Source: Thermoplasmata archaeon (GTDB lineage: Archaea; Thermoplasmatota; Thermoplasmata; Thermoplasmatales; ARK-15). Taken from it: a stretch of DNA of 64,000 nt. Below the pieces are notes generated by a model that made no database searches, was not told where the DNA came from, and saw only the letters and a program-made list of their open reading frames with translations. The position numbers and the translations under genes are program-made. Shown piece after piece: positions 1 through 64,000 of this stretch; positions within the stretch are counted from its first letter, which is position 1, and the number at the start of each line of letters is the position of its first letter. The stretch covers positions 32,001-96,000 of the forward strand of contig JBAMMA010000006.1 in the NCBI GenBank assembly GCA_039794005.1. The letters are read 5' to 3'.

Positions 1-538
1 CGTCTACAATTACGTACTTTACGTTCATTAGTTTCTCCCTCATCTTTGTTGATGAGAGCATCAAACCAAAAGATTCTGGAGTGGTAATAATTATATGCGG
101 TGGAAGTTTTGTCATCTTGCTTCTCTGGGATTGACTTGTATCACCAGACCTGACCATATGCCTTATTTTTGGTATCTTGATTCCTCTTGATTCCGCCAAC
201 TTTTCAATTTCCTCCAAGGGTTCCGTTAAATTTCTATGTATATCATTTGCCAATGCTTTTAGGGGGGATATATAAACACAGAAAACCTTATCCTCAAGTT
301 TATTTTCCTTTGCAAGCAAAAATAGTTCATTTATGATCGATAAAAATGCAGTTAGCGTTTTTCCAGAACCTGTAGGAGCCGAAACAAGAACATTTTTTCC
401 AGAATGTATATATGGGATGGCATATTCTTGAGGTTCTGTCATCTTTTCAAACTTGGAATTAAACCACTCCCTTATTATTGGATCAAAAAGCTCGAGAACC
501 TTTTCTTTATCGGTCTTTTTTTCTATTCTGTATATCAT
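1..538 (-). CDS. lhr: ATP-dependent Lhr-family helicase, N-terminal part (runs off window start)
   Basis: Not in the ORF track. Manual translation from ATG 538: MIYRIEKK...[32 protein letters not shown]...[12 protein letters not shown]...[10 protein letters not shown]...[11 protein letters not shown]...YVIVD(E), i.e. Q motif, Walker A, motifs Ia/Ib and start of the DExH box typical of Lhr. Confidence 0.9.
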
Positions 539-639
539 ATTCAGGTACCTTTTCCCCTTATGGAATTGTTAATTATAAAAATGAAAGGTATATAAAAGTA
601 TCTCACAACATTTTTTTATTAAAAATAAGATATTCCCCT

Positions 640-1155
640 ATGGATCTTGCAAATATGATCATAGAGTCTGGTGCAATAATGTTTGGTGATTTCACACTAA
701 CAAGTGGAAAAAAGAGTAACTATTACATCAATATCAAAAAGGCCATAACAAAACCTGAAATTTTAAAAGAGATCGCAATTGAGATGTCTAAGAAAATTAA
801 AGATGAATACATTGTGGGAATTGAATTGGGGAGTGTTCCTATCGCAGTTGCAGTTTCATTGGAAATTATGAGGGAATATGTTATAGTTAGAAAGGAACAA
901 AAATCACATGGAACAGGATCTTTGATTGAGGGAGAAATAAAGAAAAATTCCAAATATGTTGTTATAGAGGATGTAATAACTACAGGTTCATCCGTATTGA
1001 GGGCCGTAAATGCAATAAGAGGTGAGGGAGGTATTGTTGAAAGAGTAATTTGCGTCGTTGACAGGGAAGAAGGGGGAGAAGAGAATCTGAAAAATTACAA
1101 TGTAAAATTGGACCCTTTATTAAAGGTATCTGAAATATTGAAAAGAAAATTTTAA
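640..1155 (+). CDS. pyrE: Orotate phosphoribosyltransferase
   Basis: FGDFTLTSGKKSNYY, RKEQKSHG and PRPP-binding VIEDVITTGSS. Start moved to ATG 640 because the longer ORF overlaps lhr. Confidence 0.93.
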   Translation: MDLANMIIESGAIMFGDFTLTSGKKSNYYINIKKAITKPEILKEIAIEMSKKIKDEYIVGIELGSVPIAVAVSLEIMREYVIVRKEQKSHGTGSLIEGEIKKNSKYVVIEDVITTGSSVLRAVNAIRGEGGIVERVICVVDREEGGEENLKNYNVKLDPLLKVSEILKRKF

Positions 1156-1180
1156 ATAAAATCTTATAAATTTTTAATCC

Positions 1181-3460
1181 ATGATTAAAAAAATATTGGC
1201 TATTTTTATAATTATTGTTTTGATCTTAACCATACCCATGAATTTTTCAAAGTCTTCCAATCCTTATTGTAATAAAGAAACGGTCACTTTTTACATTCAA
1301 AATTTAACAAATTCAGTAAATGTAAACAATGTTACCACCACATATACATTCAATACTTTAAAAGGTGTAAGGGGTACAATTGATCATTCTGTTCATTATA
1401 TAATTGAGGACTGGTATTTATATCCACTACTGGCTGGAAATTTCTATATTTTTAATGGAACCTTTTGGATATATATTAGATTTAATGGAACGGATAACAA
1501 TCCAAATTTATATTTGACTTTATACGAAAGGTCTCCCTCCGGCCAGGAAACACAAATAGCAAGAGGGTCTTCTCATCCAATACTTGCAACCTCAATAGAA
1601 TCTTATTCAGTAAGTTTTAACACCACAGGGGTTGAGATTCCCTCTGGATATTCTTTGCATATTCATTTTGAGCTAGCCGGTGGTACTTCAACAATTTATT
1701 GGGTATACTATGGTAATTCTACGTATGCATCTGGAATGAATATAATTACAAATACCTCAATGTATATAAGCTCCGTTGAAACTTTAAATTATTTAAATCA
1801 GCCAGTCAAAGGATTTAGTCCAAATTCAACAAACAAACAAATAACGTTTTTAGCATACATAAACGATCCTCTGGGGGGATATGACATAAGAAATGTTTCA
1901 TTAAACATAAACGGAATTTCTTATATAATGATTAAAATTTCTGGAACAGAGGATTCATATACAAATATATATGAATTGCAATTAAACTATACCGGCTGGC
2001 AAACGGGAAATTATACTTATACCGTCTATGCACTTGACTATTCGGGTTTTTATTATTACCAAAATTATTACAAATATTTATGCTATCTAAGGTCATACGA
2101 ATCATATTTTTGGATCGGATTCCCATTAAAGATAGATATCACATTATACACATCATCAGGAATTCCAGTTTCAAATGCTTACGTTGGATTGCGGGTAAAT
2201 AATACTGTATACGGAAATTACACTATAAATGGGAAAACCTTAATATATGCATATGCTGGCACATATAATATTTTCATTGTTTATGACAATTATACTCTGC
2301 CTCCTGTAATGAAGACAATAATGAATGGAAAGGTATATGGAAATGTAATTAGTATTTCAAATTCAACAAACATAACGATATTTTCAGACATTGGAAATTC
2401 ATCCATAGAAATTCTGACATCAAACGGAATTCCAATTTACAATGCCCTGGTTTACATTCAATATCCCAATGAAAAGACTTTTATTTATCAAACTCCAAAA
2501 AATGGAACGTTAACATTTTATAACGTTGGTGGAGGAATTTATAAGGTTGTTGTGTATTATCAGGGAGTTGAAGTGTACAATTCTACGGTGAATTTTGTAT
2601 TTAATACAAGCAGTCCTTCTATTTTATTGAAAATATTTACGAAGGTATACAACGTAGAAATAATAGCTGGAAGCTATGCAGGAATAAACATTTCAAATGT
2701 TATGATTTTCATTAAGAATGTTTATGGATCTGAAAACATTAATACTACGAATTCTTCTGGAATTTCAACATTTGAATTACCTTATGGAAATTATCAATAT
2801 GAAATGGAATATATGAATACAATAGTTTCAGAAGGCAGTTTCAATGTAAGTAATAATGAATCTTTATATATTAAAACAGAAATATTCAAAGTGAATATAA
2901 AAATAGTGGATTCCCTTGGGAATACATTGAATTATTCTTACGTGGAACTAATTGGAAATGGTAACACATTAACCACAATTTCAAATGGAACTTTATCATA
3001 TATAATACCAATTGGAAATTATACAATAAATGTCTATTGGGATAACAAAGACGTGAATTCAACAAACATTTTTGTTTATGGAAATGAGAATATAACTATA
3101 AATAGCAGGGTATATTATTTGACGGTAAATGTCTATGATTCAAATAACATTCCCCTGAATTCATCATTTGTCATAGTTGAGAATAATCAAACGGTTGTTG
3201 CATTCTCATACAAGCCAATAAACACATTTAAGCTACCTTACGGTAATTATAGGATTTACGTTATTTATAAAGATACTTACTATTGGACAGATATAAATTT
3301 AATAAAGGAATACAACGTCACATTGAACAGTAATTATTTAATAAATGCAAAACTTCCATTCCCAATACCTTTTTATGAAACAGTTCTGTTCATTTTTGTT
3401 GTTATATTCTTAATTGCAATTGCACTGACTTTCATAATCACAAGAAAGATATTCAAATGA
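1181..3460 (+). CDS. Secreted, C-terminally membrane-anchored surface glycoprotein with repeated beta-sandwich (carboxypeptidase-regulatory/prealbumin-like) modules
   Basis: N-terminal signal peptide, C-terminal TM helix with basic tail (TRKIFK), repeated 'G.P(I/V).NA.V...G.Y...V.Y' modules and many N-x-S/T sequons. Confidence 0.7.
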   Translation: MIKKILAIFIIIVLILTIPMNFSKSSNPYCNKETVTFYIQNLTNSVNVNNVTTTYTFNTLKGVRGTIDHSVHYIIEDWYLYPLLAGNFYIFNGTFWIYIRFNGTDNNPNLYLTLYERSPSGQETQIARGSSHPILATSIESYSVSFNTTGVEIPSGYSLHIHFELAGGTSTIYWVYYGNSTYASGMNIITNTSMYISSVETLNYLNQPVKGFSPNSTNKQITFLAYINDPLGGYDIRNVSLNINGISYIMIKISGTEDSYTNIYELQLNYTGWQTGNYTYTVYALDYSGFYYYQNYYKYLCYLRSYESYFWIGFPLKIDITLYTSSGIPVSNAYVGLRVNNTVYGNYTINGKTLIYAYAGTYNIFIVYDNYTLPPVMKTIMNGKVYGNVISISNSTNITIFSDIGNSSIEILTSNGIPIYNALVYIQYPNEKTFIYQTPKNGTLTFYNVGGGIYKVVVYYQGVEVYNSTVNFVFNTSSPSILLKIFTKVYNVEIIAGSYAGINISNVMIFIKNVYGSENINTTNSSGISTFELPYGNYQYEMEYMNTIVSEGSFNVSNNESLYIKTEIFKVNIKIVDSLGNTLNYSYVELIGNGNTLTTISNGTLSYIIPIGNYTINVYWDNKDVNSTNIFVYGNENITINSRVYYLTVNVYDSNNIPLNSSFVIVENNQTVVAFSYKPINTFKLPYGNYRIYVIYKDTYYWTDINLIKEYNVTLNSNYLINAKLPFPIPFYETVLFIFVVIFLIAIALTFIITRKIFK

Positions 3461-3461
3461 T

Positions 3462-4022
3462 TTACCAGGGTACATCCTTTTTTCCAATTTTATATCCTAT
3501 TATATTTACAAGTCTATGCAATACGATGGTAATGATGATCAAAAATATTATAGAATAAATATTCCAGATGTATTTTAAAAATAGAGTGCTATTGAAAATA
3601 TAAAAAAATATTAAAGAGCATATTATAAAAGGATATTGATCCAGGAACAACGCCTCTGATCCGCTTGGGAAATTCATCCTCCTCTTTATAAACGATCCGC
3701 AAGAATCACCTAGCATAGAAGAAAAAGATAGAAAAAACACTATTATAATGGCATACAAAAATGAATTTGAAAATTCTGGAATGTACGGACTATTTACAAA
3801 AGTTGATATCGTTTCTTCAACAATTCCAAAAAATGTTCCTGATAATGTTCCCCCAATGAATCCTTTCCATGTTTTACCTTTCCCCAATATTCTCCTACCA
3901 TCTATGAAATTTTTATTAAAATCCATTGGCAATTTCCCTTTGAATATGACAGCAGATGGATTTGCTATGTATGATGGTATGAGTAGCCAAAATGTGCCCA
4001 CTATAACTATAAGAATATTCAT
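3462..4022 (-). CDS. carS: CDP-archaeol synthase (CDP-2,3-bis-O-geranylgeranyl-sn-glycerol synthase)
   Basis: PSYIANPSAV, DGRRILGKGKTWKG, GDSCGSFIKRR, LDQ and C-terminal KDVPW. Confidence 0.92.
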   Translation of the reverse strand: MNILIVIVGTFWLLIPSYIANPSAVIFKGKLPMDFNKNFIDGRRILGKGKTWKGFIGGTLSGTFFGIVEETISTFVNSPYIPEFSNSFLYAIIIVFFLSFSSMLGDSCGSFIKRRMNFPSGSEALFLDQYPFIICSLIFFYIFNSTLFLKYIWNIYSIIFLIIITIVLHRLVNIIGYKIGKKDVPW

Positions 4023-4702
4023 TATATAATCAAATCCGATTCCAAAATTTTATTTAATATTTCAGCAGTACCATCCGAATATAATTTTTCCGAATGGAAC
4101 TTTGATCTGGACCTCAATTTTGGAACAGAATTGCCAATGGTTGCACCGTTTTCGGTAATCTCAAACATATCATAATCATTTTCGCCATCTCCAAAAACCA
4201 TTAATTCCGATGGTTGAACTTTAAAGAAATCCAGTGCATATTTCAAAGCATTCCCTTTATTCACATTTTTGACCAGTACCATTATCCTGTCAATATTGCT
4301 AACGATGTCAATTTTATCCATATATGGTTCTAAAATCTTTGAACATTTCATGGATTCTTCTATCGGTATTGATATTAATAGTTCACCTTTAATAAATGGA
4401 ATGTGATTTTCTTTTAGCAGTTCCATTAATTCCTTTGCCAAATTTTCCTGCCATTTTTCGAATAATTTTATCCTTAAATTTTTTGATGATATATATATGA
4501 AATATCCATTTTCATAGATTATGAAATCAACATTGGATTTCATATGCTCTATATGCATCCATCTTCTTCCAGTAACAATCCCTATTATAGCGTTTTTCTG
4601 CTTTAACTCTTTTAATAGAGGAATTATTCTGTAGTCAAAGGTCAATGAAGAAGTTGTTAAAACTCTATCGTAGTCAAAAGCAAACATTTTTAATTTTGAC
4701 AT
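4022..4702 (-). CDS. HAD-superfamily subfamily IIB hydrolase (phosphoglycolate phosphatase-like)
   Basis: DYDRVLT motif I, VTGR, ENG, NKG and GDGENDYDM motif IV. Confidence 0.85.
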   Translation of the reverse strand: MSKLKMFAFDYDRVLTTSSLTFDYRIIPLLKELKQKNAIIGIVTGRRWMHIEHMKSNVDFIIYENGYFIYISSKNLRIKLFEKWQENLAKELMELLKENHIPFIKGELLISIPIEESMKCSKILEPYMDKIDIVSNIDRIMVLVKNVNKGNALKYALDFFKVQPSELMVFGDGENDYDMFEITENGATIGNSVPKLRSRSKFHSEKLYSDGTAEILNKILESDLII

Positions 4703-4802
4703 CAATTTTGATATTGTTTAATAGATAAAAAATTTTTTTCAGAAATTTGATTGAATTAAAAATAGAAAAAAATATATTTTTAATTAAAATAACCACATTA
4801 TA

Positions 4803-4876
4803 GGGCCCGTGGTCTAGCTGGTTATGACGGTGCCCTTACACGGCGCAGGTCACCGGTTCGAATCCGGTCGGGCCCA
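4803..4876 (+). tRNA. tRNA-Val (anticodon TAC), no intron, CCA not encoded
   Basis: Acceptor GGGCCCG/CGGGCCC, anticodon arm GTGCC-CTTACAC-GGCGC, T arm ACCGG-TTCGAAT-CCGGT. Confidence 0.97.
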
Positions 4877-5555
4877 TTAACACATAGGTAATAATAACGA
4901 AAAAATTTGATTTTTAAAAAATAAATATGAAAATTAACACTTTTTAATTAGTCAAAGATTCATTATAACCTTTATTATAATTTCAATATAATTTTAACAA
5001 TCTTGATATAGAAATTAAATGTTTAAACATTCTTTACATCTTTTTTAACCCGATACAGAGAATCTTGTGATATAAACTTATACCTGAAACATTCTTAAGT
5101 CTAAATGAAAAAATCAATGAATTCCTTACTCTTAAATATTTCATGATCCTTTATATATTTTAAATAATCCTCCTCATTTATATTGATTCTCATACTTATA
5201 TCAAGGTTCTTGGATTACTGCCGATGTATCTGATTCGCTCAAATATTACATGTTTCCTAGCATATATATTGATGTAATCGATCTAGTTATCCTTATTCCT
5301 AAATTGTTAAGATATCGTAAAATATATTATTTTGTGAATTTTTGAATCCAAAAGAAATGCGTGAAATTTGATTTAGATATTTTCAACCATAAAAGAGAAT
5401 ATTTTAGGAAAATAATTGTTTAAAAAGAAGGTACGAAAAATTGGAGGAGGTTAAAAAACTATATTTAATGTTTATTTGAGAATTTTAGGATTTTTTCGAA
5501 TTGAAAAATATGTATCCATAAAAATTAATTTCCACGCTTAAAGGGGATTATTAAT

Positions 5556-5729
5556 ATGAAGGGATATATATACTTGCCTGGTAAGGAATAGATAATATTT
5601 GATATTAAAAAGGGCAAATGTGAAAAAATTCTAACAAAATTTTAAATAATGGAATATCATAAATTTTCATTGAAAAAATTGATAAATATATTTTAATTTA
5701 AAAAAGCATATGAGGTGTATTTAAGATGA
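5556..5729 (+). pseudogene. Small gene interrupted by three in-frame stops
   Basis: AGGGG RBS-like sequence then ATG 5556. The frame continues through TAG/TAA/TAA and ends in a TGA overlapping the next ATG (ATGA at 5726-5729). Confidence 0.4.
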
Positions 5730-5929
5730 ATCTATATGAATATATTAATAACTTATTTTCCTTGTTATACCTGCAGAATTTAATAAATAAAAATGGGAAC
5801 ATTAAAATAGTAAAGATAAATGCTATTTTAAACGAAAAATCAATTCTTACTTTTCAACCAAATGATGATATAAAGTATCCTTTAACAGCCTCTTTTAAAG
5901 TTGGTGATTCTTTGATAAAAGAGAAATAA
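5726..5929 (+). CDS. Small hypothetical protein (67 aa)
   Basis: GAGGTG RBS upstream; TAATG coupling to the next ORF. Confidence 0.5.
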   Translation: MNLYEYINNLFSLLYLQNLINKNGNIKIVKINAILNEKSILTFQPNDDIKYPLTASFKVGDSLIKEK

Positions 5930-6123
5930 TGAATATAAAAAAAGAAATAGAAAAGCATGTTAAAGGGGATTTTTATAATTTGTATAAAAGATATCCTACT
6001 GAAAATGAACTTGAAACATTCATATCTGAAAATATAACATTCGTTATAAAATTTTATCCGGATGAAATTTATCTAATTCCAATTTATAAAAATATTAATA
6101 GAGTGAAAATAAATTTTGGTTAA
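5929..6123 (+). CDS. Small hypothetical protein (64 aa)
   Basis: Translationally coupled to the upstream ORF (TAATG). Confidence 0.5.
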   Translation: MNIKKEIEKHVKGDFYNLYKRYPTENELETFISENITFVIKFYPDEIYLIPIYKNINRVKINFG

Positions 6124-6134
6124 AGGTGTTGAAC

Positions 6135-6233
6135 ATGATAGATAGCAACTTTGATAGAGAGATCCTTCCAGAAAAGATAAATGACCTTTTTGATACATTA
6201 AAAGATTTAAAAAATTTATTTGTATTATTATAA
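6135..6233 (+). pseudogene. Short ORF, probably truncated (32 aa, MIDSNFDREILPEK...)
   Basis: AAGGTG RBS just after the previous stop, then ATG 6135 and an early TAA. Confidence 0.3.
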
Positions 6234-6772
6234 ATATTTTCTTTAATATATCATCTTAAATTAACTGAACTTTCGTATATTCACCATTTATTTCATAATG
6301 AAACTGAATAAGCAACTGGATAAAACAATCTGTAATGCGATGAGAGATATGATATGTGAAATTCAGATAGAATTTGAACTTCCTTTTATCATATTTTATT
6401 TGAAGCTATCTTCCATTTATTTTCCTTTTAAGCTTATATGTTTTCAATGCTTATGATTCCTGATATTTTTCTGTCTTAAAAAACGATGATGGAATTGCAA
6501 ATATTCTTTCATTTAACTATTTACATTTCTCTTATTGAGATTATTTTTGTTGAATATTTTTTAAAATTATAGTAAAGATAATCCATATTGGTTATTTAAA
6601 CTGCTTTATCTTTTCAATGAGCGTTATTTATTACTCTCAAGAATTTATTTATATATTTACATTGAAAAATGTTCATGTATCTATTCCCCGAAGGTTGCAG
6701 TATAAAGATTTTCATAAATCGTTAACATTGCCATAGAAATGTATATTATTATTATGCTCATTTAAGCATAAT

Positions 6773-7948
6773 ATGAATCTGAAAATTTTATCTGTGGTAA
6801 TGTTTGTTGTGGGAATATTATTGGGCTTAGGGATAGGCTATTCAATCATGAATTTACAAAATACAACAGTTACTAAAAATCAGGGTATTTCAGTTATAGC
6901 GGCAGGATCTCTGGGTTATGCCTTCAACGAAATTGCACAAAACTGGTCTTCCCTTTATCCTGGCATACCGATTACACCTGGAGGCGGCATATTCATGGGA
7001 AGTGTAAAAGCTGCTTACGAAATAGCAGTTTTACACGAACATTACGACATTTTTGCATCTGCTGCTTCTGATGTAATTCCTATGGTCTTATATCCAAAAT
7101 ATGCACAATGGATGGTCCTCTTTGCAACAAATGAAATTTCAATATTATATGCACCAAATTCGAATGCAACTGTTGATTTAAATGGTACCATAATGAAGGT
7201 TGACCAAATAAACGAAACGAACTGGTTTATGTTCATAACGGCACCTGGAGTTACAGTTGGAGTGAGCAATGGATCAACAGACCCCGCTGGATTTCAGGCC
7301 ATACAGGCAATGAAGCTAGCCGGAATATATTTGGTTGAAAATGATAACAAAGCTTATAATGAATGGTTCCATGGCGTTTTGGGATATCCATTAAATGACA
7401 CAAACGCGATTTTTGAAGCCATATGGTGGCATAAGTACAAAACAGGACATCTTATGCCAGTGGGTATTGAAGCAAGTATGGATGCAATGATTAAGACTGG
7501 AAAACCATACTTTGGAATATCTTATAGAAGTCTTGCAAAATCTTACGGCCTAGGATATGTGGAATTACCATGGCAGATTAATTTAGGTTCAACAAATATA
7601 ACGGCAATTAATTATTATGCACAGGTTAATAGCAGCGGTGCCCCGATAGGTCTATCAGGAACACCATCTGAAGCATCTGCCCCTGCTGGACCAATATTTT
7701 ATGCTGTCACAATACCATCTACAGCAACCAACGTTATGCTTGCAATAGATTATTTGACGATATTATTAGGACCCATTGGCCATCAAGTTTTGATAAACAC
7801 ATATTTCGATCCATTACCTTCCCCCTACCTGGTATTATTGGGAAACAATGCCACATTCCCATCTGTTTTGTTGCCTTATGTACAACCGCTTCCAGAATAC
7901 CTCCAATCCGGTCCCGGGTACATTGCCGTTATGGGTACTCAATCGTGA
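6773..7948 (+). CDS. wtpA: Tungstate/molybdate ABC transporter substrate-binding protein (WtpA/ModA family)
   Basis: N-terminal anchor, AAGSL, GSV, DIFASAA, FATNEI, DPAG, Y.S.A, V.LP.QINLG and PIFYAVTIP. Confidence 0.85.
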   Translation: MNLKILSVVMFVVGILLGLGIGYSIMNLQNTTVTKNQGISVIAAGSLGYAFNEIAQNWSSLYPGIPITPGGGIFMGSVKAAYEIAVLHEHYDIFASAASDVIPMVLYPKYAQWMVLFATNEISILYAPNSNATVDLNGTIMKVDQINETNWFMFITAPGVTVGVSNGSTDPAGFQAIQAMKLAGIYLVENDNKAYNEWFHGVLGYPLNDTNAIFEAIWWHKYKTGHLMPVGIEASMDAMIKTGKPYFGISYRSLAKSYGLGYVELPWQINLGSTNITAINYYAQVNSSGAPIGLSGTPSEASAPAGPIFYAVTIPSTATNVMLAIDYLTILLGPIGHQVLINTYFDPLPSPYLVLLGNNATFPSVLLPYVQPLPEYLQSGPGYIAVMGTQS

Positions 7949-8901
7949 ATAATTACAAATCTTTTAATTTTTATTTTTAATTTATTTTTATTTATTTCTG
8001 GGAAATTATTTGTTTTTATTATCAGATCACTATTACCCAATCTAGCATTTATTTTATAAAGATTGTATTCGTTTATTATACTTTTTATCTCTATTTCAAT
8101 TCCATCTTCGGATATTTCTATCTCATCAGATTTAAAGGCAACCTTTTTATCTCTTTCGATTCCTAGATATTCATTTAAGGCATTTTCTAAAATTATGTTA
8201 TCAAATCCCAGAAATGATGCCACAAATTCAGAGCCAGGATTATTTTCAATATCTTTAAATTTACCTACCTGAATCAATTTTCCGGAATTTATTATTCCTA
8301 TTCTATCCGACAATAACCTTGCCTCCTCCAATGAATGGGTAACATGAAGCGCTGTAAATTTCATATCTTCATGCAGTTTCTTTAATTCCTCTAGAAACAT
8401 TTCCCTTGTTTTTGGATCGAGACTTACCAATGGTTCATCTAACAAAAGAATGGAAGGATTAATGGCCAATGCCCTTGCCAATGATACCTTTTGCTTTTCA
8501 CCACCGCTCAACTGATATGGATATTTATCAAGAATATTTTCAATTTTTAATTTCTCGATTATATGTTCCACATTTTTATATGCATCATTTTTTGGAACCT
8601 TTCTTATTCTTAGTCCAAATGTTATGTTATCAATCACTTTCATATGATCAAAGAGGGAATAATCCTGGGTTACATAACCGATATTTCTTTTTTCGGGGGG
8701 CAATCTTGTTACATCCCTGTTGTTAATTATTATTCTGCCTGAATCTGGTACGACTATGCCTGTGATTATTTCCAATAACAATGTCTTTCCACTACCTATT
8801 GGACCTAATAGCACGAAATATTCAGATTTATTAATTTTTATATTTATATTTTCAAGATGAAATGATTTTAAATTCAATGATACATTTTCAATTTCTATCA
8901 T
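7939..8901 (-). CDS. wtpC: Tungstate/molybdate ABC transporter ATP-binding protein
   Basis: GPIGSGKT, LPPEKRNIGYV, LSGGEKQ, LLLDEP, HVTH and a C-terminal TOBE-like region. Confidence 0.85.
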   Translation of the reverse strand: MIEIENVSLNLKSFHLENINIKINKSEYFVLLGPIGSGKTLLLEIITGIVVPDSGRIIINNRDVTRLPPEKRNIGYVTQDYSLFDHMKVIDNITFGLRIRKVPKNDAYKNVEHIIEKLKIENILDKYPYQLSGGEKQKVSLARALAINPSILLLDEPLVSLDPKTREMFLEELKKLHEDMKFTALHVTHSLEEARLLSDRIGIINSGKLIQVGKFKDIENNPGSEFVASFLGFDNIILENALNEYLGIERDKKVAFKSDEIEISEDGIEIEIKSIINEYNLYKINARLGNSDLIIKTNNFPEINKNKLKIKIKRFVIIHD

Positions 8902-9716
8902 GTTCTAAGCCTCGGAACATAAAACAGTCTTTCCTGTCCCTGTATTATCTTTAAAATTATAAATATTGTAAGAGATATAATTATCAATAGAGATGATATA
9001 CCTACTGCACCCTCGAGTCCTGTAACTTCAAATTGGTTGTATACTTCAACTCCCGCAATGCTCTCATATCCGGGAATTATATATGGTGCAACTATCAATA
9101 TCGCACCTACTTCGCTAACTGCCCTTGACCAGCTCAATATTGCACCTGTTAAAATGCTCCTTGCCGTTTGAGGTAAAACAATTCTAAATATTACTTGTAA
9201 CTGCGAGGCCCCAAGGGTTCTTGCAACTATTTCCATCCTTGGTGGCAGAGATTTTATTGCCTCTTCCATGGTTTTTATGGCATATGTTCCGCTGACAAAA
9301 ATGTATGCCATAACAACTGCGAGAATATTATAACCAAAGGATATACCAAAATAATTAAACAGAATCCCTCCCGGTTCTGATGCAGCAAATACGAAGAGCA
9401 ATCCTATACCGACTACACTGTGTGGTATCATTATCGGTATTTCAACTATTGCATCTAATATCTTTTTCCCCGGAAAACTGAACCTTGATAGAAGGTATGC
9501 AAGAGGAAATCCGAAGAATATTATTATTATTGTTGATATTGTGGCGGCGTAAAGTGTAATTTCAACTGAGTTAATATTCTGTGGTGTTAATAATTGAGTA
9601 AATATTGATGATGGTGAAATTAGGGATAGAATCCTTATTATTGGTAGCAAAATGAATAAAATGAAAATGATTGAAATGATCCAGATTGTTAACCTAAATG
9701 ATTTACTGTAACGCAT
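8898..9716 (-). CDS. wtpB: Tungstate/molybdate ABC transporter permease
   Basis: PLAYLLSR.SFPGK, PIMIPHSVVGI, EAA loop (ARTLGAS) and WSRAVSEVGA. Start ATG 9716 follows an AAGGGG RBS. Confidence 0.85.
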   Translation of the reverse strand: MRYSKSFRLTIWIISIIFILFILLPIIRILSLISPSSIFTQLLTPQNINSVEITLYAATISTIIIIFFGFPLAYLLSRFSFPGKKILDAIVEIPIMIPHSVVGIGLLFVFAASEPGGILFNYFGISFGYNILAVVMAYIFVSGTYAIKTMEEAIKSLPPRMEIVARTLGASQLQVIFRIVLPQTARSILTGAILSWSRAVSEVGAILIVAPYIIPGYESIAGVEVYNQFEVTGLEGAVGISSLLIIISLTIFIILKIIQGQERLFYVPRLRT

Positions 9717-10864
9717 ATCCCCTTTTTTAATATGCATAAAAAAGCATAATAAAATAACAATCTTAATTTTTATCCCTTATAATTCGGATTTAGATGATAA
9801 TTTATATGATTATTCAAATATTTATTTTCTAATCTTGAAAAAATTGTACATTGGCCTGGCATTACAAGATTTATATTGTTAATTAAAAGAGTATTTTTTC
9901 TTTCATTGATTTTATTTAATATCTATGACCTATACGTTCTGACAGGTATCATGATTAAATTTAATACAAAATATTATTCATGAAAATGGAAAGATAAAAT
10001 TGGCAGGAGTTTTTTACAATAATGCCTTTTCCCATCATCTATTTTCTTCCTTTCAATTTTATTATTTTTAAAATTAAATTTTCTAATTGTATTTTTTTGT
10101 ACCTGGGCATCGTTTTAAGCACAATTCATTTTCATGCAATAAAGACATGTATAGTGAATATAAAAACAAAATTCAAAAAATTTTAATCAAATAATATAAA
10201 TGACGAATTTTGGGGAAGCATAAAATCTCTTATATTTTCAATATCATAAGAAATCAATTTTTTATTATATTTTTTGCATAAATAGCATCTTTAAATGAAA
10301 CGTATTTTCCAAAGATTGAAGAAATCGTTTAATTCTCATTGAAAATATTAAAATAAGACAGATTTTATGATTTTATTCCGGTCAGCGTAATTCAGATCTT
10401 TGATCTGGGATAGAACAAAGTGATTAAAAACTATACTTTCTACTTTAAAAATCTCGTGTCATGGATATAAGTTATAAATATTAATTTAAAGGAATACTCG
10501 TTAAAGTTTTCCAATCCAATATCCAGACCTATGTCAGAGTCTAAAAAGATATATCATCCTTGATGTACTTTTCCGTATTCTTAATTCTTTTTTGTTTTTT
10601 TATTTTTATGTCTATTTTTGCTTCTTGTTAAAAAATGGCCAAAAAACACAGAAAATAATAATAGAATCTAACATAAATGGAATGCATAGAGGCATATAAA
10701 ATTTAATTACAGGCTTCGATATTTTTTTAAATATATATTAGCAAATATTATCTTTATGTATTGAAATCCACACCATACATATTCTGAATTTATATAACAT
10801 TTATAAAAGATTATCAATATATTTTTACATTTTGTCTCCTTATTGAATATTGCCAATTAAAAAA

Positions 10865-12094
10865 TTAATTTCTGGAATATATCCATGAAAGAAGAATAGG
10901 TGAAAGAAAAGTTGTACCAATTGTAACAAAAATTGCAGAAGAATAAAGTTCATTGTTTATTATACCGTATAAAAAGGCGTCGTTTGAAAGTATGAGGCCT
11001 ATTTCACCCATAGAAAGGAGACCTGCCCCTATAATTATCGATTCCTTTTTTTTATAATTCAACAACCAAGCAGGAATTGCTGCACCGGATAGTTTTGATA
11101 TGACCGCAATAGCAAAAATTATTAGGGATATTATTAAAACATTGTATATTATATGTATATTTACTAGCATTCCAACAAAGACAAAAAATATTGGTGTAAA
11201 GAAATCCCGGAGACTTTGAGAATATGTCATTAGATTCTCTTTCCCCTCTATACCAGATAGGATTAGACCAAATGCATATGCACCAACTATTATTGTGAGA
11301 TTCAATGAAAGGGATATCAATACGAAAATGAAAAGCAAAAGCATTATGAATGAAAATCTTGTTATCTCATTTTTGAATGTAAAAATCATTTTATTTACAT
11401 ATCTTTTTAATTTAAGACCTATAAACAATGATATGGACCAGAATATGATAACATCGATTATCAAAAAAATTATAGATGTATAACTGAAAATTGTGTTAAT
11501 ACCGGTTATGATTGCAATTAATGTTATGCTTATCACATCCACAATAACTGTGGAGCTCATTATTGCTATACCTTCCCTTGAATTTATTTTTCCCATGTCG
11601 TACAATAGCTTTGCTGTTATTCCGGTGGAACTTGATGTTAGAACGGCACCTATGAACAGGGCCATCGAGACATTATATGTATAAAAATAAATGAATAAAA
11701 AACCAAGAAAGAATGGTAACATAGTTTCTCCAATTGAAATTATTAATGATTTTTCCATTGCCCTTACAAACTTTTCGATATCTGTATTTAAACCTACATG
11801 GAAAAGAAGTAATATAATGCCGATTTCGGCAAATATATAGAACGCCTGTGGTACAGGTATTGTTCCAGACACAGGAGCAAGAAAACCAGAATCTGTTTCT
11901 GGTATCAGGGTAAATCCGATTATTGAAATCGAACCCAGGGCATATGGGCCTATGACTATTCCGGTTATTATTTCACTTACTACCTCTGGAAGATTAAAAT
12001 ATCTTTTCCCTATGGATGAAAAAATCCTGGCAACAAGGAGGCTTACGCTGACCAATATGAGAAAATGGATAATTTCAAAGATAATGTTCATCAT
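10865..12094 (-). CDS. Cation:proton antiporter (CPA2, Kef/NapA type)
   Basis: About 12 TM helices; EIGIILLLFHVGL, SSTGITAKLL, F.PIFFVFVG and MGEIGLI. Confidence 0.88.
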   Translation of the reverse strand: MMNIIFEIIHFLILVSVSLLVARIFSSIGKRYFNLPEVVSEIITGIVIGPYALGSISIIGFTLIPETDSGFLAPVSGTIPVPQAFYIFAEIGIILLLFHVGLNTDIEKFVRAMEKSLIISIGETMLPFFLGFLFIYFYTYNVSMALFIGAVLTSSSTGITAKLLYDMGKINSREGIAIMSSTVIVDVISITLIAIITGINTIFSYTSIIFLIIDVIIFWSISLFIGLKLKRYVNKMIFTFKNEITRFSFIMLLLFIFVLISLSLNLTIIVGAYAFGLILSGIEGKENLMTYSQSLRDFFTPIFFVFVGMLVNIHIIYNVLIISLIIFAIAVISKLSGAAIPAWLLNYKKKESIIIGAGLLSMGEIGLILSNDAFLYGIINNELYSSAIFVTIGTTFLSPILLSWIYSRN

Positions 12095-12224
12095 AAATAT
12101 AATGAAAAATAAATAGAAGAATATTTTTTTATAATTAATTTATAAATTAAAATCATTAATATTTATTTATGAATAAGGAAAGTTTATAATTAAAGATTAA
12201 AATGATAAAACATAGGTGGAATGT

Positions 12225-12764
12225 ATGGGGAAGATCCTGGTAGGAGAAGTTATGTCAAGCAATCCTCTTATGATGGAAAAGGATGTTATTTTATTTGACG
12301 CAATAAAAATTTCAGTGAATAAAGGTGCAAGCGCTATAATAGTAACAGACAAAGACATTCCTGTAGGTATCGTTACTGACAGGGATATCATAACAAAGGT
12401 TTTTTACAGGGCTTTGAACCCCTTTGAGATAAAGCTTGAAGATATAATGACAAAACCCATAATAACGATAAGAAAGGATGATCCACTAGAAAAGGCTGCA
12501 ATGATTATAAACAAAAAAAAGATAAGGAAACTTCCAGTGATAGATGATGGAAAGATAGTTGGCCTCCTTTCGGAGAACAACATAGTGAAAATCTCACCCT
12601 ACCTCCTTGTGATTGCTGAAAAAGAGGAGAGCAATGAAAATGAAAAAGAGATTGATGAGGATATATATTATACCGGCATATGCGAGGGGTGTGGGAAGTT
12701 CAGTCATGAACTTAAATACAAAAACGGGATGTTTTTGTGCCCGGATTGCATTAAGGATTATTGA
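12225..12764 (+). CDS. CBS-pair protein with C-terminal Cys4 zinc finger
   Basis: Two CBS domains (VGIVTDRDI; LPVIDDGKIVGLLS) and CEGC...CPDC. AGGTGG RBS before ATG 12225. Confidence 0.85.
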   Translation: MGKILVGEVMSSNPLMMEKDVILFDAIKISVNKGASAIIVTDKDIPVGIVTDRDIITKVFYRALNPFEIKLEDIMTKPIITIRKDDPLEKAAMIINKKKIRKLPVIDDGKIVGLLSENNIVKISPYLLVIAEKEESNENEKEIDEDIYYTGICEGCGKFSHELKYKNGMFLCPDCIKDY

Positions 12765-12773
12765 GGTGGTAAG

Positions 12774-13448
12774 ATGAAAATTACATGGTTGGGACATGCG
12801 GCTGCGATAATTGAAGGAAAAAAGAGGATACTGGTAGATCCATTCCTAGATGACAATCCATCGTCAAAATTGAAAAAGGATGATGTTAAGGCCGATCTTA
12901 TTTTAGTAACACATGGCCATGGAGATCATCTCGGAGATTCAATATACATATCCAAAAAGTTGAACATACCAATAGTGGCAATATACGAATTGGCGGAATA
13001 TATCTCATCTAAAGGTGCAGAATCAATTGGAATGAACTTTTCTGGTACATTCGATTTTGATGGTGTGAAAATAACTATGGTACCTGCATTGCATTCATCA
13101 GGTATAAGCGAGGACGGTTTTCAACACTCTGGTGGCCTTCCATGTGGATATATTATAAGGGACGAGAAGACAATATACCATGCAGGGGATACTGGGATAT
13201 TTGGGGATATGGAATTAATAGGCAAACTCTATTCACCAGACATATCGTTATTACCGATAGGTGGATTCTTCACCATGGGTGTTGATGAGGCTGTTCTTGC
13301 CGCTAAAATGCTTAGGACTAAATATGTAATCCCTATACACTATAATACCTGGGACCCAATTAGAGCAAATCCGGAAGAATTAAAGAAGAAGTTGTCGGGG
13401 ATTTCAGAAGTGATAATATTAAAACCTGGAGAGACAGCTTCATTTTAA
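12774..13448 (+). CDS. Metal-dependent hydrolase, metallo-beta-lactamase fold (UPF0173)
   Basis: WLGHA, THGHGDH, YHAGDT and PIHYNTW. Confidence 0.9.
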   Translation: MKITWLGHAAAIIEGKKRILVDPFLDDNPSSKLKKDDVKADLILVTHGHGDHLGDSIYISKKLNIPIVAIYELAEYISSKGAESIGMNFSGTFDFDGVKITMVPALHSSGISEDGFQHSGGLPCGYIIRDEKTIYHAGDTGIFGDMELIGKLYSPDISLLPIGGFFTMGVDEAVLAAKMLRTKYVIPIHYNTWDPIRANPEELKKKLSGISEVIILKPGETASF

Positions 13449-13464
13449 AATTTTTTGATTTTTT

Positions 13465-14361
13465 ATGCTTGAAGTTAAAATATCATCGTTAAAATTGAGA
13501 AATCCCCTCATGTTGGCCAGTGGTATTCTTGATGAGCAAGCAGATTCAATGATCAAAGCCTATGAAATGGGAGCATCTGCTGTGGTGACAAAATCTATAG
13601 GTATTGATGAAAGAGATGGTTATGATAACCCTGTCATTTACGAAACCGATACTGGTCTAATAAATGCGATCGGTCTTGCAAACCCAGGCATTCATAATTT
13701 TAAAGATGAGGTATTAAAGCTAAAAAGTAAAAAAATTCCTGTCATAATGTCAATATTTGGGAAGCCGGATGAATTTATAACACTGGCAAAAAAAGCAGAG
13801 GATTTTGGTGTGGATGCAATAGAATTAAATCTATCCTGCCCACATGTGAAGGGATATGGCTCTGAAATTGGTCAAGACCCTGAAATGGTGGAATATATTG
13901 TTAAAGAAGTGAAGAAAAACGTGAAAATACCTGTTTTCACAAAATTGACCCCCAATGTTACAAATATAGTTGATATAGCAAAATCTGCGGAAAGATCCGA
14001 TGCATTGGTGTTAATAAACACGGTTAAATCCATAGCCATAGATGTATGGTCTAAAAGACCTGTCCTTTCAAACAGATTTGGAGGTTATTCAGGGCCTGGA
14101 ATTAAACCAATAGGTTTAAGGGCTGTTTACGATGTAAGAAAAGAAATGGATATTCCTATCATAGGTGTTGGTGGTATATTAAACTGGAGAGATGCAGTTG
14201 AATACATACTTGCGGGGGCAAATGCGCTTCAGATAGGTACTGCAATATATTACTATGGATGGAATGTATTTAATGATATAAATGAAGGTATTAAAAAATA
14301 CATGGAAAGTGAAGGTTTTAAAAGCATAGATGAATTTTCAGGCTTGGCACAAAAGTGGTAA
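13465..14361 (+). CDS. pyrD: Dihydroorotate dehydrogenase family 1B, catalytic subunit
   Basis: NAIGLANPG, ELNLSCPH, KLTPN, INT and GGYSGPGIKP. Confidence 0.95.
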   Translation: MLEVKISSLKLRNPLMLASGILDEQADSMIKAYEMGASAVVTKSIGIDERDGYDNPVIYETDTGLINAIGLANPGIHNFKDEVLKLKSKKIPVIMSIFGKPDEFITLAKKAEDFGVDAIELNLSCPHVKGYGSEIGQDPEMVEYIVKEVKKNVKIPVFTKLTPNVTNIVDIAKSAERSDALVLINTVKSIAIDVWSKRPVLSNRFGGYSGPGIKPIGLRAVYDVRKEMDIPIIGVGGILNWRDAVEYILAGANALQIGTAIYYYGWNVFNDINEGIKKYMESEGFKSIDEFSGLAQKW

Positions 14362-14363
14362 TA

Positions 14364-15110
14364 ATGTACATGAGGGAAAAAATAATTGAAAGGGTTAGAG
14401 AAAGCGAACATGTTTATACACTAAAATTTAAAAGTGAAATGAAGGTGAAACCAGGACAGTTTGCAATGGTATGGTTACCGGGCGTTGATGAAATTCCTCT
14501 GAGTTTTTCATATGTGGATGAAATAAAGGGATTTACATTCAAGGTAGTTGGAAATGGAACAAGAGAACTTAGCAAATATGATGTGGATGATTACATCATA
14601 TTTCGAGGACCTTATGGAAATTGGTACTATGATGATGGTGAAAAAGCCTTATTTATAGCTGGAGGTACGGGAATAGCTTCAATTGCACCATTCATTGAAA
14701 AATCTAATGCCAAAAAAAAGTTTGCAATATTGGGAGCAAAATCAAAAGGTGAAATATTTTTCTATAATAGAATAAAAAATAGTGTGGATGATATTCTTGT
14801 ATTTACAGAAGATGGATCATTCGGTGAAAAGGGGATTGTTACGGACGGTCTTTCAAGATTCGATTATGACATTATTTATGCATGCGGACCTGAAAAAATG
14901 GTTAAAAACATATTAAGTAAAAAACAAATCAAAATGCAGGCAAGTCTCGAAAGGTTGATGAAATGCGGTATAGGGATATGCGATTCTTGCTCTATAAATG
15001 GATATAGAGTATGCAAAGATGGACCAGTATTCAGCTATGATATACTAATAAACATGGAAGACCTTGGAAATATAAATAGGTCGGCATCTGGAAAAATTGT
15101 AAAAATGTGA
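14364..15110 (+). CDS. pyrK: Dihydroorotate dehydrogenase electron transfer subunit
   Basis: PGQFAMVW, RGPYGN, AGGTGIA and the [2Fe-2S] motif MKCGIGICDSC...VCKDGPVF; follows pyrD. Confidence 0.93.
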   Translation: MYMREKIIERVRESEHVYTLKFKSEMKVKPGQFAMVWLPGVDEIPLSFSYVDEIKGFTFKVVGNGTRELSKYDVDDYIIFRGPYGNWYYDDGEKALFIAGGTGIASIAPFIEKSNAKKKFAILGAKSKGEIFFYNRIKNSVDDILVFTEDGSFGEKGIVTDGLSRFDYDIIYACGPEKMVKNILSKKQIKMQASLERLMKCGIGICDSCSINGYRVCKDGPVFSYDILINMEDLGNINRSASGKIVKM

Positions 15111-15115
15111 TTTAA

Positions 15116-15922
15116 ATGAATGCATATTTTAAAATAATCAGGCCTGTAAATTCATTCATGTCCGCATTCTCAGTTATTGTTTTATCCATTTCAATAGGAA
15201 AAATTGATTTTATAAAAATATTATTTGGTATGTTAGTTACATTTCTTACAACATCTGGTGGTAATGTTATAAATGATTATTTTGATTATGAAATAGACAA
15301 AATAAACCATCCGGAGAGACCCATTCCCTCTGGAAAGATTGATAGAAATCATGCCCTATACTATTCAATTTTACTTTTTATTTTAAGCGTTATATTTTCG
15401 ATATTTCTGGGAATAATACCTTTAATAATAGATGTGATTGCTATTTTATTGTTGATAACATATGAATATAAAACAAAAAATGTTGGTTTCATAGGGAATT
15501 TACAAATTTCATTCTTAATATTCATGTTGTTTCTCTTTACAGGTTCAATATATTCAGAATATATTTTACCGTCCCTGCTAGGTGTTATGGCAATGTTTTC
15601 AAATCTTGCAAGGGAAATAACAAAAGATGTTGAGGACGTTGAGGGAGATATAAACAGAGTAACGTTACCTAAGAGGATTGGAATAAAAAAATCGCTTTGG
15701 ACATCCACAATTTTTGTTTTATTATCTGTTTCATTATCACCCCTACCATACTTCTTAAAATTCTATAATATTTATTATATTATAATAGTATCAATTGCAG
15801 ATGCTATATTTTTATATTCTTCTTACATACAATGGAAAGATCAAAGGAAAGGTCAAAAATATTTGAAATTGGCAATGATAATTGCCTTGATCTCATTCCT
15901 CATCGGAGGTCTGTTTAGATGA
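15116..15922 (+). CDS. Digeranylgeranylglyceryl phosphate synthase (UbiA prenyltransferase)
   Basis: NDYFDYEIDKINHPERPIPSG and REITKDVEDVEGD; adjacent to GGGP synthase. Confidence 0.9.
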   Translation: MNAYFKIIRPVNSFMSAFSVIVLSISIGKIDFIKILFGMLVTFLTTSGGNVINDYFDYEIDKINHPERPIPSGKIDRNHALYYSILLFILSVIFSIFLGIIPLIIDVIAILLLITYEYKTKNVGFIGNLQISFLIFMLFLFTGSIYSEYILPSLLGVMAMFSNLAREITKDVEDVEGDINRVTLPKRIGIKKSLWTSTIFVLLSVSLSPLPYFLKFYNIYYIIIVSIADAIFLYSSYIQWKDQRKGQKYLKLAMIIALISFLIGGLFR

Positions 15923-16665
15923 ATGTTGAAAAATATTTGATTGAAAAAATAAAGAATGAAAAAGTGCACCTCACATTAATAGATCCCGCTAAACAGAGCC
16001 CTGAGAAGGCTGGAGAAATTGCAAAAAATATAGAAAAATCCGGGTCTGACGGAATAATGATCGGTGGCTCAACACATATTACAAATGATTTAATGGACAA
16101 CACAATATTAAAAATCAAGGAAAATTCATCACTTCCGGTTATAATTTTCCCAAGCGGAGTAAGCAGTATTTCAAAACATGCTGACGCTATATTTTTCATG
16201 AGCATGTTGAATTCATCATCCAGGGAATTTTTAATAGAGCATCAGGTTATGGCATCTAAGCCGATTAAAGATATGAAGATAGAACCAATATCAATGGCCT
16301 ATCTGGTTGTTGAACCCGGTATGACTGTTGGAAAAGTAGGAAGGGCAATTTTAATAAAAAGGGATGACATAAGAACAGCAGTTTCATATGCTTTGGCCGC
16401 CCAGTTCCTAGGATTCCACTTTGTTTATTTGGAGGCTGGTTCTGGTGCACCTGATCCTGTAAGCGAGGAAATGGTAAAGGCTGTTAAAAGCGAAATAGAC
16501 ATTCCCCTGATAGTTGGTGGGGGTATAAGAACACCCGAAAAGGCAAAAAGTATTGCCTCATCCGGGGCCGATATAATAGTTACGGGCACACTCGTTGAAA
16601 AGCATCAAAATTACGGGGAAATCATAGAATCGATAGTTAAAAGCATAAAAAATATTAAATATTAA
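15919..16665 (+). CDS. Geranylgeranylglyceryl phosphate synthase
   Basis: HLTLIDP, IMIGGS, YLEAGSGA, VGGGIR and GADIIVTG. Confidence 0.93.
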   Translation: MNVEKYLIEKIKNEKVHLTLIDPAKQSPEKAGEIAKNIEKSGSDGIMIGGSTHITNDLMDNTILKIKENSSLPVIIFPSGVSSISKHADAIFFMSMLNSSSREFLIEHQVMASKPIKDMKIEPISMAYLVVEPGMTVGKVGRAILIKRDDIRTAVSYALAAQFLGFHFVYLEAGSGAPDPVSEEMVKAVKSEIDIPLIVGGGIRTPEKAKSIASSGADIIVTGTLVEKHQNYGEIIESIVKSIKNIKY

Positions 16666-16685
16666 AATGATTATATTCATTTTGA

Positions 16686-17009
16686 ATGCTTATTAAAGAC
16701 AAGAATAATAAGGATGCAGAAAATACAGATTTATCTCTATCAATACTCTATGATAAAGAGAAGAATATTGAGAACGAAATAAAGGAGATATCTCTGGAAA
16801 TTACAAAAATAAAGAATGATCTGACAGAAATCAAAAAATCGCTCGGTATTCTGCAGAACAGTCTTTCCACTTTAAATGTTATATCCACAAAAATAAGCTC
16901 AATTGAATTCACTTTGAATGATAAACTTGATAAAAAAACGGATGAAATCGTATCAACCATATTAACGACAATTCCGGAAAAAAAAGAAAGAAAGAAAAAA
17001 AATTTATAA
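16686..17009 (+). CDS. Hypothetical coiled-coil protein (107 aa)
   Basis: Heptad-like pattern over about 60 residues with a basic C-terminus; 12 nt upstream of the ATPase start. Confidence 0.6.
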   Translation: MLIKDKNNKDAENTDLSLSILYDKEKNIENEIKEISLEITKIKNDLTEIKKSLGILQNSLSTLNVISTKISSIEFTLNDKLDKKTDEIVSTILTTIPEKKERKKKNL

Positions 17010-17021
17010 TGGTTGATTGAA

Positions 17022-19547
17022 ATGGGAGGGGAATTAGACGTTAAAAATAATGCATATTATTTTAGCTTTCCCAACGTTCATGTAGACAAGGAAACGCACA
17101 AAGATTTGTCTTTGATATATTCCAACTATGTACATTCAACGCACAGATCATTTGGAATAGGCATTTTTGTAAATAATGGGAACGTAAATTTCTTTACATC
17201 TAACGATGACATATATTCATTGAAAACGATTTACAAGAATTTAGAGAGGGATCATATAATAGGTAAATTTGATATCAGGAATTTTAATCATAATTTTACA
17301 TCTGCATTTACGAAAAAGGATTTTATAAATCCGTATAATGAAAGGATAGATTTTTTTGAACACATAATATCTTACATTTCATGGTTCCACGATATATCTT
17401 TTCTGCTTTACATACTTCTCGAACCTTGGTATTATGAAAAAAATAGGAAGGTTTTCAAAATAAGGATTAAACTTTCACTTGATGATAAAAATTATTCGGA
17501 TAGATTGATATCAATAATAGAATCCTACTGGGGAAATGCTAACAATAGATTGAAAATGGTTCCTGAAAATAGGATTAACATATTTTACAAAAAGTATGCA
17601 TATTTGGATAACAAATTCTTTCATACAATAATTCCTTATCCAGGGGAGCACATATTAAAAATTAAAAAGAAAAATATCGAAAATGATATAAAGATAAGAA
17701 TACCGATTGGAAATGATTCTGTATCATCAGAGGAGATTAATTTATTGTTAAATGAATATGATGGTTCTACAACATTTATAATAGGACAAACAGGTTCTGG
17801 TAAAAGTACTCTTTTATTAAACATTTTTTCAAGAATTAAAGAATTGGATTATCCAATAATAGTTCTAGATCCGACGGGAGATTTGGCCAGAAAGATGATT
17901 AATATAACTGACGATAAAAGAACAATATACATTTCTCCCATTGAAGTTCCTGTTTCAATGAATTTGATGAAGAGTGCACATGAAAATATAAAATATAGTG
18001 CTCCCAAAATTGCTGAAGATTTAATAATGATGTTAAAAGATGTTACAGAGAGCGAATCAAAAATACCCGGAGGCCTTGTTGGGACAAAAATTGAAGATAT
18101 AATAAGAAATTCCGTTGCCGGTTTGGCAGAACTGCCAAATACAACAATTCTTGACATTTATGATATTATTTCAAATGAGGAAAAGAGGAAAATGTTTCAT
18201 TCGATTTCAAAAAACGAGGAGTTTAAAAATTTCCTTGAAAGAATTGAAGATATGGATGATGAAGACATTGGAAGCACCAGGAGGGTATTATCATTCATAA
18301 AAACGAATCCAATTTTAAAAGAAATGTTATGTTCACGATCACCACTCTTTGACTTCGAGGAAATATTTGAAAAAAATATGATTGTGATCATAGACGGAGA
18401 TAGATCTAACATAGGTGAAAATGTATCTAAATTCATATTATCTTCAATGTTGACAATGATATGGATAAATGTGCAGAGGAAAAATAAAAAGGCATTTTTA
18501 ATATTGGATGAAATACAGGACTATTCAAATTCATCGCTGAATGAAATGGTATCAATGGGAAGGAAAAATAATGTTGAAATACTGATGGCAACAACACATC
18601 TGTCATCTTTAAAACCCGGCATCATAGATTCTCTTATGGCAAATGCAAAAAATTTCGTTATATTTAAGAGCTCACCTTCAGACGCGAGGGATTTTTCAGA
18701 AAAGATAGGAATTGACAAAAACGTTTTAATTAATCTGGATATTGGAAAGGCATACTTCCATTCATCTTATTATTCGGGAATAATAAACACACATAATATC
18801 AAATTTATTGAAAAGGATTACAGAAATATAATTTCTTATTCAAAAATGTATGTTCATAACATTCCAAAGAAAAATAAATCCATTATTTATGACACAATAT
18901 TTTTGAAATCCATGAACGTTGAGCCTTCGATTGAAGAAATAAAGAACATCAGGATATATTCAAAAACCGGTGATCAGGATAGCATAGAAGAAGAAATAAA
19001 AAATCTATTGGATAATGGTGAAATTGAGATCAAGAACAGCGTTATATCATTGAAAAACAACATAGTTTTGGATAAAAGGATAGAAAAATTGATTTCCCTT
19101 GGTTTGCTAATTAGGGAAAATGGAGAACACAAATACCTTTGTTTCCCCTATTCGGGTTTTGGATCATTGAACTTTTTTGAAAAGGTAAATGTGGAATTTT
19201 TGGAAAATGAAATAATATTAAACGATAAAATATATTCCCTGGAAGAATTCTTGCAGATAAAGAATGATGATAAATTGCTGAAATTAATTGAAAACATGTT
19301 TGGATCTTTAGATGGGAAAAATATTATAATTACATCATCAAGAAAAATTTCAGAATGTTTTAGAAAATTATATCCGGATGAATCAAAATATTATATGAAT
19401 ACATTGGAAAGAGCTATTAAAAATGAATTGTTGAGGAATAAAAAAGCTGAATTGATAAAAACAAAAATAGGAAAAATATCCATGAGGGTTTTAAAACTAA
19501 ATATTTCCAAAATGCCAGATTGCGATATATACATTGATAATTCATAG
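17022..19547 (+). CDS. FtsK/HerA-superfamily ATPase (VirD4/TraD/DUF87-like) with N- and C-terminal extensions
   Basis: Walker A IIGQTGSGKST, VLDPTGDL, all-alpha insert, Walker B LILDEIQD, arginine finger GRK and 'LMANAKNFVIF'. Confidence 0.8.
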   Translation: MGGELDVKNNAYYFSFPNVHVDKETHKDLSLIYSNYVHSTHRSFGIGIFVNNGNVNFFTSNDDIYSLKTIYKNLERDHIIGKFDIRNFNHNFTSAFTKKDFINPYNERIDFFEHIISYISWFHDISFLLYILLEPWYYEKNRKVFKIRIKLSLDDKNYSDRLISIIESYWGNANNRLKMVPENRINIFYKKYAYLDNKFFHTIIPYPGEHILKIKKKNIENDIKIRIPIGNDSVSSEEINLLLNEYDGSTTFIIGQTGSGKSTLLLNIFSRIKELDYPIIVLDPTGDLARKMINITDDKRTIYISPIEVPVSMNLMKSAHENIKYSAPKIAEDLIMMLKDVTESESKIPGGLVGTKIEDIIRNSVAGLAELPNTTILDIYDIISNEEKRKMFHSISKNEEFKNFLERIEDMDDEDIGSTRRVLSFIKTNPILKEMLCSRSPLFDFEEIFEKNMIVIIDGDRSNIGENVSKFILSSMLTMIWINVQRKNKKAFLILDEIQDYSNSSLNEMVSMGRKNNVEILMATTHLSSLKPGIIDSLMANAKNFVIFKSSPSDARDFSEKIGIDKNVLINLDIGKAYFHSSYYSGIINTHNIKFIEKDYRNIISYSKMYVHNIPKKNKSIIYDTIFLKSMNVEPSIEEIKNIRIYSKTGDQDSIEEEIKNLLDNGEIEIKNSVISLKNNIVLDKRIEKLISLGLLIRENGEHKYLCFPYSGFGSLNFFEKVNVEFLENEIILNDKIYSLEEFLQIKNDDKLLKLIENMFGSLDGKNIIITSSRKISECFRKLYPDESKYYMNTLERAIKNELLRNKKAELIKTKIGKISMRVLKLNISKMPDCDIYIDNS

Positions 19548-21119
19548 AAAATCGAAAAGTGTACTCTGTCCTTTAATATTTTTTCTATTCAATTTATTAT
19601 CACTTTTGCTCATGTTTTTCAACTTTGATTTCATCTTTTTTTCTTTCATCAATGAGGCATAATACATGTTTTCGTCCATTGTATCCTCGTATATTAAAAA
19701 CACAACCCTCCCCGGCCTTGCCCTTCCGGTTCTACCTCTCCTCTGTATATTTCTTATTTCTGAACCTACGGCCTCATGGAATATTACGAGGTCTGTTTCG
19801 GGGATATCTAAGCCTTCTTCTCCGATCTGAGTGCTTATTAATACGTTTATTTCACCGTTTTTAAACATTTCAAGTATTTTTATCTGTTCTTTTTGAGACA
19901 TGCCCTTGTCTGAACCCTTTGAGCTCTGACCCAAAAACCTTGATGGCTTAACTCCGGGTAATGTTGATAAATAATTATAAAGATCCATGTTTATGTTTCT
20001 ATAATTTGTAAAGACAATTATCCTGGATTTTGGATTTCTCTTTAACTGATCCAATATAATATCTCCTATCACCTTTATCTTAGGTGATATTGATGACTTT
20101 TCAACCAAATACTTTGCTCCAATTATCAGATCTACAAATTCTTTCATTTTGGATAATTTCATATCACCCTTGTTTTTCTTCTCAATTCCATTTTTATATA
20201 TTTCTTCGAGGTATTCTAGAGATGTTTTTGGGTCCTGGGTTTCAAGGTATTCGATTGCAACCAACATCTTCATTATTATTCCTATATAAGATAACAATGG
20301 ATAAAATGATTTATTACCATTCTGTATTTCATTCCATATGCTTTTTTGCAATTCAACAACTTGACCCTTTGTCAATTTCTTTGGTATATTTATGTCTGGA
20401 TACTTTTCTTCAATCTCATTTATTACCTTCGATATTATTTCCCTCAACTTTTCCCTCATGGGTTCAAATTCTGAGGGAAATTCCAATTTTATAACTTCTA
20501 TCTTTACACCGTGTATGTATGGGGTAACATCTTCATCGGATTCTGTTCTTATTTCAACATTTTCAATATGAAGATTTTGCATGATCTCCTTCAGTCTTTC
20601 CTCATCTGATCCTGGAGATGCCGTCAAGCCTATTATCAACGCATTTTTACATTTTTCTGTAACATATGTATAAGCATACTTTCCAACAGACCTATGAGCT
20701 TCATCGACTATGAGCAGTTTTATTTCATCCGGATTGAAAATATTTGATGAAATGTCATTTTCAATAACTTGTGGTGTGCTAACAATGATGTCGTTATTTT
20801 CATAAAGTTCTTTTCTCTGTTCTTTTTTAATGGTTCCCGTTATACTAACGATCTTTTGATTTTTCAGATATTTTTTAAGCCTTTCTGCATGCTGGTTTAC
20901 CAAAGGCCTAGTAGGGGCAAGCAGTAATATTTTAGGGCCTCTTTTGTTTAAAAGTTCAGCCATGATGAGAATCGCAATTTCTGTTTTTCCTGCACCCGTT
21001 GGCAAAACTATTAATGAATTTTTTCCCTTATTTAATACACTTTTTGCAATTGATTCCTGGTATTTTCTTCTCTCCAATGTATTTTCTTTTATTTCTGGAT
21101 GATTTACGTATTCAGGCAT
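19542..21119 (-). CDS. hef: Hef/FANCM-like SF2 helicase (helicase only, no ERCC4 nuclease domain)
   Basis: RKYQ, LPTGAGKT, APTRPLVNQH, DEAHR, GLTASPG, GEEGLDIP and QRRGRTGR; C-terminal PIP-like QSTLFDFL. Confidence 0.9.
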   Translation of the reverse strand: MPEYVNHPEIKENTLERRKYQESIAKSVLNKGKNSLIVLPTGAGKTEIAILIMAELLNKRGPKILLLAPTRPLVNQHAERLKKYLKNQKIVSITGTIKKEQRKELYENNDIIVSTPQVIENDISSNIFNPDEIKLLIVDEAHRSVGKYAYTYVTEKCKNALIIGLTASPGSDEERLKEIMQNLHIENVEIRTESDEDVTPYIHGVKIEVIKLEFPSEFEPMREKLREIISKVINEIEEKYPDINIPKKLTKGQVVELQKSIWNEIQNGNKSFYPLLSYIGIIMKMLVAIEYLETQDPKTSLEYLEEIYKNGIEKKNKGDMKLSKMKEFVDLIIGAKYLVEKSSISPKIKVIGDIILDQLKRNPKSRIIVFTNYRNINMDLYNYLSTLPGVKPSRFLGQSSKGSDKGMSQKEQIKILEMFKNGEINVLISTQIGEEGLDIPETDLVIFHEAVGSEIRNIQRRGRTGRARPGRVVFLIYEDTMDENMYYASLMKEKKMKSKLKNMSKSDNKLNRKNIKGQSTLFDFL

Positions 21120-21735
21120 GCCAGAAGGTCACCAACCATCCAGATATTCCATTTAATATGTATTGAACTGCAAAAGCTGCAACCAAAAGTCCTAAAATTC
21201 TTGTAAACGCCCTGGAACCCTTGAGACCTATTAATTTAAACACTTTATCGGCATATAAGAAGAATAGATAGACTGTCAAAAATACCAATGCCATTGAAAC
21301 TAATACTAGAATATAATTATATGATTTCATCAATATTATTATTAAAGAGATTGCACCTGGACCCGCAAGCATTGGTGTAGCCAATGGGACAATACCAACA
21401 TCTCCGGATTCCTGGAACGATTCTTCACCTTTCTTTGATATTCTTGGTTTGTCCCCCTCTCTTACCATTTCTATACCTATCAATAGAATTAATATTCCTC
21501 CGGCAATTTCCAATGCCTCTATTGAGATACCAAATAGAGATAGTATATAATCTCCTGCAAATGCGAAAAATAATAAAATTAAAAAGCCGTATACTGTACT
21601 TTCATACCTTGTTTTTTTCTTTTCATTTTCATCCATATTGCTTGTTAAAGAAATATATAATGCTAAGGATGCAAAGGGATCTATCATAACAAACAATGGA
21701 ATAAAAACGTCCAAAAACTGATAAATTGTAAACAT
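21112..21735 (-). CDS. MarC-family membrane protein
   Basis: DPF, IAGGIL, VPLATPMLAGPGAI and RILGLL. Confidence 0.9.
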   Translation of the reverse strand: MFTIYQFLDVFIPLFVMIDPFASLALYISLTSNMDENEKKKTRYESTVYGFLILLFFAFAGDYILSLFGISIEALEIAGGILILLIGIEMVREGDKPRISKKGEESFQESGDVGIVPLATPMLAGPGAISLIIILMKSYNYILVLVSMALVFLTVYLFFLYADKVFKLIGLKGSRAFTRILGLLVAAFAVQYILNGISGWLVTFWHA

Positions 21736-21736
21736 A

Positions 21737-21934
21737 TTATTTAACCCATGTAGCCCTTTCTATATCCCTTTCTTTTTTTGTTTTTTTCTTGTATTGCTTA
21801 TAATGTTCTTTGCATAGATGTATATGAGAGGAATTTGTTTTAAGACTAAACATATTTTCTACCTTTTCCCTTGGCAATGACTTTACAGCCTGTTCACTGC
21901 ATCCTGAGACATCACATATCGTATTTTCTCTCAT
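21737..21934 (-). CDS. Small putative zinc-binding protein
   Basis: CDVSGC...HLCKEHYK; first gene of a tight operon with marC and hef. Confidence 0.7.
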   Translation of the reverse strand: MRENTICDVSGCSEQAVKSLPREKVENMFSLKTNSSHIHLCKEHYKQYKKKTKKERDIERATWVK

Positions 21935-21985
21935 GTTTGATAATAGAAACCATTGAATATAAAATTTTTATTATAAGTATTACGA

Positions 21986-22386
21986 ATGAAAAGATAGGCT
22001 TTTTCTCTAGATACAGGTGGGGTCCAGGAAGTATTATAACGATAATATTATGGATTTCTTTATCAATAATATTTTTTATTTTATATTTAAATTATAAATA
22101 TAAATCTTATTTATTTTTATCCATTTTATCTATGATAGCCACGTTTATAATATTAATAGTAAAGGGTTCTGAGAATATAACGATAGATGAAAATAATGAT
22201 GATGATATAATTGACAAGGATGGCTTTGTTTTGATGGATATTGACATTAATAAACCCGGGGTAGTTAAAATAGAAAATCAGATCTGGTCTGCAAAAAGCG
22301 ACGAATATATAAAAAAAGGGGAAAGGGTAATTGTAGTTAGAAGAGAAGGACTCTATTTAATTGTCAAAAAAATAAATTTTAAATAA
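21986..22386 (+). CDS. NfeD-like membrane protein (C-terminal OB fold), start uncertain or frameshifted
   Basis: Two TM helices, then GVVKIENQIWSAKS...GERVIVVRREGLYLIV. No plausible in-frame ATG; ATG 21986 is one base out of frame. Confidence 0.65.
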
Positions 22387-22406
22387 CAAAAATTTTTAGT
22401 TTAATA

Positions 22407-22709
22407 TGCGAAGAGCCCGAGGGCAACTGACGCTGGTATCTATGTGATACCGGTGAGGAAAGTCCCCCCTCCTGAGACACCGGTCACACCGCAAGGTGTG
22501 GTCTCGAGAGAGACGGCAATGGCACAGAAACGACACAGCCATGGTAAAGGATGATTTCATGCGAAGGACGTTTCCATGGATTTGTTGAAACGGCCAACCA
22601 CCGGGGAGCAAGCCCAAGCAAACGCGATGACAGGTCTCTCGAGCGTTGGGTGGGGCGCATAGTCGAATGTTGCCTGAAACAGAAGGGGGCTTACTACGGG
22701 CACTTCGCA
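22407..22709 (+). ncRNA. rnpB: RNase P RNA (archaeal)
   Basis: GC-rich island with GAGGAAAGTCC and its P4 partner AACAGAAGGGGGCTTA, CAGAAAC and TGAAAC; terminal P1 helix TGCGAAG-AGCCCG / CGGGC-ACTTCGCA. Confidence 0.95.
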
Positions 22710-25700
22710 CTAAATTTCATAATACCTGTATGAAAACGCCTTTTTAACGCTATTTGATATTTCATCGAATATTTCTTTTAATGTTTCAATATAATCCCTC
22801 TTTCCACTTTCAATTTCATCAATTTCTTCGTACAACTTCGCTGTTCTGTTTTCACTTACAAGATGCGGATAATTGTTTATTAGATATCCATAACCTTCTT
22901 CTCCCAGGGTTGTTGAATATAGATATTTAGACTTATCTTTTATAACATATTTCCTCGTCTCCAGGTTTGTGATTATCATTGAATATGTGCTTGGTCTTCC
23001 CAATTTCTTGTTTTTCATATCCCTTACCAGTTCACCTTCCGTATAAGGATTTACTTCCGATATGTATATGTTCCACTTGGGCTGTAAAATACATTCCTTC
23101 ATGCACATCCTTTTTACACTTTCACCCATTGATTCTTTTATGACTGAGGGTGTGTAAACAAACTTCTTTAAAATGTTCATATCTATATCATCAAGTTTAA
23201 CAGAAACAATTCTCTTTTCCATGTTCTTTATTTCTATGATTTTGCCGTTCAATTCACCCTCCAATATTATATTCTCCTCCTCATATTTCACATTGTCAAT
23301 CTGTGATGTTATAAATCTTTTGAATATCATATTGTATAATAATAAATGGTCCTTTGTCAATCTGCCTTCAAATGATATTTCACCAGATTCTATTGAATCT
23401 ATGAGCATTTCGAGGTCTAGGGGTTTTGTTGGCCTGATGCATTCATGCGTACCGGATTCTCCCCAACTCCTTGGTTTGAAAAATTCAATATCATCTTTTC
23501 CAAATATCTGTTTAAAATACGATTTTGCAATCGATATGCCGTGCCGTGATACGTGGGTGGAATCGGTTCTATGGTATGTTATTAAACCTAGCTCAAAGAG
23601 ATCCTGGGCCAGGTTCATGGTCTTTCCAACATCGAATTTTAATATATATGAGGCATCGGTTAAAAGCGTATCGGTGGTATAAGGAGGCAATATTGCCATA
23701 TCATTTATTTTATATTCTATGGACTTTAGCCTTGCTTTTATTGGCTCCGTAACCTGAGAATCAATTATAAACGATAATTTTTCTATACCTTCTATCTTCA
23801 GTATTGTTGAAAGTCTTCTCATTTTATAATATTCTTTTGTCCTTTCTACAATCCATCCCAAGACCGGTGTTTGAACCCTTCCTGCGCTCAAATTCTTGTT
23901 TATTTTACAGTTTACCTTATCGCTTAGACCCACCTTCTTGCAATAGAATCTCCAAAATACAGTCTGCATTTTCCTTGATAAAACAAACCCAACCCACCTG
24001 TCTTCAATCCTCCTTACTAGCTGGGCTTTGATCATATTCAAATCCATTTCCCTTGGGCTATTTATCGCCTTTAGTATGGCCTCTTTTGTCACCTCATGGA
24101 ATTCCACCCTCTTTATGTTTCTGTTCATAGGCCTGATATTTAAAAATATGTCCCATGCAATCTTTTCGCCTTCAATATCCGGATCTGTACCTATAAAAAC
24201 CTCATCCACTTCAAATGCAAGCTTTCTTATATCTTCAATTGTATTAATTTTATCCATTACTATTTCTTCACCGCATTTTGGACACCTGTTTCTAATGGAA
24301 TCTGTTACCTGATGGCCATTCTTACACCTCTTGATGGAATTGTAATATGGAATAAAATTGATTTCACCATCTTTTTCAACCTTTTCAATTCCATAGAATC
24401 CCAATGGTCTGGTTGTAAGATCAAAAAGATGGCCCTGTGATGCAACGATCATCATTGTCATTTTACCAAGGAATGTTTCGTAAATCCTTATTCCGTTCAT
24501 GTCAAAAAATCCAGGTTTTCCAAAAAATGATGATATTGTCCTTGCTTTAGTAGGAGATTCGACAACCATTAAAACATGTTTCATTTCCGATAATGATGAT
24601 ATTACATTTTTTTCAATGCCATCATTCATTATATCCCTATCTTTTTCAACCTCCCTTATGTTTAATTCCAAATTTTCAATTCTCTCTTTTTCAAAATCTT
24701 TGAATTCTATATCGGGAATTGAAATTTTCAATTTATTCTCAAACTTTGAAAAGAGGGCATCGTTTTCATATAACACTATAGATATCCCCTTTGTAAGTTG
24801 TCCTCTGAACAATCTTGAAGTTCTACCAGATGCATGAATATATGTTGTATGTGACGGTACCATGACCCAGCCATTCATAATAACAAAGTTTGTCTGCTTA
24901 TTCATATAATCTGTAAATTCGGGATCGTTTAGATATCTTTCAACGATCTCATATGCCTTTTTGATATCTTCATCAACATTTTGTTCCTCAATCTTTTTCT
25001 GTAAAACAATCAATGCCCCTTGGCTCATGTTTTTTAACATCTTTTTCATCTTTTTTGATAATGAAGAAATCTCGGGATCATTGCTTTTTCTGGCAATTAA
25101 ATTTAATATTCTTACCATCTGCTGGAATGGTAGTATTTCACCTATCTTTATTGCAAATTTCGGAATACCATAAAAAATGGAATACTTAATTCTCCATGGT
25201 ATATCTATACCTCTTACCAAAAGACCATTATGACTCGACACTCCGACGAGAACATTCACTTTACCATTGATAAAATCTTCAATACCCTTAGAATTTTTGG
25301 AAGTAATGGCCAAAGATTTTATTCCATTTTTATTTAAATATTTTGATATTTCTTCAGCCTTTTCAATTCCATATTCCGGAGATACAAATATTATTATTCC
25401 ATCCTTAAACATTTTAACCATATTTAATATTTTGTTCATGCCATCTTCCAGTTTAGCCTTATAATCTATGATATTTCTCAAAAATATTGAAACGCTACCG
25501 GGCCTGAAGCCTAAAACGGATGTGATCAATTTATTACCACCTGTCATTGTTGCGGATGAAAATATTATAATTTTATCCTTCAACTTTTTATTTTTAATTT
25601 CCTGCAGCTTTCTATACCTCTCAACATCATCTTGTTCCTTCAATATTTCCTGTATCCTTGAAATATCGTTTTCATCAAATCCTATTACCTTCAATATGGA

Positions 25701-26378
25701 ATATACACCCTTTTTTGTTTTTATCGCTGAATCAATATCATCAACAAAGATTAAATTGTATTCCAAAGAAGTTATTTTTTCAGCATTGTTCATTATATAT
25801 CTTCCTGTAAAAACGGCAATATCAAAGTTTCCGGAATAAAAATTGTTCTCATTTTCTATTCTTTCAGCTTTTTTCATTCCTGAATGAACGGAGACTATTT
25901 TTGGATTTAAGCCCAATTTTTCAGCATATTCTTTTAAAATTTTTAATGATTGATCTAGCAATGTTCTTGTTTGAAATATCAGTATAGATTTTTTACCTTT
26001 TGTAAAATAGTATAAAGAGGATATCAATCCAAAGGTAGTTTTACCAAAACCTGTAGGTGCTACAATTCCAAAACTTTGACCTCTAGATAATCTGGATATC
26101 CAGGACCTTTGAATTCCTGAAGGAGAAAAACCTATTGAACCTTTAAACAGCTTTTCAAAATCTTTCAACATATTGATTGTATTTTCCATCCATTGCAAAT
26201 TTTTCAGCTTACCTAAAAATTTCAAATTTTCAACCAATTCAATTGGACTACTGAATTCTTTATGACCTGATAGACACTCCTCACAAACAGAGCCATAAAA
26301 TAGCCTTCGTGCATTAATATTTTTACCACAATTCGGACATGTATTAATAAACGTTGATTCTGGTATATAAGAATTCAT
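22710..26378 (-). CDS. rgy: Reverse gyrase
   Basis: N-terminal Zn finger CPNC..CEEC, helicase-like APTGFGKTT / DDID / SGRTSR, Toprim VESPTKA and DPDIEGE, second Zn finger, AGRVQTP, catalytic ITYHRTD and GRPSTY. Confidence 0.97.
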   Translation of the reverse strand: MNSYIPESTFINTCPNCGKNINARRLFYGSVCEECLSGHKEFSSPIELVENLKFLGKLKNLQWMENTINMLKDFEKLFKGSIGFSPSGIQRSWISRLSRGQSFGIVAPTGFGKTTFGLISSLYYFTKGKKSILIFQTRTLLDQSLKILKEYAEKLGLNPKIVSVHSGMKKAERIENENNFYSGNFDIAVFTGRYIMNNAEKITSLEYNLIFVDDIDSAIKTKKGVYSILKVIGFDENDISRIQEILKEQDDVERYRKLQEIKNKKLKDKIIIFSSATMTGGNKLITSVLGFRPGSVSIFLRNIIDYKAKLEDGMNKILNMVKMFKDGIIIFVSPEYGIEKAEEISKYLNKNGIKSLAITSKNSKGIEDFINGKVNVLVGVSSHNGLLVRGIDIPWRIKYSIFYGIPKFAIKIGEILPFQQMVRILNLIARKSNDPEISSLSKKMKKMLKNMSQGALIVLQKKIEEQNVDEDIKKAYEIVERYLNDPEFTDYMNKQTNFVIMNGWVMVPSHTTYIHASGRTSRLFRGQLTKGISIVLYENDALFSKFENKLKISIPDIEFKDFEKERIENLELNIREVEKDRDIMNDGIEKNVISSLSEMKHVLMVVESPTKARTISSFFGKPGFFDMNGIRIYETFLGKMTMMIVASQGHLFDLTTRPLGFYGIEKVEKDGEINFIPYYNSIKRCKNGHQVTDSIRNRCPKCGEEIVMDKINTIEDIRKLAFEVDEVFIGTDPDIEGEKIAWDIFLNIRPMNRNIKRVEFHEVTKEAILKAINSPREMDLNMIKAQLVRRIEDRWVGFVLSRKMQTVFWRFYCKKVGLSDKVNCKINKNLSAGRVQTPVLGWIVERTKEYYKMRRLSTILKIEGIEKLSFIIDSQVTEPIKARLKSIEYKINDMAILPPYTTDTLLTDASYILKFDVGKTMNLAQDLFELGLITYHRTDSTHVSRHGISIAKSYFKQIFGKDDIEFFKPRSWGESGTHECIRPTKPLDLEMLIDSIESGEISFEGRLTKDHLLLYNMIFKRFITSQIDNVKYEEENIILEGELNGKIIEIKNMEKRIVSVKLDDIDMNILKKFVYTPSVIKESMGESVKRMCMKECILQPKWNIYISEVNPYTEGELVRDMKNKKLGRPSTYSMIITNLETRKYVIKDKSKYLYSTTLGEEGYGYLINNYPHLVSENRTAKLYEEIDEIESGKRDYIETLKEIFDEISNSVKKAFSYRYYEI

Positions 26379-26499
26379 GATTTATTTATTAAAATATACA
26401 TTTAAAAAATATTCCATAATATTTTATATTTATTTGTTTAAATATTTTACATAAAAATATAAAAAATTTTTTTAAACAATATTTTGGATATTTTTATCC

Positions 26500-27765
26500 A
26501 TGAGCATTTTGATTAAAAATGGATTTATCGTAACTCAAAATAAAAACAGAGATATATTTCTTGGGGATATTTATATTGAGGGAAATAGGATAGTGGAAAT
26601 CGGAAAAAATCTATCCTATGAAGCAGAATACAGAATAGATGCCACAAACAATATAATAATCCCGGGGTTGATAAATACTCACACCCATGTTGGAATGGGT
26701 GGATTTAGAGGATTGATTGAGGACATGCAGTTAGACGATTTTTTAAAAAAGACATTCGACCTGGACTCAAAAAGAACAGATGAGGACATATACCATTCAT
26801 CCATGGTCTCCATTGCAGAGATGCTTAGAAATGGGATAACATCATTTTTGGATCTTTATTATTCTGAGGACATTATAGCAAAGGCCGTAAGGGATTCCGG
26901 CATTAGGGGATTTTTGTCTTGGGTCACACTTGATGAAAGGTATACAACGCAGAAGGGAAATCCCCTTAAAAATGCCGAGGATTTTATCATTAAATTCAAA
27001 GGTAATGAAAGGATCTATCCATCAGTTGGCTTTCAAGGCGTATACGTATGTTCTGATGAGACTTTAATGAAGGGAAAAGAAATCGCTGAAAGGCACAATA
27101 CTTTAATGCACATGCATCTGAGCGAAACTAGAAAGGAGGTATACGATTTTCTAAAAAAGACAAATAAAAGACCCGTTGAGCATCTATATGACATTGGATT
27201 TTTAAATGACAGATTAATGGCAGTTCATACTGTATGGATTACGATAAGAGAAGTAAAATTCCTGAGTGAAAAGAGAGTTAATATATCCCACAATCCAGTT
27301 AGTAATATGAAACTTGGCACTGGTGGAGCTTCTCCTATTCCTGAATTGATTAAATACAATGCTAATGTAACACTTGGTACTGATAGCAATACTACAAACA
27401 ATAATCTTGACTTGTTCGATGTGATGAAAACCACAGGGCTTTTGCACAAAAATGAGAGATGGGACGCATCAATTTTAAAGGCCCAGGAAATTTTTGATAT
27501 GGCCACAATAAATGCTGCAAAGGCCCTAAAGATGGAAAACCATTTGGGTTCCATAGAGGAGGGTAAAATGGCAGATATTGCGATCATTGATCCATATCCA
27601 AATGGCATTCCGCTCAGAAAAGATTCTTTAATTCCAAATTTAGTCTATTCAATAAAAGGCCTTAACGTGACAAAAACTATAGTTGATGGAAAAATCGTAA
27701 TGGATAATGGAAAATTGACTTTATACGATATGGAAAAGACAATAAACTTCTTCAAAAATCTTTAA
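26500..27765 (+). CDS. Amidohydrolase (MTA/SAH deaminase family)
   Basis: PGLINTHTH, HMHLSET, HNPVSNMKL, LGTDS and GSIEEGKMADI. Confidence 0.85.
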   Translation: MSILIKNGFIVTQNKNRDIFLGDIYIEGNRIVEIGKNLSYEAEYRIDATNNIIIPGLINTHTHVGMGGFRGLIEDMQLDDFLKKTFDLDSKRTDEDIYHSSMVSIAEMLRNGITSFLDLYYSEDIIAKAVRDSGIRGFLSWVTLDERYTTQKGNPLKNAEDFIIKFKGNERIYPSVGFQGVYVCSDETLMKGKEIAERHNTLMHMHLSETRKEVYDFLKKTNKRPVEHLYDIGFLNDRLMAVHTVWITIREVKFLSEKRVNISHNPVSNMKLGTGGASPIPELIKYNANVTLGTDSNTTNNNLDLFDVMKTTGLLHKNERWDASILKAQEIFDMATINAAKALKMENHLGSIEEGKMADIAIIDPYPNGIPLRKDSLIPNLVYSIKGLNVTKTIVDGKIVMDNGKLTLYDMEKTINFFKNL

Positions 27766-28957
27766 TCAACTTATAAAAAACCTTTGCATCGTTTACCATA
27801 TTTTTTATAACGCAGTATTCATCTGGACTATGTTCAACAGGTTCTAAAGTTGCCCAGACGACAGCATGATAACCCCTTTTCCTCGCCATTGCCGCTACTG
27901 TTCCACCACCAATGCCTATCAATTTTGGTTCTACTTTCAGTACATCATTTATACTCTTTTTTAAATTTACAACCAATGGTGAACTCTCTGGCGTTTTTGG
28001 AGCAGGGTCGTTTCTCTGAACTGTTTCTAAGGTTATTTCTATTCCATACTTATTTTTGTATGATTCAACAATTTTTATAATCGTATTTAAAACATCATCT
28101 ATTTTATATTCTGGTAGGATCCTCATATCAAAATATACCTTTGCACTTCCAGGAATTGTATTGATATTTTGAACAGCGCTCGACATCATCGTAGGTTCAA
28201 ATGTCGAATATGGGGGTATGAAAACATTATCATAGATATCGAAATTTTTGTGCAATTCCTTGTCTATTTCCATGGAAATTTCAAATAAATATCTTGAGGA
28301 ATTTTTTCCGAGATCTGGCCTTGATCCATGAGACTGTTTCCCAATGACCTTTATTCCTAGCCACAGTATGCCTTTTTCGGCAATCTCTATTTCATCCCCC
28401 TTTTCGTTACCGGCATCTGGAATTATAAAATAATCATCCTTACCAAATTCCTTATAATTTTCCATAACATATTCCATGCCATATTTTGAGCCAACCTCTT
28501 CATCGCTTAATGACATGAAACCTATGTTGTATTTTGGCCTGATCCCATTATCTATTATCGCCTTTATTGCAAAAAGGCCTGCCACCAAATCTTGACCGTT
28601 ATCCTCTGTACCCCTTCCATATATCCTATCATTAACAACGGTGGCCTTGAATGGATCGTAATGCCATTGATTAATATCCCCTTCAGGAACTGTATCCATA
28701 TGGGCTGCAATCCATATCGTCTTTTCCCTAATTTTACCATAATATTTTGCTATAATATTTGGCCTAGTGTAGTTTTTATCATCTATTGCATTCAATTCTT
28801 TTATATAATCAAAACCCATGTTTTCAATGTAATTCTTTATAAATCTAGATCTTTCCCATTCACCATTTCCACCGAGATCCGGGCTTATTGCCTTTATCGG
28901 TATCATTGATGTCATGAATTCTATCATCTCTTCTCTATAATCTTCAATTTCTTTCAT
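27752..28957 (-). CDS. M20 metallopeptidase (DapE/ArgE-like)
   Basis: AHMDTVP, GRGTEDNG, DEEVGS, AEKG and GGGT. Confidence 0.88.
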   Translation of the reverse strand: MKEIEDYREEMIEFMTSMIPIKAISPDLGGNGEWERSRFIKNYIENMGFDYIKELNAIDDKNYTRPNIIAKYYGKIREKTIWIAAHMDTVPEGDINQWHYDPFKATVVNDRIYGRGTEDNGQDLVAGLFAIKAIIDNGIRPKYNIGFMSLSDEEVGSKYGMEYVMENYKEFGKDDYFIIPDAGNEKGDEIEIAEKGILWLGIKVIGKQSHGSRPDLGKNSSRYLFEISMEIDKELHKNFDIYDNVFIPPYSTFEPTMMSSAVQNINTIPGSAKVYFDMRILPEYKIDDVLNTIIKIVESYKNKYGIEITLETVQRNDPAPKTPESSPLVVNLKKSINDVLKVEPKLIGIGGGTVAAMARKRGYHAVVWATLEPVEHSPDEYCVIKNMVNDAKVFYKLIKDF

Positions 28958-29138
28958 ACTTTACACCCTTTTCAGGTAACAAAACTGGGATGCCATCAAT
29001 GATTTCATAATATACATTACAACTTTCGCATAACAATTTTCCAGAAAAAATTTCATTATCCCTCCCAACACTTTCAATAAGTGTGAGAGGGTTTTTGCAC
29101 ACAGGGCATACTATTATTTTTAACGTTTCACTTTTCAT
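28944..29138 (-). CDS. trm112: Trm112-like methyltransferase activator
   Basis: IVCPVCK..L...G.L.C.SC..YYEIIDGIPVLL. Confidence 0.85.
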   Translation of the reverse strand: MKSETLKIIVCPVCKNPLTLIESVGRDNEIFSGKLLCESCNVYYEIIDGIPVLLPEKGVKYERN

Positions 29139-29486
29139 TTATATGCTGTATAACAAATATATTCCATATATTAACGATATTATTGCAATTACCCATAGTA
29201 TACCATTGATGAGTGATTTTCTTTTTATGCCGAGATCGAATATTATTCCCCTTAGGCCATTAAGACCATGGTAAACAACTGCCAATAAAAATCCAATGTA
29301 GAATGCTTTCCACCATGGGTTCTGTATTCTTTGCAAAATAGCCTGAATCGTCAATTCTATAGAACCTTCGACGTGCATTATCCATAGATGAACGCCAAGG
29401 AAAAATACCATAAAAATTGCGGTAATTAATTGCAAAAGCCATGCCAGTGGCGCAATTGATCCTTTTATACTTTCCTGATTTGTCAT
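29139..29486 (-). CDS. sdhD: Succinate dehydrogenase membrane anchor subunit
   Basis: WLLQLITA, HLW and HGLNGLRGI; last gene of the sdh cluster. Confidence 0.85.
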   Translation of the reverse strand: MTNQESIKGSIAPLAWLLQLITAIFMVFFLGVHLWIMHVEGSIELTIQAILQRIQNPWWKAFYIGFLLAVVYHGLNGLRGIIFDLGIKRKSLINGILWVIAIISLIYGIYLLYSI

Positions 29487-29504
29487 TATATATCACCTCA
29501 TTTT

Positions 29505-29915
29505 TTAAGAATGCAGGAATGCATCAACAACAACATAACTCAGCAGAATCCATCCTATTATGCCTAATGCCATCATTATCCAGAAGAATAATTGTCTCTT
29601 CTTTGTTCCAATGCCAAACTCATTTATAACCAACCTAATACCATTTGCGCCATGATAAAATATCACGAGGAATAGCAATATATCGAGTGCAACGAATGGA
29701 GGGCTTTCAACGGTTTTTAGGAAATTCTTGAAATTTGATCCTCCTGTTGATTGTGTCCCTATTAACTGTGATAATGCGGCGAAGTGGATATAAAGGTATA
29801 ACAATATTACAAGACCCGTTAGCCTGTGGAAAAGGAATGCAATTCCATCGGATAAATGCCTTCCTTTCAATTTTATCCAATATAATGAATCCTTTAATGA
29901 CATTTTATTCACCAC
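29505..29915 (-). CDS. sdhC: Succinate dehydrogenase cytochrome b subunit
   Basis: HRLTG and YHGANGIRL. Confidence 0.88.
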   Translation of the reverse strand: MVNKMSLKDSLYWIKLKGRHLSDGIAFLFHRLTGLVILLYLYIHFAALSQLIGTQSTGGSNFKNFLKTVESPPFVALDILLFLVIFYHGANGIRLVINEFGIGTKKRQLFFWIMMALGIIGWILLSYVVVDAFLHS

Positions 29916-30654
29916 CTTTTATGTGGAATATTCTCTTTAATTCATATGCTGCTGCCTGAACCTTTAGCTTTTGAATTGCGGTTGCAGGATCTATCTCCTT
30001 TGGACATGCATTGGAACATTCAGATGAGAAGTGGCATCTCCAACAACCCTCTGGGTCGCTCACTATCGCCAGCCTTAAATTTTTACCCTGGTCCCTGCTA
30101 TCTGCATTGAACCTGTATGCGGCAGTTAATGCAGCAGGGCCCAGATAATTCGGATCGCTATTTGATATTGGACATGCTGCTGTACATGCACCGCATTTTA
30201 TACATAATGTTAAAATATAATATTTTTTCAATTCCTTTGGATATTGCAATAATTGACCTTCTGGATTGTCCTTCCTGATCAAATATGGTTTAACATTTTC
30301 ATGCTTCCTGAAAAATTCATCGAAATCAACAACAAGATCCCTAATCCATTTAAATGCGGCACCTTGTAAAGGTTCGATTATGAACACCTTTTTGCCATTC
30401 TCAATTTTTGCGGGCTCAATCTTTGAAAATAATGTGGAACATGTGGTCCTTGGGAAATTATTTACCATCATTGCACATGAACCGCAAACTTCCATACGGC
30501 ATGATGCCCTGAAAGAGAGTGAATGGTCTATGTTATCCCTGACATAAAAAAGGCCGTCAAGTACCGTAGTGTCCTTTTCAATGGGGATTTCATAATCTTT
30601 ATATTCCCAGTGTGATGGATCTCCCCTTTTTATCCTTAATATTATGTTCTCCAT
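29905..30654 (-). CDS. sdhB: Succinate dehydrogenase/fumarate reductase iron-sulfur subunit
   Basis: SCRMEVCGSC, CIKCGACTAACP and CHFSSECSNACP. Confidence 0.95.
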   Translation of the reverse strand: MENIILRIKRGDPSHWEYKDYEIPIEKDTTVLDGLFYVRDNIDHSLSFRASCRMEVCGSCAMMVNNFPRTTCSTLFSKIEPAKIENGKKVFIIEPLQGAAFKWIRDLVVDFDEFFRKHENVKPYLIRKDNPEGQLLQYPKELKKYYILTLCIKCGACTAACPISNSDPNYLGPAALTAAYRFNADSRDQGKNLRLAIVSDPEGCWRCHFSSECSNACPKEIDPATAIQKLKVQAAAYELKRIFHIKGGE

Positions 30655-30663
30655 ATTATCACC

Positions 30664-32367
30664 TCAATATTTCCTCTCTTCTGGCTGCCACTTCGTAACC
30701 CTTACAGGTATGTATGACAGTTCAATCTTTCCATCCCTCTTAATCGCTATGGTATGCTTCATCCAATTAACATCATCCCTCTTTGGATAATCGGTTCTAT
30801 AATGAGCTCCTCTGCTCTCTTTTCTTGCGATTGCACCCAATATTACTACTTCCGCAACCTCCAACAAATTGCTCAATTCTAAATATGTTACCAAATTCAT
30901 GTTGTAAAACATATTTTTATCTTCAACGTAAACGTTTTCAAACCTCTTTTGTAATTCCTTTACCTTTTGCAATGCATCTGTCAAATCCTTTTCATTCCTG
31001 AATATTCCAACCTTTTCTTGCATGGTGTTTTGCAGCTCCTTTCTAAGGCTTGCAACACTTTCAGAACCTCTCTCCTTGAAAGGTTCTTTGAATATTCTGT
31101 TTTCTTCTTCCTTTACCCTTTGCATGTTCAATTCTGGTATGTTTGAAACCTTCTGAACATATTTTGCAGCTGAAACACCTGTTATATCTCCATATGCAAG
31201 GCACTCCGCCGTTGAATTTGATCCCAGCCTGTTTGCACCGTGTATGCTAACACATGCCGCCTCACCTGCGGCAAAAATACCTGGTATTGGAGACATTCCA
31301 TCTATATCCACCTGGATACCACCCATTGTATAATGTGCCGCAGGCCTTACAGGTATTGGTTCTTTTGCAGGATCTATGCCATTAAACTTTATTGTCAAAT
31401 CCCTTATGGCAGGCAATCTCTCCTTTATCTCTTCATCACCTAAATGCCTTAAGTCCAACAATACATATGGACCCCATGGGCCTTCGAATCCTCTTCCGGC
31501 CTGAATTTCCCACATGATTGACCTTGACACCACATCCCTCGGCGCAAGTTCCTTTTTCTGTGGAGCATACCTCTGCATAAATCTTTCTCCATCCTTATTT
31601 ATTAAATAACCGCCTTCTCCCCTGGCACCTTCTGTTATAAGAATACCAGAAGGAACAAGGCCTGTTGGATGGAATTGAACAAATTCCATATCCTCCAGAA
31701 GCATTCCAGCCCTCAGTGCCATTGCAGCTCCATCACCTGTAACAGTATGTGAATAAGTTGTGAATGGGTACAACCTTCCAAGACCGCCTGTTGCTATAAG
31801 CAACCCTTTTCCCTGGAATATTTCATATTCACCTGTTTTCATGTTTATGGCAGTCAATGCATTAAATCTTCCATTATCAATGATTATTGATGTGGCAAAA
31901 TATTCCTGAAACTTTTCAACACCATCATATGTCAAAAGCCTTTCATAAAGGGTATGCATAGCATGGAATCCTGTTCTGTCTGCAGCGTATGTTGCCCTTG
32001 GAAAACTGTGTCCACCAAAAGGCCTTTGTGCTATCTTTCCATCATCCCTTCTGCTCCATGGCATTCCCCAGTGGTCCAGATACAGAATTTCGTTTGGCAT
32101 TGTTCTAACAAATCTTTCCACTGCGTCCTGATCTGCAAGGTAATCTGATCCCTTTATAGTATCGTATGCATGCAGATCGTAGCTATCCCCTTCATACAAA
32201 ACTGCTGCAGTCCCGCCCTCTGCAGCCACAGAATGTGATCTTAGGAAGTATAACTTTGATACTATCGCTATGGTCAAATTTTTATCCGTTTCCTTCGCAG
32301 AAATTGCAGCCCTGAGACCGGCCAAACCTGCACCCAATATGATTAAATCAGCTTTATGAACATTCAT
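30664..32367 (-). CDS. sdhA: Succinate dehydrogenase/fumarate reductase flavoprotein
   Basis: GAGLAG, RSHSVAAEGG (covalent FAD His), QFHPT, HYTMGG, HGANRLG and RKESRGAH. Confidence 0.96.
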   Translation of the reverse strand: MNVHKADLIILGAGLAGLRAAISAKETDKNLTIAIVSKLYFLRSHSVAAEGGTAAVLYEGDSYDLHAYDTIKGSDYLADQDAVERFVRTMPNEILYLDHWGMPWSRRDDGKIAQRPFGGHSFPRATYAADRTGFHAMHTLYERLLTYDGVEKFQEYFATSIIIDNGRFNALTAINMKTGEYEIFQGKGLLIATGGLGRLYPFTTYSHTVTGDGAAMALRAGMLLEDMEFVQFHPTGLVPSGILITEGARGEGGYLINKDGERFMQRYAPQKKELAPRDVVSRSIMWEIQAGRGFEGPWGPYVLLDLRHLGDEEIKERLPAIRDLTIKFNGIDPAKEPIPVRPAAHYTMGGIQVDIDGMSPIPGIFAAGEAACVSIHGANRLGSNSTAECLAYGDITGVSAAKYVQKVSNIPELNMQRVKEEENRIFKEPFKERGSESVASLRKELQNTMQEKVGIFRNEKDLTDALQKVKELQKRFENVYVEDKNMFYNMNLVTYLELSNLLEVAEVVILGAIARKESRGAHYRTDYPKRDDVNWMKHTIAIKRDGKIELSYIPVRVTKWQPEERKY

Positions 32368-32383
32368 AATAATCGCCTTTTGA

Positions 32384-32416
32384 ACATCTTAGATGTAATT
32401 ATTATTGATATTTAAA
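32384..32416 (-). promoter_or_regulatory. sdhA promoter: TATA-like box plus downstream palindrome ACATCT-N-AGATGT
   Basis: TTTTAAATA on the minus strand at 32408-32416; a 6-1-6 inverted repeat at 32384-32396 lies near the expected transcription start. Confidence 0.4.
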
Positions 32417-32640
32417 ATTCATGATTAAATAAAATTAAATATAATTTTTAAAATTTTAGTTTCCAAATATATTTATTTATCCGTATCATCAATTTCTTAT
32501 ATTTTTAATTATTTTTATTAATTCATCTATTTCCTTGAAATATCCTTTTCATTCATTCTATCTGATTAATAAAATTATCATATTATAAATTAGACTATGT
32601 AAATAACCTTGTTTTATTCCATTTTTTCTCTATTAAATTA

Positions 32641-32660
32641 TATATCATTGCAATGATATA
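32641..32660. repeat. Perfect 20-bp palindrome TATATCATTGCAATGATATA
   Basis: Seen directly, between the tRNA-Thr 3' end and the sdhA promoter. Confidence 0.85.
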
Positions 32661-32682
32661 AAATGAATAAAAATTAAATAGG

Positions 32683-32755
32683 AGCCACCGGAGGGAATTG
32701 AACCCCCGACCTGCTGATTACAAGTCAGCCGCTCTACCGACTGAGCTACGGTGGC
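32683..32755 (-). tRNA. tRNA-Thr (anticodon TGT)
   Basis: Reverse complement GCCACCG-TA-GCTC..GAGC-G-GCTGA-CTTGTAA-TCAGC-AGGTC-GGGGG-TTCAATT-CCCTC-CGGTGGC-T. Confidence 0.97.
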
Positions 32756-32806
32756 AGAAATCTATTATTTTGAATATAAAAGGCATTAATAAATTTATTG
32801 AAGTTT

Positions 32807-33145
32807 TTATTTACCCTTTTTTAAATCCTGGAGCATCCTTTCATATTCTTCCTTTGTTATTTCTCCACTCGCATATCTTTTTCTTAAAATTTCGATCGCT
32901 TCATCCTTTTCAAATTTTTCTACCTTTGCACTTTTTATGATTCTTAACAAGAATGTTATGAGTATGAATAAAACTGCTACCAAAAAAATGTATATGTAAT
33001 ATATTGCAATGTTTAGTAAATAAATAAAATATGGGCAACAATAACCCTTTGGATTTATAGATAATTCAATTACAGTATATGTCAAAAAAACTATTATCGC
33101 CACGATTATTGCTATGATAGTTATAATCAATCTTTCACGTTTCAT
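32807..33145 (-). CDS. SHOCT-domain membrane protein
   Basis: Two TM helices then AIEILRKRYASGEITKEEYERM. Confidence 0.85.
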   Translation of the reverse strand: MKRERLIITIIAIIVAIIVFLTYTVIELSINPKGYCCPYFIYLLNIAIYYIYIFLVAVLFILITFLLRIIKSAKVEKFEKDEAIEILRKRYASGEITKEEYERMLQDLKKGK

Positions 33146-33234
33146 ATAAACAATAAATGATATTGTAGTTAAAATTATTATTGATTATTACAAATGTTTT
33201 AAGTATATAATGGCAATATAGAAAAACGATAATT

Positions 33235-34038
33235 ATGGAACCTGACCTTTCAAAGATTAAGCCAATATTACAGGGCAGAAGTAAGCTTGATGAAAATATG
33301 AAGAAAATAAAATACAAAATAATGGTTATGAGTGGAAAGGGTGGAGTTGGTAAAACTACTGTGGCAGTAAACTTAGCTGTTGAGCTTTCAAACAAAGGAT
33401 ATAAGGTAGGTCTTTTAGACTCTGACATTCACGGACCAAATGTACCTAAGATGTTAAATATAGAAGATGAACAACTATATGGTGATGATTCAGGCATATA
33501 TCCCTTGGAAATAACTCCAAATTTGAAGGTAATATCGATTGGTATGATGTTGCCCGAAAAAGATGCCCCAATAATATGGAGAGGCTCTTTAAAGCATAAA
33601 ATGATTCAACAATTCCTGGAACAGGTGAATTGGGGTGAATTGGATTTTTTGGTCGTAGATCTCCCTCCCGGCACAGGAGACGAACCACTTAGCATTGCAC
33701 AGCTGATAAAAGATGTTTCGGGTGTTGTAATAGTTATTACGCCTCAGGAAGTTGCCCTAATGGATGCTAGAAAAGCAATAAATTTTGCAAAGGAACTCAA
33801 CTTGAAAATATTGGGCATAATAGAAAACATGGTGGGTAGTGTATTTGGAGAAGGGGGCGGAGAAAAGGTCTCAAAGGAATACAACGTCCCATTTCTTGGA
33901 AAAATACCGATGGACCCTGAGATCGTGAAATCGGGCGATTCCGGAGAACCTTTCGTTTTAAAGGATACAGAATCTGCAAAGGTTTTTAAAGAGATCGTTG
34001 AAAAAATTATCAATAATCTTCCAAAGAAAGAAGGGTGA
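33235..34038 (+). CDS. Mrp/NBP35 (ApbC) Fe-S cluster carrier ATPase
   Basis: [30 protein letters not shown] and ENM. Confidence 0.92.
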
Positions 34039-34987
34039 TATATCTATTTAGGCTCTTGTGAACATACAATTTATGTATTTCCAAAACATGGAAATATTCC
34101 TTTGCGAATTCAACGTATTTTTCTGATGGGAATATTATTGATACATGACCCTTTTCTTTTATTACATCTCTGAACGTTTTCAGGGCCCTCTGATATAGAT
34201 GATCTATTGGTTCAGTTTTAAATGAACTTCTTCCATATGGTGGATCTGTGACAATTGCATCAAATTTTCCAAGCTCCTTGATCAATGAAAAATCTCCACG
34301 GTAAATTTCAGTTTTTATATTATAATATGAAGTATTCGTGATACAACCATTAACCATCTTTGATTCAATATCTATTCCTACGGATTCTATTCCCATGAGG
34401 CCTGCCTCTATTAATATTGATCCTCCCCCACAGAATGGGTCTGCAATCCTGCCACCTCTCTTTACCCTTGCAATATTAACCATGGCCCTTGCCAGCTTTG
34501 GCTTCATTGCAAGATTAGTCTTATAAGGTCTTTTATCTGGATGCCTCTCTAAAAACCCTTTATCCGGTATTGGCAACAAATTTGTAAAATAATAAAGATC
34601 ATCTATATGATATATTCCGATTTCAACATCCGGATTTTTTAAATTTACTTTACCCTCTATATTTTTTCCAATCTTTTTTTCGATCTCCATCCTATTTATA
34701 TTTTTGTTAACAAAATCAAAATACCTTACGGCGAATGTTACTCCTTCTGCCATTTTTCCGGTTACATCATTTATAATGTCTTTTACATAGAATAAAACTA
34801 TGCCGATCCTCTTAAGAAATGCAGACCTATCTATAATTGGTTCAATCTCATCAGATTCAACCATAACAACTGGCTTTTCCATCAATATTTTATGATTTAT
34901 ATTTTCACCTTCAAAAATGCCTTCTATTTCAGATATTGGAAGTGTATTATGCTCCTTTGAAAGTTCTAAAATTGATTTTATTCCCAT
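34010..34987 (-). CDS. tRNA (guanine-10-N2)-methyltransferase (Trm11/TrmG10), THUMP plus MTase domains
   Basis: [31 protein letters not shown] and VHKSLNR. Confidence 0.85.
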
Positions 34988-35172
34988 GTGTATGCGCAAA
35001 CAATCATATTTTCTTCAATTTTTATGAAATATTTACATTTCTTGCATTCAATTGTAGGAACCATATCTTTATAAAGAGGGCAGTATACTTCACCTTCTTC
35101 TATTTTCCTATACTTTGGGGCTAAAGTCTCAAAATGCTTTTCCTCATCCATCAAAAAGCATATATTAATCAT
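34978..35172 (-). CDS. Small Cys-rich hypothetical protein
   Basis: VYCP...CKKCKYF...C; overlaps the trm11 start. True start may be ATG 35151. Confidence 0.6.
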   Translation of the reverse strand: MINICFLMDEEKHFETLAPKYRKIEEGEVYCPLYKDMVPTIECKKCKYFIKIEENMIVCAYTWE

Positions 35173-35180
35173 GGTATAAA

Positions 35181-36026
35181 TTATTTATTTTCCATCAATG
35201 AAAATGCATTTTCCACAACCTGTGATGTAACTACCATCGTGGTCACAGATCCAACACCTCCAGGCACTGGCGTTATTGATGCCTTCTTTGAAATGCTTTC
35301 AAAGTCAGCATCACCAACAATTCTGTTATTCACAGAATTTATACCAACATCTATTATCACAGAATTTTCCCTCACCATTTCTTCCTTCAAGAAATTTGGC
35401 TTCCCGACCGCCACCACAATTATATCCGATTCCAAGGTTTTTTCCTTTAAATTGTTTGTCTTGCTATGACAGATTCTTACCGTTGCATCCCTATTTAAAA
35501 GCAGCATTGCCAAGGGTTTTCCAACAACTTGTGTTCTATTTATTATGCAAACATCTTTTCCCTTTATATCTATTTTATAATATTCCAAGATTTTGATTAC
35601 GGCCATTGGAGTTGATGGGACGTGTTTTTCATAACCTGCCATCATCATTCCTAAATTATAAGGGCTTTGACCATCACTATCCTTTCTTGGGTCTATTGCA
35701 TTTAAAATCTTTTCTTTTTCAATGCTTTTTGGAAGGGGCATCTCAACCATTATTGAATGTATTTCCTCGTTTTTATTCAATTCTTCAATCTTTTTTATTA
35801 TATCCAATGTTTGAACATTTTCATCAAAATATATAATTTCTGCATCTATTCCCAGTTTGTTCATATTTTTTATTTTAGATTTTGAATAAATTTCAGATGC
35901 GGGATCTTTTCCCACCAGTATTGTTCTAAATACAGGTTTTTTATTATATCTTTTGTAAAATTCTTCGACCATCCCTTTAACATTTTCTTCCATATTTCTT
36001 GCAACGATTTTTCCATCCAATATCAT
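35181..36026 (-). CDS. folD: Bifunctional methylenetetrahydrofolate dehydrogenase/cyclohydrolase
   Basis: DPRKDSDG, PSTP, VGKPLA, DVGIN and TPVPGGVG. Confidence 0.93.
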   Translation of the reverse strand: MILDGKIVARNMEENVKGMVEEFYKRYNKKPVFRTILVGKDPASEIYSKSKIKNMNKLGIDAEIIYFDENVQTLDIIKKIEELNKNEEIHSIMVEMPLPKSIEKEKILNAIDPRKDSDGQSPYNLGMMMAGYEKHVPSTPMAVIKILEYYKIDIKGKDVCIINRTQVVGKPLAMLLLNRDATVRICHSKTNNLKEKTLESDIIVVAVGKPNFLKEEMVRENSVIIDVGINSVNNRIVGDADFESISKKASITPVPGGVGSVTTMVVTSQVVENAFSLMENK

Positions 36027-36087
36027 GGTTGGGATAATGCATTAGATATTAAAAATAGTTTATATTTTCATATACAATTTTATTATT

Positions 36088-36534
36088 ATGTTATCAGATT
36101 CGGACATATTGAAAATTATAAATAAAGGAGAATTGACCATAGAGAATTTTTGCGAAGAATGCCTAACACCCAATGGATATGATGTACGCATAAATGAATG
36201 CCTTTATGATAATGAAAAATCGTGCAAGATACCAAAAAACAAATTTTTCATAGTATCTACGATAGAGATATTTCAATTCCCGGAAGATATTGCTGGGCAG
36301 ATATGGTTAAGAACAACATACGCCAGAAAAGGAATATTTATTTCTGGAGGTTTGATAGATGCAGGATTTAAGGGAAATTTAAACATATTTCTGTACAACT
36401 CAAATGAAGAGATAGAATTTAAAAAATATGATAGAATAGCGCAGGTAGTGTTCTTTAAATTATCAACAAAGGCAGAAAAGGGATATTCAAAAAGGTCAGG
36501 ACACTATCAGAATCAATACGGAATAATAAGATAA
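36088..36534 (+). CDS. dcd: dCTP deaminase / dUTPase family protein
   Basis: PNGYDVR, LRTTYARKG, IDAGFKG, RIAQ and YQNQ. Confidence 0.8.
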   Translation: MLSDSDILKIINKGELTIENFCEECLTPNGYDVRINECLYDNEKSCKIPKNKFFIVSTIEIFQFPEDIAGQIWLRTTYARKGIFISGGLIDAGFKGNLNIFLYNSNEEIEFKKYDRIAQVVFFKLSTKAEKGYSKRSGHYQNQYGIIR

Positions 36535-36592
36535 ATTTAATAAAAAGAATTAATTAACTTTATAAAAAGAAACATTAAACAAGTGAAGAGTT

Positions 36593-37024
36593 ATGTTTGA
36601 AATAACATTAAAAATGATAAGTCCTACACCTCAGGAAAACGATATTGATAATGAATTAATTGAAATTCTATCATCTATAGGATATTTGCCAGAAACAAAG
36701 GGAAATGATAAAAATGAAATTAAAAACAGCGTACCTTTCAAATTATTTAGGGATTGTTTTATAAACAATCCAAACAAATATTGGACTCCGGAGGAGATGA
36801 TCACATTTTTAAATACAACAAGGCCTACGGTATATAGACATTTGAATAAATTAAAATCTCTAGACCTTTTGGAAGAATTGAATGAGGGGAGAACAAAATA
36901 TTACAGGTTGAGAAATGGAAGCTTTCTTGCGGCATGGAATTTTGTTGAGGCAAATGTCAGAATTGCACTTCAAAATTATAGAAAAAGGATTGAATATATT
37001 GAGAATAAAAAGGGAGGTATATAA
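36593..37024 (+). CDS. Winged-helix transcriptional regulator (ArsR-like)
   Basis: TTRPTVYRHLNKLKSLDLL HTH plus wing. Confidence 0.75.
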   Translation: MFEITLKMISPTPQENDIDNELIEILSSIGYLPETKGNDKNEIKNSVPFKLFRDCFINNPNKYWTPEEMITFLNTTRPTVYRHLNKLKSLDLLEELNEGRTKYYRLRNGSFLAAWNFVEANVRIALQNYRKRIEYIENKKGGI

Positions 37025-37025
37025 C

Positions 37026-37277
37026 ATGAACCAGCTAACTAAGGGATCTAAGGTAAAAATTTATTTGATGAACGACAACATACCTGAAGTAGATGGAGAA
37101 TTCGAGGGATTTTTAAACCTTGGAGAGGATTCTGCTATTTTGATAAAATCATGCAATGATAAGAAAAAGAAATATAAAATAATACCTGTTCCAGCTATTG
37201 CTTATCTTGAAGTTACAGAATTGAGTGAGGAAAAAGAGGAGGATGAATCGAACAAAAATGTCACATACTTTGCATAA
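37026..37277 (+). CDS. Small hypothetical protein, possibly Sm/LSM-like beta-barrel
   Basis: GGAGGT RBS, ATG 37026; pattern KGSKVKI...GEFEG...IIPVPAIAYLEV and an acidic tail. Confidence 0.6.
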   Translation: MNQLTKGSKVKIYLMNDNIPEVDGEFEGFLNLGEDSAILIKSCNDKKKKYKIIPVPAIAYLEVTELSEEKEEDESNKNVTYFA

Positions 37278-38238
37278 ATTTGAATTTTCAAAACTCCCAA
37301 ACGTTATGGATTCCGAATCTATCATTGATATAGCATTTAAAAGGGCAAAAAAGATAGACCTGGCAAGGCATCCGGACAAAGTTGCAATGTATAGGAATTG
37401 GGACATAAACAAATTAAAAGAAATGGAAAAAACTGTAAAGGATTTGTGCAATAACTACATTAAATCTTATCCAATAATTGAAAATCTTGACCCTTTTTAC
37501 CAAGACCTTGTAAAAATATTAATTGATGTAAATAGATATAAAATATCACTTTCTTCAATTAAATGGTGCAAAAATAGGATTGTTGAACTTACTACCAAGA
37601 CAGTAAAAAAACTTGAATCAACAAGGGATATGGATGATTTTAAGAATATAATGAATTCTTATTTTGGAAGGTTTTCTTCATTTGTAAAAGGCGTTGACGA
37701 ATATTTAAAATATCTTGAATATGCTAGGAAGAGGCTGAAAGACATTCCTAGTATCGATACGGATATGTTTACAGTTGTTGTTGCCGGATATCCAAACGTG
37801 GGAAAATCTGAATTAATTAAGAGAATTTCATCAGCAAAACCTGAAGTTGCACCATACCCTTTCACAACAAAGGGGATATTGATAGGCCATAACACTATAG
37901 GAATGGTAAAAATACAGATCGTTGACACACCAGGCATTTTAGACAGGCCATTTGATGAGATGAATGACATGGAAAAACAAGCAATTCTTGCAATGAGGCA
38001 TCTTGCAGATGTTATAATATTTGTAATTGACCCAAGTGAAACCTGTGGATATCCAATAGAAAAGCAGGAAAAATTGCTTGAAAACATAAAGAATGATTTT
38101 AATGTCAAAATCATCGAAGTTGAAAACAAGTCCGATTTAAAAATAAGAAACAATAATAGATTAAAGATTTCTGCTCTTAAAAACGAAAACATTGATAAAT
38201 TGATGGATGAAATAAAAAAGGTGATGGAAGGTGGATGA
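37258..38238 (+). CDS. NOG1-family GTP-binding protein
   Basis: GYPNVGKS, YPFTTK, DTPGILDRP, DPSETCGY and NKSD. Confidence 0.92.
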   Translation: MSHTLHKFEFSKLPNVMDSESIIDIAFKRAKKIDLARHPDKVAMYRNWDINKLKEMEKTVKDLCNNYIKSYPIIENLDPFYQDLVKILIDVNRYKISLSSIKWCKNRIVELTTKTVKKLESTRDMDDFKNIMNSYFGRFSSFVKGVDEYLKYLEYARKRLKDIPSIDTDMFTVVVAGYPNVGKSELIKRISSAKPEVAPYPFTTKGILIGHNTIGMVKIQIVDTPGILDRPFDEMNDMEKQAILAMRHLADVIIFVIDPSETCGYPIEKQEKLLENIKNDFNVKIIEVENKSDLKIRNNNRLKISALKNENIDKLMDEIKKVMEGG

Positions 38239-39889
38239 TATAAGGGAATTGATAAGAAAGATTGCCGCAACAAATGCTTTGGAACATGATGGAAAAGCGG
38301 ATGCAAAGGCAGTTATAGGAAAAATCGTATCTGCAAGACCAGACTTAAAAGGTAATATTAAGGAGATTATACCTATCGTTAACGAAATTGTGAATGAGAT
38401 TAATTCTATTGGCATAGAAGAGATAAAGAAAATTGGGGTATTGGAAAAAGAAAAGCAAGAAAAAAATGAAGAAAAGACTTTACCTCCTCTTCCCGATGTT
38501 AAAGGTAAGGTAATAATGAGAATGGCCCCCTCTCCCTCCGGGCCCCTTCACATAGGGCATTCCAGAATGGCAATATTAAATGATGAATATGTAAAAATGT
38601 ATGATGGCATAAACATATTAAGGATTGAGGATACAAATCCAGGAAACGTTGAACTGGAAGCCTATGACATGATCAAAGAAGATTTAGAATGGCTAGGGGT
38701 AAAAGTGGACAAAATTGTAATTCAGACAGATAGGTTTGATGTATACTATAAATATGCAAAAACTCTTCTGGAAATGGGGAAGGCTTACATAACACTATGC
38801 GATGAAAAGGAATGGAGATCTTTAAAGGCTAAGCAGAAACCCTGTCCAGACAGGGATATTGATCCATCAATTCACCTTGAAAGATGGGAAAAAATGCTCT
38901 CCGGAGAATATGAAGAAAGACAGGCGGTATATGTTATTAAAACAGACCTGTCTCACCCAAATCCTGCCATTAGGGATTGGGCAGCCTTCAGAATAATTAA
39001 AAAGCCGAAACATCCAAGGACTGGAGATAAATTCATTGTATATCCTTTGATGAATTTTTCGGTAGCCATCGATGACCATGATCTAAATTTAACACACATA
39101 ATAAGGGGCAAGGATCACCTGAACAACACTTACAGGCAGTTGTACATATATGAATATTTGAACTGGCCAAAACCTGTTTTTATACACTATGGAAAGGTAA
39201 AAATTGAAAATTCAATTTTGAAGACATCTATAATAAAAAAGGGGATTAGAAATGGGGAATACTCTGGATGGGACGATGTGAGATTGGGAACCTTAAAGGC
39301 CCTAAAGAAAAGAGGAATAAGACCGGAATCAATAAGAAAATACTGGATAGACGTTGGATTAAAAGATGTGGATATAATATTTTCATGGGAACTGTTATAT
39401 TCATATAACAGGAAGATCATAGATCCTCTAACAAAAAGGTATTTTTTTGTTTCCGATCCAGTTGAATTTTCATTAATTGCAAATGTGGATTTAAAGGCAA
39501 GAATTCCTCTGCATCCTTCAATAAAGGAATATGGTTTCAGGGAATACAGCGTGAAAAATGGTGACAAGATAATGATAACGAAAAAAGACTATGAGGATGT
39601 GAAGAATTCAGTATTTAGGCTAAAGGATTTTGGTAATTTCAAAATTGAGGATAATAAATTAATCTTCATAAACAATGATACATCAAATCTCAAAAATATG
39701 AAGATCATACATTGGGTTCCTGGCAATTCAATTAAATGCAGAGTTTACAAGCCAGATGGAAAAATTGAGGAAGGTTATGCTGAACCATTGTCTATAAACG
39801 ATGTTAATAATGTTGTGCAGTTTGAAAGGTTTGGTTTTGTAAAGTTGGAGAAAAATGATATTTTAATGGGATATTATACGCATTCTTAA
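38231..39889 (+). CDS. gltX: Glutamyl-tRNA synthetase (archaeal)
   Basis: RMAPSPSGPLHIGH, RIEDT, IRGKDH, GWDDVRLGT and QFERFGF. Confidence 0.96.
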   Translation: MDDIRELIRKIAATNALEHDGKADAKAVIGKIVSARPDLKGNIKEIIPIVNEIVNEINSIGIEEIKKIGVLEKEKQEKNEEKTLPPLPDVKGKVIMRMAPSPSGPLHIGHSRMAILNDEYVKMYDGINILRIEDTNPGNVELEAYDMIKEDLEWLGVKVDKIVIQTDRFDVYYKYAKTLLEMGKAYITLCDEKEWRSLKAKQKPCPDRDIDPSIHLERWEKMLSGEYEERQAVYVIKTDLSHPNPAIRDWAAFRIIKKPKHPRTGDKFIVYPLMNFSVAIDDHDLNLTHIIRGKDHLNNTYRQLYIYEYLNWPKPVFIHYGKVKIENSILKTSIIKKGIRNGEYSGWDDVRLGTLKALKKRGIRPESIRKYWIDVGLKDVDIIFSWELLYSYNRKIIDPLTKRYFFVSDPVEFSLIANVDLKARIPLHPSIKEYGFREYSVKNGDKIMITKKDYEDVKNSVFRLKDFGNFKIEDNKLIFINNDTSNLKNMKIIHWVPGNSIKCRVYKPDGKIEEGYAEPLSINDVNNVVQFERFGFVKLEKNDILMGYYTHS

Positions 39890-41052
39890 CCCTTTATCTT
39901 TTTGTTAAATTCATCTTTTATTCTTTCTACAGCATTATCCTTGAATATGTTGATTATTGCATTGTAAACGGCATGTATTCCTATTAATAGACTTTCCTTT
40001 GCATTTTCTGGATTTGAGGCGATTCTGAAATCATCACTATGGCCGGGTATTCCCGGATATCCAATCTTTATATCAATATGTCCGGTGGGAACTACCTTGC
40101 TAACGTTAGCTTCATCCGTTGAACCTGAAGGAAAAGGTTTTTCCTTGTCTATTCTCCTTGGATGTATGTTTAATTTTTTTAATTCCATTTCTATGTAATC
40201 ATTTATGGTTTCATTATTCAGATAATCTGAATATAATGGTGTTATTCTCTCATACTGGCATTTTGCTCCAAAGGCATTGGATGTACTTAAAATCAAATTT
40301 TTTATTTTATTTTCAAAATCTTCTAAAAATTCTCCGGATGATGACCTCATATCTATTTCAAGGACAGCCCTTTCAGGAATAACGTTTGTAGCATATCCGC
40401 ATTCCCTAAATACCATTCCTATAACGAGATTGTCTTTAACGTTTGCTTTATCCCTAAACATGTTTATGTTGACATAACTGGCTACTGCAGCATCAAGAGC
40501 GTTTATACCCTTTTCAGGAGAATCTGCTACATGTGAAGATTTTCCTATAAATGTTGCCTTTGATGTTACATCTGCCAATGTTACGGCACCAAGGTTCCAG
40601 GAATCGTCCGGATGCATACCAACCACAAAGTCAACATCTTTAAATGCACCCTCTTCTACCATTTTAGCCTTGCTACCAGCATATTCACCAATACCCTCCT
40701 CAGATGGGGTGCCAAAAACAACTATCTTTGCATCATTCAATATTTTGGATAGATTTATTGCAACTCCATAGGCCCAGGCGGCTATGAGATTGTGACCACA
40801 GGAATGACCATTGGGAAGGGCATCATATTCTGCCAGTATTCCAACGGAATATTTTCCTCCCCCATATTCTGCTCTAAATGCTGTCTCCATTCCCAAATAT
40901 GGCTTTATCACTTTGAAATTATGTTTTGATAATTTTTCAGCGAGCAAATTAGAAGATTTATATTCCTTTGAACCTATTTCGGCAAAATCATAAATCATCC
41001 TTGATATTTCCAAAATTTCTTTTTCACAGCATATTTTAATATTAAAATCCAT
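39886..41052 (-). CDS. M20 amidohydrolase (ACY1L2/AbgB-like)
   Basis: EYDALPNGHSCGHN, TPSEEG, MHP, GSTD and GHS. Confidence 0.85.
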   Translation of the reverse strand: MDFNIKICCEKEILEISRMIYDFAEIGSKEYKSSNLLAEKLSKHNFKVIKPYLGMETAFRAEYGGGKYSVGILAEYDALPNGHSCGHNLIAAWAYGVAINLSKILNDAKIVVFGTPSEEGIGEYAGSKAKMVEEGAFKDVDFVVGMHPDDSWNLGAVTLADVTSKATFIGKSSHVADSPEKGINALDAAVASYVNINMFRDKANVKDNLVIGMVFRECGYATNVIPERAVLEIDMRSSSGEFLEDFENKIKNLILSTSNAFGAKCQYERITPLYSDYLNNETINDYIEMELKKLNIHPRRIDKEKPFPSGSTDEANVSKVVPTGHIDIKIGYPGIPGHSDDFRIASNPENAKESLLIGIHAVYNAIINIFKDNAVERIKDEFNKKIKG

Positions 41053-41070
41053 GTTACCTGTAATATTTTT

Positions 41071-43032
41071 CTAATACCTAATTTTTACCTCTTCGTAAGC
41101 ATCCCTGAGCAATTTTAAATAATAAGGTATTGAATAGTCCACATTTTGATAACTAGATGTGGCCTTTAACGGCCTTTCAGAATATATTATGTATTTTACG
41201 TGCTCGGATGGATATAATAATAAATCCTTTCTATAATATTCATCTAATATTTGCTTTGTGGGCGTATTTACCAAATATTCCCAGGGATATTTGGTAATTC
41301 TTTTTTCCAAAAGCAATTTCTCTGGGTTTACATCCCTATTTTCCAGCATTTCCTTGTACTTGAAAAATAATTTATTTAGATCAATCTTTTCAACATCTTC
41401 TTTATTTTTAACATTTTTCAATAATTCCAATGCCTCCGTTTGAAATTCTTTAATAAATTCTGGTGTATCATGCCTCCTAAGCATAATACCACGAATTTTA
41501 TATTCCCCATTTATATTATAGGCAATATATCTTCCAGGGGAACCTAAATATTGTTCGCCCTTTAATGGGATTATTTTCATCCAATAATATTTTCCAGATA
41601 GTTCAATGGGCAGTTCCGTTTCTTTTTCTATTTCTTCAACAATGCTTTCTTCCACAAAACCTGATAACCATAAGGAATCTACTATTATTGATATTACATC
41701 ATACCCATGCTTTTCAACAATGTCTTTTGTCTTTATTATGATATCCCTGGCATATGCATTTATGCTTTCATGTACTTCAATGCTTCCAAATTTAGCATTC
41801 CTGTACCCTGTATATCCAAATGAAGTCACAAGCATCCATTTAAATGCCTTGTCTATTCCCTCTAAATCTTTGATTGTTTTCTTCAATTTTTTTATCTTTA
41901 TCCTAAGATCGAGGAAATCTTCAAGCGCATATGACAAAAAACCCCTCTTTTCCATGCTAACTTTATACCCTATCTCGGGCACAATTTCACATCTTTCACA
42001 TTCTGAATTGACAGTCTCCAATGAAAGGTTTTTCTTTACTATTATTGATGGATACATTGAGGTAAAATCAAGCTCAGATACCTCCCAGTATATTCCAGGA
42101 GATACCTGATATACTAGGCCTCCTTTGTCAGATTTTATTAACATTTCGAGGCTCTTTTCCTTTTCTGGCCTCGATTTATGGTATGGAACGGCAATACCGT
42201 TTCTAAGCGCCTTTGAAACTTCCATGCTTGAAATTAATGTTCCCGGTGTAGACCTAGCTGCATATGATGGATCTAAGGAGGATATTGATGAGGATGCCAG
42301 AACACCAAAAATTCCACCTTCAGAATATATAAAGCTAGTTTTTGGATCTATAAGAGATCTTCCCCTTGGAACATAGGTCAATTCCTTGTGATATTTATAA
42401 CCATAGGAAAAGTATTCCTTTTGTCTTATTAAATTCCATCCTGGAATTCTTCCTATGTAAAATTCAACATTTCTATTTTTTGAATCATAGATCCAATTTG
42501 GCAAAATTGTATCTATATCATCCATTATCAAAATATCTGGGTCTTCTTCCATCACAATATCCATAATTTTCAAATAATCTCTCAAGGGGATGTATTTACC
42601 GTTGTATTCATATCCCGTGCTATCTCTTTTAAATTTTATGATTTTTAATCCAGAAAAATTTGGTATTCCCCCTTTATAATCATAATAATTCAATTTATTT
42701 TCGGACAAATATCTCAATGATAACCTTATATCCACATTGTATAAATCTACCAGATAATAGTTAAAATATTTTTCAACCAAAGATGATATTTTGAAGAACG
42801 ATTGTGGAACTGTTTTTATATAATATCCATCGATTTCACCGAACACCGTCTTAATTCTTTTTTTCCCCTTTTCTACGATTCCAGGGAATTCTATTTCAAA
42901 TATCCTTTCAGAAATATTTCTTTCATCGGATATTAAAAATTCCGGATAATATTTCTCTCTCTTTATTATTATCTTATCATTTTCTTTAAAGAATAATATT
43001 GCATCTCTTAATATCTCTATTGAGACGAGCAT
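41071..43032 (-). CDS. polB2: Family B DNA polymerase, PolB2 (Dpo2-like) subfamily
   Basis: Motif A DFTSMYPSII, motif B variant KWMLVTSFGYTGY, motif C variant IIVDSLW, RGI..RR.D.P; no recognisable exonuclease motifs. Confidence 0.88.
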   Translation of the reverse strand: MLVSIEILRDAILFFKENDKIIIKREKYYPEFLISDERNISERIFEIEFPGIVEKGKKRIKTVFGEIDGYYIKTVPQSFFKISSLVEKYFNYYLVDLYNVDIRLSLRYLSENKLNYYDYKGGIPNFSGLKIIKFKRDSTGYEYNGKYIPLRDYLKIMDIVMEEDPDILIMDDIDTILPNWIYDSKNRNVEFYIGRIPGWNLIRQKEYFSYGYKYHKELTYVPRGRSLIDPKTSFIYSEGGIFGVLASSSISSLDPSYAARSTPGTLISSMEVSKALRNGIAVPYHKSRPEKEKSLEMLIKSDKGGLVYQVSPGIYWEVSELDFTSMYPSIIVKKNLSLETVNSECERCEIVPEIGYKVSMEKRGFLSYALEDFLDLRIKIKKLKKTIKDLEGIDKAFKWMLVTSFGYTGYRNAKFGSIEVHESINAYARDIIIKTKDIVEKHGYDVISIIVDSLWLSGFVEESIVEEIEKETELPIELSGKYYWMKIIPLKGEQYLGSPGRYIAYNINGEYKIRGIMLRRHDTPEFIKEFQTEALELLKNVKNKEDVEKIDLNKLFFKYKEMLENRDVNPEKLLLEKRITKYPWEYLVNTPTKQILDEYYRKDLLLYPSEHVKYIIYSERPLKATSSYQNVDYSIPYYLKLLRDAYEEVKIRY

Positions 43033-43262
43033 TTTATTTCAATCTTTTCAATTTCTTTCTCCATTTCTATCAATATTGATAAAAAAACTGCCTCAAGAGG
43101 GTCTTCAAGAGAATATGTGGATTCTGCAGAATACCTTTTTGCCTTTTCTATGATCCTTTCAATGTATTTTTTATCCTCTGAATGCATGGCCTTCATAAAC
43201 GACTGCCATCTATCAATTATATTGTTTATTTCCTGCCTCATCGTTGAAACATTCCTACCCAT
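43017..43262 (-). CDS. Small helical PolB2-associated protein (arCOG07300-like)
   Basis: MGRNVSTMR...W..F..A....D......I...A......DPLEAVFLSILIE; overlaps the polB2 start. Confidence 0.7.
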   Translation of the reverse strand: MGRNVSTMRQEINNIIDRWQSFMKAMHSEDKKYIERIIEKAKRYSAESTYSLEDPLEAVFLSILIEMEKEIEKIEIKCSSQ

Positions 43263-43267
43263 TCACA

Positions 43268-43825
43268 TCACCCATTTTGATTATTGAAGTCAAATAAAGA
43301 TAGCTGACCTGGTATATAATAGAAGTGATAATTCTTTTCACCATATTTTATGTTGTATCCATAACTATGCTTTTCAGTGATTATGTATGGAAATTTGGAT
43401 GTTATGGAAAATGGGTATGATGAAAAGAACAATGTTATGGAATTATTTTCACTTGTATATTCCACGAGACCATTAACAATTCCAGATATTAATGCATACT
43501 TTTCATCGTTCCTGAGGTCAGAATATGATATGGGGTCAAAATAATACATTAAAAGGTCATATTTATTTTTCAATTCCTTTATAATTTCAATGATCTGATA
43601 AAATGTGAAACCCCTTCTAATTTTTATTTTTATATCATTTCTGAATTTTTTAATGATGTTATATGAATGCCTTAAATTCAGAGGTGAATAATTCCCCAAT
43701 ATTATGTAATCTGACATGCCAAAAATTTGTGATTCAACCAGGAGCCTATCCGAGGGAAAAATCTCAGGATTTTTTATTATGTACATCTTTCCATAATCAA
43801 ATATGTCCAAAAGATTTAAAATCAT
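43268..43825 (-). CDS. Putative inactivated RadA/RecA-like PolB2 partner
   Basis: IRRGFTFYQI resembles the 'RAFT.YQ' segment of RadA-like proteins, with no Walker A. First gene of the polB2 operon; ends in GQLSLFDF. Confidence 0.6.
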   Translation of the reverse strand: MILNLLDIFDYGKMYIIKNPEIFPSDRLLVESQIFGMSDYIILGNYSPLNLRHSYNIIKKFRNDIKIKIRRGFTFYQIIEIIKELKNKYDLLMYYFDPISYSDLRNDEKYALISGIVNGLVEYTSENNSITLFFSSYPFSITSKFPYIITEKHSYGYNIKYGEKNYHFYYIPGQLSLFDFNNQNG

Positions 43826-43866
43826 TTTAGAATTTAAAAAACAATAATAGATTTAAAATTTTTTAA

Positions 43867-44415
43867 TCACGATAGCATAATATCCATCTGATCATATCCC
43901 ACCTGCTGTAAAAGTGTTGGGTTTTCAAAGAAACCTGTACCTGTAATGTTTATTAAATATTCATAATAATATATCAAAAATATTGATTTGTGAAAATGCG
44001 GTAAATAAAATTCTTTGTATTCAAAGACTTTATACGTTCCACTGCTGTATAAAGGCATTAACGCATGCTGGAATGGAAAATATGCCTGCGCTGGAGAATC
44101 CATCTGTTGGAAAAGTATTGAAAGTGAAGAATAATTCTTTAAAGATTGGTATATTTCCTGAATATCGATTTGATATAAATTTGACTTAGAAACATTATAA
44201 ATGTGAGTATAATTTTTAATTTCATTTGTGTTATATATCTTTTCTATTGTTGATAAATTTACAAATGCTACATTTATTGGAACAACTGTAGTCTGTGGCG
44301 CATTACCCCAGAAAGTTGCATTCTTTACTGAATAATAAATTTCAAAATAAAATGCTACCACCAAAACTACCACCAAAATAATTATTATTGCCAAAATCTT
44401 CTTTAAAGACATCAT
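43867..44415 (-). CDS. Hypothetical protein with N-terminal membrane anchor
   Basis: Single N-terminal hydrophobic helix and N-glycosylation sequons. Confidence 0.6.
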   Translation of the reverse strand: MMSLKKILAIIIILVVVLVVAFYFEIYYSVKNATFWGNAPQTTVVPINVAFVNLSTIEKIYNTNEIKNYTHIYNVSKSNLYQIDIQEIYQSLKNYSSLSILFQQMDSPAQAYFPFQHALMPLYSSGTYKVFEYKEFYLPHFHKSIFLIYYYEYLINITGTGFFENPTLLQQVGYDQMDIMLS

Positions 44416-44490
44416 CGTGGGTATATATTAAATTAAATTAATAAATTTTATTTTCACAAATATTTATGAACCCATCGAGGATTAAGATAT

Positions 44491-47112
44491 ATGATGTCAG
44501 ATCCATTAGACCTTGAAATTCTTCATAATAGAGGTTTTGTGAGAAAGAAGTGCGAAAAATGTGGAGCAACATTTTGGACTTCAGACCCAGATAGAAATAC
44601 ATGTGGTGAATTTCCATGCGATCCTTACATTTTTCTGGATAAAAGGATAATGAAAGAGGAAATTAATTTTTATGAAATGATGGATAAATTTATAGAATTT
44701 TTTAAAAGTAGAAATCATGGAAAAATAGAAAGATTTCCCGTAGTTGCTAGATGGAGAAAGGATGTTTTTCTTGTAAATGCTTCTATATACGATTTTCAGC
44801 CACACATAACATCTGGAGAAGTCCCCCCACCTGCAAATCCTCTGGTTGTGGCACAGCCATGCATTAGACTTGTTGATATTGATGATGTAGGTAAAACAGG
44901 AAGACATTTAACAAGCTTTATCATGATGGCACACCATGCGTTCAACTATCCGGATAAATACGTATATTGGAAAGATGAAACGGTTTCATACGCCCTGGAT
45001 TTTCTGGAAAGTTTAGGAATAGATAAAAATTATATAACTTTGAAGGAAAATCCGTGGACAGGAGGAGGGAATGGAGGATATGCATTTGAGGTAATAGTTG
45101 GAGGTCTTGAGGTGGCCACTCTTGTTTTCATGGAATTCATTGAGGATCCAAATGGTGATATTGAACTGAATGGCCAAAAATTTAGGAAAATGGATATAAG
45201 GGTTGTTGACACTGGATATGGATTGGAAAGGTTTGTCTGGGTATCTAAGTCATCACCCTCTATTTTCGATGCCATTTATTCAGACATAATAAATAGAATT
45301 TTAGAAATTTCAAATAAAAAGTTTCCTGAATCTTACAATGAATTCATGAAAAGATTTGTTTCAATCAAAGACAAGAGTGAGGATGTATTGATTGAATGGG
45401 CAAAAAAAATAATAATGGATCTCGGTTTGGATGATTCTTACATTGATTTTCTGAACTATATAAGGAAGATCGAGCTGATTGTAGACCATACGAGATCTGC
45501 TCTCTTTATGTTAAATGATGGGGCTGTACCATCTAACGTAAAATCCGGGTATCTTGCAAGATTTGTTCTAAGGAGGTTGTTTAGGGTTTTGGAGGAAACA
45601 AATTTGATCGGCCATATGGATTACATATTTAAATTGGAAATGGAATATTTCAAGTCAATGCTTGATGAGGAGATGTTTCCAGTAATAATGGATATGGTAA
45701 AAGTTGAATATGAAAGATATAAAGAGAACATTAAAAAGTCCGAGAATATTATTGAAAAATACTTGCAAAAAGGGAATGTTGATTTAGATACACTGATACA
45801 ACTTTATGATTCATATGGTATTTTGCCTGAAATCGTTGCAGAAAAGGCAAAGGAAAAGGGGATTTTGATAAAAATACCGGAGAATTTTAGGTCTATCGTG
45901 GCATCTAAACATGAAAGGTCTCAGGAAAAAGAAAAGGAAAAGACGGTGAAATTAAATTTGAAACCAACCAGGACACTTTATTATGAAGACCCTTACATGA
46001 AAGAATTTGATGCGAATATAATATTCATAGGGGAAAATTTTGTGGTTCTGGATCAAACCGCATTTTACCCTGAAGGAGGAGGACAACCTTCAGATCTCGG
46101 TTATATGATGCAAGATGAAAAGAAATATTTTGTTAAGGATGTGCAAAAGTATGGAGATGTTATATTGCATTATTTAGAGAATGAAAATGAAATGCCAAGG
46201 ATTGGAAAAGTTCACGGAGTGATAAATTGGGATAGAAGGGCAAGGCTTATGAGAAATCATACTGCAACACACATTCTTTTACACAGCTGCAGAAAAATTT
46301 TAGGAAAACATGTGTGGCAAGCTGGTGCACAGAAAGATGTTTTATATTCCAGATTGGATATAACGCATTACAAGAGGATTTCCAATGAAGAAATAAGGCA
46401 AATTGAAAAGGAGGCCATGAAAATCATAACCGAATGCGTTCCTGTATCAGCGGAATGGATGGACAGGAATGAGGCTGAAAAACTTTATGGATTCAGGTTA
46501 TATGAAGGTGGAATTCCACCGGGCGAAAAAATCAGGGTTGTTAAAGTAGGCAATTACGATGCGGAAGGTTGTGGTGGCACACATGTTAAAAATACAGGTG
46601 AAATAGGTTTCATAAAAATTATAAAGGAAGAAAAAATACAGGACGGTGTTTCAAGGATAATATTCACTTCCTGGCTTGGAGCCATTGAAGAGGTGCATAA
46701 AATAGAAAACATTCTAAATATATCTTCGGGTATTTTAAAAGTAGAACATGACAAATTGCCTAAGACGATTGAAAGATTTTTTGAAGAATGGAAAGAATTG
46801 AAGAAATATAAAGAAAAAATGCAGGAGAGGATCATTTATTATATAATAGAGGATATAAAAAATAAAAAAATAGATATAAAAAATGGCAAAATATCTTATG
46901 GTGAGGTGGAAAAGGATATTTTATTCAACGTTGCTAAACTGCTAAAGGAAAAAAAGATTGATGCCATTTTAAAATCTGAGAATCTAATAGGCATTGTAGA
47001 TTCTGGAAACATTAAAATCCCAGAAAATATAAAATATAAGGACGTTGGATTTATAAAAATTATAGAGGGTGCAAAATTGGATGATGTTGTTTCAATGTTG
47101 GAGGTTAAATAA
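44491..47112 (+). CDS. alaS: Alanyl-tRNA synthetase (archaeal type)
   Basis: N-terminal Zn ribbon, ASIYDFQP, QPCIR, DTGYGLER and editing motifs HTATH...CGGTH. Confidence 0.96.
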   Translation: MMSDPLDLEILHNRGFVRKKCEKCGATFWTSDPDRNTCGEFPCDPYIFLDKRIMKEEINFYEMMDKFIEFFKSRNHGKIERFPVVARWRKDVFLVNASIYDFQPHITSGEVPPPANPLVVAQPCIRLVDIDDVGKTGRHLTSFIMMAHHAFNYPDKYVYWKDETVSYALDFLESLGIDKNYITLKENPWTGGGNGGYAFEVIVGGLEVATLVFMEFIEDPNGDIELNGQKFRKMDIRVVDTGYGLERFVWVSKSSPSIFDAIYSDIINRILEISNKKFPESYNEFMKRFVSIKDKSEDVLIEWAKKIIMDLGLDDSYIDFLNYIRKIELIVDHTRSALFMLNDGAVPSNVKSGYLARFVLRRLFRVLEETNLIGHMDYIFKLEMEYFKSMLDEEMFPVIMDMVKVEYERYKENIKKSENIIEKYLQKGNVDLDTLIQLYDSYGILPEIVAEKAKEKGILIKIPENFRSIVASKHERSQEKEKEKTVKLNLKPTRTLYYEDPYMKEFDANIIFIGENFVVLDQTAFYPEGGGQPSDLGYMMQDEKKYFVKDVQKYGDVILHYLENENEMPRIGKVHGVINWDRRARLMRNHTATHILLHSCRKILGKHVWQAGAQKDVLYSRLDITHYKRISNEEIRQIEKEAMKIITECVPVSAEWMDRNEAEKLYGFRLYEGGIPPGEKIRVVKVGNYDAEGCGGTHVKNTGEIGFIKIIKEEKIQDGVSRIIFTSWLGAIEEVHKIENILNISSGILKVEHDKLPKTIERFFEEWKELKKYKEKMQERIIYYIIEDIKNKKIDIKNGKISYGEVEKDILFNVAKLLKEKKIDAILKSENLIGIVDSGNIKIPENIKYKDVGFIKIIEGAKLDDVVSMLEVK

Positions 47113-48779
47113 TGTTCAACGTACATGAAATAGATTCTATTGTTAGAAAATACTTTTCCGTTTATGAGGCAAAATTAACGCCTGAATATTTGGAATATAA
47201 GGTATTGATATATCCATCACATAAAGAAACAATGAAACAATTCAGAATGTTGTGGAAGGAATTGAAAAGTTTTGAATATTTACCAACTTTGTCGGATGAA
47301 AAAGGTGAATACATTATAAGGGTAATACCATTTCCACAACAAAAGGGATTTTCAATATGGGTAAACATAATTCTATTGATTGCAACACTCATATCAACAA
47401 TTTTGGTGGGTGCTTCAAACTATGGAGGATATTTCAACGAATATTGGCTCAGCGCGAATTCGATCATAGGTGGAACATTATTTTTTGCTATTCCATTAAT
47501 GGCAATACTTGGATTACATGAACTCGGCCATTACTTTGCTTCAAAGAGGAATGGTGTAAGGGCATCCCTACCGTTTTTTATTCCTGCACCGACTATGGTA
47601 GGAACGCTTGGAGCATTCATATCAATAAGGGAACCAATACCCGATAGAAAAGCTCTTTTAGAAATAGGAGCTTCAGGTCCGATTGTTGGATTTATTGTGG
47701 CAATACCCATAGCAATATTCGGCAATTATCTGGGGAATATAATGCATCCAGTTATACAGGATTCAGCGACGAGAATGGTAATATATCCACCTCTAATATA
47801 CAACATAATAAATCTATTTGTTCCGGAGACTTCTTATATGTTTCCCATGGCGTTTGCCGCGTGGGTGGGATTTGTTGTTACAGCGATTAACCTTCTGCCC
47901 ATAGGACAGCTTGATGGTGGGCATATAGCGAGGGCCCTGCTTGGAAATAAATCAAAATATCTAAGCTATGCGTTCTTTGTATTCCTGCTAATAATTGGGT
48001 TATTCTATATAGGTTGGCTAATTTTTGCGCTTTTTGTCCTAATATTGGGACTTAATCACCCCCCTTCACTTAATGACGTGTCTAAAATTGAAAAGAAGGG
48101 ATATACGATAGGAATAATTTCAATATTGTTGATATCAGTTACTTTTGTACCGGTGCCGATAAATGAATATGTATTATATGAAAGGATAAATGTTCAGACT
48201 CCTAGCACGCAAGTTCCATTAATAATAAATTGCATTGAAAATTACACGGGAAAAATAATAATAAAGAATACGGGTGATAAGATTGAAAATGTTAGTGTAA
48301 ATGTAATATCACCGTTAAAAGTTGATTATAAAAATTACATTGGAAATCTCTCTGTTAATTCTTCATGGATAGAATATTTCAACGTTAGCATAAATAACAA
48401 TACAAAACCCGGGTTGTACAATGTAACGTTTATTTTCAAAACAATCCTTGAAAGTTATAGCGCTTATTATAACATGTCTATAATTGTATTTAATAAAACA
48501 AACAATATAAAATTCATAAATCCAACATATTACACAAATGTATCAAAGATCAACGAATCTTTTATCTACACTGGAAATACAACTACGATGATAAAAATAT
48601 GGCCCATTAACAATGCATCGATTTTCATAAACAACATTTTGATGAATAATTCAGCACAGATAATGGTAAATCCAAACTCGATTACGAACATGACGATCTT
48701 GTTTAAAAATCCTGGAAACTACAATTTAATATTATATTATGATGAAAATGCTACATGCATGAGGATTAGCTATGTCTGA
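47112..48779 (+). CDS. Site-2 (M50) intramembrane metalloprotease with C-terminal extracellular extension
   Basis: HELGH, LPFFIP, GTLGAFI and NLLPIGQLDGGH; about 200-aa Asn-rich beta-rich C-terminus. Confidence 0.88.
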   Translation: MFNVHEIDSIVRKYFSVYEAKLTPEYLEYKVLIYPSHKETMKQFRMLWKELKSFEYLPTLSDEKGEYIIRVIPFPQQKGFSIWVNIILLIATLISTILVGASNYGGYFNEYWLSANSIIGGTLFFAIPLMAILGLHELGHYFASKRNGVRASLPFFIPAPTMVGTLGAFISIREPIPDRKALLEIGASGPIVGFIVAIPIAIFGNYLGNIMHPVIQDSATRMVIYPPLIYNIINLFVPETSYMFPMAFAAWVGFVVTAINLLPIGQLDGGHIARALLGNKSKYLSYAFFVFLLIIGLFYIGWLIFALFVLILGLNHPPSLNDVSKIEKKGYTIGIISILLISVTFVPVPINEYVLYERINVQTPSTQVPLIINCIENYTGKIIIKNTGDKIENVSVNVISPLKVDYKNYIGNLSVNSSWIEYFNVSINNNTKPGLYNVTFIFKTILESYSAYYNMSIIVFNKTNNIKFINPTYYTNVSKINESFIYTGNTTTMIKIWPINNASIFINNILMNNSAQIMVNPNSITNMTILFKNPGNYNLILYYDENATCMRISYV

Positions 48780-49881
48780 TATTTTCACCATAAATAGCAC
48801 AAGTGGTAAGGCAAGGAGTGGCATTATTAAAACGCCTCATGGATATGTCAAAACACCAGTATTTATGCCAGTTGCCACAAAGGGAACAATAAAGACAATT
48901 CCATCATGGGATTTTAAATCGCTGAGGATAGAGATGATTATATCTAACGCATTCCATTTATATTTTAGGCCTGGGCTAGAAATTATTAAAAAGTTTGGAG
49001 GCCTACACAAATTCATAAACTTTGAAGGATCGATATTCACAGACAGCGGCGGTTTCCAAATGTCAAATGAAGACTTTTACTTTGGAATTAGGGAAAATGG
49101 AATAATATTTAGAGACCCGGTTTCAGGAGAGAAGATATTGTTTACTCCTGAACTTTCCGCAAAGATCCAGAATGAGATAGGTTCTGATATTGCCATGGCC
49201 CTGGATTATGTTTTGCCATACGGTAAAAGCAAAAGAAGAATGGAAGAGGCTGTAAAATTAACTTACAATTGGGCAAAATTGTTCAGGGAAAAAAGGGATG
49301 GTATTTCATTTGGAATTGTTCAGGGGGGAACATTTAAGGATCTCAGGGAAAGAAGTGCAAATGAAATAACATCTATAGATTTTGAAGGTTATGCAATAGG
49401 CGGATTATCTATGGGAGAGCCGAAGGAACTGATGATGGATATACTGGAATACACGGTAGATTTACTGCCAAGAGAAAAACCGAGATATTTTATGGGATTG
49501 GGATCCCCACTGGACATTATAAAGGGGGTAATGTTAGGTATAGATATCTTTGATTCTGTATTTCCAACCAGAAACGCAAGGCATGGACTGGCATTGACAT
49601 GGAATGGACCCATAAATCTCAGAAAAAATTATCTAAAAGATAATTTCAATAAACTGGATGAAAGATGCGAGTGTAAAACATGCAATTTTTATAATATTTC
49701 ATATATTCATCATCTCTTCAAGGAAAATGAAATATTGGGGCTCTATTTATTAACAATCCATAACATAAATTTCATGATGGATTTAATGGAAAAGATAAGG
49801 GAAGGCATTGAAAAAAATACAATAAATGAATTATATGAAAAGTTAGAGGAGGCGTATGGTAAAAATGGTGATAAGAAATAA
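48772..49881 (+). CDS. tgt: Bacterial-type tRNA-guanine transglycosylase (queuine/preQ1 family)
   Basis: 369 aa with no PUA domain; TPVFMPV, DSGGFQ, GSDIAMALD, GIVQGG, GGLSMGE, YFMGLG, DIFDSVFPTR and Zn site CECKTC...H. Confidence 0.88.
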   Translation: MSDIFTINSTSGKARSGIIKTPHGYVKTPVFMPVATKGTIKTIPSWDFKSLRIEMIISNAFHLYFRPGLEIIKKFGGLHKFINFEGSIFTDSGGFQMSNEDFYFGIRENGIIFRDPVSGEKILFTPELSAKIQNEIGSDIAMALDYVLPYGKSKRRMEEAVKLTYNWAKLFREKRDGISFGIVQGGTFKDLRERSANEITSIDFEGYAIGGLSMGEPKELMMDILEYTVDLLPREKPRYFMGLGSPLDIIKGVMLGIDIFDSVFPTRNARHGLALTWNGPINLRKNYLKDNFNKLDERCECKTCNFYNISYIHHLFKENEILGLYLLTIHNINFMMDLMEKIREGIEKNTINELYEKLEEAYGKNGDKK

Positions 49882-51505
49882 AATCATTGAAAATAAGGAT
49901 ACATTGGTTGAAGAACTTTCTAAAATTGATGATGGAAGCGTAATAGCAATTGCCGGGTTCAACAATTCTGTTACCCCTTTGTACATTATGTATTCATTAA
50001 TAGATTCATATAAAAAATATGGGAGGCCAAAAAACATATTTATTGAGGCAGACTCCTTCCCTGGAGTTCCAGGGACAGGCTTAGACATAATAATGAAAGA
50101 AATTTATGAAAATAGGTGGAAAGATTTCATTTCGGGTATATTAATACCATATTTATATAGATCTGAATACCTACAAAGGCTTGCGATGGAAAATTATTTT
50201 GAAATATATAGCTTCAGCATAGGCATAACAACATCACTTTTCAGGGAACTGGGTTCAGGAAGACCTGGTGTTTTAACAAAGATAGGTCTTGGAACATTTC
50301 ACGATCCAAGGCTTGATAATTCAGCGGTAAATGAAAAAGCGAGAATTAAAAAGAGGTGCAAGGCGGAATTGATTAATATAAATAATGAGGAATACCTTTT
50401 GTATACAGCACCAAAACCACAGATTGCATTTGTAAGGGCCACATCCTCGGACATTGATGGAAATCTTTCTATGGAGGAGGAGGGGATTTATGGTGCGACC
50501 TTGCCTGTGGTTTTGGCGACAAAGTCAAATCCTGGAGGAAAGGTATTTGCTCAGGTAAAATATGTAGTTTCTCAGAAAAGTAGATCCCCGAAGGAAATAC
50601 ATGTACCCGGGCCTCTCGTTGATTATATCGTTCATGCGCCAAAAGAATATGCTCCTCAGGGTTCAACAGTATATTACGATCCCATGATATCTGGCCAGAG
50701 CATACCTAATGAAATAAAAATTAAATTTCCAAACAGGGAGATGGATGAGAGGTTCGTCATAAGGAGGAGGGTTGCTTACGAAATTGCAAAATTGATTGCA
50801 CGTGAAAAGAGAGACATAATAGTAAATTTTGGTACGGGCCTTCCAACAGAAATATCTTCCGTTTTGGCTGAGGAGGGCATATCTGAATGTATTCATACCA
50901 CAGTTGAATCGGGACCTTGGGGAGGTGTTGCATTAACCGGAAATGATTTTGGACTTTCATATGGCCCTTATTCAATAATACAACAGGCCGATCAATTTAT
51001 CGTTTATGAGGGAGGAATTGCAGATTTGACATCACTAGGTTTTCTGGAGGTTGATAAAAATGGAAACGTGAATCCATCGTATACTGGCGAAAGGATACCT
51101 GGTCCGGGTGGATTTTCTGACATATCGAGCGGAATTAATAGGATATATTTTGCTGGCGGTTTTACAGGAGGCGAAAGAGATATAAGAGTACATGAAAATA
51201 AATTAATAATAAAAAAGGATGGAGACATTATAAAATTCGTTGAAAGAGTGAAAAAGGTATTTTTCTCTGGGGAATATGCAATAAAAAGGAAAAAGGAAGT
51301 ATTATACATAACTGAAAGGGCAGTATTTACCCTGACGGAAAGTGGGTTAAAATTGATAGAGATAGCCCCCGGGGTTGATATAGATAAGGACATTTTGGAA
51401 AAGATGGAATTCAAGCCAATTATTGATGAATATGATTTTATACCAGAGATTATATTTTCAAATAAAAAAATGAATTTAAAGGAAATATCAAATTGTTTGA
51501 TATAG
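49856..51505 (+). CDS. Fused family I acyl-CoA transferase (propionate/acetate CoA-transferase, YdiF-like)
   Basis: TKIGLGTFHDPR, NFGTGLP, catalytic TVESG, GPGGF.DI and YITERAVF..LIEIAPG. Confidence 0.9.
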   Translation: MVKMVIRNKIIENKDTLVEELSKIDDGSVIAIAGFNNSVTPLYIMYSLIDSYKKYGRPKNIFIEADSFPGVPGTGLDIIMKEIYENRWKDFISGILIPYLYRSEYLQRLAMENYFEIYSFSIGITTSLFRELGSGRPGVLTKIGLGTFHDPRLDNSAVNEKARIKKRCKAELININNEEYLLYTAPKPQIAFVRATSSDIDGNLSMEEEGIYGATLPVVLATKSNPGGKVFAQVKYVVSQKSRSPKEIHVPGPLVDYIVHAPKEYAPQGSTVYYDPMISGQSIPNEIKIKFPNREMDERFVIRRRVAYEIAKLIAREKRDIIVNFGTGLPTEISSVLAEEGISECIHTTVESGPWGGVALTGNDFGLSYGPYSIIQQADQFIVYEGGIADLTSLGFLEVDKNGNVNPSYTGERIPGPGGFSDISSGINRIYFAGGFTGGERDIRVHENKLIIKKDGDIIKFVERVKKVFFSGEYAIKRKKEVLYITERAVFTLTESGLKLIEIAPGVDIDKDILEKMEFKPIIDEYDFIPEIIFSNKKMNLKEISNCLI

Positions 51506-52965
51506 GGGTGAAAGGATTGGATAATATTAATGAATTGATTGAAAAATACAAGTCAATTGAGGCAATAAATCATGCAAAGAGGTTGATGTTTTGGGACATG
51601 GAGACGGTAATGCCGCCGTCTGGGATAGAGGAGAGGTCTGAAGTTTTATCAAATATTGAAAACTATCAAAAGAAGATGTATCTGGAATTGAAGGATCTGG
51701 TAGATAAAATTGAAGAGAATGATGATTATTCAGAGGCAATAAAAAGGATATTAAAAAAGCAAATACACTATTATTCATCATTGCCCGATGAAATCAACAG
51801 GGAGATCACAAAAATATCTGCCATTGCAGAGAGTGTTTGGAAAATTGCCAAGAATAGAAATAATTTCAAAATTGTCGAACCATATTTAGAAAAAATTGTA
51901 GACTTGGAGATTAAAATAACCGAATACCTTGGATATAAAAAGCATCCGTATGATGCATTGCTTGATAATTATGAAGAAGATTTTACAGTTGATGATGGAG
52001 ATAAAGTATTCGATTATTTAATAAGAGAGACAAAAGGAATGATAGATAAGGTGATGGATAAAGAATTTTCAAAAACACAAAAAATAAAAAATGAAAAATA
52101 TAAAAAGGAATGGATGGTTTCAATATCGAATGATCTAAAAAATATATTCAAAATACCTGAAGACAAATTTAGGATTGATGAATCCGTTCATCCATTCACA
52201 ATAAATATTTCACCAGACGATGTTAGAATTACAACAAAATTTGAGCTTATTGACTTCAAAAAATCGCTTTTTGCAACAATACACGAAATGGGACATGCTA
52301 TATATCTTTTAAACATTAACAAGGAATATGGATGCACTCCATTATATTCATCGCCATCGTTTGGGTTTGATGAATCACAATCAAGGTTTCTTGAAAATTT
52401 CATAGGTAAAAGCAAAGAATTCACCGAATTTTTTTATCCAATTTTGAAAAGACATCTGCCATTCATTAAAAAATATGATACTGATGAAATATACTATTAT
52501 TTCAACAATATAGATAGAACGCCAATTAGAATTGATGCTGATGAATTGACTTATAATATTCATATTGCAATAAGGTATGATATTGAAAAGAATTTGATTG
52601 AAGGTAAATATAAAGTTAGTGAAATACCTGAAATATGGGATTCCAAAATGGAGGAATACCTGGGGATTAGGCCTAGGAATCACAAGGAGGGAATTCTTCA
52701 AGACATACACTGGTATCAGGGGAGTTTTGGTTACTTTCCAACATATACACTTGGAAACATAATAGCTGCAATAATATGGTATAAAATAGAAAATATCAGA
52801 GAACATTTAATGAATGGTGATTTTGACCAAATCTTTGAATTTCTTAAAAATAATATACACATATATGGTGCCCTATACTCGCCAAAGGATTTGCTAAGAA
52901 GATCATTTAACGAAGATTATAATCCAGAATATTTAATAAAATATTTTAAAGAAAAATTTATTTAA
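51493..52965 (+). CDS. Carboxypeptidase M32 (Taq/Pfu type)
   Basis: HPF, HEMGH, DESQS, IRIDADE, LQDIHW and GYFPTYTLG. Confidence 0.93.
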   Translation: MFDIGVKGLDNINELIEKYKSIEAINHAKRLMFWDMETVMPPSGIEERSEVLSNIENYQKKMYLELKDLVDKIEENDDYSEAIKRILKKQIHYYSSLPDEINREITKISAIAESVWKIAKNRNNFKIVEPYLEKIVDLEIKITEYLGYKKHPYDALLDNYEEDFTVDDGDKVFDYLIRETKGMIDKVMDKEFSKTQKIKNEKYKKEWMVSISNDLKNIFKIPEDKFRIDESVHPFTINISPDDVRITTKFELIDFKKSLFATIHEMGHAIYLLNINKEYGCTPLYSSPSFGFDESQSRFLENFIGKSKEFTEFFYPILKRHLPFIKKYDTDEIYYYFNNIDRTPIRIDADELTYNIHIAIRYDIEKNLIEGKYKVSEIPEIWDSKMEEYLGIRPRNHKEGILQDIHWYQGSFGYFPTYTLGNIIAAIIWYKIENIREHLMNGDFDQIFEFLKNNIHIYGALYSPKDLLRRSFNEDYNPEYLIKYFKEKFI

Positions 52966-53100
52966 AAAGGTAAATATTTCTATTAAATTATATTGATAAC
53001 ATACTTTAAAATAAAAATTTTATTATTTTTATTTTCAATTTCAAATATAAATTAATTAAGTTTTCGAAAAATTTAAATAGTATATAAATATTTAATCTAT

Positions 53101-53388
53101 ATGTCTGAACTTGCCATCAAGGTGGGCAAGGTAATAGCTATTAGAGGAAACATGTTGATTGCAAAATCTTTCAAGGTTCCTAATGTTGGAGATGAGGTAT
53201 ACGATTCTAATGGAAAACTTGTGGGACGTATAATTAACATTTTTGGTCCAGTAAATTCACCGTATTTCAGAGTAAGGATAGAAAAGGGGAAGGAGGTAAA
53301 AGGTTATTTGTTTACAAAAGGTGATAAAGATGGCGGAGGAAGAAAGGAAGGAAAAAAGGGACATAAGGAATTGGATAGAAGAGATTGA
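53101..53388 (+). CDS. gar1: H/ACA RNP protein Gar1/Naf1
   Basis: [15 protein letters not shown]; conserved position upstream of tfb. Confidence 0.85.
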
Positions 53389-54286
53389 TAAATGTCCTAA
53401 ATGCGGTTCAACACACCTCGCCAGAGATTATGAGAGAGGCGAATTGACCTGTCTAGACTGCGGTTTTGTCATTGATGAGGGATATATAGACCAGGGACCA
53501 GATTGGAGAGCTTTTGATGCAGAACAAAAAGAGGAAAGGGTTAGAACCGGAGCACCCATGACATATACAATACACGATAAGGGATTATCAACTGAAATTT
53601 CTTGGAAAAACAAGGATTCATATGGGAAAAATATTCCAACAAGAAACAGGTCTCAATTATATAGATTGAGGAAATGGCAAAGAAGGATAAAGGTTTCAAA
53701 TGCTGCGGAGAGAAATCTTTCGCAGGCCCTCCAGGAACTTGAGAGAATGGCAAGCAATTTAAACCTTTCTAAGGAGGTAAGGGAAGCTGCCGCTGTAATA
53801 TACAGGAAAGCCGTGAGGGAAAACATGATAAGGGGCAGGAGCATTGAAGGCGTTGTTGCAGCGAGCATATATGCCGCATGCAGGCAGTTAGGTATACCGA
53901 GGACACTTGAGGAAATTGCATCAATAACGAGAATAAAGAAGAAAGACATAGGGAGGATATTCAGGATAATGTCCAGGACTTTGAAGCTAGGTCTATTCCC
54001 ATCAAAACCAGAGGAATATGTTGACAGGTTCTGCGCAAAACTTAATTTATCTCCAAAGGTAAAAAACAGGACAATGGAGATAATAAAAATGGCGGAAGAA
54101 AAGGGATTATCTTCTGGAAGAGGTCCAACAGGGCTTGTTGCGGCCGCCCTTTATATTGCATCCGTAATGGAAAATGAAAGAAGAACACAGAGGGAAATAG
54201 CAGAAGTAGCTGGAGTTACAGAAGTAACAATAAGAAACAGATACAAAGAGATGGCTGAAAAATTGGGTTTAAAAATAGATATTTAA
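53330..54286 (+). CDS. tfb: Transcription initiation factor B
   Basis: Zn ribbon [18 protein letters not shown] and two cyclin repeats (GRSIEG; [18 protein letters not shown]). Confidence 0.97.
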
Positions 54287-54317
54287 AATTTTTAAAATTT
54301 ATTTATATATCTTATTA

Positions 54318-54333
54318 GAAAGCTTTATATATT
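54318..54333 (+). promoter_or_regulatory. BRE-TATA promoter (GAAAGCTTTATATATT)
   Basis: Canonical purine-rich BRE followed by TTTATATA, about 35-45 nt upstream of ATG 54365. Confidence 0.55.
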
Positions 54334-54364
54334 ATTAACTATTATATATTTAAGGTGAAGTTTT

Positions 54365-54721
54365 ATGGTAGAATTTGATGAAAAGGATGAGGAGTTGGTA
54401 AAGGATCTTGTATCCGCAGGTTTACAGAAAAATATTGCTAGGAGTTTGGTTTATTTAAAAAAGGTAGATGAGGCTACTTCAGTTGAAATTGAAAGGTCAG
54501 CAAAATTAAGGCAACCAGAGGTATCAATAGCAATGCAGTGGCTGGAAAAGAAAGGTTGGATTACAAAAAGGGATATTAAGAAAGAGGGAAAGGGAAGACC
54601 GGTATATAAATATAAATTGGCTAAATCCTTCAAGGACATTGTCAATGAAATTGAGAATGATTTAAAGGCAAAGATTGATGAAATACAAAAAGTAATACAG
54701 GATTTAAAATCAATTACCTGA
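54365..54721 (+). CDS. Winged-helix transcriptional regulator (TrmB/ArsR-like)
   Basis: SVEIERSAKLRQPEVSIAM...GKGRPVYKY. Confidence 0.8.
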   Translation: MVEFDEKDEELVKDLVSAGLQKNIARSLVYLKKVDEATSVEIERSAKLRQPEVSIAMQWLEKKGWITKRDIKKEGKGRPVYKYKLAKSFKDIVNEIENDLKAKIDEIQKVIQDLKSIT

Positions 54722-55327
54722 TTTTCTATTTTTATATATTTTATATATTATATATATAAGTATTAGTATCCCTATTATAATAATAACAGGATCCAATGAA
54801 GATATGACATTTACTATTATATTCCAGTTACTTCCAAGATAATATGCCGTGTAAGATAAAATTACACTCCATATGAGTGTTCCAAGGAATGTGTAAATTG
54901 AAAATTTTACTATGTTCATTTTACCTATGCCTGCGGGCAGGGATATTATTCCCCTTATAACCGGTAAAAGTCTTGCTATAAAAACTGATTCAGGGCCATA
55001 TTTATTAAACCATCTCTCAGCCCTTTCAAGGTCTTCCTCGTATATGAAAAAATATTTACCATATTTTATTATCAATTCTCTTCCTCCAAAATATCCTATA
55101 TAATATGCTATCAATGAACCTGCCAATCCCCCCAGCGTTGAAAACATTATAACGAGGTAAATGTTCAAATAATTGAGATATGCGAGATATGCAGAAAATG
55201 GAATTATTACCTCGCTAGGCAATGGAAGCATTGCAGATTCCAATGTCATTAAAATGAATATACCAAGATATCCATGCTCTTTCAGATAATTTATTACGAA
55301 ATTTACAACCACGGAAGATATCGACAT
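54710..55327 (-). CDS. DedA-family membrane protein
   Basis: ESAMLPLPSE, GR, F.KYG and RLLPVIRGIISLPAG. Confidence 0.92.
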   Translation of the reverse strand: MSISSVVVNFVINYLKEHGYLGIFILMTLESAMLPLPSEVIIPFSAYLAYLNYLNIYLVIMFSTLGGLAGSLIAYYIGYFGGRELIIKYGKYFFIYEEDLERAERWFNKYGPESVFIARLLPVIRGIISLPAGIGKMNIVKFSIYTFLGTLIWSVILSYTAYYLGSNWNIIVNVISSLDPVIIIIGILILIYIIYKIYKNRKSGN

Positions 55328-55402
55328 CTTGAATTATCACCAAACAATGTTTCAAATAAAAAGCATAAATAAAAATTTATTTGTTTTAAAAAATTTAAAA
55401 AT

Positions 55403-56764
55403 TCATGAGTCTAAAAATGCCCTGTAGGCTTCATACGTGCTGTAAAGATCTAATTTGCTAACTATTTCAAACGGGGAATGCATACTCATCAAGCCTGGCC
55501 CTATGTCAATTACCTCCATTCCATACTTTGCAAAGTATTTTGCTACTGTTCCACCGCCACCTTCATCCACCTTCCCCAAAAGGCCAAATTGATATTTTAT
55601 GTTATTCTTCTCAAATATTGAAACCATTTCGGCCACGAGTTCTGCCCTCGCTTCACTCGTTGAATATTTTCCTCCGGATCCGGTATATTTTGTTATTATA
55701 ACACCGTGACCGGCCTTTGCTGCGTTCAACATATCATGAACACTCTTAAATAATGGATTCACGACGGCATTAACATCTGCACTTATCACTTTGCTCTTAT
55801 GCAAAATATCCAAATATAAAGAATATGAATATTCAACCCCTGCCGCATCCAGCGCCTTTGTTATAACATATTCAATCAAATTGCTCTGTGCACCTGTATT
55901 TCCATCACTTCCAATCTCTTCCCTATCCAATAATATCACTATTTCATTTCCATTTTTTCTTGAATCCATCAGTGCATGAAATGATGTGAATGCACAAATT
56001 CTATCATCCTGTCCATATCCACCCACCATGGATTTGTCAAATCCAACATCCCTTGCACGTCCCGCAGGTACAATTTCTATATCTGATGAATATAAATCCG
56101 TTTCATCAATGTTGTATTTTTCCTTTAGCAATTTCAATATGAATGATTTGAGTGGATTCTTTTCATCGGATTTATCAGGCATGTGTGATGCCAGGATTTG
56201 CAGATCCTCACCTTCAAAGCCTTCAAGGAGTTTTTTCTCACCCTGTACCTTCTTGGCTAAATGAGGCAAAAGGTCTGGTATGGTAAAAACAGGGTCTTCT
56301 TCATTTTCACCAATGTTTATCTTTACCTTTGTCCCATCCTTCTTTACAACTATTCCTTTAATAGCCAATGGCCTACTTACCCATTGATATTTCTTTATCC
56401 CACCATAATAATGCGTTTTAAATAAAACGGTCTCTGTATCTTTATCTTCAACTATAGGATAAGGCTTTAGATCGAGCCTCGGGGAATCAATATGCGCTGC
56501 AATTATTTTGAATCCATTTTCAAAACTGCCAGAAAGATTTACAAACGCTATGGCTTTACCATTTTTCTTTATGTAAAATTTATTTCCTCTATATCCTTGA
56601 TAATATTCTTCAAATCCATTTTCCCTGGCAATGTTTTCAAAATATTCCACAGCTTCTCTTTCAGTTTTTACGTTGCTCAAGAATTCTTTATATTTCTCTG
56701 CAAATTCAAATACCTTCTTTTTTTTATTTTCATCTATTTCATACCAACCACTTTTATTTTCCAT
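55403..56764 (-). CDS. M18 aminopeptidase
   Basis: KTERE, AHIDSPRLDLKP, YYGGIKKYQW, GQDDR, EEIGS, GGGT and MHSP. Confidence 0.92.
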   Translation of the reverse strand: MENKSGWYEIDENKKKKVFEFAEKYKEFLSNVKTEREAVEYFENIARENGFEEYYQGYRGNKFYIKKNGKAIAFVNLSGSFENGFKIIAAHIDSPRLDLKPYPIVEDKDTETVLFKTHYYGGIKKYQWVSRPLAIKGIVVKKDGTKVKINIGENEEDPVFTIPDLLPHLAKKVQGEKKLLEGFEGEDLQILASHMPDKSDEKNPLKSFILKLLKEKYNIDETDLYSSDIEIVPAGRARDVGFDKSMVGGYGQDDRICAFTSFHALMDSRKNGNEIVILLDREEIGSDGNTGAQSNLIEYVITKALDAAGVEYSYSLYLDILHKSKVISADVNAVVNPLFKSVHDMLNAAKAGHGVIITKYTGSGGKYSTSEARAELVAEMVSIFEKNNIKYQFGLLGKVDEGGGGTVAKYFAKYGMEVIDIGPGLMSMHSPFEIVSKLDLYSTYEAYRAFLDS

Positions 56765-56768
56765 ATTT

Positions 56769-57584
56769 TCACCTCTCTATGACAATTGAAGCATAACCAA
56801 CTACATCCTTCATCTTGACAATATCACCACTTGTGGCATATTTCAAAAGCCTTGGATTTCCATTAAGGGCCATAATTGCAGTGGCAATAGGCCCATATCC
56901 ACATGCTGTGACCTCTCCACTTTCAACATATTCATAAAATGATTTTACATCTTTATTTAGAAGTTTTTCAATTGCAATCAAATCGTTTCTATATGCAACT
57001 TCCTTAGGAACATAATGGGAAAAATCTGATGATGCAATTAAAACTGCATTATAATCGTTTATTGCATCCTTTATTATTCCAGACAAAATTTTTGCAAATT
57101 CATAATATTGTGATAACATGACTATAGGAACTATTTTTATATCGTGCTTTAAATATTGAAGAAAAGGAAGCTGTACTTCTATGGAATGTTCAAATGCATG
57201 TGCCTCCTTTGAAACATCAACGATATCCCTTATGATTCTTCTGTTCAATTCTTCATCTATCTTTACCCTTCCAAAGGGTGTATAATAATCCTCTGTGGTG
57301 GCCGATATAGCACTGCCTATTCCTGTGTGGTTTGGACCTATGATTATAAATGTTTCCGGATATCCATCTTTTGCCAATTCACTATAAAAATGGGCTGCAA
57401 CAGGTCCGGAATAAAAATACCCTGCATGAGGAACGATTCCACCCAACACCTTTCCCAACCTTATTGTATTTAGTGAAGGTATTTTTCCAGGACCTATTGG
57501 ATGTAAATATGATTCCTCTATAGCCATTTTTAGGTCTTTTGGATTTGATGGATAGAACTGTCCGGCAACGGCAGGCATCCTCAT
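56769..57584 (-). CDS. MEMO1-family protein
   Basis: [38 protein letters not shown] and CGYGP. Confidence 0.92.
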
Positions 57585-58177
57585 AAGGGTGCCTCGAAGT
57601 CTTCCGGTTTATATGGAAATTCCTCGTAATTCTTTATCTTTCCGTAGTTTAACATTGCCTCTCTGGCAAGGAGATAATAAACTAAAGACAAAGCCTTCCT
57701 ACCCTTGTTGTTTGTAGGAATTACCAAATCCACATAGGATATCCTATTGTTAACATCACACAATGCAATTATAGGTATTCCAATCTTCACGGCCTCTTTC
57801 ATTGCCTGCTGGTCTATGATTGGATCATTGATTATTATCAAATCCGCCTCAACGTAATTCGGCAATTCTGGGTTTGTCAAAGTACCTGGTATAAACCTGC
57901 CCGCTATTGCTTTCGTTCCAACAACCTCTGAAAACTTTTTGATTGGTTGGTGTGCATACTGTCTCTGGGCAACAAGAAGAACCTTTGATGGTTCATATCT
58001 GGATATGAATTTCCCGGCAATCCTTATCCTGGAATCTGTCTTTGATATATCCAGAATATAGAGACCATCGGACCTAATTTTGTATATAAAAGATGTCATA
58101 TGCTTTGTCTTTACCTGCGTACCTATCTGTACTCCGGCCTTCAAATATTCATCCTCTGAAACTAATAAATCCACCAT
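57581..58177 (-). CDS. rps2: 30S ribosomal protein S2 (uS2)
   Basis: [19 protein letters not shown] and [11 protein letters not shown]. Confidence 0.96.
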
Positions 58178-58179
58178 GC

Positions 58180-59388
58180 TTAATCCTCCATATACTCTTC
58201 TATTCTAATTAGCTGGTTCAACTTTGATGTTCTCTCCCCTCCAATAGCACCCGTCTTTATATATTCTCCGCCAACGCCAACTGCAATCTCGGCTAGCGCA
58301 TTATCCTCAGTTTCACCACTCCTGTGGGATACGATTGTCGTATATGCAGCCTCCTTTGCCATCTTTGTTGTTTTGATGAAATCTGTTAAAGTTCCTATCT
58401 GGTTTGGCTTTAATAATATTGCATTTGCAGAATCGGATTCAATGCCCTTCATAAGTCTGTCAGGATTTGTTACGAAAAGATCATCGCCTACAACCAAGGT
58501 TTTAGAGCCTACCAGTCTGGTCAATTTTGAAAATCCTTCAAAATCATTTTCCTCCAAAGGATCTTCTAAATATTTAATTTCATACTCATCCACTAAACCT
58601 TCCAAAAATTCTATCTGCTCATCTTTTTCCAATTCTCTGCCTTTGTAAATATATTTTCCATTGCTAAAGAATGATGTTGCGGCCACATCCAAGCCTGGGA
58701 ATATTTCTATGTCATATCTGCTTCTAAAATCATCTATAACGGATTTTAATATTTTTAAAGCCTCCTCATCATTTAGTGGAGCAACCCAGGCCCTTTCGTC
58801 TCCAACACCAATGGAAATGTTCGGGAATTTATCCCTTAATTTTTTGCCAACCGCTTTGTGTATTTCAGCATTAATGAATATTGATTCTGAAACCTTTCTA
58901 GCGTGTGATATAACAAGGAATTCCTGTATTGTAGTTCCATTTATTGCATGCTTTCCTCCCCCGATGATGTTTGCAACCGGGATGGGCATTCTAATTGAAA
59001 CATGGCCCCCCAAATATCTATGTAATGGCAAACCTATGTCATTGGCGGCCGCCTTTGCAACAGATATTGAAGTTGCAATGGCCAAATTTCCACCGATGGT
59101 AGAGAAGTTTGTTGTTCCATCTATGGTATGCAAAATATGGTCTATGTATTTTTGGTTGAATACATCCTGACCTATCAATTCAGGGGCAACCTTTTCTTTG
59201 AATATCTTAAGAGATTCATCAATACCCCTGGGTGGATAGTCCTTCACTTCATTACTCCCCTTACTTGCACCTGAGGGTGCAATTGCTATCCCAACGGCAT
59301 TATTGTCTGTATGTATTTCAACCTCTATGGTTGGATTGCCCCGGGAATCCAAGACCTTTCTAGCAAATGCAGCATCAATAATACTCAT
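58180..59388 (-). CDS. eno: Enolase
   Basis: [30 protein letters not shown] and SHRSGETED. Confidence 0.96.
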
Positions 59389-59405
59389 GATATCACCATA
59401 TTATT

Positions 59406-62072
59406 TCATTTATTTAAATTCTTTTTATACTTTATTGCAGCCTGTGCTGCAGCCAACCTTGCAATAGGTATTCTATATGGGGATGCTGAAACATAATTCA
59501 ATCCTATGATATGTGAAAATTCGACTGCCGATGGTTCTCCACCATGTTCTCCGCATATTCCTACCTCTAGATTTGGATTTGTGCTTCTCCCCTTTTCCAC
59601 ACCTATCTTCATCAATTCACCAACACCATCTCTATCAAGTATTTCAAATGGATTGTTTTTGAGTATGTTCATTTCGAGATATCTGTTCATGAATGTTGCT
59701 TCAACATCATCCCTGCTGAAACCAAACGTCATCTGTGTTAAATCGTTAGTTCCAAAGGAGAAGAAATCGGCATATTTTGCTATTTTATCTGCGGTCAATG
59801 CACCTCTAGGTACTTCTATCATTGTGCCAAATTTATATTTAACCTGTCCCTTGGATTCTTCCTCTGCTATGGGTATGAGCTTTTCCCTCAAAATCTTTAA
59901 TTCATTGTCTATTCCTACCAATGGTATCATAATCTCCGGGATAACATTCTTACCCTCACTTTTTACCTTGAGAGCAGCCCTTATTATGGCTCTTACCTGC
60001 ATTTCATATATCTCCGGATATATTATGCCCACCCTGCAACCCCTGAAACCTATCATGGGGTTAAATTCCCTTAAACTTCTTACTGTCTTCAATATATTCT
60101 CCTTTTCATTTATCTTAGATATTAATTGATCCATTTCCTTTATATCCTTTGATTCTTTGAGCTTAAATTTGAGTTCATAAAGTTCGTTCATAAGCTCTTC
60201 TTCTTTAGGTAAAAATTCGTGTAATGGAGGATCTAAAAGCCTTATTATGACAGGATATCCGTCCATTATCCTGAAGAATTCCACAAAATCATTGATTTGC
60301 ATGTTCAATAGTTTGTTTAGATTCTCAATTCTCTCCTCCTTTGTCTTTGACATAATCATTGCAACCATTATTGGCAACCTATCCTCCCCGAGAAACATCC
60401 TCTCAGTTCTTGCAAGGCCGATGCCTTCTGCACCCATTTCCCTTGCCAATGCTGCCTCTTCCGAGGTATTTGCATTCGCCCTAACACCAAGAACCCTAAC
60501 TTTGTCACAATGATTGAGCAATTCCTTCAATTCTGATGTGAGCTCTGGCCTTACAAGGGGGACCTCTCCGAGATACACTTTTCCGGATGTTCCATCCACA
60601 GTTATTATTTCAAATTCCTTTACAACATAACCGTTGGATTCGAATTTTCTTAATTTCATGTCTATTTTAATATCCTCAGCCCCAACAACAGCAGGCTTTC
60701 CCATAGATCTTGCTACAACAGCAGCATGACTTGTCATGCCTCCCCTTGATGTTAAAACAGCCTGTGAAACTGCAATACCATGAACATCATCTGCCATTGT
60801 CTCAGGCCTTACCAGGATTACCTTTTCACCTTTTCTTGCCATTTCAACAGCAGTATCTGGGTCAAACACAACCTTTCCAATTCCTGCACCTGGAGATGCC
60901 GCCAAACCTTTGCCTATCTCTATTTTCTTTGCCTTTTCATCCACTTGAGGATGTAATAGATGATCCAACTGGGAAGGATCAACCCTCATGATCATCTCTT
61001 CATCAGATATTATTCCCTCCTTGTACATATCAACTGCTACTTTTACTGCTGCCCTTGCGTTCATTTTTGCATTTCTTGTCTGCAATAGATAAAATTTTCC
61101 TCTTTCGATTGTGAACTCTATGTCTTGTGGATGCCTGTAATGCTTTTCCAATATTTCTGCGCTCCTCAACAATTCTTTATACGCTGATGGAATCTCCTTT
61201 TCCATTTCTTTTATTGGTTTTGGAGTCCTTATTCCCGCAACTACATCCTCACCTTGAGCATTTGCCAAATATTCACCATAAATCTCCTTTTCACCTGTGC
61301 TTGGATTCCTTGTAAATGCAACACCTGTTGCAGAATCAAATCCCATGTTTCCAAACACCATCTGAACTATTGTAACGGCTGTACCCAAATCTTCAGGAAT
61401 ATTGTTTAATTTCCTGTATACCTTGGCCCTTTCATTATTCCAAGATTCAAATACTGCTTTTATTGACAATTCCAACTGTTTGTAAGGATCCTGTGGAAAC
61501 TCCATGCCATTCCTTTTTATTATTTCTTTAAATTCCTCCACCAATTCCTTTAAATCGTTTGCATCTAAATCCACATCGTTCTTAACTCCCTTCTTCTTTT
61601 TTTTCTCTTCCAATGCCTCATCAAAATATTTACCATTAATACCCAACACAATCCTTCCAAACATCTGGACTAATCTTCTATATGAATCATATGCAAACCT
61701 TTCATTTTTCGTCAATTTTGAAAGGCCCTGAACGGTCTCGTCATTTAAGCCTACATTTAAAACAGTATCCATCATACCTGGCATTGATACTGGCGCTCCA
61801 GACCTGACAGATACCAACAATGGATTCTCCTTTCCCCCAAACTTTTTGCCTGTTTTTTCCTCCAATTTATGCATTGATTCAACAACATCTTCCCAGAGGC
61901 CTTCTGGAAATTTCCCGGTATTTATGTAAATTTTACAGGCCTCTGTTGTGATAGTAAAACCTGGAGGTACAGGCAATCCTATTTTTGTCATTTCTGCCAA
62001 ACCTGCACCCTTGCCTCCTAGTAAATTTACCATTTCCTTTCCGCCTTCTTCAAAAAAATATATCAGCTTCAT
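59406..62072 (-). CDS. ppdK: Pyruvate, phosphate dikinase
   Basis: LGGKGAGL, SVRSGA, phospho-His GGMTSHAAVVAR, NPMIGFRG, FSFGTNDL and ICGEHGG. Confidence 0.97.
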   Translation of the reverse strand: MKLIYFFEEGGKEMVNLLGGKGAGLAEMTKIGLPVPPGFTITTEACKIYINTGKFPEGLWEDVVESMHKLEEKTGKKFGGKENPLLVSVRSGAPVSMPGMMDTVLNVGLNDETVQGLSKLTKNERFAYDSYRRLVQMFGRIVLGINGKYFDEALEEKKKKKGVKNDVDLDANDLKELVEEFKEIIKRNGMEFPQDPYKQLELSIKAVFESWNNERAKVYRKLNNIPEDLGTAVTIVQMVFGNMGFDSATGVAFTRNPSTGEKEIYGEYLANAQGEDVVAGIRTPKPIKEMEKEIPSAYKELLRSAEILEKHYRHPQDIEFTIERGKFYLLQTRNAKMNARAAVKVAVDMYKEGIISDEEMIMRVDPSQLDHLLHPQVDEKAKKIEIGKGLAASPGAGIGKVVFDPDTAVEMARKGEKVILVRPETMADDVHGIAVSQAVLTSRGGMTSHAAVVARSMGKPAVVGAEDIKIDMKLRKFESNGYVVKEFEIITVDGTSGKVYLGEVPLVRPELTSELKELLNHCDKVRVLGVRANANTSEEAALAREMGAEGIGLARTERMFLGEDRLPIMVAMIMSKTKEERIENLNKLLNMQINDFVEFFRIMDGYPVIIRLLDPPLHEFLPKEEELMNELYELKFKLKESKDIKEMDQLISKINEKENILKTVRSLREFNPMIGFRGCRVGIIYPEIYEMQVRAIIRAALKVKSEGKNVIPEIMIPLVGIDNELKILREKLIPIAEEESKGQVKYKFGTMIEVPRGALTADKIAKYADFFSFGTNDLTQMTFGFSRDDVEATFMNRYLEMNILKNNPFEILDRDGVGELMKIGVEKGRSTNPNLEVGICGEHGGEPSAVEFSHIIGLNYVSASPYRIPIARLAAAQAAIKYKKNLNK

Positions 62073-62246
62073 AATTAATTCACCTTTTAAAGAGGAAATA
62101 TAAACTAAAATATATTTTTTGTTTTTGAAAGTTAAATGTAAAATTTTTTTATCTCTGAATAAAAAATTTTTAAAAAATTGCTTTTTATTTTAAAAAATTT
62201 CTAAATGCTTTTAAAAAAGTTTATATATAATTATTTGATAATATGA

Positions 62247-62753
62247 ATGATGACAAAAATATGTCCTAGGTGCAACACTGAAAATCCAGACAATGCGGTA
62301 TACTGCATAAAATGTGGATATAAATTTGGCGAAGAACAGGATATTCAAAACAAAAATGAAATGATAAATGAACCTGGTAAAACTACAGGAATACCGATAT
62401 ATATTTGGGTTGTTCTTTCGCTTGTATTTTCAATAATTTCATTTATAGCTTTCCTAATATGGACTTTAAATCCACTCTTTGATATTGTTATGTCCGCATC
62501 AAGGGGATTCTTTTTAATAAATTATAATTTAATTTATTTTACAATATTAATAATCTTTTTAATTGGGTCGATAATAGTTTTGAATAATGTCATAAAAATT
62601 TACGAGAATTTTAAGGGGAATAATTTGGATTATATTAGAAAAAGATTGACAATAGAATTTATTGTTATATCTTTCATATTTGGATTGATTATTACTGGAG
62701 TATTTTTGCTTTTATTACAACTTGACCTTGAATCAAACATTAAAAAACAGTAG
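62247..62753 (+). CDS. Zinc-ribbon-containing membrane protein
   Basis: CPRC...CIKC followed by 3 TM helices. Confidence 0.75.
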   Translation: MMTKICPRCNTENPDNAVYCIKCGYKFGEEQDIQNKNEMINEPGKTTGIPIYIWVVLSLVFSIISFIAFLIWTLNPLFDIVMSASRGFFLINYNLIYFTILIIFLIGSIIVLNNVIKIYENFKGNNLDYIRKRLTIEFIVISFIFGLIITGVFLLLLQLDLESNIKKQ

Positions 62754-62807
62754 TCTCAAATTTTTTATATTTTTTGTACATTACATTCATTCTACCGGGG
62801 TGTAACA

Positions 62808-63740
62808 ATGGATAGAATAGTTGTAGCAGTTGGAGGCAATGCTCTCCAATTACCGGGAGATGCGGGTAAATATGAAGAAATGGTTAAAAGGGCGGAGGAA
62901 ACAGCGGAAAGCATATATTTCCTTTTCAATGAATATGATGTAGCATTAACGCATGGTAATGGTCCCCAGGTAGGGGCAATTCTTCTGCAAAATGAACATT
63001 CTAAAGAAATTGTACCTCCAATGCCTTTGGATGTTCTAGGAGCTGAAAGCCAGGGTATGATCGGTTATATATTAACACAAGGCTTTGAGAGGGCTTTTAA
63101 CAAATATAAAATTAATAAAAAAATTGTAACGGTTGTAACAAGGGTGGAAGTGGATGAAAATGACCCCGCGATGAAAAATCCAACAAAACCTATTGGCCCA
63201 TTCTATACAAGGGTTCAGGCTGAGGAATTGATAAGGGAAAAACATTGGAATATGGTGGAGGATTCTGGAAGGGGATGGAGAAGAGTCGTTCCTTCTCCAG
63301 ATCCGAAGAGAATAGTGGAAAAAGATGAAATATTATCTTTAATTGAAAGGGGATATGCTGTTATTTCAGTAGGAGGGGGAGGAATACCTGTTGTAAAAAG
63401 AAATGGTTTCTATTATGGCATTGAAGGTGTAATAGACAAAGACCTAGGAGCTGCAACATTGGCCAAGGATATAAATGCATCAGAACTTTTTATTTTAACA
63501 GCGGTGCCTCAGGTATACATAAATTTTGGAAAACCTGAACAAACACCGATAGAAAAAATAAACGCAGACGAACTGGAAAAATATTATAGGGAAGGCCATT
63601 TCAAGCCCGGAAGCATGGGGCCTAAAGTATTGGCTGCAATAAGATTTGTGAGAAATGGAGGAAAAAGAGCGCTTATTACAAGCCCTGATGCATTGAGAGA
63701 TGCATTGAACGGTAAAAATGGAACCTGGATATATCCATAA
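62808..63740 (+). CDS. arcC: Carbamate kinase
   Basis: AVGGNAL, HGNGPQVG, PTKPIG, RRVVPSP, GVIDKD and GSMGPK. Confidence 0.95.
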   Translation: MDRIVVAVGGNALQLPGDAGKYEEMVKRAEETAESIYFLFNEYDVALTHGNGPQVGAILLQNEHSKEIVPPMPLDVLGAESQGMIGYILTQGFERAFNKYKINKKIVTVVTRVEVDENDPAMKNPTKPIGPFYTRVQAEELIREKHWNMVEDSGRGWRRVVPSPDPKRIVEKDEILSLIERGYAVISVGGGGIPVVKRNGFYYGIEGVIDKDLGAATLAKDINASELFILTAVPQVYINFGKPEQTPIEKINADELEKYYREGHFKPGSMGPKVLAAIRFVRNGGKRALITSPDALRDALNGKNGTWIYP

Positions 63741-63760
63741 ATATAAAAATTATTATATTT

Positions 63761-64000
63761 TTACAAATATTTTTTCAATTCATCGATTTTCCTTTTCAAT
63801 TCATCGAAAGAAATTTTGTTAGTATCAATATTCCTCAGTTCTTCTTTAATGAAAATGTCATTAAGGCTTATTTGCTTTAAACTTCTTTTTACATCAAGAA
63901 CATTTTCCTCTTCAATTTTCTTTAATATTTCTTTTGCCCTATTAACTACACCCTGAGGTAATCCTGCCATTGAAGCTACCTCTATTCCATAACTTTCGCT
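63761..64000 (-). CDS. mutS: DNA mismatch repair protein MutS, C-terminal part (runs off window end)
   Basis: Frame is open to the window edge: SESYGIEVASMAGLPQGVVNRAKEIL, the conserved MutS C-terminal helix-turn-helix. Confidence 0.8.
   Translation of the reverse strand, partial: SESYGIEVASMAGLPQGVVNRAKEILKKIEEENVLDVKRSLKQISLNDIFIKEELRNIDTNKISFDELKRKIDELKKYL

Follow-up and report, generated by a model that had tools for sequence, protein, structure and literature searches.

A bacterial-type tRNA-guanine transglycosylase with a genus-restricted pocket in a Thermoplasmata archaeon whose family lacks a recognisable QueF

The stretch of DNA analysed here (the window, 64,000 nucleotides from a Thermoplasmata archaeon) contains a co-directional gene cluster that is headed by alaS and closed by an M32 carboxypeptidase gene, with a bacterial-type tgt inside it (Table 1). 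From tgt through the CoA-transferase gene to the M32 gene, the start and stop codons overlap. The first-pass annotation had placed tgt downstream of alaS; the two genes do belong to the same co-directional cluster, but they are not adjacent, as the gene of an M50-family membrane metallopeptidase lies between them. This M50-tgt arrangement recurs at 12 of 12 loci from three genera (g1, g3 and g4) and at none of the three loci of the family's fourth genus. Where the fetched loci extend far enough for alaS and the CoA-transferase gene to be scored, the order alaS-M50-tgt is also found in genome G001 and at five g4 loci, and the CoA-transferase gene adjoins tgt in g1 and g4. In a comparison of the two genomes of the window's genus, tgt has a pN of 0.118 against a pS of 0.75 (expressed as pN/pS, dS being saturated between them), which indicates purifying selection. 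The earlier suggestion that the gene is domesticated is thus borne out both by its arrangement in three of the family's four genera and by this ratio. A scan of positions 44000-53400 with bacterial models gave 62 sigma-70 promoter-like sites (48.7 +/- 6.5 in shuffled sequence), a signal that is uninformative for an archaeon, and 7 terminator-like sites (4.7 +/- 2.5 in shuffled sequence), again from a bacterial model applied to an archaeal host.

Table 1. Genes of the tgt cluster and the two pocket codons, in window coordinates
Feature	Position	Strand	Evidence and remarks
alaS (alanyl-tRNA synthetase), heads the cluster	44491..47112	+	Pfam tRNA-synt_2c, 355 bits
M50-family membrane metallopeptidase	47112..48779	+	Pfam Peptidase_M50, 80.7 bits; 8 nt overlap onto tgt start
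tgt, bacterial-type tRNA-guanine(34) transglycosylase, 369 aa	48772..49881	+	ORF with ATG start; Pfam, NCBIfam, PDB
Val147 codon GTT (Z. mobilis position 158, ALDYV)	49210..49212	+	alignment
Met214 codon ATG (Z. mobilis position 233, GGLSMGE)	49411..49413	+	alignment
CoA-transferase family gene	49856..51505	+	Pfam CoA_trans, 88.9 bits; listed ORF start 26 nt inside tgt end
M32 carboxypeptidase, closes the cluster	51493..52965	+	Pfam Peptidase_M32, 457.9 bits

The contig that carries tgt is archaeal, since TFB and Gar1 genes lie just downstream of the cluster, an archaeal RNase P RNA is located at 22411-22705 of the window, and the closest named relative (81% identity) is a "Thermoplasmata archaeon" MAG. 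In its full 119.8 kb the contig bears L7Ae in addition to these three markers, and the GC content at tgt is the same as in the remainder of the window. Outside the archaea, the nearest named relatives come from bacteria, with 43-46% identity. The host assembly is a 20-contig draft, 87% complete, with a contamination of 0.29%.

The sole Pfam domain of the tgt product is TGT (PF01702; residues 13-362 of 369, 446 bits), and the C-terminal C2/PUA domains (the C1-C3/PUA extension) are absent from the Pfam results. With the NCBIfam models, the protein scores 428.2 bits on TIGR00430, the model for the position-34 Tgt (cut-off 306.75; residues 5-364), but its 155.6 bits on the arcTGT model TIGR00432 are below the cut-off of 350, which, together with the missing C2/PUA, places it outside the arcTGT family. 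Models for tRNA Tgt, arcTGT and ArcS were its only NCBIfam matches (E <= 0.01, in a library that may lack a DpdA model). Its best PDB match is 2ASH (E 1.4e-112), which we take to be the Thermotoga maritima Tgt, followed by variants of the Zymomonas mobilis Tgt (about 1e-92); QTRT1 (about 1e-78) and the arcTGT 1IQ8 (1.6e-21) were also matched. By these sequence comparisons the ORF qualifies as a genuine bacterial-type tRNA-guanine(34) transglycosylase. Both the Pfam result and the 2ASH match agree with the first-pass description of a 369-residue TGT that lacks the archaeosine-type C-terminal domains and is colinear with bacterial Tgt. The claim that such a position-34 enzyme occurs in an archaeon likewise stands, given the TIGR00430 score and the fact that the host's own arcTGT (634 aa, with C2 and PUA domains; 540 bits) is a separate gene on another contig (C19). 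These two proteins have the TGT fold in common, with 29% identity over 299 residues, whereas the corresponding pocket motifs are LDIFS/GGVVP in arcTGT and ALDYV/GGLSMGE in the window Tgt. It is G15 that arcTGT targets, and preQ0 that it uses.

Residue numbers were transferred from the PDB alignment to the Z. mobilis chain, which is gapless around every mapped residue. All of the catalytic, peptide-switch and zinc residues are kept: D91, D145, Q184 and D261 of the window Tgt correspond to Asp102 (TDSGGFQ), Asp156, Gln203 and Asp280, M242 to Met260, and the segment G210-G211-L212-S213-M214-G215-E216 to positions 229-235. Within this segment, G211 is the base-binding Gly230, L212-S213 the Leu231/residue-232 peptide switch and E216 is Glu235, while the zinc site CxCxxC...H is intact (C299, C301, C304 and H330 for 318, 320, 323 and 349). 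The alignment therefore upholds the earlier reading by eye of Asp102, Asp156, Gln203, Glu235, Asp280 and the zinc ligands as intact, and also of Val158 (ALDYV) and Met233 (GGLSMGE) as the specificity positions.

That the pocket is atypical, as had been supposed, is evident from the comparison with its relatives. The preQ1-type specificity residue Cys158 is missing from the window Tgt, Val147 taking its place, and position 233 is Met, which is bulky, not Gly, and outside the usual Val, Ile or Leu. Only two of the 67 archaeal Tgts compared have the Val158/Met233 pair, both from the window's genus; the remaining 65 all have Cys at position 158, with Ile (59) or Leu (6) at position 233. (Genome G016 of family f2, a weak Tgt match of 203 bits, was left out of this alignment.) Similarly, the pair occurs in just 2 of the 120 closest database proteins, 116 of which have Cys158, and Met233 is restricted to the window's genus. 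Val158/Met233 is thus a substitution pair private to one genus and present in both of its genomes. The protein 2ASH, full-length colinear with the window Tgt, has the same catalytic Asps, Leu-Ser switch, Glu235 and CxCxxC...H zinc site and is likewise bulky at position 233 (GGLSIGE against GGLSMGE), but it has Cys158/Ile233 rather than Val158/Met233.

The only experimental proxies for a natural Val158 are the Z. mobilis Cys158Val variants (e.g. PDB 4E2V) and E. coli Cys145Val, which place Val158 in an otherwise preQ1-type pocket, as in the window Tgt. In the Z. mobilis enzyme this exchange raises the Km for preQ1 from 0.9 to 16 uM (PMC3660597, Table 1) and in that of E. coli from 0.05 to 2.76 uM (PMC3074131, Table 2), or roughly 18-fold and 55-fold, and both mutants are still active (PMC3660597, PMC3074131). 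They were, however, made in the laboratory and have Val or Gly at position 233, whereas in the natural window Tgt Met233 and the Tyr157 context might compensate. By analogy with them, Val158 would hinder the scavenging of scarce preQ1.

The first-pass annotation had proposed looking in the rest of the genome for the genes of both deazaguanine pathways and for salvage transporters. Besides arcTGT, the host genome encodes an ArcS-like protein, and it has the preQ0 genes GCHY-1, QueD, a QueE-like gene and QueC, as well as QueA (359 bits; cut-off 267) and QueH (191 bits), the latter about 21 kb downstream of tgt on the same contig. From the presence of QueA, QueH and the preQ0 genes beside tgt in this genome, it would follow that tgt is part of the bacterial Tgt-QueA-QueH route to queuosine. 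The genes for tRNA-Asp, -Asn, -His and -Tyr were all found, that for tRNA-Tyr with an intron, and each has U33-G34-U35 (CUGUN anticodon loops); UGU is the recognition element of the position-34 Tgt. Tgt, QueA and QueH are each present in 16 of the 16 genomes of the window's family, and co-occurrence of tgt with QueA is seen at the level of both the order and the class.

Bacterial-type Tgt is encoded by 33 of the 41 genomes of the order and by 71 of 301 sampled genomes of the class, or about a quarter. In a quick tree, which leaves out the bacterial partial sequences L015 and L017, the Tgts of the order form a clade of 112 rows (SH-like support 99) together with named proteins of Methanoperedens, Methanosarcinales and Methanocellales, and the neighbouring clade of this archaeal-containing one holds named Thermotoga and Thermosipho proteins. 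The earlier idea of a little-described route does not hold in view of these counts, QueA plus QueH being the ordinary bacterial pathway via preQ1. Nor is the finding of such genes in archaea new, since close homologues at NCBI already bear the name [quoted passage not shown] and Castelle et al. 2021 (PMC8204110) report the same three genes, Tgt, QueA and QueH, in 34 archaeal genomes. Their Table S5 includes gene neighbourhoods from two Aciduliprofundum genomes (PMC8204110), which seemingly fall within the order of the window's genome but in a family distinct from the QueF-less one considered here; Aciduliprofundum itself has QueF. The passages of that paper that were consulted contain no discussion of pocket residues, QueF or preQ1 supply. 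In the literature that was searched, no measurement of queuosine in archaeal tRNA was found.

The supply of preQ1 is less straightforward. QueF (PF14489, E <= 0.01, a search made at order level that covers both QueF types) has no match in the host genome (87% complete) and none in the family's 15 remaining genomes (76-98% complete), and is therefore missing in 16 of 16; tblastn with the QueF proteins of four relatives gave nothing better than E 0.05. By contrast, representatives of the sister families f2-f5 have a true QueF-II, with 105-152 bits on TIGR03139 (cut-off 86.9). Several other Thermoplasmata families also apparently have Tgt and QueA without a recognisable QueF, though at class level QueF was sought with TIGR03139 (E <= 1e-10), which may miss the two-domain QueF. 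Salvage transporters fared no better, as QPTR/YhhQ was detected in none of the 16 family genomes and QueT in none of the 41 of the order. A family with QueF missing and neither known transporter family found points either to preQ1 supplied by the surrounding community or to an enzyme that is yet to be recognised.

We consider it probable that the window's gene encodes a working Tgt of bacterial origin, vertically inherited thereafter, that inserts preQ1 at G34 for QueA and QueH and in which Met233 excludes queuine. Its family membership, intact catalytic residues, partner genes, substrate tRNAs and distribution are established directly; activity at G34, the base inserted there and the source of preQ1 we infer. 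An ancestor within the archaea would have acquired tgt from bacteria, with vertical inheritance in the Thermoplasmata lineage since then. The enzyme would most likely exchange G34 of tRNA-Asp, -Asn, -His and -Tyr for preQ1, after which QueA would turn the preQ1-tRNA into epoxyqueuosine-tRNA and QueH would reduce this to queuosine, while the separate arcTGT/ArcS pair would form archaeosine at G15 from self-made preQ0. Met233 would keep the pocket shut to queuine, and Val158 probably lowers the affinity for preQ1 but still allows this base to be used. The preQ1 itself would have to be either imported from neighbouring bacteria or the product of an as yet unrecognised enzyme.

A more specific version of this last idea, which strikes us as rather unlikely, is that a reductase unrelated to QueF yields preQ1 from the cell's own preQ0 or an earlier 7-deazaguanine intermediate, Val158/Met233 marking a shift in the 7-deazaguanine base that is accepted. 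Candidates for such a QueF substitute were rejected in turn. An ORF beside the QueE-like gene reached only E 0.053 in tblastn, which is noise, and its LRGCIG motif is presumably AMMECR1-like. Next to queA, a gene for an aldo/keto reductase occurs at only 3 of 19 loci (those of the window's genus and one other genome). As a separate observation, an enoyl-CoA hydratase gene is directly upstream of queH at 12 of 12 family loci and at none of four loci of other families; nothing ties the chemistry of this enzyme to nitrile reduction. A link between the pocket change and the loss of QueF was also discarded, as g2-g4 and five other families without detected QueF-II retain Cys158.

The same facts bear on the proposal that the Tgt of the window's genus inserts the cell's own preQ0 at G34, Val158/Met233 having evolved to suit this base with its nitrile group once QueF was lost. 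The preQ0 genes without QueF, the fixation of the pair in both genomes of the genus and the finding that Cys158Val weakens the binding of preQ1 but not of guanine in the Z. mobilis Tgt (PMC3660597) would all suit it. We nevertheless hold it to be improbable: the family's three other genera are equally QueF-less yet Cys158/Ile233, 18 of 18 Tgts from the five other families without detected QueF-II have Cys158 with Ile or Leu233, and the pocket shows no convergence on the arcTGT residues at the equivalent sites. Moreover, QueA and QueH require the aminomethyl group of preQ1, and both are intact in the two genomes of the genus.

Direct insertion of queuine, in the manner of eukaryotic QTRT1 and the Chlamydia trachomatis Tgt, is suggested only by Val158, which is the eukaryotic residue (PMC3660597, PMC3074131) and is found at the equivalent site of both these enzymes. 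It is highly improbable, for queuine users carry GG[LS][AS]G, with Gly233 (PMC11570991), whereas the window Tgt has Met233. In the Z. mobilis enzyme, a bulky side chain at this position makes queuine bind in an orientation that collides with the tRNA (PMC3660597). Because Met233 is bulky and a queuine pocket needs Gly233, the predicted pocket does not look like the queuine type. Genomes with the QTRT1/Chlamydia type also lack QueA and QueG/H, while the window's genome has both QueA and QueH, which when queuine is inserted would be superfluous despite their conservation.

That tgt might be a decaying remnant of horizontal transfer, or belong to a mis-binned bacterial contig, could be imagined from the incomplete draft assembly and the bacterial identity of its nearest non-archaeal relatives, but this is scarcely credible and already largely refuted by the archaeal markers on the contig, the low contamination, the matching GC content, the M50-tgt arrangement in three genera and an open frame with intact catalytic residues and a pN far under pS. 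Finally, since all these enzymes have the TGT fold in common, sequence by itself is no proof of the target position, yet we give almost no credence to action at tRNA G15 like arcTGT or on DNA like DpdA, considering the arcTGT model score (156 against 350), the missing C2/PUA, a full arcTGT elsewhere in the genome, the lack of a DpdA model among the NCBIfam matches (with the library caveat above), neighbours (alaS, two peptidase genes and a CoA-transferase) that form no dpd-type cluster, and the co-occurrence with QueA.

In the textbook view, queuosine is a modification of bacterial and eukaryotic tRNA, and archaeosine one of archaeal tRNA. The window's tgt is a further case from the Thermoplasmata, a class of which a large part carries both systems, a point made before in the literature and in public annotations, to which this gene by itself adds little. 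What is new is, on the one hand, a pathway gap, with families that have the preQ0 genes, Tgt, QueA and QueH but no QueF, a gap that in the window's family extends to both known precursor transporter families. On the other hand, it is the natural Cys158Val/Ile233Met pocket confined to a single genus, which may be useful as a natural experiment on the part that position 158 plays in tuning the recognition of preQ1.

The first-pass annotation had described the tgt product as a bacterial-type transglycosylase without the C-terminal domains of the archaeosine enzyme (arcTGT), and the database comparisons agree. In Pfam the protein consists of a single TGT domain (residues 13-362, 446 bits), with no C2 or PUA domain found; it passes the NCBIfam equivalog model for position-34 Tgt (TIGR00430, 428.2 bits, cut-off 306.75), whereas it falls short on the arcTGT model (155.6 bits, cut-off 350). 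Among solved structures its top match is 2ASH (E 1.4e-112), with further matches to Z. mobilis Tgt variants (~1e-92), QTRT1 (1e-78) and arcTGT 1IQ8 (1.6e-21). Since the alignment to the Z. mobilis chain is gap-free around each mapped residue, the Z. mobilis numbering transfers directly: the catalytic and base-site residues D91, D145, Q184 and D261 correspond to Asp102, Asp156, Gln203 and Asp280, E216 to Glu235 and M242 to Met260, while the pocket is represented by V147 (residue 158) and L212-S213-M214 (residues 231-233). The zinc ligands are C299/C301/C304/H330. All of the residues assigned earlier by eye, including Val158 and Met233, were correctly called. The protein is a bacterial-type Tgt, very probably directed at G34.

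The gene belongs to an archaeal host and is well settled in that genome. The nearest named relative of the protein comes from a "Thermoplasmata archaeon" MAG (81% identity), and the named matches that come after it are bacterial (43-46%). The contig holding the window is 119.8 kb long, in a draft genome of 1.10 Mb (20 contigs, 87.2% complete, 0.29% contamination). On it, tgt lies in a co-directional cluster with overlapping stops and starts (alaS, M50 peptidase, tgt, CoA-transferase, M32 carboxypeptidase), after which come genes for TFB and Gar1. Within the window's own family (f1), genera g1, g3 and g4 share the M50-tgt adjacency, with alaS and the CoA-transferase gene likewise nearby in g1 and g4; among the loci compared it was not found in genus g2 or in other families. 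Comparison of the genus's two genomes gives a pN of 0.118 and a pS of 0.75 (the latter saturated), which indicates purifying selection. The M50-tgt arrangement recurring across genera and this selection uphold the proposal that the gene is domesticated. A further archaeal marker in the window is an RNase P RNA of archaeal type, which scores 230.7 bits (gathering score 84).

The first-pass annotation had proposed searching the rest of the genome for archaeosine and queuosine genes and for precursor transporters. The search recovered an arcTGT of 634 aa with C2 and PUA domains (540 bits), an ArcS-like protein below its equivalog cut-off (303 bits), the preQ0 genes (GCHY-1, QueD, a QueE-like radical-SAM gene and QueC), QueA (359 bits) and QueH (191 bits), the last on the same contig as tgt, ~21 kb past it and beyond the window. 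It found no QPTR/YhhQ, QueT or FolE in this genome and no QueF, whether as a PF14489 match or by tblastn with the QueF proteins of four relatives (best E 0.05). The genome encodes the four GUN tRNAs, each with U33-G34-U35, and the gene for tRNA-Tyr contains an intron. The simplest reading of this gene set is an ordinary bacterial queuosine route beside the archaeosine route: Tgt would insert preQ1 at G34, QueA would then form epoxyqueuosine and QueH would reduce this to queuosine, with the archaeosine route at G15 working in parallel. An MFS transporter is encoded two ORFs away from the ArcS-like gene; in bacteria, some MFS proteins are able to transport preQ0 and preQ1 (PMC11130926).

Coordinates of the features discussed (G, coded genomes, G000 being the window's own; C, contigs; L, fetched loci)
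Feature	Location	Strand	Remark
tgt	window 48772-49881	+	ORF, ATG start, 369 residues
Archaeal RNase P RNA	window 22411-22705	+	
tRNA-Tyr(GUA)	G000:C19:76027-76119	+	intron from position 38; called only with introns allowed, otherwise miscalled as tRNA-His
queH	L059:7081-7638	-	
Enoyl-CoA hydratase/isomerase gene	L059:7635-8369	-	contig C6, outside the window; directly upstream of queH
MFS transporter gene	L060:1148-2359	-	contig C12
ORF with LRGCIG motif	L062:2108-2728	+	contig C18; adjoins the QueE-like gene
QueA-like ORF	G027:C5:3564-4562		below the QueA cut-off

Among 41 genomes of the order, the window's own included, Tgt and QueA are each above cut-off in 33, and QueH and QueF were found in 26 and 17, respectively. 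The families differ in their complement. In family f1, all 16 genomes (completeness 76-98%) carry Tgt, QueA and QueH and none carries QueF; f5 has all four genes in 7/7; in f3, Tgt, QueA and QueF are universal (8/8) and QueH is missing (0/8); and f7 has Tgt, QueH and QueF in 0/7 each, with a single weak QueA-like match below cut-off (1/7). Such QueA-like ORFs (115-155 bits, QueA cut-off 267) also appear at class level in f7, f17 and f29; bacterial-type Tgt was not found in f7 and f17, and these ORFs may be a QueA paralogue with a different role. The QueF proteins tested from f2-f5 representatives qualify as true preQ1 synthases: they score 105-152 bits on TIGR03139 (cut-off 86.9) and carry an ELKSLK-type motif together with the conserved Cys. 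At class level, in 301 evenly sampled genomes, Tgt (71), QueA (69) and QueF-II (50) exceed their cut-offs, so that bacterial-type Tgt is common in Thermoplasmata. Tgt and QueA occur together with QueF-II in families f5, f16, f18, f19 and f21, and with no QueF-II match in f1, f9, f20, f22, f24 and f32. A quick 158-row FastTree (SH-like support) places the order's Tgts in one 112-row clade (support 99) with named Methanoperedens, Methanosarcinales and Methanocellales proteins, a clade that cannot be called purely archaeal because most rows are nameless; its neighbour (19 rows, support 95) includes named Thermotoga and Thermosipho proteins.

Castelle et al. 2021 (PMC8204110) report the bacterial genes for queuosine (Tgt, QueA and a QueH-like gene), complete or partial, in 34 archaeal genomes, 12 of them DPANN and with Methanosarcinales among the others, and their Table S5 gives neighbourhoods for two Aciduliprofundum genomes. 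The rows listed for these two stop ~3-5 kb before the positions of the QueH matches in the coded genomes G019 (f5) and G023, and the window's order is very probably the one containing Aciduliprofundum. In NCBI, close homologues already carry the name [quoted passage not shown]. The literature searched yielded no further paper on bacterial-type Tgt in archaea and no report of queuosine measured in archaeal tRNA. Thus, of the initial interpretation, the domesticated bacterial-type Tgt stands, but the "little-described route" does not: tgt belongs to a queuosine pathway that many genomes of the class carry and that is already in print.

The atypical pocket noted at the outset is real, rare and fixed within a single genus. 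Within the order, 31 of 33 Tgts have Cys158/Ile233; the remaining two, from the window's genome and the other genome of its genus, have Val158/Met233. Cys158 is invariant in 34 further Tgts of the class, paired with Ile233 (28) or Leu233 (6). The 120 closest database proteins are C/I (75), C/V (38), C/L (3), V/M (2, the window's protein and its counterpart in the other genome of the genus), M/I (1) and V/L (1). A link between the pocket change and the loss of QueF was rejected, since 18 of the 34 class Tgts come from families with no QueF-II match (the other 16 from QueF families) and keep Cys158. Use of queuine by the enzyme is very unlikely: PMC11570991 gives Gly233 (GG[LS][AS]G) as the mark of queuine-using TGTs, and in Z. 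mobilis Tgt queuine is pushed into a tRNA-clashing pose when residue 233 is bulky (PMC3660597). The equivalent sites of the arcTGT encoded in this genome read LDIFS and GGVVP, so the Tgt pocket shows no convergence on a preQ0 pocket. We conclude from these motifs that the enzyme probably remains of the small-base (preQ1) type. Cys158Val in Z. mobilis Tgt raises Km(preQ1) from 0.9 to 16 uM and lowers kcat about threefold (Table 1 of PMC3660597), and the equivalent change in E. coli Tgt raises Km(preQ1) from 0.05 to 2.76 uM (PMC3074131, Table 2); by analogy, Val158 may weaken preQ1 binding, unless this is offset by Met233 and the surrounding context. A second lineage-specific variant is the pocket of the f20 Tgts (L105-L110), from a family with no QueF-II match: TDCGGFQ in 6/6, placing Cys at the Ser103 position, and GGLGLGE in five and GGLSLGE in one, with Leu at 233.

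Family f1, predicted to make preQ0 (the preQ0 genes are present in the window's genome), keeps Tgt, QueA and QueH, but besides QueF it also lacks QPTR (0/16), and QueT is absent from all 41 genomes of the order. The gene neighbourhoods examined offered no convincing candidate for the supply of preQ1. An enoyl-CoA hydratase/isomerase gene, overlapping the queH start by 4 nt, lies beside queH in 12/12 f1 loci versus 0/4 loci of f4 and f5, with no functional link apparent. The ORF adjoining the QueE-like gene carries an LRGCIG motif typical of AMMECR1. Transport of preQ0 and preQ1 is within the range of many transporter families (PMC11130926), so the most economical explanation would be uptake of preQ1 from neighbouring bacteria via a yet-unrecognised transporter; an as yet undescribed reductase would be the more novel alternative. 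Val158/Met233 is a pocket variant confined to one genus, with a putative functional effect, and the most useful lead is the absence of QueF across whole families.
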